NCBI RefSeq assembly: GCF_000155895.1
Contig: NZ_DS995298.1
Coordinates: 480,001-512,000 of the forward strand
Length of the DNA stretch: 32,000 nt
Source: Candidatus Pelagibacter sp. HTCC7211
GTDB lineage: Bacteria; Pseudomonadota; Alphaproteobacteria; Pelagibacterales; Pelagibacteraceae
Direction of reading: 5' to 3'
Each line of letters begins with the position of its first letter. Positions within the stretch are counted from its first letter, which is position 1. Positions 1-32,000 of the stretch are shown piece after piece. The position numbers were made by a program, and so were the translations under genes. The notes under the pieces were generated by a model that saw nothing but the letters and a program-made list of their open reading frames with translations, searched no databases and was not told the origin of the DNA.

Positions 1-1413
1 AATCATAGTTTCATTATCTACAATTTCCTTAATCTGTTCTAAAAACCAAGGGTCAATTTTAGATAAAGTAAAAATTCTTTTAAAATTAATTTTTTTTCTA
101 ATTGCTTCTGCAACAAGTAAAATTTTGTTTGGAATATTTTCTTTTAATTTTTTCTGAATTTGATTTTTTTTTAAGTCAAAAATTCTATCTAAACCTGAAT
201 AACCAGTTTCAAGAGAAACCAATGCTTTTTGAAGCGATTCTTTAAAATTTCTTCCAATTGCCATTGCTTCACCAACTGATTTCATAGATGTGCCTAATGA
301 TGCTGGCGAAGTTGAAAATTTTTCGAACGTAAATCTTGGAATTTTAGTTACCACATAATCGATGCTTGGTTCAAATGATGCAGGAGTTACTTTTGTGATT
401 TCATTTTTTAATTCATCCAAAGTGTAGCCCACTGCAAGTTTGGCAGCGACTTTTGCAATTGGAAAACCAGTTGCTTTTGATGCAAGTGCAGATGAACGTG
501 ATACTCTTGGATTCATTTCAATTATAACCATTCTTCCATTTTTAGGATTGATCGCGAACTGAACATTCGATCCACCTGTCTCAACCCCAATCTTTCTAAG
601 ACATGCAATTGAAGCATTTCTCATCACTTGATATTCTTTATCAGTTAATGTTAAAGCAGGGGCGACAGTTACAGAGTCTCCAGTATGAATTCCCATTGGA
701 TCGATATTTTCGATCGAACAGATAATGATACAGTTATCTTTTTTATCTCTTATAACTTCCATTTCAAATTCTTTCCAACCTTCTAGGCATTCTTCAACCA
801 ATACTTGGCTCACAGGAGATTCGTGTAATCCATTTTTAATAATTTTTAGATAATCTTTTTTATTTTTGGCAATACCACCTCCAAGACCTCCAAGAGTGAA
901 AGCAGGTCTAATAATCGCTGGTAGTCCAATTTTATTTAAAACTTTGGACGCTTGATTGATGTTATTTACAATTTCAGATTTAGGTAAATCCAAACCGATA
1001 TCAATCATATTTTTTCTAAATTTCTTTCTATCCTCTGCATTTGAAATAGCTTTGGAGTTTGCACCAATAAGTTCTATTTTATATTTTTTTAGAATTCCTT
1101 TTTTCTCAGCTTCCATTGCAAGGTTAAGTGCGGTTTGGCCACCCATTGTTGGAAGGATTGCGTCTGGTTTTTCTTTTTTAAGAATTTTTTCTAAAACTTC
1201 TAGAGTAATTGGCTCAATGTAGGTTTTATCTGCAACATCAGGGTCTGTCATTATGGTTGCTGGATTTGAGTTAATTAATACGACTTTATAGCCCTCATCT
1301 CTTAAAGCTTTACAAGCTTGAGTTCCCGAATAATCAAATTCACAAGCTTGACCTATGATAATAGGACCAGCTCCAACAACTAATATTTTTTTAAGATCTT
1401 TTCTTTTTGGCAT
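1..1413 (-). CDS. carB: Carbamoyl-phosphate synthase large subunit, N-terminal ~470 aa (runs off the window edge)
   Basis: Hand translation of the minus strand from ATG at 1413-1411 gives [58 protein letters not shown]..., the canonical CarB N-terminus and ATP-grasp region. It lies directly downstream of carA. It is absent from the ORF track because there is no stop codon inside the window. Confidence 0.95.
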
Positions 1414-2584
1414 TTTTTTTCATGTTGTTAATAAATTCTTGAAATAAATAAACACTATCTTGTGGTCCAGGGTTGGACTCAGGATGGTACTGAACTGAGA
1501 ATACTGGTTTATTTTTTATTCTTATTCCTTCAATACTGTTATCAAATAAAGATTTGTGTGTGATTTGAATATTTTTTGGTAAATTTTCTATTACTACTTC
1601 AAAGCCGTGATTTTGACTAGTAATTTCTACATTGTCATGAATTAAATTTTTAACTGGATGGTTAGCACCTCTATGACCAAGTTTCATTTTTTTTGTTTTA
1701 CCACCCAATGCTAGAGCAAGTATTTGATGACCTAAACAAATCCCAAATAAAGGTAAGTTTTTATTAATTAAATCTTTAACAATTTTAATAGCATATTTAC
1801 CGGTTGCTGCTGGATCACCTGGACCATTAGATAAAAAAATACCATTTGGTTTCAGTGCTAAAATTTTATCAGCTGGTGTTTTACAAGAAACAACAGTTAC
1901 TTTACAATTAAAGTCAGAAAAATATCTTAAAATATTTTTTTTTATTCCATAGTCAATCGCTACTACATGAAATAAACTTTTATTATTTTTTTTATAACCC
2001 GTTTCTTTTTTCCAAGTTTTAAAGCCTTTCCAGATATAGTTTTTTGATGTGGTTACTTTTTCAGCAAGATCAAGGTTTTTTAAACCACTCCATTTTGTTG
2101 TTGAGTTAGTTAGTTTACTAATATTAAATTTTCCATTTTTTGAATTGGCAATTGTTCCCTTAGGAGCACCTTTATCTCTAATAAAATTTGTTAAACTTCT
2201 GGTATCTAACCCAGTAATACCAACTATTTTATTTTTCTTAAGCCAAGCATCCAAATGTTGAAAAGATCTATAGTTTGATGGAGATGTTATTTCAGAGTTA
2301 AAAATTACTCCTTTGGTCCAAATTTTATCACTTTCATAATCCTGTTTATTAGTTCCAACATTCCCAATATGGGGAAATGTAAAGTTTATTATTTGTCCTG
2401 CGTAAGATGGATCCGATATAATTTCTTGATAACCAGTTAATGAGGTATTAAAACAAACTTCTCCAGTCGCTTCTCCCTGATAACCAATTCCAATTCCTTT
2501 AAAAACCTTCTTATTTTCAAGAACTAAAACGCCTGTATTGATTTCTGAATTTTTTGAGTTAGTTTTTTTTGCTTTTTTGATCAA
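1391..2584 (-). CDS. carA: Carbamoyl-phosphate synthase small (glutaminase) subunit
   Basis: 397-aa ORF. It has the CPSase small-chain N-domain ([25 protein letters not shown]) and class-I amidotransferase motifs ([26 protein letters not shown]). Its 3' end overlaps the carB start by 23 nt. Confidence 0.95.
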
Positions 2585-2711
2585 TTACAACTCATGAGTT
2601 AAAGGTTAATACAATAATTGCTTTATTATCGCAACAGAGATGTATTATAAAATTGTAAAAAAACAATTTTTCTTTTGAAGAATTTTTTCTTTGAAGTAGA
2701 TTAAAAAAAGT

Positions 2712-3173
2712 ATGTCATTGAAAGAAACAATCGAAACCGAATATAAAAACGCCTTAAAATCAAAAGATAAAATTAAAATATCAACCTACAGGTTAATATT
2801 ATCCTCAATTAAAGATTTGGATATTGTTAACAGATCAGGACCAAACAAAAAAGATACTGACGATGAAGATATTAAAAAGCTATTAAAAAAGATGGTTAAA
2901 CAAAGGGCCGAATCAATTGAAATTTACAAGAAAAATAACAGAACCGATCTTTTGGAAGTTGAACAAAATGAATATGATATTTTAACAGGATTTTTACCAT
3001 CACAACTTGGTGAGGAAGAAACCAAGAAAATATGCGCCACAATTATCTCTGAACTTGGAGCAAAATCTTTAAAAGATATGGGTAAAGTAATGGGTGAGCT
3101 TAAAAAAAAGCATGCTGATGAAATTGATTTTGCAAAAGCTGGACCTCTTATTAAAGAATTATTGAGCAGTTAA
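2712..3173 (+). CDS. GatB/YqeY-domain protein
   Basis: 153-aa ORF with a YqeY-like layout (N-terminal ...YKNALKSKDKIKISTYRLILSSIKD..., C-terminal ...KDMGKVMGELKKKH...). Its stop overlaps the dnaG start (TAATG at 3171-3175). Confidence 0.75.
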   Translation: MSLKETIETEYKNALKSKDKIKISTYRLILSSIKDLDIVNRSGPNKKDTDDEDIKKLLKKMVKQRAESIEIYKKNNRTDLLEVEQNEYDILTGFLPSQLGEEETKKICATIISELGAKSLKDMGKVMGELKKKHADEIDFAKAGPLIKELLSS

Positions 3174-4948
3174 TGAAATATCCAAAAGAGTACCTTGACG
3201 AAATTAAAACAAGACTAAAAGTTTCTACAGTTGTATCTAAGTCAGTTGCGCTTAAGAAAAGAGGTAAAGAATACGTAGGTTTATCTCCATTTAAGAATGA
3301 GAAAACTCCATCATTTACTGTTAATGATGAAAAAGAATTTTATCATTGTTTTGCAACATCTGAACATGGCAATATTTTTGATTTTGTGATGAAAATTCAA
3401 AATTTAAAATTTGGTGAAGCAGTTAAACATCTCGCTCAATTAGCTGGAATGCAGCCATATATGTTTTCAAAACAAGATGAAGAAAGAGAAAAAAAATGGA
3501 AAGAATATCTTTCAATTTATGAACAATATGTAAATTTTTACCATAATGAATTACTTAAAAATGAAACTTATTCTAATGCAAGAGATTATTTAAAAAATAG
3601 ATTTTTGGGTAAAGATGAAGTTAAGAAATTCAAAATTGGATATATAGAAAAAAATCCAACTTTTTTTGAAAAATTAAAAAATGAATTTAGCGAACAAACT
3701 TTAGTTGAGAGTGGTTTATTTTATTTAGATGAAAAAAAGAAAACATATGTTGAAAGATTTAGAGGTCGATTAATTTTTCCAATTAACAATATTTCAGGTC
3801 AGCCAGTTGCATTAGGGGGAAGAATAATTGAAAACTTAGAATATCTAGCAAAATATATTAATTCGCCAGAGACAAACTTTTTCAAAAAAGGATCAAACTT
3901 ATATAACTTAGATCTTGCAAGAAAATTTTCAAATAAATTAGATCATATCTATCTAGTTGAAGGTTATATGGATGTAGTTGGTTTAAGTAAAAATGGAATT
4001 GAAAATGTAGTAGCAAATCTTGGAACATCTTTAACAGATAAACAAATTTTAACTTTAAATCAGTTTTTTGATGATATTATTATTTGTTTTGATGGTGATG
4101 AAAGTGGTTACAAAGCAGCTGTTAGAGCAGCAGAAAACTCCATAAAAGAATTAAAACCTGAAAAACAAATATCTTTTTTATTCTTGCCCGATAAGGAGGA
4201 TCCAGACAGTTATGTTAATAAAAATGGTAAAAATTACTTCATAGAATTTACCAATCAGAGCAAGTTATCCATTCATCAATTTATTTTTAGCCATTATAAA
4301 AAGCAAACAGATAATAACCCGTCTTCTATGGCAATATTTGAGAAAAAACTTAGAGGTATTGCTAACACTATTAAAGATGACTTTATTAAAAAGTATGTTC
4401 TCGAATATTTTTTAGAAAAAATAGCTGAATTAACTCCCCATTCTAACCAAAATAAAAATAAGTATTATGTTAAAAAAACTAAATCTCTAGATACAACAAA
4501 AAAACATTTTAATGACAGTAAATCTATAACAAGTGTTGAGTTAAAAGAGTTTTCTTTATTGTATTTATTGCTTAACAATCTTTCTTTTTTACAGGCTAAT
4601 ATTCATTTAATTGAAGACATTAAATTTTTTACTGAAATAAATAGACAAATACTTGATACAATTATTCAAAAATTAAAATCAGGAGAGCAAATAACTATTG
4701 ATGATCTAAATTTAGACAAACAATTATTAGATAAGATCAACAAATTTGCTCCTATTAAACATATTTTGAAAAATAAGCCTAATAATGAAAATCAAGTTAT
4801 AGAATTACTAGATGATATTTCTAAGGATCTTTTTAATTACGATCTTGAATTTAGAATCCAAGAATTAGAATCGAAGTTTTCAAAAGATATGAGCGAAACG
4901 ACTTTTAATGAGCTAAAAGAGTTGAAAAACGAGAGAAAAATCAATTAA
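3173..4948 (+). CDS. dnaG: DNA primase
   Basis: 591-aa ORF. Primase zinc-finger-region motif PFKNEKTPSFTVN...FYHCF...HGNIFDF, RNA-polymerase core (RGRLIFPI, GGR) and Toprim motifs (EGYMDV, DGDESG). Sits upstream of rpoD as in the classical dnaG-rpoD operon. Confidence 0.95.
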   Translation: MKYPKEYLDEIKTRLKVSTVVSKSVALKKRGKEYVGLSPFKNEKTPSFTVNDEKEFYHCFATSEHGNIFDFVMKIQNLKFGEAVKHLAQLAGMQPYMFSKQDEEREKKWKEYLSIYEQYVNFYHNELLKNETYSNARDYLKNRFLGKDEVKKFKIGYIEKNPTFFEKLKNEFSEQTLVESGLFYLDEKKKTYVERFRGRLIFPINNISGQPVALGGRIIENLEYLAKYINSPETNFFKKGSNLYNLDLARKFSNKLDHIYLVEGYMDVVGLSKNGIENVVANLGTSLTDKQILTLNQFFDDIIICFDGDESGYKAAVRAAENSIKELKPEKQISFLFLPDKEDPDSYVNKNGKNYFIEFTNQSKLSIHQFIFSHYKKQTDNNPSSMAIFEKKLRGIANTIKDDFIKKYVLEYFLEKIAELTPHSNQNKNKYYVKKTKSLDTTKKHFNDSKSITSVELKEFSLLYLLLNNLSFLQANIHLIEDIKFFTEINRQILDTIIQKLKSGEQITIDDLNLDKQLLDKINKFAPIKHILKNKPNNENQVIELLDDISKDLFNYDLEFRIQELESKFSKDMSETTFNELKELKNERKIN

Positions 4949-5015
4949 TCCTAACAATTTAGCAATGGATTTTTACAAATTTGATATTATATAAGTCTCT
5001 CAAACTTATATTACT

Positions 5016-6842
5016 GTGGAAAGAATTATTACAAAATCATTTGCAAGATTAATGGGTCGTGGAACTCATAGGGGTTTTATAACCTATGAAGAATTAAATA
5101 AATCCCTTGGAAAAAGAAACCTATCAGATGAAAATTTAGCCCAAGCTTTTATTCATATATTAGATGAAAATATTACATTAGTAGAAAAAAAATCAGATTT
5201 TAAAGTATTACGAAAAAAAGAAGGATCTTCCAAAGAAGAAGGTAAGACGATGGAGAAAAGTGATGATCCTATCAGAATGTATTTACGTGAGATGGGTGGT
5301 GTTGAATTACTTTCTCGAGAAGGCGAAATTGCAATTGCAAAAAGAATTGAAGCTGGAAAAGATGTAATGTTAATAGCTTTGTCACAAAGCCCAATGACTG
5401 CGCAACAGTTTTTCGAATGGAATGATCAATTACAAAAGGACGAAATTTTAGTTAGAGAAATTATTGATATTGATACAAATTACATGGAAGATGAAACTAC
5501 AGGACCCAGTGCAAAGCAAAAGAATGCTGGTGAAACAGAAAAAGATGAAGGATCTGGTGAGGGTGATGAAGATGATTTTAATCCAACGCTTGCCGCAATG
5601 GAAACTGAAATTAAACCAAAGGTTTTGAAAACTGTTAGCACTCTTACTAAAGAATATAATAAACTAATTAAATATCAAAAAGAAAAACTAGATTGTATTT
5701 TAAATTCACAAAACTTTTCTCCAGCAAAAGAAAAAGGATATCAAAAAATTGTAGATGATATTTTAGAAAACATTAAATCTCTTCAATTATCCCCTTCAGT
5801 TTTAGAGGAATTGGTCCAAAAGCATTATGTTGAAAACAAAAAAATTATATCACTAGAAGGTAATCTTTTAAGACTTGCTATGGATCATAAAATACCAAGA
5901 AATGAATTCATTAAATTTTACATAGGTAATGAAATTAATCCTAATCTTAAAAAGTTTTTAGATACTAACTCAATCTGGAAACAATTCTTTTCAAAAAATA
6001 AAGAAGAATTCAAGAATATAAGAGAGAGGTTAATTGAAATAAGTCATAAATTAGGGATTTCTGTAACTGATTTTAAAAAATTAGTAAGTAGAGTTCAAAA
6101 AGGTGAAAAAGAATCTAGAATTGCCAAAAAGGAAATGGTTGAAGCTAATTTAAGATTAGTAATTTCAATCGCTAAAAAATATACAAATAGAGGTCTTCAG
6201 TTTTTAGATTTAATTCAAGAAGGAAATATAGGATTGATGAAAGCGGTTGATAAATTTGAATATCGAAGAGGATATAAATTTTCTACTTATGCAACATGGT
6301 GGATTAGACAAGCAATTACAAGATCCATTGCCGACCAAGCTAGAACAATTAGAATTCCAGTTCATATGATTGAAACAATTAATAAAATTGTAAGAACACA
6401 AAGACTGATTTTAAGTGAATTTGGAAGAGAAGCTACACCAGAGGAATTAGCTCAAAAACTCAGAATGCCACTTGATAAAGTTAGAAAAGTATTAAAAATT
6501 TCAAAAGAACCTGTTTCACTGGAGAAACCTGTGGGTGATGAGGAAGACAGTAGCTTGGGTGATTTTATAGAAGACACTAAAGCGCTAGCTCCTTTAGAAC
6601 AGGCGATTAAATCAAACTTAGGAGAAGCTACAACTAAAATTTTATCAACTCTTACACCAAGAGAGGAGAGAGTTTTGAGAATGAGATTTGGAGTTGGAAT
6701 GAATACTGATCACACTTTAGAGGAAGTAGGTCTTCAATTCTCTGTAACAAGAGAGAGAATTAGACAGATTGAAGCAAAAGCTCTTAGAAAACTAAAACAT
6801 CCTAGCAGATCTAAGCAATTAAAAAGTTTCTTAGAAAGTTAA
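5016..6842 (+). CDS. rpoD: RNA polymerase primary sigma factor (sigma-70)
   Basis: 608-aa ORF with a GTG start. Region 1.2 ([11 protein letters not shown]), region 2 ([38 protein letters not shown]), region 3, and region 4 ([29 protein letters not shown]). Confidence 0.97.
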
Positions 6843-6849
6843 TTTTACT

Positions 6850-6924
6850 GGGCCGTTAGCTCAATAGTAGAGTACTGCATTGACATTGCAGGGGTAGTTG
6901 GAGCGTAACCAACACGGCCCACCA
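6850..6924 (+). tRNA. tRNA-Val (anticodon GAC) with non-canonical D- and T-loops
   Basis: Hand-folded 75-nt cloverleaf. Acceptor gggccgt/acggccc has 7 perfect bp. D stem is gctc/gagt. Anticodon stem ctgca/tgcag with loop ttGACat. T stem gttgg/ccaac. Discriminator A and encoded CCA. The T-loop is agcgtaa rather than ttcgaat-like, and the D-loop aatagta lacks the GG pair. Confidence 0.7.
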
Positions 6925-6942
6925 TTTAAAGATTATCTATAA

Positions 6943-6969
6943 TTGATAACTATATTAAAATGATATAAT
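6943..6969 (+). promoter_or_regulatory. Candidate sigma70-type promoter, the original promoter of the tRNA(CAU) gene
   Basis: TTGATA (6943-6948), 15-bp spacer, TATAAT (6964-6969), ending 15 nt before tRNA position +1 at 6985. The spacer is shorter than optimal. Confidence 0.35.
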
Positions 6970-6984
6970 TAACTCTAATATTTT

Positions 6985-7024
6985 GGGCCTGTAGCTCAGT
7001 TGGTTAGAGCAGTACACTCATAAT
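6985..7024 (+). repeat. Truncated 5' half of tRNA(CAU); left copy of the island direct repeat (attL core)
   Basis: gggcctgtagctcagttggttagagcagtacactcataat is identical over 40/40 nt to 11121-11160. The match starts exactly at tRNA +1 and ends at the 3' edge of the anticodon loop. The sequence then diverges (ttacga here, gtattg in the intact gene). Confidence 0.9.
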
Positions 7025-7097
7025 TTACGACTCAAAAAAATATCTTAAATTAGTATTTAAAATCAACCTCCATTAGAGGATTTGTTTTTCTATAAAA

Positions 7098-7129
7098 ATT
7101 TACCAACTATTTACCAACGAATGCAATTA
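7098..7129 (+). repeat. Left sub-terminal repeat block: two ATTTACCAAC copies 11 bp apart, plus a shared 21-mer
   Basis: atttaccaac at 7098-7107 and 7109-7118. The 21-mer atttaccaacgaatgcaatta (7109-7129) is identical to 11017-11037. The block starts 73 bp after the left tRNA repeat. Confidence 0.6.
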
Positions 7130-7188
7130 TCCACACAATTTAAAGGTTTTACATTTTGGTTTTTTTTATGCGAGATGTATAAGAGATT

Positions 7189-8217
7189 ATGCTTTCAGTT
7201 AACGATTTTTTTTCAGGTTGTGGTGGTCTCTCACAAGGATTTAAGGAGGCAGGATTTAAAATTCAAGTTGCTGTGGATAAAGAAGAAGCATTTTTAAAAA
7301 CTTTTTCACATAATTTTAAAGATTCTCAAACCAAAAATTTAGATTTGGGTGATAGCAAAACTCTTAACGATATTCCTAAATCAGATATTATTATTGCCGG
7401 TCCGCCTTGCCAAGGATTTTCAATTACTGGGCCAAGGAATATTGATGATCCAAGAAATAAATTATATTTATCAGTTTTTGAAACTTTAAAATTAACAAAT
7501 CCAAAAGCTTTTGTAGTTGAGAATGTGAGGGGTTTAAAAACCATGTGGGGAGGAAATGTTTTTAAGGAGATAATTAAAAAATTTGAAAGTGCAGGATATA
7601 TAGTTACTGAAAGTTTATTAAATTCAGCTGATTATGGAGTTCCGCAAATTAGACATAGAGTGTTTATTGTAGGTATAAAAAAAGAACTTAATAAAAAATT
7701 TGAATTTCCTAAACCAGAATTTGATAAAGATGATTATATCACATGTGGTGAGGCTATAGGTAATCTACCAAGTCTTGAGAATGGAGAATTAAAAAGTAAT
7801 GATTATAACGAAAAACCAACAACAAACTATCAAATGTATGTAATGGATAGTAATAAAATTTATAATCATGAAGCTACATTGCACAAACAATTTGTAAAAG
7901 ACACAATAGCTTTAGTCCCAGAAGGTGGTAATTATAAAGATCTACCAAAAGGAGTAGGCGAAAGTAGAAAGTTTAATGAGGCGTGGACCAGATATCATAG
8001 TAAAAAACCCTCAAGAACAATAGATACAGGTCACAGAAATCATTTTCATTACAAATGGAATAGAGTCCCAACAATCAGAGAAAATGCTAGACTCCAATCC
8101 TTTAAGGATAGTTTTGAATTTTTAGGAACAAAAACTTCTCAAAATGTTCAGGTTGGAAATGCCGTGCCACCTTTATTGGCATTTAAAATTGCAAAAGAAC
8201 TTAAGAAATTTCTTTAA
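7189..8217 (+). CDS. DNA (cytosine-5)-methyltransferase, first of two
   Basis: 342-aa ORF with the ordered C5-MTase motifs: I FFSGCGGLSQGF, IV GPPCQGFS, VI ENVRGL, VIII QIRHRVFIVG, IX RENARLQSFKDSFEF, X GNAVPP. Confidence 0.93.
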   Translation: MLSVNDFFSGCGGLSQGFKEAGFKIQVAVDKEEAFLKTFSHNFKDSQTKNLDLGDSKTLNDIPKSDIIIAGPPCQGFSITGPRNIDDPRNKLYLSVFETLKLTNPKAFVVENVRGLKTMWGGNVFKEIIKKFESAGYIVTESLLNSADYGVPQIRHRVFIVGIKKELNKKFEFPKPEFDKDDYITCGEAIGNLPSLENGELKSNDYNEKPTTNYQMYVMDSNKIYNHEATLHKQFVKDTIALVPEGGNYKDLPKGVGESRKFNEAWTRYHSKKPSRTIDTGHRNHFHYKWNRVPTIRENARLQSFKDSFEFLGTKTSQNVQVGNAVPPLLAFKIAKELKKFL

Positions 8218-9359
8218 TGAGTATTAAATTTATAGATTTATTTTCAGGATGCGGTGGTTTAACAGAGGCTTTTTTAAACAATAAAAAATTTTCTCCAATA
8301 AAAATTATTGATAATGATAAATTTTGTTACGACACTACAATTCATAGACTTAAAAAACTTAAGTTTAAAAATCCTGAAAAAATTGCGCAACTAAAGGATA
8401 TTTCAAGCAATAAAACAATTAATGATTTCAAAAACATTAAGTCTGATATTGTGATTGGAGGGCCTCCATGTCAGGCTTATTCAGTTGCAGGCAGAATTAG
8501 AGATAAGCATGGTATGAAAAAAGATTATAGAAATTACCTTTTTGAATCATTTCTCAAGATTATTAATTACAGCCAACCGAAGTTCTTTGTAATGGAGAAT
8601 GTTCCAGGAATGCTGAGCGCAAAACCAGGAAATATCAAAGTTACAATTAGAATTAAAAAAGAAACTAATAAAATCAAATATTATATCCCTGAAAATTTAT
8701 CTGAATGTATATTTGATTTATCTAAATACGGCGTACCTCAGAAAAGGAAAAGAGTGATTATATTTGGGGTAAATAAAAAGTTAAAAAACTATAAATCAAT
8801 ATCAAAGAAATTTTACGAAAAATTAAGATCCCAAGAATTAAAAAAAATAATTACTGTAAAACAAGCTATTGGAGATTTGGATAAATTTTATCCTTTAAAC
8901 AAAATTATAAAGATTAAAGGAAGAAAATTTTCCCACAAATCAAATTCAAAAAAACCAGATCATTCCCCAAGATTTCATAATGAGAGAGATATAAAGATTT
9001 TTAAACTTTTAGCTGAAGATATAGAGAAAAAGAAATTCAAGTATAAAACGGTAAAAGAATTACAAAAACTTTATACAAAAATTGTTGGAAAAAAATCTAA
9101 TATTCATAAATATTATGTGCTTAGAAAAGATGAGCCTAGTAATCTTATACCTTCACATTTATATAAAGATGGCTTGAGACATATTCATTATGACTCTAAA
9201 CAAGCAAGATCAATTACTGTTAGAGAAGCTGCTAGACTTCAATCTTTCCCAGATAATTTTGAATTTATTGGACCAATGACTGAGCAATACAAAATGATCG
9301 GAAACGCAGTTCCACCAAATTTTTCAAAACATTTGTTGAAAACAATTCTAAAATTATAA
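8217..9359 (+). CDS. DNA (cytosine-5)-methyltransferase, second of two
   Basis: 380-aa ORF: I LFSGCGGLTEAF, IV GGPPCQAYS, VI ENVPGM, VIII PQKRKRVIIFG, IX REAARLQSFPDNFEF, X GNAVPP. Its variable (target-recognition) region is longer than and different from the first methyltransferase. Its start overlaps the upstream stop (TAATG, 8215-8219). Confidence 0.93.
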   Translation: MSIKFIDLFSGCGGLTEAFLNNKKFSPIKIIDNDKFCYDTTIHRLKKLKFKNPEKIAQLKDISSNKTINDFKNIKSDIVIGGPPCQAYSVAGRIRDKHGMKKDYRNYLFESFLKIINYSQPKFFVMENVPGMLSAKPGNIKVTIRIKKETNKIKYYIPENLSECIFDLSKYGVPQKRKRVIIFGVNKKLKNYKSISKKFYEKLRSQELKKIITVKQAIGDLDKFYPLNKIIKIKGRKFSHKSNSKKPDHSPRFHNERDIKIFKLLAEDIEKKKFKYKTVKELQKLYTKIVGKKSNIHKYYVLRKDEPSNLIPSHLYKDGLRHIHYDSKQARSITVREAARLQSFPDNFEFIGPMTEQYKMIGNAVPPNFSKHLLKTILKL

Positions 9360-9368
9360 TTAATTATT

Positions 9369-10322
9369 TTAATCGTTTCTTAGTGGCCGTAATCTTCCAA
9401 AAATATTTTCTCTATGATATCGGATATAATCAAGCGAAGGTTTTATATTATTATCAACTGGGAGAGAAATTAATTGATTATCAAATTGTTTAAGAGAACT
9501 ATCAATTAGTTTTTCATGAACTTTAATCTTATAGTTATCATTTATTGTAAAATATCCTCTGTCAAAAGCATGGTGAAGGTCTAGATTTAATAAAATACCA
9601 TTATCTAATCTGTGAGGACCATTATGAGGATTTAAAACAGGTTTTATGTGTGCAGCTTGGAGATTTGTATAATGTGAATAGTTGATCGATGAACCGGAAA
9701 TAGCACATTTTAAATTATACAGCCTTCTTATAAGTTTTTTAAATTCATCTGGAGTATGAGTATTTTCAACAGGGTTACCTATTCTAGGATTTATTCTATT
9801 AATAGTTCTTTCTGAAACAATTGTTCTAATTGTATTAATTGATCTTTGATCAATAAAATTCATCTCATTTGTCCACCAATGTGCCCCCCTTCCTTTTTGA
9901 TTATCTGGTAAAGAACCTACTAAATCATCAATTATATTATACTCATTATCCGCTGGATTAAATCTGAACATCCTGAACAAATCTTCTCCATTTGATTCAA
10001 ATTTTAAAATGACTAAATAATCATCTTTGTTAAAAAAACTATTTAGGGGATCAATATTTTCATTTAGGTATAACCTTAAGTCCTTACCTCTATGTGCACT
10101 TCCATTGTGCCAAACATATTCACAATAAACTAAAATATTATTTGCATTATTTACACAACCAACAGATACAGATGGCTCAACATCATTCTCATTAAAATTT
10201 GGAAAAAAATTAGTTGCTCTTTGTAATTCCTTTGAGATCAGAATATATCTTCCTGCCTCTCTAACTCTCCCACCTCTATAACCCAGTTCTTGGGCGTTTA
10301 ATTTTCTGATATAGAATTTCAT
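9369..10322 (-). CDS. Putative restriction endonuclease: N-terminal EcoRII-N-like (B3-type) DNA-binding domain fused to a C-terminal HNH nuclease
   Basis: 317-aa ORF. The C-terminal part, C206-AISG...LQAAH225IKP...DN241GILLNLDLH250HAFDRGYFTI, fits the HNH_2-type signature. The N-terminal part (KFYIRKLNAQELG, FFPNF...EPSVSV, WHNGSAHRGK) parallels remembered EcoRII N-domain segments (FVYIKRLSANDTG, LFPSI...NPSVFL, YYNSRAHFGK). It is convergent with the second methyltransferase, with 9 bp between the stops. Confidence 0.78.
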   Translation of the reverse strand: MKFYIRKLNAQELGYRGGRVREAGRYILISKELQRATNFFPNFNENDVEPSVSVGCVNNANNILVYCEYVWHNGSAHRGKDLRLYLNENIDPLNSFFNKDDYLVILKFESNGEDLFRMFRFNPADNEYNIIDDLVGSLPDNQKGRGAHWWTNEMNFIDQRSINTIRTIVSERTINRINPRIGNPVENTHTPDEFKKLIRRLYNLKCAISGSSINYSHYTNLQAAHIKPVLNPHNGPHRLDNGILLNLDLHHAFDRGYFTINDNYKIKVHEKLIDSSLKQFDNQLISLPVDNNIKPSLDYIRYHRENIFGRLRPLRND

Positions 10323-10333
10323 AAAAAAATTAT

Positions 10334-10672
10334 TTATAGATCTTCATTATGCCAGGTAAAAAGATCTGCTTCAAAAGGAATATTTCTAAATTTTAATAAA
10401 GCCTTATATTTTTCAAGTCTGTCCTCTTTTTTAGCATTTTTTAAGTATGTAAGGATTTGATCATATGTTAGTCCTTTTAAACTATTTTTTTTCACATCCA
10501 CATATTCTTCATATTCCATACCTGCTATTGCGTAGCCTTTATTGGGATCTATGTGTTCAGCATAACTAATTGTGTCTTCAGTTTCTTTAAGGATATCGTA
10601 CCAGTGAGCAACCTGATTTTTATTATCAAAAAGATAATCTTTTCTGTAATCAAACAGTTCTAACTGCTGCAT
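10334..10672 (-). CDS. Hypothetical 112-aa acidic protein, apparently co-transcribed upstream of the nuclease
   Basis: ORF ends 11 nt upstream of the nuclease start on the same strand. I recognise no motif: no helix-turn-helix, no Vsr motifs. Coding status rests on length, position and the lack of competing ORFs. Confidence 0.55.
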   Translation of the reverse strand: MQQLELFDYRKDYLFDNKNQVAHWYDILKETEDTISYAEHIDPNKGYAIAGMEYEEYVDVKKNSLKGLTYDQILTYLKNAKKEDRLEKYKALLKFRNIPFEADLFTWHNEDL

Positions 10673-10819
10673 ATTTTTGAAGTATTTAAATTGAGAAAAT
10701 TAACTAACAATTAATAATATAATTTTAAATTATGTCTTAAGTATGATACTATTTATTAGTCCTGATTTAGAACATAACTCTACTTGCTAGGACTATAAAC
10801 AAAACGCTAAAGGAGAAAC

Positions 10820-11050
10820 ATGAAAATAATAATACAATCAGTAAAAAACTTTTTTAAATCAAAAGAAAAAAAAGGTTTAAAACCGATATTTTTTGAAAGT
10901 ATTGGAGATCAAAACACACCAAGAGATGAAAGGCGAAAGAATTTGATAAATATTTTAGAAAAAAATGGATTTAAAATTAAAAACAAAAGATAAGGTCTTG
11001 AATTTACTTACCAACGGATTTACCAACGAATGCAATTACAAAAGGAAATA
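10820..11050 (+). CDS. Candidate small basic protein (76 aa), hand-called and absent from the supplied ORF track
   Basis: ATG at 10820 preceded by aaAGGAGaaac, a strong Shine-Dalgarno for this genome. Hand translation: MKIIIQSVKNFFKSKEKKGLKPIFFESIGDQNTPRDERRKNLINILEKNGFKIKTKDKVLNLLTNGFTNECNYKRK, stop at 11048. Its 3' end runs through the right repeat block. Its absence from the track is unexplained, so the coordinates need machine re-checking. Confidence 0.3.
11001..11037 (+). repeat. Right sub-terminal repeat block: TTACCAAC plus ATTTACCAAC, and the shared 21-mer
   Basis: ttaccaac at 11007-11014 and atttaccaac at 11017-11026. The 21-mer 11017-11037 is identical to 7109-7129. The block ends 83 bp before the intact tRNA. 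Confidence 0.6.
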
Positions 11051-11120
11051 AATAGAAACAAAACAAAAACATTGGAGCTTGATTAACTTTTAATTTGTTG
11101 TAAAACCTAGACTTATTGAA

Positions 11121-11197
11121 GGGCCTGTAGCTCAGTTGGTTAGAGCAGTACACTCATAATGTATTGGTCCCAGGTTCGAGTCCTGGCGGGCCCACCA
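11121..11197 (+). tRNA. tRNA with CAU anticodon, intact; acceptor-stem features favour tRNA-Ile2 (lysidine) over elongator tRNA-Met
   Basis: 77-nt cloverleaf. Acceptor gggcctg/cgggccc. D arm gctc-agttggtta-gagc. Anticodon stem gtaca/tgtat with loop ctCATaa. T arm ccagg-ttcgagt-cctgg. ACCA end. C4-G69 and C5-G68 match the acceptor pairs known as TilS determinants in E. coli tRNA-Ile2. It is not an initiator, because 1-72 is paired. Confidence 0.92.
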
Positions 11198-11203
11198 AAA
11201 TAG

Positions 11204-11788
11204 TTAATTTTTTGAAAATTCTTCTAATGTTTTGAATAAAGCATTAATATTTCCATCATTAGAATTTAAGATTGATGAAAACTCTTCTTTTTGTGTTCTT
11301 GCTAAACTTAACCCCTCTATAATTAAATCTCTAATCAATGGATTTTCAGGATCCTTTGTATACACTCTCCAATCAATTTTTACCTCAGGTCTTTCTGAGG
11401 TTGCTACCAATAAACTATTTACGATTGTATAGTTTTTATTTAAAACTTTTTTATCATTAACTTCTATCTCAGGGTTAGTATATTCAGCCAGTCGACTAGA
11501 AAAGCTTTTTAAAAAATAATCCTCAAATAATTTTGAATATTCAATTTTTTGACTATCATTCAGATTTTTCCTCGCTGAACCTAGAGAATAAAAACCAACT
11601 CCTTTTATATCAACGGTTTCTTTAGCTATAGATTTAAGCTGATTTATTTTTTCTTCTTTTGATATATTTTTAGTAAGAATTTGTGATGCTCTGTTTACAG
11701 TAGATTGAATAAATACATCTGGCTCAATAGAGTAAACGTTCGAAATATTTATGCAAAACAGTAATAAAATTAGGAAAATTTTTTTCAT
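11204..11788 (-). CDS. mlaC: MlaC/Ttg2D-family periplasmic phospholipid-binding protein
   Basis: 194-aa ORF with an N-terminal signal peptide (MKKIFLILLLFCINISNVYS) and Ttg2D-like segments (FSSRLAEYTN..., IDWRVY, IRDLIIEGLSLARTQKEEF). Sits downstream of mlaA. Confidence 0.72.
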   Translation of the reverse strand: MKKIFLILLLFCINISNVYSIEPDVFIQSTVNRASQILTKNISKEEKINQLKSIAKETVDIKGVGFYSLGSARKNLNDSQKIEYSKLFEDYFLKSFSSRLAEYTNPEIEVNDKKVLNKNYTIVNSLLVATSERPEVKIDWRVYTKDPENPLIRDLIIEGLSLARTQKEEFSSILNSNDGNINALFKTLEEFSKN

Positions 11789-11803
11789 TTACAAAGAAAT
11801 TTT

Positions 11804-12610
11804 TTATTGGCTGTCTATTTCTTCCCAGTCTTCTTCATTTTTATAAATAACCTCAATATTTCCTCTATTTTGATTTTCAATTTTATTCTCTCTATCTTGT
11901 AGATATAAACTTTTAACTGAAGCATAAAAATCTACTGAATTTTTTTCAAGATTATCTAAGGACTCAATATTATTTGCTCTAAACTCAATACCACTTAGAG
12001 CTTTCGATGTCAAAAAAACACCCTCATTTAAAAACTCGTTGTTACCATGTATTGAAGCATTATACCAAGGATCTCCTCCCAATACATTAGCAAAAGATCC
12101 GGCTGAGTCTCTTATTGTTGAAGGACCTAAAACTGGAAGAACTAAATAACAACCTGGGCCTACACCCCAAGCGCCTAAAGTTTGACCATAATCCTCTTTA
12201 ACATATTTTGGAAAGCCTATTTTATTTGCCACATCGATAATACCTAATAGTCCAACCGTTGTATTCACAATTAATCTTCCTGTATTAATCGCTGCAGTTT
12301 TTATATCACCTTGCAAAACGTTGTTAGGTATAGTGATTAAAGTAGACAAGTTTTTTACTGCATTACCCGTACCCTTTTGAATTGGATCTGGTAATTTCTT
12401 ATAACCCTTTGCTATTGGTGAAATAATAGCTCTATCTAAACCTTGGTTAAATGAAAAGGTAGCTCTATTAAGTTTTTCAAAACAATCTTTTATTTTTTTG
12501 GGTTTTTCATTTTCTGATAATACCAATTCACCACTAGAGCCTGCAATTGCATCAAAAGATAATAAGAAAATTGAAATTAAAGTTATTACAAATTTTTTGT
12601 ACATGAGCAT
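11804..12610 (-). CDS. mlaA: MlaA/VacJ-family outer-membrane lipoprotein
   Basis: 268-aa ORF with a signal sequence and VacJ-family blocks (FNQGLDRAIISPIAKGYKKLP, NNVLQGD, NTTVGLLGIIDVA, DYGQTLGAWGVGPGCYLVLPVLGPSTIRD). Confidence 0.85.
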   Translation of the reverse strand: MLMYKKFVITLISIFLLSFDAIAGSSGELVLSENEKPKKIKDCFEKLNRATFSFNQGLDRAIISPIAKGYKKLPDPIQKGTGNAVKNLSTLITIPNNVLQGDIKTAAINTGRLIVNTTVGLLGIIDVANKIGFPKYVKEDYGQTLGAWGVGPGCYLVLPVLGPSTIRDSAGSFANVLGGDPWYNASIHGNNEFLNEGVFLTSKALSGIEFRANNIESLDNLEKNSVDFYASVKSLYLQDRENKIENQNRGNIEVIYKNEEDWEEIDSQ

Positions 12611-12693
12611 CTATATATTATAAAAAATTAGTTTATTAAATAGCATTTAAATTCAAAAAATGTCGATAAAGTGTTTATAAATAGGTAAAATTT

Positions 12694-13440
12694 ATGCCAA
12701 AATTAAAAATGAATACAAACCTGAATTATTCTCCAAATTTTGATGTAAAAAAAAGAAGGGTAAAAGAAGTAAAATTTATTATTTTTCATTACACTGGGAT
12801 GAAAAAAGAAAATCAAGCTATCACTCGGTTAACTAATTCTAAATCAAAAGTTAGTAGCCATTACTTAATAAAAAATAATGGCGAAATATTAACTTTAGTC
12901 CCTGACTTATATGTTGCTTGGCATGCAGGAATTTCATCATGGAAAAACTATAAATCAATTAATAAATATTCAATAGGGATAGAAATTAGTAATCCTGGAC
13001 ATGAATATTCTTATAAAAAATTTTCAAAAGAACAAGTTAAATCGATTATAAAATTGAGCACTTATTTAATAAAAAAATATAATATTAAACCGAACTTTAT
13101 ATTAGGTCACTCTGACATTGCTCCAGATAGAAAAAAAGATCCAGGGGAAAAGTTTCCTTGGAAATATTTGTCAAAAAATAAAATTGGTCATTGGCATAAT
13201 TTGAATGAAAAAAAAATTTTTAAAAAAAGAAATTTAACAGAAGGTAAAAAAGAAAAAATTAAATTTATCAAAAATTTATATGAGATAGGATACCCAAAGA
13301 ATATTTTGTTTAATAAATACAAATATTCAAAATTATTAACTACTGCATTTCAGAGAAGGTTTAGGCAAGAACTTGTAAACGGTATAATTGACCAAGAATG
13401 TCTTGTTATAAGCAATAACCTAGCAAAAAACCTGAAATAA
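12694..13440 (+). CDS. N-acetylmuramoyl-L-alanine amidase (Amidase_2, AmpD/AmiD type)
   Basis: 248-aa ORF with motifs IIFHYTG, SSHYLI, AWHAG, SIGIEISNPG and GHSDIAPDRKKDPGEKFPW, which include the usual zinc and catalytic residues. Confidence 0.85.
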   Translation: MPKLKMNTNLNYSPNFDVKKRRVKEVKFIIFHYTGMKKENQAITRLTNSKSKVSSHYLIKNNGEILTLVPDLYVAWHAGISSWKNYKSINKYSIGIEISNPGHEYSYKKFSKEQVKSIIKLSTYLIKKYNIKPNFILGHSDIAPDRKKDPGEKFPWKYLSKNKIGHWHNLNEKKIFKKRNLTEGKKEKIKFIKNLYEIGYPKNILFNKYKYSKLLTTAFQRRFRQELVNGIIDQECLVISNNLAKNLK

Positions 13441-13480
13441 AATTTCTTGATATTTTACAGCTTAGTTGTAAATTCTTTTT

Positions 13481-13834
13481 GCCAGATAAACGACTTATCG
13501 CTTTAAGTTGTTAAAGAGGAAAGTCCGGGCTCTACAAGGAAACAGTGCCAGGTAATACCTGGCGGGGGCAACCCCAGGGATAGTGCCACAGAAAATAAAC
13601 CGCCATAACATGGCAAGGGTGAAAAGGTGTGGTAAGAGCACACCGGTTCTATTGGTAACAATGAACGCTGGAAAACCCCACTGGGAGCAAGACTAAGTAG
13701 AGATGACATTGTTGAAAAACTAAAAGCCTTCCTTGGCTAGTCATCAGGGTTAGTTGCTTGAGCTTAAGAGTGATCTTGAGTCTAGACAAATGATAAGTTT
13801 AAATGACAGAACCCGGCTTATAGTTTATCTGGCA
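13481..13834 (+). ncRNA. rnpB: RNase P RNA, bacterial type A
   Basis: Conserved P4 halves GAGGAAAGTCCGGGCTC (about 13515) and ACAGAACCCGGCTTA (about 13806). P1 pairing gccagataaac (13481-13491) with gtttatctggc (13823-13833). P2 gacttatc/gataagt. The 68-aa minus-strand ORF at 13503-13709 lies inside it and is spurious. Confidence 0.93.
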
Positions 13835-14024
13835 TTTCATAATTAAAAATAAAAATATATTAGAGAAACAATTATTCTTTTAGCTATAAGTATAGATTTA
13901 AATGGATCATTAATAATTATTCTTATTATCTAATTAACAACATAAATAAAGAACTCATCTATTACTAATCATTATATCAAATTTTGTCTCATAAATTGAC
14001 TTTTATTAAGCATAGAATCAGCAA

Positions 14025-14053
14025 TTGACTATCATTTAAAATACCCATATATT
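14025..14053 (+). promoter_or_regulatory. Candidate sigma70 promoter of the dcw operon (Pmra equivalent)
   Basis: TTGACT (14025-14030), 17-bp spacer, TATATT (14048-14053), 42 nt upstream of the mraZ ATG. Confidence 0.5.
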
Positions 14054-14067
14054 CCCATATATTCCCA
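14043..14067 (-). promoter_or_regulatory. Putative MraZ operator: three TGGGN boxes with 5-nt spacers
   Basis: The minus strand reads TGGGA-atata-TGGGA-atata-TGGGT. On the plus strand this is accca 14043-47, tccca 14053-57 and tccca 14063-67. Exact 10-bp periodicity, overlapping the -10 element and the transcription start region. Confidence 0.5.
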
Positions 14068-14095
14068 ATTATGGAATTTTTAAAATTAAAAATAT

Positions 14096-14563
14096 ATGTT
14101 TTTATCAACTTACGAGAACAAGTTAGACAAAAAGGGAAGAGTATCTGTGCCTGCTAGTTTTAGGTCTCATTTGTCAAATTTAGGTTACAACGGCGTAATT
14201 TGTTATCCATCTTTTAATAATTCTTCAATAGAAGCATGTTCTCAAGATAGAATAGAAAAAATTTCCTCAGTAATAGATTCTTTAAATCCTTTTGAAGAAA
14301 AAAGAGATTATTTCGCAACTTCAATATTAGCAGAAAGTACTAATTTACAATTTGATAGTGAGGGAAGAATTTCACTTTCATCAAAATTATTAAAACATGC
14401 AAAAATTAAAAATAGCATGTTATTTGTTGGTCAAGGTCAAACCTTTCAAATTTGGGAACCAACGGCGTTTGAAAAATTTAAGGTAAATGCAAGAAAAAAA
14501 GCAAATTTAAACCGAGCTAACCTTAAATGGGAAAAACATTTTAATAACAACGAGGGGAAATAA
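14096..14563 (+). CDS. mraZ: Transcriptional regulator MraZ
   Basis: 155-aa ORF with the duplicated MraZ/SpoVT-AbrB motif (LDKKGRVSVPASFR and FDSEGRISLSSKL). First gene of the dcw cluster. Confidence 0.9.
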   Translation: MFLSTYENKLDKKGRVSVPASFRSHLSNLGYNGVICYPSFNNSSIEACSQDRIEKISSVIDSLNPFEEKRDYFATSILAESTNLQFDSEGRISLSSKLLKHAKIKNSMLFVGQGQTFQIWEPTAFEKFKVNARKKANLNRANLKWEKHFNNNEGK

Positions 14564-14566
14564 AAG

Positions 14567-16045
14567 ATGACAATTAACTTTAAAACACCAGAAATAAAAG
14601 AGTTACAGCCACGATTACTAGTTATGGGAGTAGGTGGAGCAGGCGGAAATGCTGTTAATGAAATGATTGAAAATAATTTACAAGGTGTAGAATTTATTGC
14701 GGTCAATACTGATGCACAAGATTTAAAGTTAAGTAAATGTAAAACAAGAATTCAAATTGGTTTAAATTTAACCAAAGGTTTAGGAGCTGGCGCTAAACTT
14801 GATATAGGACAAGCCGCAGCAGATGAGTCTTTAAATGAAATTATAAATACTTTACAAGGTGCAAACATGGTTTTTATTGCAGCTGGAATGGGGGGTGGCA
14901 CAGGGACTGGTGCTGCACATGTGATTGCTAGAGCTGCTAAAGAATTAAATATCTTAACTGTAGGTGTTGTGACTCTTCCATTTCTATATGAAGGCCCCTC
15001 AAGAATGCGAAGAGCACAACAAGGTTTGGAGGAATTAAGAAAACATGTTGATACGATTATAGTTATTCCAAATCAAAATTTGTTTAAAATTGCAAATGAG
15101 CAAACAACATTTGAAGATTCATTCAATCTTTCTAATAATGTTTTAATGCATGGAGTTCAAAGTATTACTGATTTGATGGTAAGACCAGGGTTAATTAATC
15201 TTGATTTTGCTGATGTAGAAACTGTAATGGCATCAATGGGCAAAGCAATGATGGGAACAGGAGAAGCCGAAGGCGAGGGTAGAGCGCTTCAAGCAGCAGA
15301 GATGGCTGTCAGCAATCCATTGATTGATGATTATACTTTAAAAGGTGCTAAAGGATTATTAGTTAATATTACAGGTGGAAAAGATCTTAAACTCTTTGAG
15401 GTAGATGAAGCAGTAAATAAGGTAAGAGCAGAGGTAGACCCAGAAGCGGAATTAATTATTGGCGCAATCACAGACTCAGAACTTGATGGAAAGATGAGAG
15501 TTTCAATTGTTGCAACATCACTGGATGGACAACAACCAGAGACAAAATCAGTAATAAATATGGTTCATCGTATCCAAAATAGAAATCCAGGTTATTCAGA
15601 CTTCTCTCATTTAGGAACGTCTGCATCTTTTAATTTTTCTAATACGGCCTCTAGTCCAATTTCACATGGTGCAAATGCATTGAAACTTGAGAATGAAATT
15701 GTTCATGAGCAAACTAATGACAGTAATCATTCAAGTATTGTTAATGAAGAAATTATGACTAACTCAAACCAAGTTTCAGAGAATGTGGTAGAGGATAGTT
15801 CTATAAATGAAATGGAAAAATCATTTACTCAAGAGGCTACTGAAACATCTCAAGAAAATACAGAAACTGAAAGTATTGAAGAGGATGTATCAAATGACCT
15901 AAAAGAATTTGGCGTAGACTCAGACTCTCCTGATTTATTCAGTTCAGAAAGCGAACATTCTACCGCAGAAGATTTACTATCATCAAATGAAGAAGAGGAT
16001 GATGATCTTGAAATACCAGCATTCCTAAGAAGACAAAAGAATTAA
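14567..16045 (+). CDS. ftsZ: Cell division GTPase FtsZ
   Basis: 492-aa ORF: [11 protein letters not shown], tubulin signature [16 protein letters not shown], a long acidic linker, and the conserved C-terminal peptide [12 protein letters not shown]. Starts 3 nt after the mraZ stop. Confidence 0.97.
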
Positions 16046-16063
16046 TGGTCTTCAAAGTAATAA

Positions 16064-17074
16064 ATGGAAGCCACCATAGTATCGGAATTACAAAAGCATT
16101 ACCCGGTACTGCTAAAAGAAATTATTAGCGTTTTTTCCCCTCAACATGGTGGCACATTTATTGATTGTACTTTTGGCCAAGGAGGATATTCCAAAAAAAT
16201 TCTTGATTTTGAGAATACAAGCATAATTGCACTTGATAGAGACGTAGAGAGCGAAAAAATTGCAAATAAATTTAAAGAAAATTTTGAAGATAGATTTATT
16301 TTTAAAAATATTAAATTCAGTCAATTAAACAATCTAAAACTTAAAAATGAAAATATAAGAGGAGTAATTTTTGATCTTGGTTATTCTTACACTCAAATAA
16401 AAGATCCACTAAAAGGACTTTCATTCGAAGCAGATGGTAAATTAAATATGCAGTTGGGTTTAAACAGCTATTCTGCTGAAGATGCAATCAATAAACTAGA
16501 TGAAAAAGAATTAGAAAAGATTTTTAAATTTTTTGGTGATGAAAAGGAGGGAAAATATATTGCGAGAAATATTATAAAAGAGAGATTAAAAAATAAGATT
16601 GATACCAGGGCTTTAGTTGAAATTATTGATAAATCAAAAAAAAGAAAAAACTTTAAGGTTCATAATGCAACGAAAGTTTTTCAGGCTCTTAGAATTTTTG
16701 TGAATAAAGAAATAAGTGAGTTAATTTATGGACTTATTAATGCAACAAAAGTTTTAAAGAAAGGTGGCATTTTAGGAGTGGTTACATTTCATTCATTAGA
16801 GGACAAAATAGTAAAATATTTTTTTAAAAGTCTTTCAGAAAATAAAAGTATTTCAAGATATAGCCCAGTTACAGAACAATCCGAGACTCTTTTCAACTTA
16901 ATACAAAAAAAACCAATTCTACCTTCTGATGAGGAGGTAAGTGAAAATCCACCATCCAGATCTGCTAAATTTAGATATGTAATAAAAAAATCAGATTTTT
17001 ATAACTTTGATACTGACGTAGAGAACCAATTTAGAAATTTAATCGAAATTGAAAATTATGGAGATAAATTGTGA
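16064..17074 (+). CDS. rsmH: 16S rRNA (cytosine1402-N4)-methyltransferase
   Basis: 336-aa ORF: [45 protein letters not shown]. Confidence 0.93.
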
Positions 17075-17376
17075 AAAAGTTTGGTTTGGCAGCTGTGATT
17101 TTATTTTTAGTTCTATCAACAGCGATAATTAAAAATACCACCAAGCAAATTGAGGATGAGTTATTTACAGTTAAAGAAAATATTAGAGTATTAAAATCAG
17201 AATTTGAAAATGTATCTTTGGAGTATGATTATCTCAGCTCTGCAGAAAAATTACTTGAATATCAATCTCTCTATTTTGAGGATGAGTTAATTCAAAAAGA
17301 TATAAAAGATATTAAAATTTTTAATATTTTAGATAATACAAAAAAAATCAAAGATTTTAAAATTATTAAAGAGTAA
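17071..17376 (+). CDS. ftsL: FtsL-like small bitopic division protein
   Basis: 101-aa ORF (GTG start) in the ftsL slot between rsmH and ftsI. One N-terminal transmembrane helix ([17 protein letters not shown]) followed by a heptad-like region. Called from position and topology only. Confidence 0.55.
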
Positions 17377-19067
17377 TGGTTGAAAATAAATCAAAATTTA
17401 CAATAGAAGATTATCAAAGTGATTTTACATTTAAGAAAAAAGAAAACGGTTTAAATATTGAATTTAATCGTGTAGCTTTTATTTTTTTTGTTTTTTTTAT
17501 TATCTATCTGATTTACACAATACATTTAATTCATTTAGGTTCGCAAAATAATAAATCAGAAAATATAAACAATCTTAATACATTTCAAAATCCACTTTAT
17601 CGAGCAGATATTATAGATATAAATGGTAATTACTTAGCCAAAACTGTTAAATCAATTGATATTGGATTAAAAACTTCAGACGTAATTAACAAAAAAAAAT
17701 TACTTCTTAGTCTAAATATAATTTTTCCTGATAAAAAATTTAATGAGATTAAAAAAAAAATAGAAAATAAAAAATTTTTTTATTTAGAAAAAAAAATTTC
17801 AGAAGAAAATTATGAAAAAATAATGAAATTAGGAGACAAATCTCTAATTCCTGAGGAAAAAGTCTTAAGGTTGTATCCTCAAAAAAATCTATTTAGTCAC
17901 GTTTTAGGTCAAATAGATGATGATAATAATGGCATTTCAGGATTAGAAAAATCTTTAAATGAAGAACTTAGAAATTCAGAAGATCCAATAAGATTAACTT
18001 TAGATAAAGATATTCAATTTTTAATTAGAAAAGAATTAATGAAATACCAAGAAATTTTTAAAAGCAAAGGTAGCGCGGCTATCTTAATGAATGTTAATAA
18101 CGGGAATATTCTATCATTAGTTTCTCTTCCAGATTTTAATCCAAATGAAAGACAAAATATTACCGATGTTAATTATATTAATAGGGTAACAAAAGGTACT
18201 TACGAACTTGGTTCAGTTTTTAAAGCCTTTACCTTTGCTAGTGCTTTAAATGAAAATGTAATAGAGCCAGAAACTGAGTTTTTAGATTTACCTAAATCAA
18301 TTAAATGTGACAAATATAGAATTGGTGAATATGATAACAAAATACCATCAAATTTAACAGCAGAACAAATTTTTGTTAGATCTGGAAATATAGGATCTGT
18401 CAGAATTGCTCAAAAAGTAGGCTCAGAAAAATTCAAATTATTTTTAGAAAACTTAGGTGTTTTAAACAATATTGAATTTGATATTGACGAAGTTGCTCCA
18501 CAAAAAAATTATAATTTTGGAAAATGTAGATTAGCTACAGCTTCTTTTGGACATGGCATAGCAACTACAATTCTTCAATTAGCGAAAGGTTATGCCATAT
18601 TATCAAATGGCGGTTATGAAATTAAACCAACTTTGATTTATAAAAAAAACGAAATAAACAAAAAAAATAAAAGAATATTAAACGAGGGTATTTCAAAAAA
18701 AGTTGTGAATGCTCTAAGAAAAATTGTAAATACTGAAGAGGGGACCGCCAAATTCGCAGATGTTCAAAGTTATGAAATTGGCGGAAAAACTGGAACAGCT
18801 GATCAGGCGGAGAGCGGCACATATTCTGAGGCAAAAATAAATACTTTTGCATCAATTTTCCCCACTTCAAATCCACAATTTGTTTTTGTTGTAATGTTAG
18901 ATACTCCAAAAAAATCTAAAGATTATTATTATAAATATAGACATCGAAAAGGAGGCTGGAAAGGTACTCTTTACAATACAGCTGGTTGGACATCAGTTGA
19001 GGTAGCAGGGAAGGTGATAGATAAAATTGGGCCTATTTTAGCCACAAAATATATAGAGTTTAATTAA
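17376..19067 (+). CDS. ftsI: Peptidoglycan D,D-transpeptidase FtsI (PBP3)
   Basis: 563-aa ORF with an N-terminal transmembrane anchor and the penicillin-binding motifs SVFK, SGN and KTGTA in the canonical order. Confidence 0.92.
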   Translation: MVENKSKFTIEDYQSDFTFKKKENGLNIEFNRVAFIFFVFFIIYLIYTIHLIHLGSQNNKSENINNLNTFQNPLYRADIIDINGNYLAKTVKSIDIGLKTSDVINKKKLLLSLNIIFPDKKFNEIKKKIENKKFFYLEKKISEENYEKIMKLGDKSLIPEEKVLRLYPQKNLFSHVLGQIDDDNNGISGLEKSLNEELRNSEDPIRLTLDKDIQFLIRKELMKYQEIFKSKGSAAILMNVNNGNILSLVSLPDFNPNERQNITDVNYINRVTKGTYELGSVFKAFTFASALNENVIEPETEFLDLPKSIKCDKYRIGEYDNKIPSNLTAEQIFVRSGNIGSVRIAQKVGSEKFKLFLENLGVLNNIEFDIDEVAPQKNYNFGKCRLATASFGHGIATTILQLAKGYAILSNGGYEIKPTLIYKKNEINKKNKRILNEGISKKVVNALRKIVNTEEGTAKFADVQSYEIGGKTGTADQAESGTYSEAKINTFASIFPTSNPQFVFVVMLDTPKKSKDYYYKYRHRKGGWKGTLYNTAGWTSVEVAGKVIDKIGPILATKYIEFN

Positions 19068-19069
19068 TC

Positions 19070-21913
19070 ATGCTTCTTGGAAAATATTTTCATAACATAA
19101 ATAAAGATTATAAAAATTTTTATTTTTCAGGAATTTCATTTGATACAAAAAATATAAAAAAAAATAATATCTTTTTTGCAATTAAGGGGAATAAATTTGA
19201 TGGAAATAATTTTATTCCAGATGCAATAAACAAAGGGTCTAAAATTATTGTAACTGAAAAAAAAGTAAAAAGTGTACAAAATGGAATTTTATATATTCAT
19301 ACAAATAATGTAAGAAAATTATTGGCTGAAACTGCATTTAAAATTTATAATAAAAAACCAAAAAATTTAATTGCAGTTACTGGTACAAATGGAAAATCCT
19401 CAATTGCTAATTTTTATTTTCAAATATTAAAATTGAATAATAAAAAAGTTGCCTCAATAGGTACTTTAGGAGTTAAATCAAAAAATATTAATTTGAATTT
19501 ATCTAATACCACAATTGATCCAATCAAATTAGCAAAAATATTGAGTAAGTTAAAAAGTCATAAAATAGAAAATGTAATTATGGAAGCTTCAAGCCATGGT
19601 TTAAAGCAAAATAGATTAGATGGTTTAAAGTTTAATTCTGGTATATTTACAAATTTATCTCAAGATCATTTAGATTATCACAAAAATTTAAAAAATTACT
19701 TAAATGCAAAACTCTATTTATTTGAAAATTTAATTAAAAAAAAAGGTAATTTAATAACAGATCAATTAATACCTGAATTTAAAAAAATAAAAAAAATTAC
19801 AATTAATAAGAGATTAAAATTATATGCACTTAATGATAAGAAAAATAATTTACAAGTCATCTCTCATAGTTTTAAAGGTGAGGCTCAATCTTTTAAAATT
19901 AAATTAAACAATTCAATACAGAATATAAATTTAAATTTAATTGGAAAAATACAATTAAAGAATGTTTTGATGGCAATAATTGCAGCAAAAAATAGTAATA
20001 TTGGATTAAATAAAATATTAAATAAAATTTATAAATTGAAACCAGTCGAAGGAAGATTTGAAAAAATTGGTAAGATTAAAAATCATTCTAAAGTAATTCT
20101 TGATTATGCTCACACTCCTGATGCTTTAAAAACATGTCTTTTAAATCTTAGAGAGCAATTTCCAGCAAAAAAAATCATAGTCTTGTTTGGCTGTGGAGGA
20201 AATAGAGATCAGAATAAAAGATCAAAAATGGGAAAAATTGCGAGTTATTTCTCAGATAAGATTATCCTCACAAATGATAATCCCAGATTAGAAAATCCTC
20301 AAAAAATAAGAAGAGATATAAAAAAAGGAATTAAAAAAAAGAAAATTATTGAAATATCAGACAGAGCAATGGCAATAACACGAGCTATTCATGATTTAAA
20401 TTCAGGTGATATTTTGCTGGTAGCAGGAAAAGGTCATGAGAAAACCCAAGATATTGGAAGTAAGAAAATTTTCTTTTCAGATAAAAAAGTAATCCTGAGT
20501 GCAATTAAAAACAAAAATATTAATTTATCAAATAATTTAAAAATAAATGTGGTTAAAGAGAGTGGTAAAATTAAAAGATTATCTCCCTTAATATCTTTAA
20601 AAAAAGCTAGAATTAATTCTCAGGAGGTAACCAAAAATGATATTTTTTTTGCTATTAAAGGAAAAAAAAATGATGGGAATAAATTTGTTGCCCAGTCTTT
20701 CAAGAGAAAAGCTTCATTAGCTGTAGTAAATAAGATTCAAAATAAATTAAATCATAGTCGACAGATCAAAGTAAAAAATACTTTAAAGTTCTTAACAAAT
20801 GTTTCAAAAATTTTTAGAAAAAGTATTGATACAAACATAATAGCAATTACAGGCAGCTGTGGCAAAACTACACTTAAAGAATTGTTAGGTAACACATTAA
20901 ATAAAATTTCGAAAGTAAGTATTTCCCCAAAATCATACAATAATAAGTTTGGAGTTCCATTAAGTCTTTTTAATATAAATCAAAAAGACGAATTTGGAAT
21001 TCTAGAGGTTGGGATGGATAAAAAGGGTGAAATTGATTATTTATCAAAAATTATAGAACCAGATGTTGGTGTAATAACAAATATAAATTATGCACATGCA
21101 AAAAATTTTAAGAATATTAAACAAATTGCTTTAGCAAAATCTGAAATTATTGATAATATAAGGCTTTATGGTTTTATTGTATTGAATGCAGATGATAGTT
21201 TTTTTAAACTACATTACAATATTGCTAAAAAAAAAAATATTAAAGTAATTTCTTTTGGTATAAAAAATCACAAAGCAGATATTAAATTAATTAATATAAA
21301 GCCATTTAGAAAAAAATTTAGAATTAACATTAGTTTAAATAATAAAAGAAAATATTTTTTACTATCTAATGATTTTCAAAATAATATATACAATATTTTA
21401 TCTGCTCTAGCAGTTATTAGTATTTATAAAAATATATTTAAATTAGATAAAAATATTTTTTACGATTTTAAAATACCTGGAGGACGAGGAGATCATTCGG
21501 TAATTAAATTTAATAATAAAAAAATAAATTTAATTGACCAAAGTTATAATTCAAATCCTCTATCACTAAAATCAGCAATAAAAAATTATGATAAGATCAA
21601 TTTAAAAAAATCAAATAAATACATGTTAATTGGTGATATGTTAGAGCTTGGCAGTCATTCTAGAAGACTTCATCGATCTGTTGCTCCAATAATAAATAAA
21701 TCCAATATAGACAAGGTATATGTTAAAGGGAAAATGGCCTCAATAATATTTAAGGATATTTCAAAAGCAAAAAAAGGTAGAATTTTATTGAACAAATCAC
21801 AAATTATTGAATTGATTAGAAAAGATTTAAATAATAATGATTATTTAATGATTAAAGCCTCACTTGCGACAGGATTTAACGACATAGTCAAAGATCTGAA
21901 AGGACTACGTTAA
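19070..21913 (+). CDS. murE-murF: Fused MurE-MurF (UDP-MurNAc-tripeptide synthetase fused to UDP-MurNAc-pentapeptide synthetase)
   Basis: Single 947-aa ORF. The MurE half (about aa 1-482) has GTNGKSS, DNPR (mDAP type) and AGKGHE. The MurF half (about aa 488-947) has ARINSQEV..DIFFAIKG..DGNKF, a second P-loop TGSCGKTT, and GDMLELG. No stop or frameshift near the junction at about nt 20516-20530. Confidence 0.9.
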   Translation: MLLGKYFHNINKDYKNFYFSGISFDTKNIKKNNIFFAIKGNKFDGNNFIPDAINKGSKIIVTEKKVKSVQNGILYIHTNNVRKLLAETAFKIYNKKPKNLIAVTGTNGKSSIANFYFQILKLNNKKVASIGTLGVKSKNINLNLSNTTIDPIKLAKILSKLKSHKIENVIMEASSHGLKQNRLDGLKFNSGIFTNLSQDHLDYHKNLKNYLNAKLYLFENLIKKKGNLITDQLIPEFKKIKKITINKRLKLYALNDKKNNLQVISHSFKGEAQSFKIKLNNSIQNINLNLIGKIQLKNVLMAIIAAKNSNIGLNKILNKIYKLKPVEGRFEKIGKIKNHSKVILDYAHTPDALKTCLLNLREQFPAKKIIVLFGCGGNRDQNKRSKMGKIASYFSDKIILTNDNPRLENPQKIRRDIKKGIKKKKIIEISDRAMAITRAIHDLNSGDILLVAGKGHEKTQDIGSKKIFFSDKKVILSAIKNKNINLSNNLKINVVKESGKIKRLSPLISLKKARINSQEVTKNDIFFAIKGKKNDGNKFVAQSFKRKASLAVVNKIQNKLNHSRQIKVKNTLKFLTNVSKIFRKSIDTNIIAITGSCGKTTLKELLGNTLNKISKVSISPKSYNNKFGVPLSLFNINQKDEFGILEVGMDKKGEIDYLSKIIEPDVGVITNINYAHAKNFKNIKQIALAKSEIIDNIRLYGFIVLNADDSFFKLHYNIAKKKNIKVISFGIKNHKADIKLINIKPFRKKFRINISLNNKRKYFLLSNDFQNNIYNILSALAVISIYKNIFKLDKNIFYDFKIPGGRGDHSVIKFNNKKINLIDQSYNSNPLSLKSAIKNYDKINLKKSNKYMLIGDMLELGSHSRRLHRSVAPIINKSNIDKVYVKGKMASIIFKDISKAKKGRILLNKSQIIELIRKDLNNNDYLMIKASLATGFNDIVKDLKGLR

Positions 21914-22999
21914 ATGCTTTATCAATTTTTATTAAATTTTCTTGATACTTTTAGTTTTTTAAATGTCTTTAAGTATTTAACATTTAGGACAGGTTTATCA
22001 TTTTTTACTTCATTAGTTATAGTGTTAATCATTGGTGGTCCTTTTATTAAATTTTTTTCAAATCAAAAAATTTTAAATCCTATTCGAGACGATGGACCAG
22101 AGGAGCATATAGTTAAAAAAATTGGTACACCAACAATGGGAGGAGTAATAATTTTGTTTGGTTTATTGGTATCAGTAATATTTTGGGCAGATCTATCAAA
22201 TATTAATATTTTATTTTGCTTATATATTGCAATATCATTTGGTTTACTGGGAGCATATGATGATTTTAAAAAAATTAAATATAGCAACTCATCAGGAATT
22301 TCTTCAAAGTTTAAAATAATTTCACAAATAATATTGGCAATTATTGGAGTAAGTTTTTATGTTTACTTAAACGATTATCAAGATTTAAATAATTTATATT
22401 TTCCATTTTTTAAAAATTTGATCGTTAATCTTGGATGGTTTTTTATACCATTTGCAATATTTGTAATTATAGGTTCATCTAATGCTGTTAATCTGACAGA
22501 TGGATTAGACGGGTTAGCAACTGTTCCTGTAATATTAGTAGCAGCTTGTTTTGCTTTTATTAGTTATGTTACAGGAAACATTGTATTTTCAAATTACCTA
22601 CAAATTCCTTACATAGAGGGAACAGGTGAAATATCAATTTTTTGTGGGGCGATTATAGGCTCTTGTTTAGGTTTTTTATGGTTTAATGCACCACCTGCTA
22701 AAATTTTTATGGGTGACACAGGCTCATTATCTCTAGGAGGGTCCTTAGGTGCGGTAGGAATTATAACAAAGCATGAAATCGTTTTGGCAATTACTGGTGG
22801 CCTTTTTGTTTTAGAGGCAGTTTCTGTAATTGTTCAAGTAATATCCTTTAAACTTACAGGAAAAAGAATTTTTAGAATGGCGCCCATTCATCATCATTTT
22901 GAGAAAAAGGGATGGCCAGAATCTACAGTTGTAATTAGGTTTTGGATTATTTCAATAATCTTGGCAATGATTGGTTTAGCTACTTTAAAATTAAGATAA
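21914..22999 (+). CDS. mraY: Phospho-N-acetylmuramoyl-pentapeptide transferase
   Basis: 361-aa polytopic membrane ORF: NAVNLTDGLDGLA, MGDTGSLSLGG, PIHHHFE. Confidence 0.97.
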   Translation: MLYQFLLNFLDTFSFLNVFKYLTFRTGLSFFTSLVIVLIIGGPFIKFFSNQKILNPIRDDGPEEHIVKKIGTPTMGGVIILFGLLVSVIFWADLSNINILFCLYIAISFGLLGAYDDFKKIKYSNSSGISSKFKIISQIILAIIGVSFYVYLNDYQDLNNLYFPFFKNLIVNLGWFFIPFAIFVIIGSSNAVNLTDGLDGLATVPVILVAACFAFISYVTGNIVFSNYLQIPYIEGTGEISIFCGAIIGSCLGFLWFNAPPAKIFMGDTGSLSLGGSLGAVGIITKHEIVLAITGGLFVLEAVSVIVQVISFKLTGKRIFRMAPIHHHFEKKGWPESTVVIRFWIISIILAMIGLATLKLR

Positions 23000-24294
23000 T
23001 GAAAAAACTAAGTAATATTTTTTTAGGAAAAAAAATATTAGTTTATGGTTTAGGAAAGAGTGGTATCTCAACTTATAAATTTTTAAAAAAAAGTTCTGAT
23101 GTATATTTATTTGATGACAATCATAGAATTAATTTTAAATATAATCAAAAAATAATTAGTTTAAAAAAAATTAAAAAAATTAATTTCGATAGAATTATTA
23201 TTAGTCCAGGCATTGATATTTCAAACTGTAAATTATCGAAATTTTTAAATAACAATTTGTTAAAAATTCACACAGATCTTGATGTTTTATTTTCATTTTA
23301 TGACAATAAAAGTATCACAATTACAGGAACTAACGGCAAGTCTACAACTGCTAAAATTTTACATGATGCTTTGACCGATCAAAAGAGAGACTCAAGGTTG
23401 ATAGGGAACATTGGCAATCCTGTATTGGCAGAAAAAAATATCACAAAAAAAACAATTTTTGTAATAGAAGCTTCTTCATATCAGTTAGATTATAGTAGGA
23501 TTTTTAGATCAAAATATGCAGTAATTCTTAACATTACTTCAGATCATATAGAAAGGCACAAAAGTTTAAATAATTATGTAGATGCAAAATTTAAATTATT
23601 AAAATCTCAAAATAGAGGATCCTTTGCTTATATTAAAAAAGATGATGAATTAATTACAAAAAAAATAAAAAAAAATAAATACAAAGCAAAGATATACAAA
23701 GTTCAGACTTCAAATTTAAATAAAAAATTTGATAAAATTTACAATAAATATTTTATCTCTGATGGTAATAAAGAAAATTTATTATTTATATTTGAGATTG
23801 CTTCAAAATTAAAACTAAATAAAAAAAAATTAATCAGATCAATTAATAGATTTAAAGGTCTAGATTACAGACAACAAATCATATTTGATAAAAAAAACCT
23901 TACAATAATCAATGACTCTAAATCTACAAGCTTTGCTTCCTCAGAAAGTGTATTAAAAAATTTAAATGGTGCTTACTGGATCTTAGGAGGAATTCCAAAA
24001 AAAGGAGATAAATTTAAATTATCAAAAACAAAATGTAAAAATCTGAAAGCTTTTATTTTTGGATCACATAGTAAGAAATTTTTAGAGATTTTAAAGAATA
24101 AATTAAAAGTTAAAAGTTTTAAAAATATGGAAGAAACACTTAAAGTTATTTTTTCAGAAATTACTATTCAAAAATCTGAAAAAAATATTATTTTTTTTAG
24201 TCCAGCTGGAGCATCATTTGATAGTTTTAGAAATTTTGAGGATAGAGGGAATTATTTTAATCAATTAGTTAAAAAGTATATTAATGCAAAGTGA
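22999..24294 (+). CDS. murD: UDP-N-acetylmuramoylalanine--D-glutamate ligase
   Basis: Start moved to the ATG at 22999, which overlaps the mraY stop (TAATG), giving MKKLSNIFLGKKILVYGLGKSG. The track start at 22942 lies inside mraY. Motifs: GLGKSG Rossmann-like segment and GTNGKSTT P-loop. Confidence 0.9.
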   Translation: MKKLSNIFLGKKILVYGLGKSGISTYKFLKKSSDVYLFDDNHRINFKYNQKIISLKKIKKINFDRIIISPGIDISNCKLSKFLNNNLLKIHTDLDVLFSFYDNKSITITGTNGKSTTAKILHDALTDQKRDSRLIGNIGNPVLAEKNITKKTIFVIEASSYQLDYSRIFRSKYAVILNITSDHIERHKSLNNYVDAKFKLLKSQNRGSFAYIKKDDELITKKIKKNKYKAKIYKVQTSNLNKKFDKIYNKYFISDGNKENLLFIFEIASKLKLNKKKLIRSINRFKGLDYRQQIIFDKKNLTIINDSKSTSFASSESVLKNLNGAYWILGGIPKKGDKFKLSKTKCKNLKAFIFGSHSKKFLEILKNKLKVKSFKNMEETLKVIFSEITIQKSEKNIIFFSPAGASFDSFRNFEDRGNYFNQLVKKYINAK

Positions 24295-25405
24295 TAATCT
24301 TTTTTATAAATTTTACTACCAATGGTGGAAAAATATAGATAAATCAATTTTTACTTTAATTAGTTTGTTATTTATTATAGGTTTATTTTTTTCTTTAGTC
24401 TCAACTTCATTAATAGCATCAGATAAATTAGATACTAATAGCTATTCCTTTTTTTTTAAGCATCTAGTTTATGTTTTAATTGGAATTTCAATTATCTTCA
24501 TTTTTTCATCATTTAACACAGATCAATTATTAAAATATTCAATTATTCTTTTTTTTATATCTTTATTTTCTTTGTTCTTAGTTCCAATAATTGGTATTGA
24601 GGTAAAAGGTTCAAAAAGATGGATTGATTTATTTTTTTTACCAAGGTTTCAACCAATCGAAGTTTTGAAGCCTTTTTTGATAATAACTTTAGCAAATATA
24701 CTTTGTAGCAATAAAGCAAATATTATATCTAAGTATTTACTTTCAATTTTAATAATTACTTTAATTTCATCACTTTTAATAATTCAACCTGATATTGGTC
24801 AAACTTTGTTAGTAATTTTTTCTTGGGCTGTTTTAATTTTTACTTCTGGAATTAATTTATATTTATTAATTGCAATTTTTTTATTTAGTTCAGTATTACT
24901 TGCATATTTAATTATTTTTGTTCCTAAGTTTGAATACATCCAGGGACGTATTTTCTCATTTTTTGATAGAGAAACTGGATCTCATAATTTTCAGTCAGAT
25001 AAAGCAATTGAGTCGATCACTAGTGGAGGTTTTTTTGGAAAAGGGATTGGTGAAGGAACCCTTAAAAATAACGTACCAGAGGCTCATACTGATTACATAA
25101 TATCTGTAATTTCCGAAGAGTTTGGTGTGGTTGCCATAATGTTAATATTATTATTGTTTTTGATCTTCATTTATATGGTTTTAAAAAAAATAAACTTTGA
25201 AACTGATGATAAAATTAAGCTTATTTTAATTGGATCAATAAGCTTAATTTTAATGCAAGCTACAATTCATATTGGAGTAAACATAAGATTGTTTCCAACT
25301 ACAGGAATGACTTTACCATTTTTAAGCTATGGGGGGTCATCAATAGTAAGTACATCTATATTAGCTGGAATTATTTTAAATCTAACAAAAAGAAAAATAA
25401 ATTAG
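24284..25405 (+). CDS. ftsW: SEDS-family peptidoglycan glycosyltransferase FtsW
   Basis: 373-aa polytopic membrane ORF with SEDS motifs (PEAHTDYI, LPFLSYGGSS). Sits in the canonical position between murD and murG. Confidence 0.92.
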   Translation: MQSDNLFYKFYYQWWKNIDKSIFTLISLLFIIGLFFSLVSTSLIASDKLDTNSYSFFFKHLVYVLIGISIIFIFSSFNTDQLLKYSIILFFISLFSLFLVPIIGIEVKGSKRWIDLFFLPRFQPIEVLKPFLIITLANILCSNKANIISKYLLSILIITLISSLLIIQPDIGQTLLVIFSWAVLIFTSGINLYLLIAIFLFSSVLLAYLIIFVPKFEYIQGRIFSFFDRETGSHNFQSDKAIESITSGGFFGKGIGEGTLKNNVPEAHTDYIISVISEEFGVVAIMLILLLFLIFIYMVLKKINFETDDKIKLILIGSISLILMQATIHIGVNIRLFPTTGMTLPFLSYGGSSIVSTSILAGIILNLTKRKIN

Positions 25406-25408
25406 TAA

Positions 25409-26476
25409 ATGAAAAGTAAAATATTAATTTCTACAGGTGGATCAGGCGGGCACGTTCTTCCAGCAATTACAATTTATGATCATTTAAAATCTAATTATGA
25501 AACTTTAATTTCAACTGATCTGAGAGGACTTAAATACTTAGATAAAAAAAACTATAATCATATAATTGTCAATACACCAAAATTAAATAATTTATTATTG
25601 TTTCCTTTTTCATTTTTAAAAGTTTTTATTTTAACTTTAAAGTCTTTAATAATTTTGAAAAGAGAAAATATTTCAATTTTGATCTCTACCGGTGGTTACA
25701 TGTCCTTACCATTATGTTTGGCTGCAAAAATATTAAGTATTAAAATTTATTTAATTGAACCCAATATGGTTCTTGGAAGAGCAAATAAATTTTTCTTATA
25801 TTTTGCAAAAAAATTAATATGTTATTCAAAGGAATTAATTAATTTGCCAAAAAAATTTGAGCACAAACAAACTATAGTAATGCCATTAATAAGAAAAAAA
25901 TATTATGATACATACAACTATCATAATGAGGGTAATTTTTTTACAATTACAATTATTGGCGGTAGTCAAGGAGCAAAAATATTTGACACACTTATTAATG
26001 AATTATTAGTAAAAATATCAAAAATATGTTCTTTAAAAGTAGTGCATCAAACAAGTAAAAAAAATACTGATTTTCTTGAAAAATTTTATAAAAAAAATAA
26101 AATTGAAAATAAAGTTTTTACCTTTGATAAAAATTTAAATATTATTTTAAAACAATCTGATTTGTGCATCACTAGAGCTGGAGCCTCAAGCCTGGCAGAA
26201 CTTTCTTTGCTTAAAATACCATTTATTGCAATACCACTTCCAACATCAAAAGATAATCATCAATTTGAAAATGCTAAATATTATAAAGATAAAGATTGTT
26301 GTTGGATTATTAATCAAGAAAATTTTGATAAACAAAAATTCGAAGAATTATTAATTAAATTATCTGGTAAAAAAGACGAATACTTAACAAAAAAAAAAAA
26401 TTTAGAAAAATTAAATTATCAAAATACCTGGAATAATGTTAATCAAAAATTATTAAAAATTTTTAATGAAAATTAA
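25409..26476 (+). CDS. murG: UDP-GlcNAc:undecaprenyl-PP-MurNAc-pentapeptide GlcNAc transferase
   Basis: 355-aa ORF: N-terminal G-loop GGSGGHVLPA, and C-terminal TRAGASSLAE ... HQFENA. Confidence 0.92.
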   Translation: MKSKILISTGGSGGHVLPAITIYDHLKSNYETLISTDLRGLKYLDKKNYNHIIVNTPKLNNLLLFPFSFLKVFILTLKSLIILKRENISILISTGGYMSLPLCLAAKILSIKIYLIEPNMVLGRANKFFLYFAKKLICYSKELINLPKKFEHKQTIVMPLIRKKYYDTYNYHNEGNFFTITIIGGSQGAKIFDTLINELLVKISKICSLKVVHQTSKKNTDFLEKFYKKNKIENKVFTFDKNLNIILKQSDLCITRAGASSLAELSLLKIPFIAIPLPTSKDNHQFENAKYYKDKDCCWIINQENFDKQKFEELLIKLSGKKDEYLTKKKNLEKLNYQNTWNNVNQKLLKIFNEN

Positions 26477-27860
26477 ATTAGCAAAATCTGAAATCATACA
26501 CTTTGTAGGTATTGGAGGGATTGGCATGAGCGGTTTATCCCTAATAATGAAAGGTAAAGGTTTTAAAATTCAGGGAAGTGATATTTCTACAAATAAAAAT
26601 ATTGAAAGACTTAAAAAAGAAAAAATAAAAGTATTAATTGGTCATAAAAAACAAAATATTAATAAAGCAACTATTTTAGTTGTATCTTCTGCAATTAAAA
26701 AAAATAATCCAGAGTTACTTGAGGCAAAAAAAAGACAATTGCCTATCTATAAAAGAGGAGAAATGTTAGCTAACATTGTCTCTTTAACAAAAAATATTGT
26801 AGTAGTTGGTTCACATGGTAAGACCACCACAACTTCGTTAATAGCATCAATTTTTCAGGAAACCAAAATAGATCCTACAATAATTAATGGTGGTGTTATT
26901 AATTCAATTAACAACTCAGCCAAACTAGGCAAAAGTGATTGGTCTATCCTAGAAGCAGATGAGTCTGATGGAAGCTTTGTTTACATACCCCCTACCTACT
27001 CAATCATAACAAACATTGATAGGGAGCACATGGATTACTATCGATCTATGAATGAATTAAATAGCTATTTCTTGAATTTTGTTAAAAAGGTTCCATCATT
27101 TGGAAAATCATTTATTTGTTTAGATGACAAAAATAATAGACATTTAATTAAAAAAATAGAAAATAAAAATTTTTATTCTTACGGTTTAGATCAAAAATCT
27201 AATTTTTGTATAAAAAATATAAAACAGCACAAAGATTATTCGCAATTTGATTTGAAAATTAGATTACCAAATAAAAAGAATCAAATGATTAAAAAATTCA
27301 GAATACCTTTATTGGGTAATCATAATATTAAAAATTCTGTTGCAGCCATAGCGGTATCATTAACGGTAGGTCTATCTGTTTTAAATATCAAAAAAGGTCT
27401 TAAAAATTTTAAAGGGGTTCAAAGAAGATTTAATAAAATATTTACATTAAATAAAGTAGATTTTTTTGATGACTATGCCCATCATCCAACGGAAATTATG
27501 GAAGTTCTTGATGGAATAAAAAATGTCTATAAAGATTATGAAAAAATATGTATTTTTCAACCACATAGAATATCAAGACTTAAAGACTTAAAAACAGAAT
27601 TTAGTCATGCATTTAAAAATGCAGATAAGGTAATTTTATTTCCAATATATACAGCTGGTGAAAAAATGAAACTTGGATTTAGCTATTTAAATTTTGCAAA
27701 ACAGATAATTAAAAATTCTAAAGTTCAACTAATTTTAGTAGATAATAAAATTCAATTAGCAAAATATATTAAAAACAGTATCTATGGAAAAAAGATAGTA
27801 ATTGGAATGGGTGCTGGATCTATTTCAACATGGATGCGAGAATTACCTAATCATTTGTGA
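26466..27860 (+). CDS. murC: UDP-N-acetylmuramate--L-alanine ligase
   Basis: 464-aa ORF: HFVGIGGIGMSGLS, P-loop GSHGKTTTTS, DDYAHHPTE. Confidence 0.93.
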   Translation: MKIKLAKSEIIHFVGIGGIGMSGLSLIMKGKGFKIQGSDISTNKNIERLKKEKIKVLIGHKKQNINKATILVVSSAIKKNNPELLEAKKRQLPIYKRGEMLANIVSLTKNIVVVGSHGKTTTTSLIASIFQETKIDPTIINGGVINSINNSAKLGKSDWSILEADESDGSFVYIPPTYSIITNIDREHMDYYRSMNELNSYFLNFVKKVPSFGKSFICLDDKNNRHLIKKIENKNFYSYGLDQKSNFCIKNIKQHKDYSQFDLKIRLPNKKNQMIKKFRIPLLGNHNIKNSVAAIAVSLTVGLSVLNIKKGLKNFKGVQRRFNKIFTLNKVDFFDDYAHHPTEIMEVLDGIKNVYKDYEKICIFQPHRISRLKDLKTEFSHAFKNADKVILFPIYTAGEKMKLGFSYLNFAKQIIKNSKVQLILVDNKIQLAKYIKNSIYGKKIVIGMGAGSISTWMRELPNHL

Positions 27861-28765
27861 TGAAAATTGATTTAGCAGAATTATCACAAGAGTTTAATGA
27901 TAACTTAAAACTAGATTACGATCTTAAAAAAAAAAATTGGTTTAATATTGGTGGTAAAACAAAAATTTACTATAAAGCTGATAATCTAAAAGAATTAATT
28001 AGATTTCTTAAAAAAATTGAAAATAATGAAAAAATATTTATTTTAGGTGGTGGGTCTAATACATTAATTACAGATGAACAATTTAATGGTGTTGTAATTA
28101 AGCTTACAAACAATTTTAATAATATTTCCTTACTATCAGATGAAATTATTATTGCAGGCAGTGCAGTTAGTGACAAGTCTTTATCTAATTTTGCTATGGA
28201 AAGTGGCTTAGGCGGATTTGAATTTCTTTCATGTATACCAGGTACAGTAGGTGGAGGAATAAAAATGAATGCTGGCTGTTTTAAGAGAGAATTTAAAGAT
28301 ATTTTGATTTCAATACAGGCATTAACAAAATCTGGAGAAGTTTTAACAATACCCGCAAAAGATATAAGTTTTAAATATAGAGATAGTGGATTGTCTGATG
28401 ATCTTATTTTTTTAAGTGCATCTTTTAGAGGTTTTAAAAAAGATAAGGAATTAATCAGAGATGAAATAATATCCCTTAAAGAAAAGAAAGAAATAGCTCA
28501 ACCTACCAAAATAAAAACAAGTGGAAGTACTTTTAAAAATCCATTAGATCAATCAGATAAAAAAGTTTGGCAATTAATCAAAGAATCAGTTCCTCTTGAA
28601 AAATCTTTTGGAGATGCTTGTATTTCAGAAAAACATTGTAATTTTTTTGTTAATAAAGGGAATGCAAGATTTGAGGACATGAAAAAGTTAATAGAATATG
28701 TGTCTGAAAGTGTTTTAAAAAAAACTGGTATTAAGTTAGAAACAGAAATTAAAATTTTAGAATAA
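27857..28765 (+). CDS. murB: UDP-N-acetylenolpyruvoylglucosamine reductase
   Basis: 302-aa ORF with FAD-binding domain motifs (GGGSNTL, PGTVGGGIKMNAG) and GSTFKNP. Confidence 0.9.
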   Translation: MMKIDLAELSQEFNDNLKLDYDLKKKNWFNIGGKTKIYYKADNLKELIRFLKKIENNEKIFILGGGSNTLITDEQFNGVVIKLTNNFNNISLLSDEIIIAGSAVSDKSLSNFAMESGLGGFEFLSCIPGTVGGGIKMNAGCFKREFKDILISIQALTKSGEVLTIPAKDISFKYRDSGLSDDLIFLSASFRGFKKDKELIRDEIISLKEKKEIAQPTKIKTSGSTFKNPLDQSDKKVWQLIKESVPLEKSFGDACISEKHCNFFVNKGNARFEDMKKLIEYVSESVLKKTGIKLETEIKILE

Positions 28766-28766
28766 A

Positions 28767-29681
28767 TTGAAAAAAAAAATTCTTATATTATCTGGAGGTA
28801 TTTCAAAAGAGAGATTAATTAGTCTTGACACAGGTTTTCAGGTTGCAAAAGAATTGAAAAAACATGGTTATGAAATAAGAATTTCTGAACCAGATAAAAG
28901 TTTAGAAAAAAAAATCAAAGAATTCAAACCATCAGTTATATTTAATGCTTTACACGGTCAGTTTGGAGAGGACGGATATATTCAAACTATTTTAGAACAA
29001 TTTAAAATACCCTATACTCATTCAGGAGTTATTGCTTCCTCTATTGCAATGGATAAAGAGATTTCTAAAAAAATCTTTAAAAAAAATAAAATTATAACTC
29101 CAAAACATATCAAATATTCATTTGATAAAATAAATTTAGAATTGGTTAATAAAATAAATAAAGAATTAAAATTTCCAGTAGTAGTTAAGCCAATTAATGA
29201 GGGCTCAAGTGTTAACGTATTTATTTGTACAAAAAAAAATATAAATCAAATTTTAAAAAAAATGAAAAGTTATAAACAAGTGATGATTGAAGAATTTATT
29301 GGTGGGAGGGAGATCCAGGTAGCAATCATGGGAAATAAAAAATTAGGAGCAATTGAGCTTAAACCTAAAAGAAAATTTTATGATTATCAGGCAAAATATA
29401 ATACTAATGCAAAAACACAGCACATTATACCAGTCGATTTGGATAAAAATAAATTAAATGAAGTTTTGAATATAGCACTTAAGGCACATAAAAAAATTGG
29501 ATGCAGAGGTGTAACGAGATCAGATTTTAAATTTTATAAAAATAAATTTTATTTATTAGAAATAAACACTCAACCAGGCATGACAAAACTATCGCTAGTT
29601 CCAGAAATAGCTGCATACCAAGGAATAAGTTTTTATAAATTAATTAATTGGATTTTAAAAGATGCCTCAACGAAAAGGTAA
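28767..29681 (+). CDS. ddl: D-alanine--D-alanine ligase
   Basis: 304-aa ORF (TTG start): SGGISKERLISL, HGQFGEDG, ATP-grasp core, EINTQPGMT. Confidence 0.93.
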   Translation: MKKKILILSGGISKERLISLDTGFQVAKELKKHGYEIRISEPDKSLEKKIKEFKPSVIFNALHGQFGEDGYIQTILEQFKIPYTHSGVIASSIAMDKEISKKIFKKNKIITPKHIKYSFDKINLELVNKINKELKFPVVVKPINEGSSVNVFICTKKNINQILKKMKSYKQVMIEEFIGGREIQVAIMGNKKLGAIELKPKRKFYDYQAKYNTNAKTQHIIPVDLDKNKLNEVLNIALKAHKKIGCRGVTRSDFKFYKNKFYLLEINTQPGMTKLSLVPEIAAYQGISFYKLINWILKDASTKR

Positions 29682-30339
29682 AAAGATATTAATTTATTTT
29701 TTTCTATTATTACTTGTTGGATCTATTAATAATGACACGATTGATAGTTTTAAGTTTGAAAAAATTAAAAATATTAATGTATTAGGATTAGGACATAATG
29801 ATAATCAAGTTTTATTGTATAACATTATTGATTTAGATTTAGGTAATGTTTTTTTTTTAGATAAAAAAAAGATTAATAAAATAATTAATTCAAATACTTT
29901 AATTCATGATTATGAGATTTTTAAAAGATACCCCCATTCTCTTGATATTAATGTAAAAAGAACAAAATTTTTAGCAAAGATAAAAGATGATAATAAATTT
30001 TTTTTAATCGGCTCAAATGGAAAATTATCTCCTATTAAACATGAAGATAAAAGTAACTATTTACCATTTATATTTGGCAAACCTGAAATAGATAAATTTT
30101 TAAAATTTAAAAAAACAATTGATGATTCCAAATTTAAATATAAAGATATTAATAATTTATTTTTTTTTTCATCTAATAGATGGGATATTCAGCTTAAAAA
30201 TGATCTATTAATTAAATTACCATCTAAAAATATTAAAAAAACTTTAGATTTAGTTTCGGATTTTTTACTAGAAAATGATAACAATATTATAAAAATAGTT
30301 GATGCAAGAATTCAAAATCAAATAATTTTAGATGATTGA
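29662..30339 (+). CDS. ftsQ: Cell division protein FtsQ
   Basis: 225-aa ORF in the ftsQ slot. Short cytoplasmic tail, one transmembrane helix (ILIYFFLLLLVGSI), then a POTRA-like segment. Called mainly from position and topology. Confidence 0.72.
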   Translation: MPQRKGKKILIYFFLLLLVGSINNDTIDSFKFEKIKNINVLGLGHNDNQVLLYNIIDLDLGNVFFLDKKKINKIINSNTLIHDYEIFKRYPHSLDINVKRTKFLAKIKDDNKFFLIGSNGKLSPIKHEDKSNYLPFIFGKPEIDKFLKFKKTIDDSKFKYKDINNLFFFSSNRWDIQLKNDLLIKLPSKNIKKTLDLVSDFLLENDNNIIKIVDARIQNQIILDD

Positions 30340-31033
30340 AGAAACAGATTTTGAAACATATTTATACCTATCAAGTAACAAATTTGAAATTTTTTTATTT
30401 GATAAAAAGCATATTAAAAATTTATTCCAAGAAACAATAACTTTCGAAAATGATTTTAATTTTTTAGAATTTACAGAGTTAACAAAATTTCTTGATAAAA
30501 ATATATTTAAAATAGAAAAACTAATTGGAACTTTTATAAAAAATATTTTTTTAATTATTGATAACAAAAATAATTTTATTATTAAGCTTAGTAATAAAAA
30601 AAAAATAGAAAACAAAGTTAACAAAGAAAGTTTAAAAAATACTTTAATAAAATTAAAAAATTTGATTAATGAAAATTATAAAAATCAAACAATAATGCAT
30701 ATATTGCTCAATAACCAATTAGTTTATGATAACATTGAAACTTCATTAATTGAAAATGAAAAAACTAATCCTCAATGTTTAGAAGTTAGTTTTATAACTA
30801 TATCTAATGATTTAATTATTAATTTAAATAAAGTTTTACAAAATTACCAAATTAAAATTTCAAAATATATAGATGGAAAATACGTCAAAGATTATTTTAA
30901 AGACGATAAATTAGAACTATCTTTAGCTACACATAAATTAATTAATGGTTTTAATAATAATGAGGTTATAATAGTCCCAAAAAATGCAGAAAATCATGGA
31001 TTTTTTGAGAGATTTTTTAACGTTTTTAGTTAA
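30332..31033 (+). CDS. Half-size FtsA-like protein (N-terminal 1A/1C-like region plus a C-terminal amphipathic helix)
   Basis: 233-aa ORF in the ftsA slot. By eye it aligns to roughly the first 200 residues of E. coli FtsA (for example IMHILLNNQLVYDNIE...NPQCLEVSFITISNDLIINLNKVLQNYQIKISKYI against [60 protein letters not shown]). The phosphate-binding DxG motifs are not conserved. Ends with HGFFERFFNVFS. Confidence 0.5.
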   Translation: MIEETDFETYLYLSSNKFEIFLFDKKHIKNLFQETITFENDFNFLEFTELTKFLDKNIFKIEKLIGTFIKNIFLIIDNKNNFIIKLSNKKKIENKVNKESLKNTLIKLKNLINENYKNQTIMHILLNNQLVYDNIETSLIENEKTNPQCLEVSFITISNDLIINLNKVLQNYQIKISKYIDGKYVKDYFKDDKLELSLATHKLINGFNNNEVIIVPKNAENHGFFERFFNVFS

Positions 31034-31097
31034 AATCGTTTTTTCTGGTAACATTAGTTGTATTTAAAAGTTGCTTGCACCATTCTAAAAGGATGAT

Positions 31098-32000
31098 GTG
31101 TCTTATCTTACTCAAAAAACTATAAAAAACCCTGTCTCATTCAGTGGAATTGCTTTGCATAACGGTTTAAATGTAAATGTTACTCTTAAATCAGCCAAAC
31201 CAAACGAAGGTATAGTTTTCAAAAGAGTAGATCTAAAAAATAACAATTTTATTTACCCAAATTATTTAAATGTAACCAATACCTCTTTAAATACCACTAT
31301 TGAAAATGAACATGGTGTAAAAGTTTCAACAATTGAACATTTGATGGGAGCATTATTTGGTTTAGGAATTGATAATGCACTTATTGAAATTGATAATGAA
31401 GAAGTTCCAATTTTAGATGGTTCGGCAAAAAACTTTATTGAAAAAATTATTTCATCTGGTTTTGATATAAGTGAAGAGCCAATTAAAATTATTAAAATAA
31501 ATAAAAAAATTGAATATTCTGACGGTAAAAGATTTATATCAATAGAACCATCAAAATTAAGTTTAGATATAGATTTTGAATTAAGGTTTAAAAATGAAAT
31601 AATTGGAAATCAAAGAAACAAGGTCAAAGTTTATGAAGATGATTTAACAGATGTATATAATTCAAGAACCTTTTGTTTGTTTGAAGATATTGAGTTTATC
31701 AAAAAAAATGGTCTCGCAAAAGGTGGAAGCTTGGATAATGCAATAGTGGTTAAGGATAAAGAGATACTAAACAAAGATGGTTTAAGAAATGATAAAGAAT
31801 TTGTTAACCATAAAATACTAGACTGCATAGGAGATCTATATACTTCTGGTTATAGAATTATTGGAAATGTTCTATGTTCTCAAGGAGGTCATTATCTAAC
31901 TAACCAATTATTAAGAAAAGTTTTTGTTGATAAAAATAATTTTTCAATAATAGAAATTAGAGAAAAAAATCTTCCACATACACTTATTAATAGAAATCTT
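31098..32000 (+). CDS. lpxC: UDP-3-O-acyl-N-acetylglucosamine deacetylase (runs to the window edge)
   Basis: Hand-translated from GTG at 31098 (aagga 5 nt upstream; in-frame stop at 31086): VSYLTQKTIKNPVSFSGIALHNGLNVNVTLKSAKPNEGIVFKRVDL...VSTIEHLMGALFGLGIDNALIEIDNEEVPILDGSA..., typical LpxC. No stop before position 32000, so it is absent from the ORF track. Confidence 0.92.
   Translation, partial: MSYLTQKTIKNPVSFSGIALHNGLNVNVTLKSAKPNEGIVFKRVDLKNNNFIYPNYLNVTNTSLNTTIENEHGVKVSTIEHLMGALFGLGIDNALIEIDNEEVPILDGSAKNFIEKIISSGFDISEEPIKIIKINKKIEYSDGKRFISIEPSKLSLDIDFELRFKNEIIGNQRNKVKVYEDDLTDVYNSRTFCLFEDIEFIKKNGLAKGGSLDNAIVVKDKEILNKDGLRNDKEFVNHKILDCIGDLYTSGYRIIGNVLCSQGGHYLTNQLLRKVFVDKNNFSIIEIREKNLPHTLINRNL

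What the first reader, a model, noticed from the sequence alone, without database searches (positions are those of the whole stretch)
7189..10672. Restriction-modification cassette with two distinct m5C methyltransferases, a convergent modular nuclease and an unknown partner, in a streamlined SAR11-like genome
Two complete C5-MTases with all ten-motif landmarks are translationally coupled (TAATG at 8215-8219). Their variable regions between motifs VIII and IX differ clearly in length and sequence. The established pattern for two m5C enzymes next to one nuclease is an asymmetric (Type IIS-like) target, with one enzyme per strand. A nuclease built as a DNA-binding domain plus a separate HNH cleavage domain fits that pattern. 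Defence systems are generally held to be scarce in streamlined marine oligotrophs. A complete, uninterrupted R-M module on a tRNA island is therefore a notable accessory element and bears on pelagiphage-host dynamics.
Basis: partly seen in the sequence, partly recalled or inferred. Interest (0 to 1): 0.7.

Follow-up and report, generated by a model that had tools for sequence, protein, structure and literature searches.

The report
SAR11 tRNA-island restriction-modification cassette
A SAR11 ocean bacterium carries a real three-gene DNA-defence cassette (two cytosine methylases and a new-style cutting enzyme), and it sits as swappable cargo in a small mobile island inside a tRNA gene that holds more than twenty other defence cargos in related cells.

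Summary
M1 (7189-8217) and M2 (8217-9359) are complete, distinct m5C methyltransferases joined by TAATG. A 317-aa nuclease (9369-10322, minus strand) converges on them.

The nuclease model shows an N-terminal B3-like DNA-binding pseudobarrel and a C-terminal HNH_2 domain. It has no SRA, EVE or PUA reader domain. In every one of about ten diverged lineages examined, its homologues lie beside orthologues of both M1 and M2. It is therefore a true restriction-modification partner, probably Type IIS-like, and not a Type IV enzyme. The same M1-M2 pair occurs elsewhere with PLD+B3 (RE_NgoFVII-type) nucleases, so this is a nuclease-domain-swapped relative of the BfiI/CglI/NgoAVII group. The recognition site is unknown.

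The "unknown partner" (orf112) is not specific to this system. It belongs to the conserved frame of a 4,136-bp island without an integrase, inserted in tRNA-Met. Empty sites exist in related SAR11 genomes. In other copies of the frame, at least 23 unrelated families of genes follow orf112, including many Type II, IIG and IV nucleases. The frame also holds a candidate SAM-II-like riboswitch upstream of a 57-aa ORF.

Verdict: a new variant of a known kind, with a more interesting mobile context.

The parts
6850..6924 (+). tRNA-Val(GAC), conserved chromosomal flank
   Evidence: ARAGORN. It is 100% identical in SAR11 loci L007-L015.
6985..7027 (+). Displaced 5' half of tRNA-Met (left att core). 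It sits at the ancestral tRNA-Met position, 60 nt after tRNA-Val.
   Evidence: A 42/43 direct repeat of 11121-11163, spaced 4136 nt apart. Empty sites L008, L009, L010, L015 and L016 have an intact tRNA-Met at this position.
7028..7129 (+). Left arm of the island frame, with tandem TTTACCAAC at 7099-7107 and 7110-7118 and a hairpin at 7067-7079
   Evidence: Conserved in L098, L099 and L152, which carry other cargos. The motif count is 3 against 0.29 expected.
7189..8217 (+). M1, m5C DNA methyltransferase (342 aa)
   Evidence: PF00145 E 4e-74. All motifs are present. Orthologues are 49-62% identical and lie next to every nuclease homologue examined.
8217..9359 (+). M2, second m5C DNA methyltransferase (380 aa). 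Its start overlaps the M1 stop (TAATG).
   Evidence: PF00145 E 2.5e-58. Motifs confirmed. Orthologues are 45-68% identical and always lie directly after M1.
9873..10322 (-). Nuclease N-terminal domain (aa 1 to about 150): B3-like DNA-binding pseudobarrel, the predicted sequence reader
   Evidence: AF2 pLDDT 86.4. Foldseek matches the UbaLAI B3 domain bound to DNA (5o63) and plant ARF, VAL1, FUS3 and NGA1 B3 domains, with target TM 0.53-0.73. Invariant residues are E12, L13, G14, R83, Y85 and N87.
9372..9755 (-). Nuclease C-terminal domain (aa about 190-317): HNH_2 beta-beta-alpha-metal nuclease
   Evidence: PF13391. PDB sequence hits to VcaM4I (6yex) and TagI (6ghs). H225, N241, D248 and H250 are invariant in 22 homologues.
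10334..10672 (-). orf112, the conserved island-frame gene directly upstream of the cargo. Its function is unknown and it is not specific to this R-M system.
   Evidence: More than 960 homologue clusters at 82-94% identity. At least 23 unrelated gene families follow it. AF2 pLDDT 87 with no fold match.
10758..10815 (+). Candidate SAM-II-like riboswitch aptamer. P1 pairs 10758-10763 with 10789-10794. The pseudoknot pairs 10766-10770 with 10807-10811. The Shine-Dalgarno AAGGAG is at 10810-10815.
   Evidence: Rfam RF00521 scores 19.8 bits, below the gathering score of 36. All 11 pairs are kept in 15 distinct copies and the core blocks are invariant.
10820..10993 (+). orf57, a small lysine-rich frame ORF downstream of the candidate riboswitch
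   Evidence: ORF list. It is 65-88% identical in 18 of the orf112 loci.
10994..11120 (+). Right arm of the island frame, with tandem (C/T)TTACCAAC at 11007-11015 and 11019-11027
   Evidence: Conserved in L098, L101, L106 and L124. A 21-nt exact repeat of 7109-7129 lies at 11018-11038.
11121..11197 (+). Intact tRNA-Met(CAT), made of the island-borne 5' half and the chromosomal 3' half (right att core). mlaC follows directly.
   Evidence: ARAGORN, Rfam, repeat D2, synteny.

Best explanation
Positions 7130-10327 hold a three-gene Type II restriction-modification cargo.

Methylation (inferred). M1 and M2 are translationally coupled. Each is thought to methylate a cytosine on one strand of a short asymmetric site.

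Cleavage (inferred). The nuclease reads the unmethylated site with its N-terminal B3-like pseudobarrel. It cuts nearby with its C-terminal HNH_2 domain, in a Type IIS-like way. It probably acts as a dimer or between two sites, as the related reader-HNH enzymes do.

Shown here: intact catalytic motifs, the two-domain fold, and strict conserved linkage of the three gene families.

Not shown: methylation blocking cleavage, asymmetry of the site, and the cut position.

Context. The cargo sits in a 4,136-bp island without an integrase, inserted in the anticodon-loop region of tRNA-Met. The island's conserved frame (arms, orf112, candidate riboswitch, orf57) carries many different defence cargos in other SAR11 cells. 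The nuclease gene lies 11 nt behind orf112 and is probably transcribed with it from the frame.
For: - Motifs and domains.
- AF2 model with pLDDT 86.4 and pTM 0.78. Foldseek gives B3 domains for the N-terminus and TagI/VcaM4I HNH for the C-terminus. No PUA, SRA or EVE fold was found.
- Nuclease homologues of 25-59% identity lie next to an M1 orthologue (49-62%) followed directly by an M2 orthologue (45-68%). This holds in L001, L003, L004, L087, L088, L171-176, L179-180 and L187, whose GC ranges from 27 to 46%.
- In L093 the nuclease gene alone is replaced by a 33%-identical family member between unchanged M2 and orf112.
- The M1+M2 pair also occurs with PLD+B3 nucleases (PF09565/PF20731) in Brachyspira and Methanocorpusculum. 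This ties the pair to asymmetric-site enzymes of the BfiI/CglI type (PMC4267653).
- Vsr is present in L004 and L185.
- Island evidence: direct repeat, empty sites, frame boundaries.
Against: - There is no biochemical or methylome evidence, and the recognition site is unknown.
- All solved relatives of the HNH_2 domain (TagI, VcaM4I) are modification-dependent enzymes.
- From my own knowledge, the B3-like pseudobarrel fold is also used by McrB-N to read 5mC.
- The B3 assignment rests on a predicted structure only. No sequence profile supports it.
- Two m5C methyltransferases can also serve a symmetric degenerate site. ScrFI is an example, from my own knowledge.
- The R alleles of L095 and L187 (36-38% identical to the window nuclease) come with a roughly 1000-aa Z1/MzaC-like protein that is absent here. 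The window enzyme might therefore lack a required motor subunit.
Confidence: 0.62

Rival explanations
1. Incomplete or ATP-dependent system. The B3-HNH protein is the R subunit of a CglI-like enzyme that needs a Z1 helicase-like subunit. That gene is missing in this island, so the methyltransferases are effectively orphans and restriction is off.
For: Islands with near-identical M1/M2 (83-91%) carry a B3-HNH allele next to a 995-999-aa Z1/MzaC-like protein (L095, L097, L187-192). CglI and NgoAVII R-proteins are inactive without their Z1 ATPase (PMC4267653).
Against: Most lineages with the triad lack any Z1 gene (L001, L004, L087, L088, L093, L125, L175, L176, L179). The window allele is intact, keeps all invariant catalytic residues and is 92-98% conserved in L106 and L125. 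The PLD+B3 family likewise has autonomous (BfiI) and motor-dependent (CglI) members.
Confidence: 0.15
2. Symmetric or degenerate target with redundant or sub-site-specific methyltransferases. Both enzymes modify one (pseudo)palindromic site and the nuclease cuts in or at it, so the system is not Type IIS-like.
For: Precedents exist for two m5C methyltransferases with a symmetric degenerate site (ScrFI, from my own knowledge). UbaLAI and EcoRII B3-like domains read the pseudosymmetric CCWGG (PMC5766183). UbaLAI is the best B3 structural match.
Against: Both methyltransferase orthogroups are retained together in every lineage, in fixed order, with different variable regions. The same pair serves PLD+B3 nucleases, whose characterised members read asymmetric sites.
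Confidence: 0.15
3. Type IV modification-dependent nuclease that merely neighbours two unrelated methyltransferases.
For: The HNH_2 domain is closest to TagI, VcaM4I and the phosphorothioate-dependent HNH enzymes.
Against: No PUA, SRA, EVE or SBD fold is present. The nuclease is linked to the same two methyltransferase families in all lineages examined, whereas PUA-HNH enzymes are typically not next to methyltransferases (PMC6765204). A nuclease that cleaves 5mC DNA next to two m5C methyltransferases would risk self-restriction.
Confidence: 0.05

Closest known systems
BfiI and CglI/NgoAVII restriction enzymes (PLD nuclease + B3-like DNA-binding domain; PMC4267653, PMC4267654, PMC3973309)
   Same: Both have a two-domain R protein with a B3-like pseudobarrel as sequence reader. 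Characterised members read short asymmetric targets and cut at a fixed distance. Both are protected by cytosine methyltransferases. Both families have variants with and without a Z1 helicase-like partner. The very M1+M2 pair of this window occurs with RE_NgoFVII-type PLD+B3 nucleases in other organisms.
   Different: The nuclease domain here is HNH_2, not PLD, and the domain order is reversed (B3 is N-terminal). No sequence-level similarity of the B3 domain to RE_NgoFVII_C was detected (hhalign probability 0.4%). CglI and NgoAVII use one GCSGC methyltransferase, whereas this system has two. From my own recollection, the BfiI methyltransferases are N4-cytosine enzymes.
Reader-HNH modification-dependent endonucleases: TagI (SRA-HNH), VcaM4I (EVE-HNH), ScoMcrA/EcoWI (SBD-HNH) (PMC6765204, PMC7461809)
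   Same: They share the C-terminal HNH_2 module and the N-terminal-reader, C-terminal-nuclease layout. They cut a few to about 10 nt outside the bound site, which is the likely cleavage mode here.
   Different: Their reader domains bind modified bases or phosphorothioate, and the genes usually stand apart from methyltransferases.
Type IIS systems with two m5C methyltransferases, one per strand (for example HgaI, FauI; from my own knowledge)
   Same: Two different C5 methyltransferases and one nuclease.
   Different: Homology to those enzymes could not be tested because REBASE was not available. The nuclease architecture here is different or unknown in those systems.
Mobile-element defence hotspots (P4-like satellites and P2 prophage hotspots, tRNA-linked defence islands; from my own knowledge) and pelagiphage integration in SAR11 tRNA genes (bioRxiv 10.1101/410191)
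   Same: A conserved mobile frame carries hypervariable defence cargo at one fixed position. Integration into a tRNA is repaired by an element-borne 5' part of the tRNA, as reported for HTVC019P-type pelagiphages.
   Different: No integrase or phage gene was found in the island. The frame genes are absent from IMG/VR and the frame is only about 1 kb. tRNA-Met is not among the reported pelagiphage sites.
Controller (C) proteins of Type II R-M systems
   Same: orf112 is a small gene directly upstream of the nuclease gene, on the same strand and abutting it.
   Different: orf112 has no helix-turn-helix. Its predicted fold is a beta-sheet with two helices and no known relative. The same protein, at 82-96% identity, precedes unrelated nucleases.

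Membership tests
C5 cytosine DNA methyltransferase (PF00145) | Full-length profile match above the curated cut-off | tested here: met
   M1 scores 250 bits and M2 198 bits against a cut-off of 22. TIGR00675 also scores above its cut-off.
C5 cytosine DNA methyltransferase (PF00145) | Catalytic motifs I, IV (PCQ cysteine), VI (ENV), VIII, IX and X in order, with a variable region between VIII and IX | tested here: met
   All six motifs were found in both proteins. The variable regions are 139 and 156 aa.
Type II restriction-modification system | Nuclease gene conserved next to its methyltransferase gene(s) across lineages | tested here: met
   The triad is present in every full-length homologue context examined, about ten lineages.
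Type II restriction-modification system | Cleavage at a defined site, blocked by the cognate methylation | not testable with these tools
   This needs enzyme assays.
Type IIS subtype | Separate recognition and cleavage domains | tested here: met
   The AF2 model has two domains joined by a lower-confidence linker at aa 160-190. Foldseek assigns B3 to the N-terminal domain and HNH to the C-terminal domain. This rests on a prediction only.
Type IIS subtype | Asymmetric recognition sequence, with cleavage at a fixed distance outside it | not testable with these tools
   No motif could be derived. The k-mer depletion test was uninformative.
HNH_2 nuclease (PF13391) | Profile match above the cut-off and conserved His/Asn/His metal-site residues | tested here: met
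   49.2 bits against a cut-off of 21. H225, N241 and H250 are invariant in 22 sequences.
B3 / DNA-binding pseudobarrel (EcoRII-N, BfiI-C, UbaLAI-N, NgoAVII-C) | Seven-stranded open barrel with two helices, matching solved B3 domains | tested here: met
   Foldseek E 2.5e-4 to 3e-2 and probability at least 0.98, with 5o63, 6j9a, 5yzy, 6j9b and 5os9.
B3 / DNA-binding pseudobarrel (EcoRII-N, BfiI-C, UbaLAI-N, NgoAVII-C) | Sequence-profile membership | tested here: not met
   There is no Pfam hit for aa 1-190 and no PDB profile hit. hhalign against RE_NgoFVII-type proteins gives probability 0.4%.
Type IV reader-HNH endonucleases (TagI, VcaM4I, ScoMcrA) | PUA-superfamily (SRA/EVE) or SBD modified-DNA reader domain | tested here: not met
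   The N-terminal domain matches B3 domains only. The NCBIfam PT-DNA_restrict match covers only the HNH part, at 62 bits against a cut-off of 180.
CglI/NgoAVII-type ATP-dependent system | PLD nuclease domain in R, and a DEAD-Z1 ATPase subunit gene | tested here: not met
   There is no PLD domain and no Z1 gene in the island. A Z1/MzaC-like gene is present only in related cargos L095 and L187.
tRNA-targeting integrative island | Direct repeat of part of the tRNA at both ends, and empty sites in relatives | tested here: met
   A 42/43-nt repeat. Five empty sites have tRNA-Val and tRNA-Met about 60 nt apart. The same repeat bounds the 8.3-kb version in L098.
tRNA-targeting integrative island | Integrase encoded in the element | tested here: not met
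   No integrase or recombinase family was found in the island, the window or the L098 island.
Controller (C) protein | Helix-turn-helix DNA-binding fold | tested here: not met
   orf112 has no Pfam, NCBIfam or PADLOC HTH hit. Its model has five strands and two helices, and no match in PDB or BFVD.
SAM-II / SAM-V riboswitch | Rfam gathering score | tested here: not met
   19.8 bits against 36.
SAM-II / SAM-V riboswitch | P1 stem, loop-to-3'-tail pseudoknot overlapping the Shine-Dalgarno, and conserved core blocks | tested here: inconclusive
   All elements are present and 100% pair-compatible in 15 copies. There are only two wobble changes and no compensatory change.

The most novel reading that the evidence does not exclude
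The roughly 1-kb frame is a dedicated, horizontally moving docking platform for defence cassettes in SAR11. It consists of the tRNA-Met half-site, arms with TTTACCAAC repeats, orf112, a SAM-II-like riboswitch and orf57. Any restriction gene plugged in behind orf112 would be expressed from the frame. The riboswitch-controlled orf57 (and/or orf112) would couple restriction to the cell's S-adenosylmethionine level. Cells starved of reduced sulfur could then avoid cutting their own under-methylated DNA. This would be a cargo-independent safety module for R-M systems, moved by a recombinase supplied in trans.
Probability: 0.18. Interest if true: 0.85.

Novelty: new variant of a known kind. Interest (0 to 1): 0.58.

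Why it matters
For restriction enzymology, this defines a rare nuclease family that joins a B3-like reader to an HNH_2 domain. Only 22 full-length clusters were found among 5.8 billion proteins. The family uses the same methyltransferase pair as PLD+B3 nucleases. This is a natural case of nuclease-domain swapping on a constant modification module, and a possible new Type IIS enzyme.

For ocean microbiology, the most abundant marine bacterium diversifies its phage defence at one tRNA-Met locus. There a small conserved mobile frame exchanges more than twenty different restriction cargos. The frame is better conserved than the neighbouring core genes, so it moves between SAR11 lineages. This gives a concrete, assayable locus for studying pelagiphage-host dynamics.

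If the candidate SAM riboswitch is real, it would be the first link between SAM sensing and restriction control among the papers I could search.

Tried and rejected
1. Type IV reading. Rejected on fold and on conserved linkage to the methyltransferases.
2. orf112 as a specific partner or C protein. Rejected: it has more than 960 homologue clusters against 22 for the nuclease, it precedes variable cargo, and it has no HTH and no fold match.
3. orf112 as a core chromosomal gene. Rejected: it is absent from ten SAR11 loci with the same rpoD-mlaC synteny.
4. Phage origin of the frame. Not supported: orf112 is absent from IMG/VR. The arms match phage records only through tRNA-Met itself. The 20-mer arm repeat is absent from IMG/VR.
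5. Integrase search in the island, the window and L098. Nothing found.
6. Naming the specificity from homologues. The M1 search gave thousands of unnamed "DNA cytosine methyltransferase" hits. PDB hits cover only the catalytic core.
7. Sequence link between the B3 domain and RE_NgoFVII_C. hhalign was not significant.
8. k-mer depletion in 27.8 kb of host DNA against 179 kb of relatives without the system. Nothing survives multiple testing.
9. Promoter and terminator scans. Uninformative in this AT-rich DNA, with 20 hits against 26 in shuffles.
10. Covariation test of the riboswitch. The copies are too similar, so no compensatory changes are available.

Full report
OBSERVATION

M1 (7189-8217) and M2 (8217-9359) are full-length PF00145 and TIGR00675 proteins. 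Both carry motifs I, IV (PPCQ), VI (ENV), VIII, IX and X, and their variable regions are 139 and 156 aa. They are about 30% identical to each other. The M1 stop overlaps the M2 start in TAATG at 8215-8219. The 317-aa gene on the minus strand (9369-10322) ends 9 nt from the M2 stop and has PF13391 HNH_2 at aa 206-261. RpoD, encoded just upstream, is 94% identical to that of a Pelagibacteraceae single-cell genome. The rest of the window is SAR11 core genome: carA, yqeY, dnaG and rpoD on one side, and mlaC, mlaA, an amidase, RNase P RNA and the dcw cluster on the other.

THE NUCLEASE

By sequence, only the C-terminal third resembles anything solved. It matches the HNH domains of VcaM4I (6yex) and TagI (6ghs), both modification-dependent enzymes, and the HNH part of the NCBIfam phosphorothioate-dependent model. 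That raised the Type IV alternative. I aligned 22 full-length homologues and predicted the structure, which gave pLDDT 86.4 and pTM 0.78.

Foldseek against the PDB returns the TagI and VcaM4I HNH domains for the C-terminus. For the N-terminal 125-140 residues or so it returns B3 DNA-binding pseudobarrels. These are the UbaLAI B3 domain bound to DNA (5o63) and the plant ARF, VAL1, FUS3 and NGA1 B3 domains, with target TM 0.53-0.73 and probability at least 0.98. No SRA, EVE or PUA domain appears.

The catalytic residues H225, N241, D248 and H250 are invariant across the family. So is a set of N-domain residues: E12, L13, G14, R83, Y85 and N87. The B3 assignment is structural only. No sequence profile supports it.

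LINKAGE TO THE METHYLTRANSFERASES

The family is rare: 22 full-length clusters in 5.8 billion proteins. In every context I could read, the nuclease lies beside an M1 orthologue (49-62% identity) followed directly by an M2 orthologue (45-68%). The nuclease itself is 25-59% identical. The hosts range from 27 to 46% GC, and the nuclease is either convergent or co-directional with the methyltransferases (L001, L003, L004, L087, L088, L171-176, L179-180, L187-192). Vsr is present in two of these systems.

In L093 the DNA is about 90% identical to the window across M1/M2 and across orf112. The nuclease gene between them is replaced by a family member only 33% identical. These facts indicate a functional R-M triad. 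PUA-HNH Type IV enzymes, by contrast, are typically not next to methyltransferases (PMC6765204).

RELATION TO KNOWN SYSTEMS

M1-type methyltransferases are far more widespread than the nuclease, with more than 6,500 hits at E<=1e-60. In Brachyspira and Methanocorpusculum the orthologous pair (M1 59-60%, M2 47-49%) is followed by a 340-aa RE_NgoFVII + RE_NgoFVII_C protein. That is the PLD-nuclease plus B3-like architecture of NgoAVII, CglI and BfiI. Their characterised members read short asymmetric sites (GCCGC, ACTGGG) and cut at fixed distances (PMC4267653).

Close SAR11 relatives of this cargo (M1 83%, M2 86-91%) pair a 36-43% B3-HNH allele with a 995-999-aa Z1/MzaC-like protein. This mirrors the CglI R + H (DEAD-Z1) arrangement. 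Most other lineages, and this window, have no such gene.

It is probably autonomous and Type IIS-like. The HNH_2 module in its SBD-, SRA- and EVE-fused relatives cuts N4-N10 outside the bound site (PMC7461809), so a similar offset is expected. The recognition sequence could not be obtained. The asymmetry of the site and the one-methyltransferase-per-strand scheme remain inferences.

THE ISLAND

A 43-nt copy of the 5' half of tRNA-Met, up to the anticodon loop, lies at 6985-7027. It is a 42/43 direct repeat of the start of the intact tRNA-Met at 11121, and the two copies are 4,136 nt apart. In five related SAR11 genomes, tRNA-Val and tRNA-Met are about 60 nt apart and mlaC follows directly. The fragment in the window sits at that ancestral position. 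The island is therefore inserted in tRNA-Met and supplies a new 5' half. HTVC019P-type pelagiphages show the same geometry at other SAR11 tRNAs (bioRxiv 10.1101/410191). Other single-cell genomes carry different 0.9-2.4-kb inserts on either side of this tRNA.

Both arms carry a tandem pair of TTTACCAAC, 70-95 nt inside the cores. There are 3 exact copies in the window against 0.29 expected, and the pair is conserved across island copies whose arms otherwise diverge. These are candidate recombinase arm sites. No integrase is present in the island, the window or an 8.3-kb version of the island. The triad is also tRNA-bounded elsewhere, by a tRNA-Ala 3' repeat in L003 and a tRNA-Gln 3' repeat in L004.

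THE "UNKNOWN PARTNER"

orf112 has more than 960 homologue clusters at 82-94% identity, some with over 1,000 members. It is confined to SAR11-like sequences, is absent from IMG/VR, and is absent from SAR11 loci with an empty or differently filled site.

In 82 further loci, homology to the window stops at the orf112 stop codon on one side and at the left-arm repeat on the other. The genes directly after orf112 fall into at least 23 unrelated families. They include MvaI/BcnI, EcoRII-C, Bsp6I, SinI, TdeIII, MamI, Alw26I-type and MwoI-N nucleases, Type IIG enzymes, an AspBHI-like Type IV enzyme, N4/N6 methyltransferases and a helicase-nuclease. The first cargo gene is often 0-16 nt from, or overlapping, the orf112 stop.

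orf112 is thus a frame gene, and the true cargo here is 7130-10327. In L101 the flanking mlaC and mlaA are 52% and 46% identical to the window's, but orf112 is 93% identical. The frame therefore moves between SAR11 lineages. The orf112 model is confident (pLDDT 87), with a beta-sheet and two helices. It has no helix-turn-helix and no match in PDB or BFVD. Its function is unknown.

A CANDIDATE RIBOSWITCH

The 147-nt spacer between orf112 and the divergent orf57 is 90-96% conserved. It gives a sub-threshold Rfam hit to the SAM-II riboswitch: 19.8 bits against a gathering score of 36, with E 0.015 in a 201-nt search. The hit contains the GAUUU loop and the UAAACAA and CGCUAAAG blocks. It has a 6-bp P1 stem and a 5-bp loop-to-tail pseudoknot whose 3' strand runs into the AAGGAG Shine-Dalgarno of orf57.

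All 11 pairs hold in 15 distinct copies. Only two wobble changes occur and there is no compensatory change. SAR11 is known to use SAM-II and SAM-V riboswitches (PMC2704228). No paper in the library links a SAM riboswitch with restriction-modification. This remains a lead, not a finding.

VERDICT

The system is a new variant of a known kind. The mobile frame that carries it is the more novel element.

Noticed in passing
window 10758-10815 (+): Candidate SAM-II-like riboswitch directly upstream of orf57, with its pseudoknot 3' strand running into the Shine-Dalgarno. The Rfam score is sub-threshold (19.8 bits against 36). The core is invariant and all pairs are kept in 15 island copies.
   Followed up: partly
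window 10334-10672 and loci L005, L006, L091-L170: orf112 marks a conserved island frame at SAR11 tRNA-Met. The cargo slot behind it holds at least 23 unrelated gene families, mostly Type II nucleases with their methyltransferases, and also Type IIG, Type IV and helicase-nuclease genes.
   Followed up: yes
window 7099-7118 and 11007-11027: Tandem TTTACCAAC pairs lie in both island arms, in the same orientation, 70-95 nt inside the tRNA-Met core repeats. They are conserved even where the rest of the arm diverges. They may be recombinase arm sites, but no integrase was found.
   Followed up: partly
L093:469-1485; L095:3845-4804; L187:2675-3598: The same M1-M2 pair (83-91% aa identity) occurs with three very different B3-HNH alleles (33-38% identity to the window nuclease). 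In L093 only the nuclease gene is exchanged, with breakpoints at the gene borders.
   Followed up: partly
L095:784-3771 (-), L187:3712-6711 (+): A 995-999-aa Z1-domain protein (PADLOC MzaC, E 3e-175) accompanies the B3-HNH nuclease in some cargos. This recalls the DEAD-Z1 H subunit of CglI. It is absent from the window.
   Followed up: partly
L182:5001-8321; L185:2991-6349: In Brachyspira and Methanocorpusculum, orthologues of M1 and M2 are followed by a RE_NgoFVII-type (PLD + B3-like) nuclease. One methyltransferase pair therefore serves two unrelated nuclease domains.
   Followed up: partly
L003:6675-7925 (-), L171:2861-4111 (-): A 416-aa protein with no family hit sits between M2 and the nuclease in the 45%-GC lineage of the triad. 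It may be a further subunit.
   Followed up: no
L098:6126-6830, L006:5707-6423, L004:2029-2829 and about 20 other loci: Larger versions of the island carry a recurrent PDDEXK_1 nuclease and small ORFs (61, 127-164 aa) upstream of orf112 or orf57. The window island is a minimal version without them.
   Followed up: partly
L007, L011-L014 (about 11,900-16,300): Other SAR11 single-cell genomes have different 0.9-2.4-kb inserts on either side of the same tRNA-Met. L007 has a 3'-part tRNA-Met repeat. The locus is a general insertion hotspot.
   Followed up: partly
window 14096-17074 and 19070-21913: In the dcw cluster, ftsZ (14567-16045) lies between mraZ and rsmH/mraW rather than at the end of the cluster. 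A 947-aa ORF looks like a murE-murF fusion, with two Mur ligase middle domains.
   Followed up: no
window 13482-13836 (+): RNase P RNA (288 bits) lies between the amidase gene and mraZ, as in strain HTCC1062.
   Followed up: yes
window 7067-7079: A GC-rich hairpin (CCTCTAATGGAGG) with T-rich runs on both sides lies in the conserved left arm, just after the displaced tRNA-Met half. It may be a bidirectional terminator.
   Followed up: no
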